Source: PVC group bacterium | GTDB lineage: Bacteria > GCA-001730085 > JADFSZ01 | Length of the DNA stretch: 6,518 nucleotides | Direction: 5' to 3' | Assembly: GCA_022560555.1 (NCBI GenBank) | Contig: JADFSZ010000099.1 | Span: 1-6,518, forward strand | Shown: piece by piece, positions 1 through 6,518 of the stretch | Layout of the letters: each line of letters begins with the position of its first letter | Numbering within the stretch: the stretch's first letter is position 1 | Made by a program: the position numbers and the translations under genes | Notes under the pieces: model-generated | The model's database searches: none | Told to the model about the DNA's origin: nothing | Seen by the model: only the letters and a program-made list of their open reading frames with translations

Positions 1-850
1 GGAACTTTGTCTTTAGATCATGAGATCAGTGTTGTGGATAACAACTCAACGGATGGATCTCAGGAAGCGTTTCAAAGCACCTGGGGGTCTCGTATTGAAC
101 TGATTGAAAACCGGGTGAATTGCGGATTTAGCCAGGCGGTTAATCAGGGGCTTCGAAAATCGATTGGCAAGATGATCCTGCTGATCAATTCCGACGTTAT
201 TTTAAATGATGAAGCCCTGAAAGCGATGGCGGCCTATATAAAGGCGCATCCGGATTGCGGGATGGTGTCTGTTCAGCTCCTTGATGAGGATGGCAAAAAG
301 CAGAATTCTTATGATACCTACCCATGCCTGAGAACGGAAGTATTGGGGAAGCCCCTCACCCGGTATCTCACACGTCGTTTCGGAGCTCACAGGAGCCCCA
401 AGGATGAGGTGATGATGGTAGAGAGTTTGGTAGGAGCCTGTTTTTTGGTGTCACGTGAAGCTCTTGGGGTTGTGGGTCCTATGGATGAACGCTATTATTT
501 TTTTATGGAAGAAACAGAGTGGTGTTATCGCATGAATCGGCAAGGATTTCATATTGCGTTTTTACCCCAAGTCAATGTGATTCATAAACAGGGGCAAACA
601 GCGAGTCAATACTGGTATGAAGCTCGCGTTGAGTATCATATCAGCAAGTATCTTTTTTTTGATCAAGTTTACGGATGGCCCTTACGCGTATGCTCACAGG
701 GTTTATCCGCGTTTAGATGCGGAATCAATTTTCTTTTTAATGCCGTGTTAGGCGTTTTTGTGTCTCAAAATAGAAAAAGAGCGGGCCTTTATGGCTATTT
801 GTTGATGTGGCATGTGCGCGGATGTCCCGGAACGTGGGGCTTGAGAATGA
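1..850 (+). other. GT2 (Glycos_transf_2, WbbL/rhamnosyltransferase-like) catalytic domain of the fusion protein, N-terminus off-window
   Basis: Motifs VVDNNSTDGS, NxGFxxAxNxG, NSDV and EETEW-x-YR...H-x-x-G occur in the order typical of soluble GT-A fold GT2 enzymes. The domain end is approximate. Confidence 0.75.
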
Positions 851-2514
851 ATGAAGCGAAAAAGGTTGAAAAATGTGATGGTTCATCTTCGGGCAAAAAC
901 ACGGTTTGGGTTCGGCAACATATCCCTGAGGATGTAAAAAATGAAATTATCCGGATAACAAAAATGATAGATCAGCCTAGAGCGGAGACGGAATATTTCT
1001 CTTTATTAAAAGAATCGAGTGTGAGAAAAATATGGCGCTTCTCATCCGTTGGGGCGTCAGGATTTGTGATAAAAAAACACATACCCAAGGGAGCCGGAAA
1101 GTGGGTGCGGCAATGGTTCTCGCCCTCACAGGCGAAAAGAGAATATCAAGCTGCGTGGCATTTGCAATCCCTCGGCTTGCCGACGGTGACGCCACTTGCC
1201 TATGGCACAAGTACTCACCAGGGTCCCCGAAAGGAATCATTTATTATTTTTGAAGAAATAAAGAATTTAGGTGTTTTGTCAGTTATTTACGAAGATTTTC
1301 AAAAAAACGGCTGTTCATTTCCGAAGGACGATTTGAAATGTCTTGCCGAGATAACGGCCAAAATGCACACACGTAACATTTATCACGCGGATTTCCATAT
1401 CGGGAATATCGGTGTCGTCAGCCATGGATCAGGCAAACAGTTCATTATTATGGATCTACAGCGGATAAAGTTCAAAGGACATTTGTCTAAAAGGAATCGA
1501 AAAAGAGATCTAGCCTATTTTGTGAGTCGATTTTTAAAAAACGATGCTTTGGCTTTTATCAAAGCGTATAATTCATTTTGTTCGGGGCATAAAGATATTG
1601 TGTTTGATGAGATATGGAGGCTTAAACAAAACATTGGAAACAAAAAACGTAAAAGGCGTTTAGCGCAAGCTCTTTATCCGAAGGGAAGCTGTGTTGTCCG
1701 GGAACATGGCTATAAGATTATTTTAGCCGGACGAAATTTTCAAAATCTGATCAAGAACGAATCAATATGGCCGGCTAAGGTCAAAGCCAATCCGGAGAAT
1801 AGAGTCATAAAAAAGTCAAGAACGTCTCAGGTTTATTATGGGAATTTTGGTAATATTGGGACTTGTTATTATAAAATTGATAATTCCCGCGGAGTTTATG
1901 ATTTTATAAAAAATATATTTCGACCCAGCCGGGCTCTGAGAGCTTGGCGGGCCTTGGCTCGTTTAGAACTTTTGGGCTTTCGTGTGCCACAGGCCGTTTT
2001 GTGTGCCGAAAAAAGAAACCTGATATTTTGGCGGGAGAGTTTTCTTATCACAAAATCCGTATCAGGAGCCGTATCTTTAGACCGGTATATCAAAGAGAAC
2101 GAATTATCTGAGAACTTTGCCGCCAAAAAGAAGTTTATTCTGGAGAACTTGGCCGATTTGCTTTTCAGACTGCATCTGCACAAAATTTACCATGCGGATC
2201 TCAAAGCGGCGAATATTCTTATCGATCCAAAAAATCTCGAGATGACGATTATTGATACGGATCGTGTGTATTTTAAGAAATGTCTTTTCGAGAAACATAT
2301 TGTTAAAAATCTATCACAGCTCAATGCCTCGTTTTTTGAAAATGTCAGTATGAAAGAACGGATGCGTTTTTTTCAAAAATACACACAAGGCGCCATGAGT
2401 CGCCCCCAACGATCCCGAGTTTTAAAGGCTGTTCAAACGAAAACAATTTCACGTTGGAAAGAGATCGGAAGATCCGTAAAGAGTATTCCCGGGGGGGCGA
2501 TGAACCATGCCTAA
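1..2514 (+). CDS. 5'-truncated multidomain protein: family-2 glycosyltransferase fused to two tandem lipopolysaccharide-kinase (Kdo/WaaP family, protein-kinase-like) domains
   Basis: The frame is open from nt 1 (GGA ACT precede the TTG at 7, with no upstream stop). The usual GT2 N-terminal strand (xSIIIPxYN) is missing, so the true start lies upstream of the window. GT2 motifs: EISVVDNNSTDGS, NCGFSQAVNQG, LLINSDV (DxD-like), FFMEETEWCYRMNRQGF...VIHKQG. These are followed by two kinase-like modules with HADFHIGN/MDLQR and HADLKAANILID/IDTDR. Stop is TAA at 2512-2514. Confidence 0.85.
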   Translation, partial: GTLSLDHEISVVDNNSTDGSQEAFQSTWGSRIELIENRVNCGFSQAVNQGLRKSIGKMILLINSDVILNDEALKAMAAYIKAHPDCGMVSVQLLDEDGKKQNSYDTYPCLRTEVLGKPLTRYLTRRFGAHRSPKDEVMMVESLVGACFLVSREALGVVGPMDERYYFFMEETEWCYRMNRQGFHIAFLPQVNVIHKQGQTASQYWYEARVEYHISKYLFFDQVYGWPLRVCSQGLSAFRCGINFLFNAVLGVFVSQNRKRAGLYGYLLMWHVRGCPGTWGLRMNEAKKVEKCDGSSSGKNTVWVRQHIPEDVKNEIIRITKMIDQPRAETEYFSLLKESSVRKIWRFSSVGASGFVIKKHIPKGAGKWVRQWFSPSQAKREYQAAWHLQSLGLPTVTPLAYGTSTHQGPRKESFIIFEEIKNLGVLSVIYEDFQKNGCSFPKDDLKCLAEITAKMHTRNIYHADFHIGNIGVVSHGSGKQFIIMDLQRIKFKGHLSKRNRKRDLAYFVSRFLKNDALAFIKAYNSFCSGHKDIVFDEIWRLKQNIGNKKRKRRLAQALYPKGSCVVREHGYKIILAGRNFQNLIKNESIWPAKVKANPENRVIKKSRTSQVYYGNFGNIGTCYYKIDNSRGVYDFIKNIFRPSRALRAWRALARLELLGFRVPQAVLCAEKRNLIFWRESFLITKSVSGAVSLDRYIKENELSENFAAKKKFILENLADLLFRLHLHKIYHADLKAANILIDPKNLEMTIIDTDRVYFKKCLFEKHIVKNLSQLNASFFENVSMKERMRFFQKYTQGAMSRPQRSRVLKAVQTKTISRWKEIGRSVKSIPGGAMNHA
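991..1585 (+). other. Lipopolysaccharide-kinase (Kdo/WaaP, PF06293-like) domain 1
   Basis: Candidate beta3 Lys in VIKKH (K at 1072-1077). Candidate alphaC Glu in AKREYQAAWHLQSLGLP (E at 1141-1143). Catalytic loop YHADFHIGNI (1381-1410). Metal-binding IIMDLQR (D at 1453-1455). Boundaries are approximate. Confidence 0.7.
1690..2385 (+). other. Lipopolysaccharide-kinase (Kdo/WaaP, PF06293-like) domain 2
   Basis: Candidate beta3 Lys in CYYKID (1873-1875). The helix ALRAWRALARLELLGFRVP aligns residue for residue with the domain 1 helix. Catalytic loop YHADLKAANILID (2188-2226) is near-canonical HxDLKxxN. Metal-binding IIDTDR (2248-2265). Boundaries are approximate. Confidence 0.75.
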
Positions 2515-3289
2515 TGTATCCATTGTTGTGCCGGTTTACAATCAACCTGAAGTGACAAAACAATGTCTCGAGAGTTTGTTGGCTCACACTTATCAAGGGT
2601 GCGAAATACTTGTGATAGATAACGCTTCTGATGGCCCTACACAGTCGTATTTAAAAACACTGCCTGTGAGGCTTATCACAAACGATGTGAATCGAGGATG
2701 CGCGGGAGCCTGGAATCAGGGAGTGCGTTTGAGCTGCCACGAATATATTTGTATTGTTAACAATGATATTGTTGTCACGCCCGGCTGGCTGGAGGCCCTT
2801 ATGAATTTTTTTCAATCACATCATTATAGTATGATTTCACCCGCGATGAGGGAGGGTGAATTGGATTACGATCTTGATCAATTTAGTCGTCAATTCCAGA
2901 ATTTATGGCGTGATGTGACCCTGAGAGGCGAATTTTACGGAGTGTGTTTTCTGGCCCATCGTACGTTGTATCAAGAGGTGGGACTCTTTGATGAGAATTT
3001 TCGTTTCGGGAAATTTGAAGACGAAGACTTTTATTTTCGTATGCGAAATCAAAATAAAGAAGCGGCCGTAACATGTACCGCATTCATTCATCATTTCGGA
3101 AGCAGGACCATTCAAACTCTTAAGAAAACCCAGGGAGATTTTGAAGAGGATAACCGTAAGTATTTTCAAAAAAAGTGGAAAAAACTTTACTTATGGCGCA
3201 AACTCCGTAAGTGGCGTCTCCTCGGACATCATAAACATGTTACGGACCTTATAAACCGGACACGCGCTTTTATTGCCGGCTCTAAGTGA
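2507..3289 (+). CDS. Family-2 glycosyltransferase (small soluble GT-A type)
   Basis: N-terminus is MPNVSIVVPVYNQPEVTKQCLESL (classic GT2 start), then ILVIDNASDG, NRGCAGAWNQG, IVNNDIVV and FEDEDFYFRMR...IHHFGS. ATG 2507 overlaps the upstream TAA (2512-2514) by 8 nt, and a G-rich stretch (GGGGGGG around 2489-2496) may serve as an SD. Stop is TGA 3287-3289. Confidence 0.88.
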   Translation: MPNVSIVVPVYNQPEVTKQCLESLLAHTYQGCEILVIDNASDGPTQSYLKTLPVRLITNDVNRGCAGAWNQGVRLSCHEYICIVNNDIVVTPGWLEALMNFFQSHHYSMISPAMREGELDYDLDQFSRQFQNLWRDVTLRGEFYGVCFLAHRTLYQEVGLFDENFRFGKFEDEDFYFRMRNQNKEAAVTCTAFIHHFGSRTIQTLKKTQGDFEEDNRKYFQKKWKKLYLWRKLRKWRLLGHHKHVTDLINRTRAFIAGSK

Positions 3290-4107
3290 GATTTGGTACA
3301 ATACCAAAGGATGAACATAAGGGTATGAATAAGACTATGAACAAAAAACCGCTCTCAAGCTTGTCGATATTTTTCCCCTGCTTTAATGATTCCGGGACCA
3401 TCGCGAGTCTTGTTGTTCTTGCGGATCAAATAGCGAATGAATTAACAGACGATTATGAAGTCATTGTTGTTGACGATGGGTCGACGGATGCCAGCCGTGA
3501 CATTCTTATCAGGTTATCCAAAGACTATCCTGCTCTAAAATTGATTCTGCATAGCAAGAATATGGGATATGGCGGTGCGTTAAGGTCAGGATTCCTCGGA
3601 GCGGATAAGGAATGGGTGTTTTATACGGACGGAGATAACCAATATGATGTGCGGGAATTGAAACGCTTGTGCGAACATGTATGTCCTGATATCGATGTGA
3701 TTAACGGATACAAAGTAGAGCGTTCGGACTCTTTGCACAGAATCATTATTGGTAAGACATATCACTATATTATGAAAATCATGTTTGGATTAAAGATCCG
3801 TGATGTTGACTGTGATTTTCGTCTGATAAGAAAAAGTGTTTTTAGCCAATTTCAATTAAAATATAAAAGCGGGGTTGTGTGTGTGGAACTCATAAAGAAA
3901 ATGGAGCTTTTGGGACTCAACTTCGTTAATGTCCCCGTTCAGCATTATTTCCGTATGCACGGTAAATCCCAGTTTTTTAATTTTCGACGATTGTTGAAAG
4001 TTGCTATTGATATTTTTCGCCTATGGGGGGATATCTTTATCGTGTCTAAAATTCGATATAACAAAGAATCGGCCCCGTCCAAAACCCGAGAGATATCATC
4101 AAGATGA
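3286..4107 (+). CDS. Family-2 glycosyltransferase, DPM1/ArnC-like (likely polyprenyl-phosphate sugar transferase type)
   Basis: Motifs LSIFFPCFNDSGTI, YEVIVVDDGSTDAS, KNMGYGGALRSGF, YTDGDNQYD (DxD) and DCDFRLIRKSVF. The start is uncertain. GTG 3286 gives a GTGA 4-nt overlap with the upstream stop. In-frame ATG 3325 and ATG 3337 each lie 13 nt downstream of an AAGGA/AAGGG, and they give an N-terminus of more typical length before the LSIFFP strand. Confidence 0.8.
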   Translation: MRFGTIPKDEHKGMNKTMNKKPLSSLSIFFPCFNDSGTIASLVVLADQIANELTDDYEVIVVDDGSTDASRDILIRLSKDYPALKLILHSKNMGYGGALRSGFLGADKEWVFYTDGDNQYDVRELKRLCEHVCPDIDVINGYKVERSDSLHRIIIGKTYHYIMKIMFGLKIRDVDCDFRLIRKSVFSQFQLKYKSGVVCVELIKKMELLGLNFVNVPVQHYFRMHGKSQFFNFRRLLKVAIDIFRLWGDIFIVSKIRYNKESAPSKTREISSR

Positions 4108-5108
4108 GAGAATTTGACATCGCAAAAATGTTTGATCATAAGAACGTTCTGATCACAGGTGGTCTTGGTTTTATCGGCAGCACCGTTGCCAGATATCTTG
4201 TCCAAAAAAGCTCGGCGCGCATTGTTCTGGTGGACTCATTGATTCCTGATTACGGCGGGAATCTTTTTAATATCAACGGGATTGAAGAACGCATGCATGT
4301 GAATATTGCGGATGTGCGTGATGAAAACACCATGAACAATATTGTTAAAAAGCAGGATGTTATATTCAATCTCGCGGGAACATCATCGCATGTTGATTCG
4401 ATGAAAGATCCGTTTACGGATTTGGATATCAACTGCCGAAGCCAATTGTCTATTTTGGAAGCCTGTAGAAAACATAATCCAAATGTCAAAATTGTTTTTT
4501 CGGGAACGCGGGGGGAGTATGGACGGGCAGATTATCTCCCGGTTGACGAGAAACATCCGTTGCATCCCACGGACGTTAACGGTATCAACAATATGGCCGG
4601 GGAATGGTATCACATATTGTATAACAATGTGTATGATATTCGTGCGACCTCATTGAGATTAACCAACACGTATGGACCGCGCCATCAGATGAAGCATAGT
4701 AAGCAAGGTTTCTTGAATTGGTTCATACGCCTCGCGATGGAGGATAAAGAAATTCCCATCTATGGCGACGGGGCTCAAAAAAGGGATTTTAACTTTGTTG
4801 ATGATGTGGCTATGGCCTTGATGATAGCGGCCGCGGATGACAAAGCGAATGGGAGAATCTATAATTTAGGAACCCTGGAACCCGTGAGCGTGGCGGATAT
4901 AGCCCGGATGATTATCAAAGAACTCGGACAGGGACGAATTAAGTTTGTTCCTTTCCCGGAGGATAAAAAGAGAATAGAAATCTGGGATTTTTATAGCGAT
5001 TACGGAAAAATAAAAGATGAGCTTGGTTGGAAGCCAAGTACTTCATTGGCTCGAGGGCTTAAAGATACGATCCGGTTTTATAAGAACAACAAAGAGCATT
5101 ATTGGTGA
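4104..5108 (+). CDS. NAD-dependent epimerase/dehydratase family protein (extended SDR), atypical active site
   Basis: Rossmann motif VLITGGLGFIGS (GxxGxxG, 4158-4178), then NLAGTSSHVDS, FSGTRGEYG, RLTNTYGPR, YGDGAQKRDFNFVDDV and the C-terminal LGWKP motif. Start/stop overlap with the upstream gene is ATGA (4104-4107). The canonical YxxxK position reads NGINN (4578-4592). Confidence 0.85.
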   Translation: MREFDIAKMFDHKNVLITGGLGFIGSTVARYLVQKSSARIVLVDSLIPDYGGNLFNINGIEERMHVNIADVRDENTMNNIVKKQDVIFNLAGTSSHVDSMKDPFTDLDINCRSQLSILEACRKHNPNVKIVFSGTRGEYGRADYLPVDEKHPLHPTDVNGINNMAGEWYHILYNNVYDIRATSLRLTNTYGPRHQMKHSKQGFLNWFIRLAMEDKEIPIYGDGAQKRDFNFVDDVAMALMIAAADDKANGRIYNLGTLEPVSVADIARMIIKELGQGRIKFVPFPEDKKRIEIWDFYSDYGKIKDELGWKPSTSLARGLKDTIRFYKNNKEHYW

Positions 5109-6229
5109 ATGTGAACATTCCTTTCTTCTATTATCAGCGTGAATATAAAAACATTCGAGCAGATCTCCAAAAAGCGGCCGGGGATGTATTTGCTTCAGGA
5201 CGATTTATTCTTGGCGATCATCTCAAATCATTTGAACAACAATTCGCACAATTTTGTGGGGCCCCATTTGCTGTTGGTGTCGCAAGCGGAACGGATGCGC
5301 TGACACTCGCCCTTTTGGCTTGTAGACTGAAGCCGGGAGATGAGGTGATAACAGTTGCCAATGGGGCTTATCCGACCATAGTGGGGATTGTAAGGGCAGG
5401 ACTTCGTCCGGTATTTGTTGATATTTGTCCCGAAACATGGCTCATGGATTCCAAACAGATCGCGGGCGCTTGTTCCAAAAAAACGAAAGCCATTATTCCC
5501 GTCCATCTTTTCGGGAATATGGTTGATATGAAGGCCTTGTCCAAAAGTGCGAAAACAAAAAAACTGATTGTTATTGAAGATGCGTGTCAAGCTCATGGAG
5601 GGATTCTTGATAAAAAGAAAGCCGGAACTTTTGGGCGTTTCGGATGTTTTAGTTTTTATCCAACCAAAAATTTGGGGGCCTTCGGAGACGGCGGGGCCAT
5701 CATTATGCATCGTCAAAAGGATTATAACGCCTTAAGACAGTCGAGAAATTATGGGCAATCGGATCGGTACAATCATCCCGTATTTGGATTGAACAGTCGT
5801 CTTGATGAATTGCAGGCGGCCTATTTGAGCGTTAAACTCAAATATTTAAAAAGATGGAATCAGTGGCGATCCCATCTAGCTCATTTGTATCGAGAACATC
5901 TGAAAAAAATTGATGAGATTTCCATGCCTTGTATAAACCCCTTAAGCCGGCAAACCCATCACTTATTTGTGATCCGAGTCAAAAAGAGAAATGCCCTGCA
6001 GGCCCATCTAGCCAAACAGGGGATTATGACCCTCATTCATTATCCGATTCCGGCTCACAGACAAAAAGCCTTTCTGGGGCTTGGTTATAAGGCGGGAGAT
6101 TTGCCTCATACGGAGAGATGCTGCCGCGAAATTTTATCCCTTCCCATAAGCCCCTTTTTAAAACCTTCTGAAGTGCGTACTATTTGCTCTTTGATTGAAG
6201 GGTATTATAAGAAAAATACCCGTTCGTGA
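5102..6229 (+). CDS. DegT/DnrJ/EryC1/StrS family PLP-dependent sugar aminotransferase
   Basis: Motifs FILGDHLKSFEQQFAQFCG, VASGTDALTLAL, PGDEVI, IIPVHLFGN, IEDACQAHG and FSFYPTKNLGAFGDGGAI, with the Schiff-base Lys at 5666-5668. Start candidates are TTG 5102, GTG 5105 (GTGA overlap with the upstream TGA at 5106-5108) and GTG 5111. AAAGAG at 5091-5096 is a possible SD. The gene ends with tandem in-frame stops TGATGA (6227-6232). Confidence 0.9.
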   Translation: MVNVNIPFFYYQREYKNIRADLQKAAGDVFASGRFILGDHLKSFEQQFAQFCGAPFAVGVASGTDALTLALLACRLKPGDEVITVANGAYPTIVGIVRAGLRPVFVDICPETWLMDSKQIAGACSKKTKAIIPVHLFGNMVDMKALSKSAKTKKLIVIEDACQAHGGILDKKKAGTFGRFGCFSFYPTKNLGAFGDGGAIIMHRQKDYNALRQSRNYGQSDRYNHPVFGLNSRLDELQAAYLSVKLKYLKRWNQWRSHLAHLYREHLKKIDEISMPCINPLSRQTHHLFVIRVKKRNALQAHLAKQGIMTLIHYPIPAHRQKAFLGLGYKAGDLPHTERCCREILSLPISPFLKPSEVRTICSLIEGYYKKNTRS

Positions 6230-6292
6230 TGATGTCAAAGTAATAATAACAAACAGAGTTACTTACATAAAAATTAAAAGTAGATCGTTTTG

Positions 6293-6322
6293 TTGACATA
6301 TACGACATATATGTGCTACTTA
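6293..6322 (+). promoter_or_regulatory. Candidate sigma70-type promoter for the riboswitch leader
   Basis: There is a perfect -35 hexamer TTGACA at 6293-6298. The best-spaced -10 is weak: TACTTA at 6317-6322 with 18-nt spacing, preceded by TGc at 6314-6316 (extended -10-like). Better -10 hexamers (TATAAA 6321-6326, CATAAT 6333-6338) are badly spaced. The region is AT-rich, so a chance match is possible. Confidence 0.35.
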
Positions 6323-6340
6323 TAAATACACACATAATAT

Positions 6341-6430
6341 ACTACTGAAATAGGGCATACTTTGGGTAACCAAAGGACGCAAAGTTACGGATCCCGCATG
6401 CACGGGATGGCCGATCTACCAGTGAATTTG
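6341..6430 (+). promoter_or_regulatory. c-di-GMP-I (GEMM-I) riboswitch aptamer, copy 1 (complete)
   Basis: The core GGGCATAC-TTTGG-GTAA-CCAAA-GGACGCAAAG (6353-6384) matches the remembered Vibrio cholerae Vc2 core GGGCAAACC-AUUC-GAAA-GAGU-GGGACGCAAAGCC, including a GNRA tetraloop hairpin. The second hairpin is CGG-ATCCCG-(CATGCA)-CGGGAT-GG-CCG (6388-6413), followed by CTACC (6416-6420), which resembles Vc2 UUACC. A possible closing helix is TACTG (6343-6347) with CAGTG (6420-6424). Outer boundaries are approximate. Confidence 0.85.
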
Positions 6431-6432
6431 AT

Positions 6433-6473
6433 AATCGTATTGGTTGAGAAGCCGTACGATTTTTTTGGTTTTT
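6433..6473 (+). terminator. Intrinsic (rho-independent) terminator; likely expression platform of riboswitch copy 1
   Basis: Stem AATCGTA(T)TGGT (6433-6444) pairs with GCCG-TACGATT (6451-6461): 7 Watson-Crick pairs, then 2 G-C and 2 G-U pairs with one bulged T. The loop is TGAGAA. A T-run follows at 6460-6466 (its first two T lie in the stem), then GG, then TTTTT (6469-6473). Confidence 0.6.
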
Positions 6474-6480
6474 ACAGTCG

Positions 6481-6518
6481 ATAAAGGCAAACCTTGAGTA
6501 ATCAAGGGACGCAAAACT
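6481..6518 (+). promoter_or_regulatory. c-di-GMP-I (GEMM-I) riboswitch aptamer, copy 2 (5' half only, truncated by window end)
   Basis: The core GGCAAAC-CTTGA-GTAA-TCAAG-GGACGCAAAACT (6486-6518) has the same architecture as copy 1. Two compensatory base-pair changes occur in the tetraloop stem relative to copy 1. The second hairpin and the 3' strand lie beyond the window. Confidence 0.7.

Follow-up and report, generated by a model that had tools for sequence, protein, structure and literature searches.

The window analysed here, a 6,518-nt stretch of DNA, opens within a gene that encodes a GT2 glycosyltransferase joined to two kinase modules, termed K1 and K2 (1-2514, forward strand; stop codon at 2512-2514), the 5′ end of which lies beyond the window edge. 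Further genes on the forward strand encode a GT2 glycosyltransferase of 260 aa (2507-3289), an ArnC-like polyprenyl-phosphate glycosyltransferase of the GT2 type (3286-4107, 273 aa), an SDR-type NDP-sugar dehydratase/epimerase (4104-5108, 334 aa) and a DegT/DnrJ/EryC1-family sugar aminotransferase (5102-6229, 375 aa). The downstream GT2 gene was assigned to the operon of the fusion gene, since its start overlaps the fusion stop by 8 nt; an exact-protein look-up of its product gave no match. The ArnC-like enzyme was detected by PF00535 (81 bits), with ArnC (NF007986, E-value 4.5e-21) as its best NCBIfam match, and the SDR protein by PF16363 and PF01370, with dTDP-glucose 4,6-dehydratase as its best NCBIfam match; both NCBIfam scores were under the cut-off. 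The aminotransferase matched PF01041 at 337.9 bits. Tandem c-di-GMP-I riboswitches were also observed, at 6344-6518.

Frame 1 was found to be free of stop codons through 1-2511, in agreement with the single uninterrupted frame of the preliminary description, but the gene extends past the 5′ end of the window. An open reading frame listing had placed it at 7-2514 (835 aa) with an internal TTG start, while comparison with one ortholog of 95% identity (P0001), from which alone the N-terminus was estimated, indicated that about 28 codons are missing from the window. Searching the JGI metagenome collection for exact DNA matches did not yield the upstream flank. As the contig is metagenomic, its 5′ end is absent and separate GT2 and kinase genes often adjoin, the possibility that the long frame is an assembly or frameshift artefact joining such genes was considered. 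Contig L001 of an independent assembly (GCA_022561295.1), 95.6% identical in DNA over 2065 nt, was found to carry the frame unbroken through both the GT2-K1 and K1-K2 junctions, and the P0001/L001 ortholog supplies the N-terminus in the same frame as the window gene. The pN/pS ratios (GT2, 0.16; K1, 0.24; K2 N-lobe, 0.10) point to purifying selection on all domains of the fusion protein. Since the ortholog frame continues through both junctions and every part is under purifying selection, the fusion is not considered an artefact; distant orthologs of 26-31% identity that are collinear across all three domains, and a confident AF2 model (mean pLDDT 88.2, pTM 0.71), likewise make this explanation extremely improbable. 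Two gaps in the DNA alignment of the window with L001 were examined as a candidate compensating frameshift, which was rejected: only 4 nt separate the gaps, the lengths of the two sequences agree, and the region represents clustered substitutions (SHGSGK versus DHRTSK).

The proposed three-domain architecture of a GT2 and two PF06293 domains was borne out by a Pfam scan of the whole protein and by separate scans of the modules. The GT-A catalytic core of the GT2 (nt 1-612, aa 1-204) was delimited by PF00535 (aa 6-94, 54-57 bits against a cut-off of 23.3; 73.3 bits in the full-length ortholog), and by PF13641 (aa 10-203); Foldseek matched GT-A enzymes. Residues D13, D18, N63/D65 and E170/E171 were invariant in alignments with relatives, with N63/D65 forming an NSD sequence at the DXD-type position of GT2. 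The label "WbbL-like" was not retained for this domain, as the WbbL-type rhamnosyltransferase family TIGR01556 scored 56.4 bits against a cut-off of 200.55. The core is followed by a C-terminal extension (nt 613-855, aa 205-285) predicted by AF2 to form helices at 205-224, 226-250 and 255-272. This extension includes the most hydrophobic segment of the whole protein (aa 235-255) and probably represents a membrane-interface region; a transmembrane anchor in the GT2 tail was also considered and found to be unsupported, with a peak 19-residue Kyte-Doolittle hydropathy of only 1.52 (at aa 236).

Both kinase modules were complete, as the preliminary description had held. K1 (nt 898-1605, aa ~300-535) matched PF06293 at 63.7 bits when nt 871-1680 were scanned alone (E-value 2.1e-17), and K2 (nt 1690-2463, aa ~564-821) did so at 77.0 bits for nt 1681-2511 (E-value 1.8e-21; cut-off 21.3 in both cases). 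The catalytic loops were located exactly where first reported: 1384-1407 encodes HADFHIGN in K1, which aligns with the H161-R-D163...H168 segment of WaaP, and 2191-2214 encodes HADLKAAN in K2, whose H, D and N vary little or not at all across the family. Residues K51, E78, H161, D163, H168, D188 and R191 of WaaP correspond to K358, E381, H462, D464, N469, D485 and R488 of K1, such that all six WaaP-type active-core features (beta3 Lys, alphaC Glu, H-x-D, Mg-ligand, metal Asp and Arg) are present in this module; these residues were conserved in 30-31 of 31 family members, except for R488 (20/31). The key residues of K2 are K625, H731, D733, K735, N738, D752 and D754, with K51, H161, D163, D188 and R191 of WaaP mapping to K625, H731, D733, D752 and R755. 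The two modules align over ~230 residues at 22% identity (E-value 1e-12) and are thus old paralogues; neither recent duplication nor an artefact of repeat collapse accounts for them.

K1 and K2 are joined by a basic connector helix (nt 1603-1683, aa 535-561; AF2 prediction and family motif), modeled at a low pLDDT of 52-65. The NKKRKRR sequence reported for this region is present, although at 1639-1659, 3 nt off the 1636-1656 originally given. The strongly basic linker of the preliminary description is part of a connector conserved in the tandem kinase family and predicted to be helical, and so is not special to the fusion. The family consensus is (R/K)..SR.KRCL, of which the window protein keeps the basic character and R553, aligned with an Arg in 28 of 31 members, but not the K-R-C of the SRxKRCL motif. 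Zero substitutions separate this connector from that of the ortholog.

When the modules were compared with characterized enzymes, WaaP (RfaP), the LPS core heptose(I) kinase and a PF06293 protein like K1 and K2, was the top PDB match by both sequence and structure (Foldseek, P. aeruginosa WaaP 6DFL_A, E-value 1.2e-11, target-normalised TM 0.65 over 256 columns). WaaP is a single domain of ~268 aa, whereas the window protein combines two kinase modules and a GT2 on one chain; in addition, the Mg-ligand position is Asn in both window modules in place of His168, and the substrate-binding Tyr165 of WaaP is His in K1. Among curated NCBIfam families, K1 leaned to RfaP/WaaP (NF011703, 67.9 bits; KdkA, 31.4 bits), while K2 had as its top match the Kdo kinase KdkA (NF002475, 64.1 bits; RfaP, 49.6 bits), a single-domain member of the same Pfam family. 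These scores lie below the equivalog cut-offs of 170 bits for NF011703 and 142 bits for NF002475, as do those of the whole protein (110.1 and 90.2 bits, respectively). The resemblance of K1 to a heptose kinase and of K2 to a Kdo kinase suggests that two different acceptor positions may be used.

Phosphorylation at two sites is plausible but not assured, because K2, unlike KdkA, does not have the alphaC Glu. The residue is replaced by A648 and was Ala, Ser, Val, Thr, Phe or Cys, but never Glu, in 31 of 31 family members. K2 could consequently be read as a pseudokinase-like scaffold that binds nucleotide or substrate and positions the acceptor or activates K1, with only K1 working and one phosphate added. 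In WaaP, for which K51, E78, H161, D163, D188 and R191 were functionally tested, the E78A substitution was strongly impaired, with a 128-fold rise in EDTA sensitivity, yet still supported growth (PMC6147952). The Planctomycetota relatives P0002-P0005 consist of a GT2, K1 and a tail weakly resembling the K2 N-lobe, and in these proteins the K2 C-lobe appears to be dispensable; derivation of the tails from a decayed K2 N-lobe is suggestive, not established, as they scored only 8-13 bits with a profile of that lobe. Against a scaffold, the K2 Lys, catalytic Asp, Asn and metal-binding Asp were kept in 31/31 members and the His in 30/31, which would be unusual for a dead kinase, and the K2 N-lobe is under strong purifying selection, as seen from its pN/pS. 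A noncatalytic K2 is, in our assessment, quite unlikely.

A different question is whether one or both modules act on proteins instead of sugars, as kinases controlling the glycosyltransferase or other proteins of the envelope. The HxDLKxxN loop of K2, Pkinase scores of 28.4-28.9 bits (under the cut-off of 31.7), matches of homologs to PF00069 and PF07714 and the frequent naming of family members as Bud32 or Ser/Thr kinase are in line with such a role, and P. aeruginosa WaaP itself reportedly has protein-tyrosine kinase activity. PF06293, however, scored well above Pkinase in both modules, WaaP was the best fold match, and the modules are repeatedly fused to or encoded beside glycosyltransferase families of core assembly. 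The regulatory segment of the activation loop is also absent, as in WaaP (PMC6147952). A protein kinase function was thus judged very unlikely.

The distribution of the kinase pair was determined by an exhaustive search of a 1.84-billion-protein library, in which 129 of the 149 best matches below P0001 were stand-alone tandem kinase proteins of ~550 aa. Matches to the tandem family formed a single stretch (query residues ~40-520 of 547) in many proteins of ~550 aa. Members of this family, from Planctomycetota, Thermodesulfobacteriota and Myxococcota (~520-600 aa), are collinear with window residues 291-837 through both modules and the connector and have the same catalytic residues, including a K2 that likewise has no alphaC Glu; the window protein differs by its extra N-terminal GT2. 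The statement that enzymes of this type are stand-alone and single-domain is correct for those characterized, but does not extend to the tandem form, which is a large family. Database names for its members include 'lipopolysaccharide kinase InaA family protein', 'Bud32' and 'phosphotransferase'. Counting architectures among the best 150 matches of the exhaustive search, which sets a lower bound, revealed at least the fusions GT2-K1-K2, GT2-K1-K2-GT9, GT4-K1-K2 and K1-K2-GT4. The GT2-K1-K2 form recurs in no fewer than four further clusters (P0130, P0152, P0174 and P0206), with Pfam domains confirmed and end-to-end collinearity with the window protein from the GT2 through the helical region to K1 and K2 at the 26-31% identity given above; a cluster mate is annotated as heptosyltransferase II. 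A profile search with the GT2-K1-K2 form in a word-indexed database returned mostly GT2-only proteins and did not return the query members, and was therefore unfit for counting.

Judged by these matches, the kinase pair is an unstudied family common among Planctomycetota and deltaproteobacteria-like phyla, of which the GT2 fusion is a rare recurring variant; the window protein, itself uncharacterised, is a variant of enzyme kinds already known. No description of a GT-WaaP fusion or of a tandem PF06293 protein was found in the literature, which is weak evidence of absence, as most subscription journals were outside the coverage. The fusion itself, as pathway enzymes on one chain, is incremental. 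Knowledge of core kinases comes almost entirely from a few single-domain proteobacterial enzymes, and the window opens onto a large unstudied double-kinase family in Planctomycetota, Thermodesulfobacteriota and Myxococcota, which is also a natural system for the role of a conserved kinase with no alphaC glutamate. The fusions to GT2, GT4 and GT9 serve as "Rosetta-stone" links that predict transferase-kinase partners and lead to testable hypotheses on core structure in phyla with barely known LPS chemistry. Core phosphates matter in that they allow the outer membrane to be held by divalent-cation bridges, and they are essential in P. aeruginosa (PMC3147165).

The gene neighborhoods were examined for clues to the glycan concerned. 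The 6,518-nt window itself was found to have no gene for a GT9 enzyme, Kdo or lipid A, and the neighbors present (two GT2s, SDR and DegT) would be just as compatible with a cluster for O-antigen or another glycan. In a scan of GTDB loci with a 7-sequence alignment as query, a GT9 and/or GT4 gene was found within 6 kb at 16 of 25 tandem kinase loci (10 with GT9), and all three loci of the GT2 plus single-kinase type had a GT9 gene (3/3). The gene for P0005 adjoins a GT9 gene, a Kdo hydroxylase gene (PF11004), an MsbA-like ABC exporter gene and two GT2 genes, and that for P0326 a PF02348 cytidylyltransferase gene of the KdsB (CMP-Kdo-synthetase) family. Several observations speak against a core role: P0002 is surrounded by housekeeping genes, a tandem kinase gene was also found in a Paceibacterota MAG (L010), a lineage not known to have LPS, and the NCBIfam scores of both kinases and the Glu-less K2 described above count in the same direction.

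The GT9, Kdo hydroxylase, MsbA-like exporter and KdsB-family neighbors of the relatives support an LPS inner-core role, which is favored by this context together with the WaaP-like fold. On balance, the fusion protein is probably a trifunctional, membrane-peripheral enzyme at the cytoplasmic face that participates in assembly of the LPS core or of a lipid-linked glycan much like it. With a nucleotide sugar as donor, the GT2 would add a sugar to the lipid-linked oligosaccharide as it grows, and K1 and K2 would then phosphorylate sugar hydroxyls of this oligosaccharide with ATP; the kinase pair would be an ancient conserved unit that, in the window lineage, became fused to the glycosyltransferase acting next to it in the pathway. 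The substrate, the step order and turnover by both kinases are what we infer in this scheme, as are the "heavily phosphorylated glycan" and "add-sugar-then-phosphorylate" step of the preliminary description. A precedent for the proposed functional logic is the waaP-wapP-wapQ-PA5006 operon of P. aeruginosa, in which several core kinases act together (PMC3147165). These are paralogous PF06293-type kinases that serve one inner core and are encoded with core glycosyltransferases, but as four separate polypeptides, whereas in the window two kinases and a glycosyltransferase are covalently joined.

Alternatively, the protein may act on a polyprenol-linked O-antigen, capsule or exopolysaccharide, with the GT2 extending or capping the chain and a kinase phosphorylating its non-reducing end, as in the chain terminators WbdD and ORF6 of K. 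pneumoniae O7. The window neighbors are typical of surface-glycan clusters (GT2, ArnC-like GT2, SDR and DegT), ORF6 already joins a glycan kinase and GT2 modules on one chain (methyltransferase, kinase, coiled-coil, GT2-GT2; PMC11231755), and WbdD is a kinase-methyltransferase (PMC3482155). ORF6 and E. coli O9a WbdD resemble the window protein in having several domains, among them a glycan kinase and further modules for glycan assembly. Their kinases, however, are of other lineages (AmiN/APH-like and WbdD-type) than the PF06293/WaaP-like modules of the window, and WbdD was absent from the PDB sequence matches at E ≤ 1. The methyltransferase, coiled-coil ruler and ABC-transporter O-antigen pathway of these systems also have no counterpart in the window: Pfam and NCBIfam scans detected no methyltransferase, the sole long helix in the AF2 model is the 27-residue connector (535-561) rather than a long coiled coil, and an ABC transporter gene is absent. 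Relatives, moreover, adjoin GT9, KdoO and KdsB-family genes. Action on such a polymer was considered unlikely.

Returning to the inner-core reading, assembly of the E. coli inner core interleaves a GT4 (WaaG), a kinase (WaaP), a GT9 (WaaQ) and a kinase (WaaY), the same enzyme classes as those joined in the tandem kinase fusions. A broader and tentative possibility, less probable than not in our estimation, is that K1-K2 constitutes a conserved machine that phosphorylates LPS in two steps outside the Proteobacteria (Planctomycetota, Thermodesulfobacteriota and Myxococcota), in which a canonical WaaP-like kinase is permanently paired with a second kinase that is Glu-less, otherwise intact and of distinct chemistry (such as adding a second phosphate to form a diphosphate, or phosphorylating Kdo), and the recurrent GT2, GT4 and GT9 fusions record the order of core assembly in these little-studied envelopes. 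If so, the window protein would represent a module complete in itself, which adds a sugar and phosphorylates twice.

The + strand of the window was open in frame 1 over bases 1-2511, with a stop at 2512-2514, and ORF calling (7..2514, TTG start, 835 aa) agreed with the single uninterrupted 835-codon frame given in the preliminary description; the 5′ end of this fusion gene lies outside the window, as the gene runs over the 5′ edge. Pfam searches identified a GT2 domain in the product (PF00535, 54.3 bits; PF13641 reaching residue 203) and matched PF06293 (Kdo/WaaP kinases) in two stretches. When scored alone, the first kinase module (K1, residues 291-560; 63.7 bits) and the second (K2, residues 561-837; 77.0 bits) each exceeded the PF06293 gathering score of 21.3, and thus the proposed pair of PF06293-like domains stood up to the HMM analysis. 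Translation placed the catalytic loops HADFHIGN and HADLKAAN at nt 1384-1407 and nt 2191-2214, respectively, just where they had been described, while the basic NKKRKRR motif between the modules was found at 1639-1659, 3 nt from the position first assigned to it. The two modules were only 22% identical across ~230 residues (E 1e-12) and are therefore ancient paralogues. Curated models were found to separate them, with K1 leaning toward WaaP (RfaP/WaaP 67.9 bits vs KdkA 31.4) and K2 toward KdkA (KdkA 64.1 bits vs RfaP 49.6); neither came near the equivalog cut-offs (170 bits for RfaP/WaaP and 142 bits for KdkA) needed to name it as WaaP or KdkA proper, and both are therefore filed only as PF06293 members.

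An assembly or frameshift artefact was essentially excluded by comparison with relatives, including: (i) the near-identical ortholog P0001 (contig JADFRM010000342.1 of the independent "PVC group bacterium" assembly GCA_022561295.1; 95% protein identity, 95.6% DNA identity over 2065 nt), in which the same frame spans both the GT2/K1 and the K1/K2 junction without a break until the contig ends inside K2; (ii) the mostly synonymous substitutions between the two sequences in every part (pN/pS of 0.16 for GT2, 0.24 for K1, and 0.10 for the K2 N-lobe; no change in the connector between K1 and K2); and (iii) the three-domain collinearity kept in distant proteins at 26-31% identity. P0001 also supplied the ~28 N-terminal residues missing from the window.

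An AlphaFold2 model of the fusion protein built from a 60-sequence alignment (mean pLDDT 88.2, pTM 0.71) resolved a GT-A core over residues 1 to about 204, followed by three long helices at 205-272, a junction of poor prediction quality at 285-300, K1 at about 300-535, another long helix at 535-561 (pLDDT 52-65), and K2 at about 564-821. The helices at 205-272 hold the most hydrophobic segment of the protein; however, its hydropathy of 1.52 is under the transmembrane level, so a role at the membrane interface appears likelier than a membrane span. The GT2 part matched GT-A transferases, and the closest PDB structure to the model was WaaP (6DFL, E 1.2e-11). PRPK/Bud32 ranked next. Residues shown by mutagenesis to be important in WaaP are K51, E78, H161, D163, H168, D188, and R191 (PMC6147952); by alignment these correspond to K358, E381, H462, D464, N469, D485, and R488 in K1 and to K625, A648 (the Glu being replaced), H731, D733, N738, D752, and R755 in K2. 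The K1 Lys, Glu, Asp, Asn, and Asp were kept in 30-31 of 31 tandem-family members. Alternatively, K2 may serve as a non-catalytic partner, given that its αC position never holds Glu in the 31 members (Ala 13, Ser 10, Val 3, Thr 2, Phe 2, and Cys 1), yet the K2 Lys, Asp, Asn, and Asp were kept in all 31; the missing Glu is therefore a family trait and not decay of the window's gene. With D13, D18, N63/D65, and E170/E171 of GT2 also invariant in relatives, the catalytic centers of all three domains look intact at the sequence level. The basic character ascribed to the connector was borne out but is not peculiar to this fusion, as R/K residues abound in the connector throughout the family (consensus ..(R/K)..SR.KRCL..) and R553 of the window protein lines up with an Arg that 28 of 31 members share.

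The K1-K2 region was searched exhaustively with HMMER against 1.84 billion representative proteins, giving 3925 matches at E<=1e-3, with P0001 ranked first. When the best 149 matches below P0001 were sorted by our own domain probes, with a Pfam check of long proteins, 129 were stand-alone kinase-kinase tandems (K-K) of about 520-600 aa, and the architecture is thus less unusual than claimed initially. The remainder were single kinases (7), K-K-K (6), GT2-K-K (3: P0130, P0152, and P0174), K-K-GT4 (3: P0089, P0162, and P0171), and GT2-K-K-GT9, with a heptosyltransferase-family domain (1: P0206). P0211, though placed by the probes among K-K proteins, was GT4-K-K by Pfam, and its cluster also contains a 1228-aa form and a fragment with the annotation heptosyltransferase II. 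The tandem is a large family, and GT2-K-K is a rare yet recurrent variant of it, represented among the best 150 matches by at least five clusters at 50% identity, the window's own included. Among GTDB species genomes, K-K was detected in Planctomycetota (including Kuenenia, Gemmatales, Phycisphaerales, and Isosphaeraceae), Thermodesulfobacteriota ("Deltaproteobacteria"), and Myxococcota. Database names for members were "lipopolysaccharide kinase InaA family protein", "phosphotransferase", and "Bud32", and our literature search found no papers describing the tandem family. The domains are of known kinds, while databases already contain both the fused architecture and the tandem family as a whole in uncharacterized form. 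For LPS specialists, the protein should be a useful way into this large, unstudied group of kinases. Three consecutive PF06293/RIO-like modules were seen in P0181 (815 aa) and P0170 (752 aa), so triplication of the module occurs alongside its duplication. In four proteins of 744-893 aa from Myxococcota, an uncultured deltaproteobacterium, and an unclassified bacterium (L023 4265-6499, L028 4726-7017, L032 4336-7017, and L033 4567-6948), K-K followed an N-terminal region of ~400-550 aa that had no match to the GT2, GT4, or GT9 probes.

The substrate was considered from gene context. Four genes on the + strand follow the fusion gene (2507-6229), each overlapping the gene before it by 4-8 nt, and encode a GT2, an ArnC-like polyprenyl-phosphate GT2, an SDR NDP-sugar dehydratase/epimerase, and a DegT aminotransferase. 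These neighbors provide only a generic glycan context; they resemble an Arn-like route, in which an amino sugar is made and loaded on polyprenyl phosphate for periplasmic-face transfer, and no GT-C transferase was found within the window. The relatives were more informative. Lipid A-core assembly is typified by GT9, Kdo-modifying enzymes, and MsbA, and GT9 genes were located within 6 kb at 10 of 25 GTDB K-K loci (GT9 and/or GT4 at 16 of 25). The P0005 gene (GT2-K1 plus a tail) has as neighbors two GT2 genes together with genes for a GT9, a Kdo hydroxylase (PF11004), and an MsbA-like ABC exporter, while P0326 (GT2 plus a Kdo domain) adjoins a cytidylyltransferase of PF02348, to which CMP-Kdo synthetase belongs. 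GT9 genes also adjoin all three GT2-single-kinase loci of Syntrophaceae-like genomes. The fusions there (L014 2302-4110, L017 5002-6744, and L027 5077-6750; 557-602 aa) are flanked in addition by a second protein, ~435-507 aa long, that carries a kinase module at its C terminus; in this layout the same parts are divided up differently. In E. coli the core is built in the order WaaG (GT4), WaaP (kinase), WaaQ (GT9), and WaaY (kinase), each needing the preceding step, and the fusions described above unite these very enzyme classes. Such joining of consecutive pathway enzymes on one chain is not very surprising, and the fusions offer Rosetta-stone evidence on pathway order.

On balance, we predict with moderate confidence that the protein is a membrane-peripheral LPS core-assembly enzyme of the cytoplasmic face, in which GT2 would add a sugar to the nascent core and the two different kinase modules would phosphorylate it; the fusion may have originated when a pre-existing K-K unit was joined to a pathway neighbor. 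Counting against an LPS-core role are (i) the lack of a core gene in the window; (ii) the location of P0002, a GT2-K1 relative, amid housekeeping genes; and (iii) the tandem Kdo-family kinase in a Candidatus Paceibacterota MAG (L010 5869-7638). Several single Kdo-family kinases were likewise observed in Patescibacteria/CPR MAGs (L036, L038, L042, and L044). To our knowledge, LPS synthesis is not expected in Patescibacteria/CPR, Paceibacterota included, and the kinases in these MAGs reflect either bin contamination or non-LPS substrates. The protein could instead act on O-antigen, capsule, or EPS in the manner of WbdD or of K. pneumoniae O7 ORF6, the latter being a characterized precedent for kinase and GT2 modules on a single chain (PMC11231755). 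However, the ORF6 kinase is of a different lineage, and the methyltransferase and coiled-coil parts of ORF6 are absent from the window protein. A protein-kinase function of the modules is a further, less likely alternative.

Four planctomycete relatives (P0002-P0005; e.g., L002 10001-12223 and L046 8001-9956) encode GT2 and K1 followed by a tail of ~130-180 residues. This tail can be aligned to the connector motif (RRCL.EN.DF) and, weakly (8-13 bits, too low for certainty), to the αC region of the K2 N-lobe, after which it ends; the alignment is a hint of an ancestral full second kinase that was cut down in this lineage.

The non-coding tail 3′ of the aminotransferase gene carries two tandem c-di-GMP-I (GEMM-I, RF01051; gathering score 35) riboswitch aptamers on the + strand, at 6344-6423 (56.8 bits) and 6476-6518 (39.3 bits, cut by the window end), with P1 hairpins that are two compensatory pair changes apart (CTTTGG/CCAAAG vs CCTTGA/TCAAGG). 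Between them, a + strand hairpin (ATCGTA...TACGAT) followed by TTTTTTT at 6434-6466 (RNAfold -12.1 kcal/mol for 6424-6476) is a candidate terminator-type expression platform of the first aptamer; it was missed by a simple terminator scan on account of its A/T-rich stem. The tandem aptamers presumably control the next downstream gene, outside the window.

Follow-up and report, generated by a model that had tools for sequence, protein, structure and literature searches.

Do the two copies of a GEMM-I core that lie at the very end of a contig belong to two complete c-di-GMP riboswitches, and if so, which ligand do they sense, in which direction would they switch, and what would they control? The stretch analyzed here (the window; 6,518 bp) is an entire contig from a MAG labelled "PVC group bacterium" (MCH7505117.1), so the second copy is cut by the end of the assembly and not by the choice of window. 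Tandems of this class are well catalogued, with 347 doublet and 12 triplet c-di-GMP-I arrangements listed and read as pseudo-cooperative (Sherlock et al. 2022; PMC9481103). They are the most numerous same-class tandems known, one of the triplets has experimental verification (PMC9481103), and three families, c-di-GMP among them, show significant enrichment in contiguous arrangements (PMC12452182). We conclude that a conserved noncoding transcription unit carrying two complete class I c-di-GMP riboswitches in series very probably starts in the last 230 nt of the contig.

The whole window was scanned against Rfam 15, in which the c-di-GMP-I model RF01051 has a gathering score of 35 bits, a check already proposed in an initial annotation made from the sequence alone. 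Exactly two matches reached the gathering score, both to RF01051 and both on the + strand (cmscan): aptamer 1 at 6344-6423 (56.8 bits; E value, 1.9e-9; model positions 1-87 of 87) and the 5' part of aptamer 2 at 6476-6518 (39.3 bits; E value, 3.6e-5; model positions 1-43; flagged as 3' truncated). Both copies are class I c-di-GMP aptamers, and they lie in series (Table 1).

Table 1 Features of the locus (coordinates are those of the window unless the sister contig L017 is named)
Feature	Coordinates	Strand	Basis
Upstream ORF product: GT2 glycosyltransferase fused to Kdo/WaaP-type kinase		+	
Upstream ORF products: two further GT2 enzymes		+	
Upstream ORF product: NAD-dependent sugar epimerase/dehydratase		+	
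Upstream ORF product: DegT-family aminotransferase		+	
Promoter-like element (putative)	6293-6322	+	Read from the sequence
Aptamer 1, complete c-di-GMP-I (GEMM-I)	6343-6424	+	RF01051 match and MFE fold
Terminator T_a, switch 1 expression platform	6433-6474	+	RNAfold, -11.6 kcal/mol
Aptamer 2, 5' part (rest cut by contig end)	6475-6518	+	RF01051 match
11-bp hairpin after aptamer 2	L017 6107-6137		Fold
Weak terminator T_b, AGCCG-cuuuau-CGGCU-G-U6	L017 6139-6162	+	Scanner; -8.9 kcal/mol
Strong terminator T_c, 14 bp and U8	L017 6162-6200	+	Scanner; -19.0 kcal/mol

The core of copy 1 consists of GGCAUAC (6354-6360), a stem (6360-6365/6370-6375), a GUAA loop (6366-6369), and GGACGCAAA (6375-6383), and that of copy 2 consists of GGCAAAC (6486-6492), a stem (6492-6497/6502-6507), a GUAA loop (6498-6501), and GGGACGCAAA (6506-6515). 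Both copies have a 6-bp stem under the GUAA loop. The flanks that mark c-di-GMP-I aptamers around a GNRA-capped first hairpin, GGCAAAC...GGACGCAAA, are found in both copies with one deviation in copy 1; the flanks of copy 2 match the consensus exactly. Our reading of the sequence agrees with the initial annotation on the position of every core feature. Its description of both cores as GGCAnAC, a stem, and a GTAA loop holds for the layout and needs one correction, as copy 1 reads GGCAUAC and is off consensus, with U at the normally invariant middle A of GGCAAAC.

Aptamer 1 is complete within the window. Its P1 (6343-6347/6420-6424) closes P1a (G6355-C6356/G6379-C6380 and 6360-6365/6370-6375, with the GUAA loop) and P2 (6383-6396/6403-6417, with bulged G6409-G6410), and P1 and the hairpins are present in the MFE fold. 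The key bases are G6354 (G20), C6378 (C44), A6381 (A47), and C6419 (C92). The window retains for aptamer 2 the P1 5' strand CAGUCG (6475-6480), P1a (G6487-C6488/G6511-C6512 and 6492-6497/6502-6507, with the GUAA loop), the key bases G6486 (G20), C6510 (C44), and A6513 (A47), and the first P2 bases (6515-6518). The second hairpin with its bulged G and the closing P1 are thus seen in the window for aptamer 1 and only in sister contigs for aptamer 2.

Sister contigs were reached through a protein search with the DegT aminotransferase, which gave the member list of one 94%-identical cluster: L017 (ENA ERZ23499143), L018 (GCA_022561295.1), and L019 (ENA ERZ27267408), all independently assembled, with 94.5 to 97.9% DNA identity between strains in the DegT gene. 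The order aptamer-terminator-aptamer is common to the window and these three contigs, that is, to four independent assemblies. Window positions 6474-6518 equal L017 5954-5998 base for base, and these 45 nt are invariant (100%) in all four strains; because this overlap is identical, the sister contigs are a fair proxy for the lost sequence of copy 2. All four assemblies break within or shortly past the riboswitch unit. A GTDB scan with the DegT protein returned only relatives at ≤42% identity, without a GEMM-I element nearby. Exact-DNA scans of JGI metagenomes (with a 33-mer of aptamer 2 and a downstream 25-mer) and of IMG/VR gave no match and no longer contig, and plasmid BLAST gave a distant DegT match only.

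Completed from the three sister contigs, aptamer 2 is about 137 to 141 nt long and scores 63.2 to 63.9 bits in Rfam (best model, RF03167). The initial annotation had staked its reading of copy 2 on a second hairpin and a 3' strand beyond the contig end, and the sister contigs contain both (63 to 64 bits). P2 reads AACU-A-CAG-GCC... / ...GGC-GG-CUG-AGUU with a bulged GG, the 3' strand reads GC(C92)-CGAACUG and its unpaired GC includes the C92 equivalent, and the P1 helix is CAGUCG / CG-A-ACUG; in L017 the aptamer runs on to 6095, with the C92 equivalent a C at 6088. P2 is prolonged by a rod of about 75 nt made up of three further helices (7, 8, and 6 bp). Folded alone and unconstrained, aptamer 2 adopts the P1/P1a/P2 GEMM-I shape (-44.6 kcal/mol; z = -2.96). 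Aptamer 1 of the sister contigs scores 55.5 to 59.5 bits on RF01051.

The differences between the copies had initially been read as the mark of a conserved RNA helix rather than of a DNA repeat, on the basis of two compensatory changes (U6361-A6374 versus C6493-G6506 and G6365-C6370 versus A6497-U6502). Both changes proved real when pairing was checked. Across 18 pairs aligned between copy 1 and copy 2 in the Rfam register, 11 are the same, both partners differ in 6, one partner alone differs in none, and the remaining one is a mismatch (U-U in copy 1). All six double-sided changes, two in P1a and four in P2, keep Watson-Crick pairing, and the count of six double-sided to zero one-sided changes bears out the helix reading.

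The comparison between strains, which covers four near-identical strains with almost no between-species covariation and uses small samples that all point in the same direction, gives 93 to 100% identity for the riboswitch blocks, 73 to 80% for the 30-nt spacer past the DegT stop codon, and 90 to 95% for DegT third codon positions. The 5' half of aptamer 2 is identical at 45/45 positions in every strain pair, and the differences in aptamer 1 are confined to the P2 terminal loop. Two substitutions in the P2 extension of L018 turn A-U and G-C pairs into G-U pairs.

Both copies might instead stem from a DNA-level duplication or an assembly artifact without RNA function, and the break of the contig inside copy 2 would suit such an origin, as assemblers often break at repeats. 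We regard this as most improbable, for four independent assemblies agree, which already makes a collapsed or chimeric repeat unlikely, and the two copies share the conserved core only and differ by the six double-sided compensatory changes.

The ligand contacts of the Vc2 riboswitch are G20, A47, and C92 together with a conserved C-G pair between the helices (PMC4744006). The equivalents of G20, C44, A47, G83, and C92 are present in both copies, the 3' half of aptamer 2 being taken from the sister contigs. The G reported by the initial annotation at the position-20 equivalent of each copy (G6354 and G6486) was found there in the Rfam register, and A47 and C92 are kept as well. G20, A47, and C92 in both copies favor c-di-GMP as the predicted ligand. 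Membership in the c-AMP-GMP subclass (GEMM-Ib) is defined by A at the position-20 equivalent (PMC9481103), and a pair of c-AMP-GMP sensors, a variant of the duplication reading that is just as improbable, was rejected because G6354 and G6486 stand in place of that A.

Compared with Vc2 of Vibrio cholerae, both aptamers are alike by alignment in P1/P1a/P2, the GNRA tetraloop, G20/A47/C92, and the C44-G83 pair; they differ in having GUAA loops where Vc2 has GAAA, in lacking the tetraloop-receptor positions, which are deletions in the Rfam alignment, and, for aptamer 1, in GGCAUAC. GUAA loops dock on tandem C:G pairs, and such pairs are present in both P2 helices.

Whether the two aptamers share one ligand is a separate matter, for the complete aptamer 2 scores best on RF03167 (c-di-GMP-I-GGC), at 63.2 to 63.9 bits in the sister contigs against a gathering score of 59. 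If aptamer 2 were a specificity variant of the RF03167 type with another ligand, the pair would be a two-input logic gate instead of a same-ligand doublet. The consensus lines of the two Rfam models differ in the core only by GACGC-G-AA (RF03167) versus GACGC-A-AA (RF01051), and on this basis we take G at the A47 equivalent to be the likely signature of the GGC variant. Aptamer 2 reads GACGC-A-AAA, with A6513 at the distinguishing position; the variant label was rejected for lack of the signature base, and aptamer 2 is not filed as a GGC variant. The partial copy 2 of the window is assigned to RF01051, and aptamer 1 also scores on RF03167 (49.9 bits, below the threshold of 59); models of this clan are reported to detect the same RNAs (PMC9943018). 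RF03167 additionally models P1 pairs, which aptamer 2 has. We consider a second ligand very unlikely and keep to a doublet that would sense c-di-GMP twice.

Upstream of the switches and on the same strand, the ORFs make up a cell-surface sugar operon with overlapping stop and start codons; a promoter-like element follows. This element has a -35 hexamer TTGACA at 6293-6298, an 18-nt spacer, and a TG-extended -10-like TGcTACTTA at 6314-6322, with a direct repeat of GACATATA in the spacer region (6295-6302 and 6304-6311). It is nearly invariant in the four strains, against only 22 to 24 of 30 identical positions just past the DegT stop codon. A sigma-70 scanner made no call at 6293-6322, as the -10 element lacks the final T. 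Transcription would start from this element at about 6329-6331, some 13 nt 5' of aptamer 1.

The hairpin of T_a, AAUCGUAU-GGUU-GAGA-AGCC-GUACGAUU (6433-6461), is followed by UUUUUUGGUUUUU; the tail has the form U6-GG-U5, with its last U at U6473 before A6474. MFE and centroid structures (RNAfold) alike contain this hairpin, which matches the hairpin and U-tract that the initial annotation had assigned to copy 1 and is kept in the four strains, with variation in the interruption of the U-tract. A simple terminator scanner made no T_a call because the stem is A/U rich. Since P1 of aptamer 2 starts at 6475, directly after the T_a U-tract, aptamer 2 is expected only in transcripts that read through T_a.

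Past aptamer 2, the sister contigs show a hairpin and then T_b and T_c, which start 23 nt apart. Each aptamer has its own expression platform, T_a between the aptamers and T_b and T_c past the second, which accords with the earlier proposal of two complete switches in series. T_c was considered as the terminator of a convergent gene and rejected on two grounds, as every minus-strand frame read from the contig end closes within 12 codons and a U-run follows the hairpin on the + strand only. Judged from this layout, ligand control is predicted for each platform: aptamer 1 would bind c-di-GMP, as its conserved determinants suggest, and govern the intrinsic terminator T_a; read-through of T_a would allow aptamer 2 to be made; and the second switch would consist of aptamer 2 with its P2 rod, the hairpin, the weak T_b, and the strong T_c. 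Two same-ligand switches in series may give a steeper, pseudo-cooperative response, as the literature on tandems proposes.

The most likely logic is OFF/OFF, with c-di-GMP predicted to promote termination at both switches, as the terminators of both lie outside the aptamers and would be compatible with a folded aptamer. T_a does not overlap aptamer 1, and both coexist in the MFE structure; this geometry is probably that of an OFF switch. The candidate antiterminator would pair ACCAGUG (6418-6424; P1 3' strand and C92 region) with UAUUGGU (6438-6444; T_a 5' arm). It lies 3.2 kcal/mol above the MFE and also occurs when the transcript is folded as it stands prior to synthesis of the T_a 3' arm. 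Its length (7 to 8 bp) is not above chance (reached in 1033/2000 shuffles), and at -5.7 kcal/mol it is less stable than T_a (-11.6 kcal/mol). Another candidate, pairing of ACCAG (6418-6422) with the GG that interrupts the T_a U-tract, was rejected, as this GG varies from strain to strain.

At switch 2 the full-platform MFE contains a 13-bp helix between ACAGUCGAUAAAG (L017 5954-5966, equal to window 6474-6486), which spans the aptamer 2 P1 5' strand through G20, and CUUUAUCGGCUGU (L017 6144-6156), which spans the T_b loop and 3' arm. A helix of 13 bp was reached in only 12/2000 shuffles. Neither the binding pocket nor the T_b hairpin can form together with this helix, which may be the alternative pairing of this switch. 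The free MFE is -96.3 kcal/mol and the aptamer-enforced fold is -86.3 kcal/mol, so that ligand binding, 10 kcal/mol uphill, has something to pay for.

The same helix can be read the other way because it abuts a U-run: as a long-range terminator stem rather than as an antiterminator. The pair would then follow ON logic, c-di-GMP would prevent termination, and expression would be on at high c-di-GMP. The ligand-free MFE of switch 2 does place the 13-bp helix directly before the U-run in terminator geometry, the ligand-bound-like fold leaves only the weak 5-bp T_b hairpin, and many c-di-GMP-I switches, including those of D. acetoxidans, are predicted to be ON switches (PMC9481103). Against this stand the layout of switch 1, where T_a neither overlaps aptamer 1 nor is excluded by it in the MFE, and kinetics, as a stem that encloses about 180 nt would be slower to form than the local T_b hairpin. 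We hold ON logic to be a serious but somewhat unlikely reading and favor OFF/OFF.

What the doublet would control depends on the sequence past T_c. For about 300 nt past aptamer 2 there is no ORF in the sister contigs, with stops in all six frames. A small ORF in the aptamer 2 platform was rejected, as its 40 open codons in L017 lack a start codon and an indel interrupts the frame in L018. When L018 was scanned by E value against Rfam for another RNA family downstream, only subthreshold noise came up. An exact TGGCAC-N5-TTGC lies 125 nt beyond T_c; it is the only exact match in L017 and occurred in 0/200 shuffles. We take this to be the sigma-54 -24/-12 consensus, of which it is a consensus match only. 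An ATG follows about 60 nt past the motif, at L017 6398, in a frame that runs off L017 and L018 with 28 codons visible; the two contigs end 77 to 86 nt after this first possible start.

The initial annotation had the regulated gene lie beyond the window, where the first candidate frame comes only after both T_c and the sigma-54 motif. An alternative pairing partner was searched for T_c, and none was found; with T_c strong and free of alternative pairing, regulated read-through of T_b may lack a downstream consequence. Such a case has been reported for the weak-strong dual terminator of Bc1 (PMC11218506). Two arrangements appear consistent with the locus: either the switches gate read-through over three terminators toward a gene served by a sigma-54 promoter as well, or the unit is a stand-alone RNA.

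Under the second arrangement, the approximately 385-nt unit (promoter, aptamer 1, T_a, aptamer 2, hairpin, T_b, and T_c) would be a c-di-GMP-responsive noncoding gene without a cis ORF, in which c-di-GMP would set the ratio of products of about 130, 340, and 380 nt, and these products would act in trans (by base pairing or as a protein or ligand sponge) or by interference at the sigma-54 promoter. We judge this reading as a whole to be unlikely, although several observations speak for it: the ORF-free stretch past aptamer 2, the + strand-specific T_c (14 bp, U8, -19 kcal/mol), the sigma-54 motif that gives the next possible ORF its own promoter, and the 13-bp helix, by which the 5' side of aptamer 2 pairs with the 3' region as in a closed RNA body. 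Prematurely terminated c-di-GMP riboswitch transcripts of C. difficile are moreover bound by Hfq, and trans roles have been proposed for them (PMC8583004). On the other side, long multiterminator leaders are documented for c-di-GMP-I switches (Bc1; PMC11218506), the sigma-54 element is only a consensus match, the contigs end before the downstream gene is visible, no trans target can be proposed, and a limited literature search found no demonstrated trans role for a c-di-GMP riboswitch. The Listeria SAM riboswitches SreA/SreB and the Hfq-bound GEMM transcripts of C. difficile (PMC8583004) are terminator ended like this unit and may function independently of a gene in cis; trans action here is no more than a possibility raised by the missing ORF. 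If it were true that the unit ends at T_c, nature would provide here an RNA that senses a second messenger and stands alone; another option is a pair of riboswitches superimposed on a sigma-54 promoter, which would combine RNA-based with enhancer-dependent control.

As far as sequence can tell, the locus has every feature by which a c-di-GMP-I riboswitch is recognized, as well as the separate platforms of a tandem, and the tandem arrangement itself adds nothing new in principle. It resembles known c-di-GMP-I tandems, such as the triple-tandem Bc3-5 of Bacillus thuringiensis (Zhou et al. 2016), in having complete class I aptamers on one strand, and catalogued tandems in having an intrinsic terminator for each aptamer and canonical G20/A47/C92. 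Unlike catalogued tandems, it has no directly following ORF and has a P2 extension of about 75 nt in aptamer 2, and its host is an uncultured PVC-group MAG, whereas the phyla enriched for such arrangements are Thermodesulfobacteriota and Deinococcota (PMC12452182). Bc1 of the Bacillus cereus group likewise places a weak terminator before a strong one tens of nucleotides later (Liu et al. 2024; PMC11218506). Only one switch is present in Bc1, where a gene follows and translation is affected as well; here it is switch 2 of a pair that has the dual terminator, and the next ORF lies at a distance.

The well-catalogued arrangement is thereby extended to an uncultured PVC-group lineage, and its position suggests RNA-based c-di-GMP signaling beside a surface-polysaccharide gene cluster in that lineage. 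Minor particularities are the host lineage, the GUAA loops without the canonical receptor, the GGCAUAC of aptamer 1, the long P2 extension, the three terminators, and the absence of an adjacent ORF. The unit sits between the cell-surface sugar operon and a possible sigma-54-driven gene.

Aptamer 2, the second of two tandem c-di-GMP-I riboswitches, is cut by the end of the window and was followed in the sister contigs L017 (ENA ERZ23499143) and L018 (GCA_022561295.1). Its 5' side, including the equivalent of the Vc2 ligand-contact position G20, is complementary over 13 bp to the loop and 3' arm of T_b, the weak terminator 3' of the aptamer. A U-run directly follows the complementarity on its 3' side, and the 13-bp length was matched in only 12 of 2,000 shuffles. 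The second helix (P2) of aptamer 2 is predicted to fold into a rod-like extension (~75 nt) with three extra helices, and both L018 substitutions within it retain pairing, as G-U.

Coordinates of features at the riboswitch locus, in the upstream operon, and in an unrelated contig (L013)
Feature	Window	Other contigs	Sequence or product
Probably truncated upstream ORF	7-2514		835 aa
GT2 gene	2507-3289	L017 1990-2772	260 aa; 110 + 142 aa in L017
Direct repeat	6295-6311		GACATATA-c-GACATATA
Aptamer 1 core deviation	6358		GGCAUAC
13-bp complementarity, 5' strand	6474-6486	L017 5954-5966	
13-bp complementarity, 3' strand		L017 6144-6156	
P2 extension		L017 6003-6077	GCCUUAC/GUGAGGC, UGUCUCAC/GUGAGACA, ACAGGC/GCCUGU
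Sigma-54 motif		L017 6324-6338	TGGCACaaagaTTGC
Open frame (ATG at L017 6398)		L017 6398-6474; L018 1926-2011	MHFLAYYRANLINGNFAKNYEYD(T/M)H...
Acido-Lenti-1 RNA matches		L013 9702-9896	

Beyond the window end, on the same strand and 125 nt 3' of the strong terminator T_c, lies an exact match to the sigma-54 −24/−12 consensus; it is unchanged in L018, and no exact match arose in 200 shuffles of the L017 sequence. The sole open frame 3' of the riboswitches begins with an ATG ~60 nt 3' of this motif and runs off the end of both contigs. Four independent assemblies (the window contig, L017, L018 and L019) all end within or shortly after the riboswitch noncoding unit, the window contig inside aptamer 2 and L017 and L018 at most 10 nt apart; the shared break point suggests that a repeat, or a gene that varies among strains, may lie directly 3' of the unit.

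In the first aptamer, the core carries a U where the Rfam consensus has a highly conserved A (GGCAAAC), and this U is common to all four strains. Upstream, between a −35-like TTGACA and a −10-like element, is a direct repeat that shows no change across the four strains and looks operator-like.

The five operon genes of the window overlap one another by 4 to 8 nt. The first encodes a GT2 glycosyltransferase domain fused to a Kdo/WaaP-type lipopolysaccharide kinase domain and probably extends past the contig start. The 260-aa GT2 gene, one product in the window, is called as two products in L017, reflecting either a strain frameshift or an assembly error. Separately, two Acido-Lenti-1 RNA matches (47 and 49 bits) were found on opposite strands near a 16S rRNA gene in L013, a contig from an unrelated Planctomycetota MAG.
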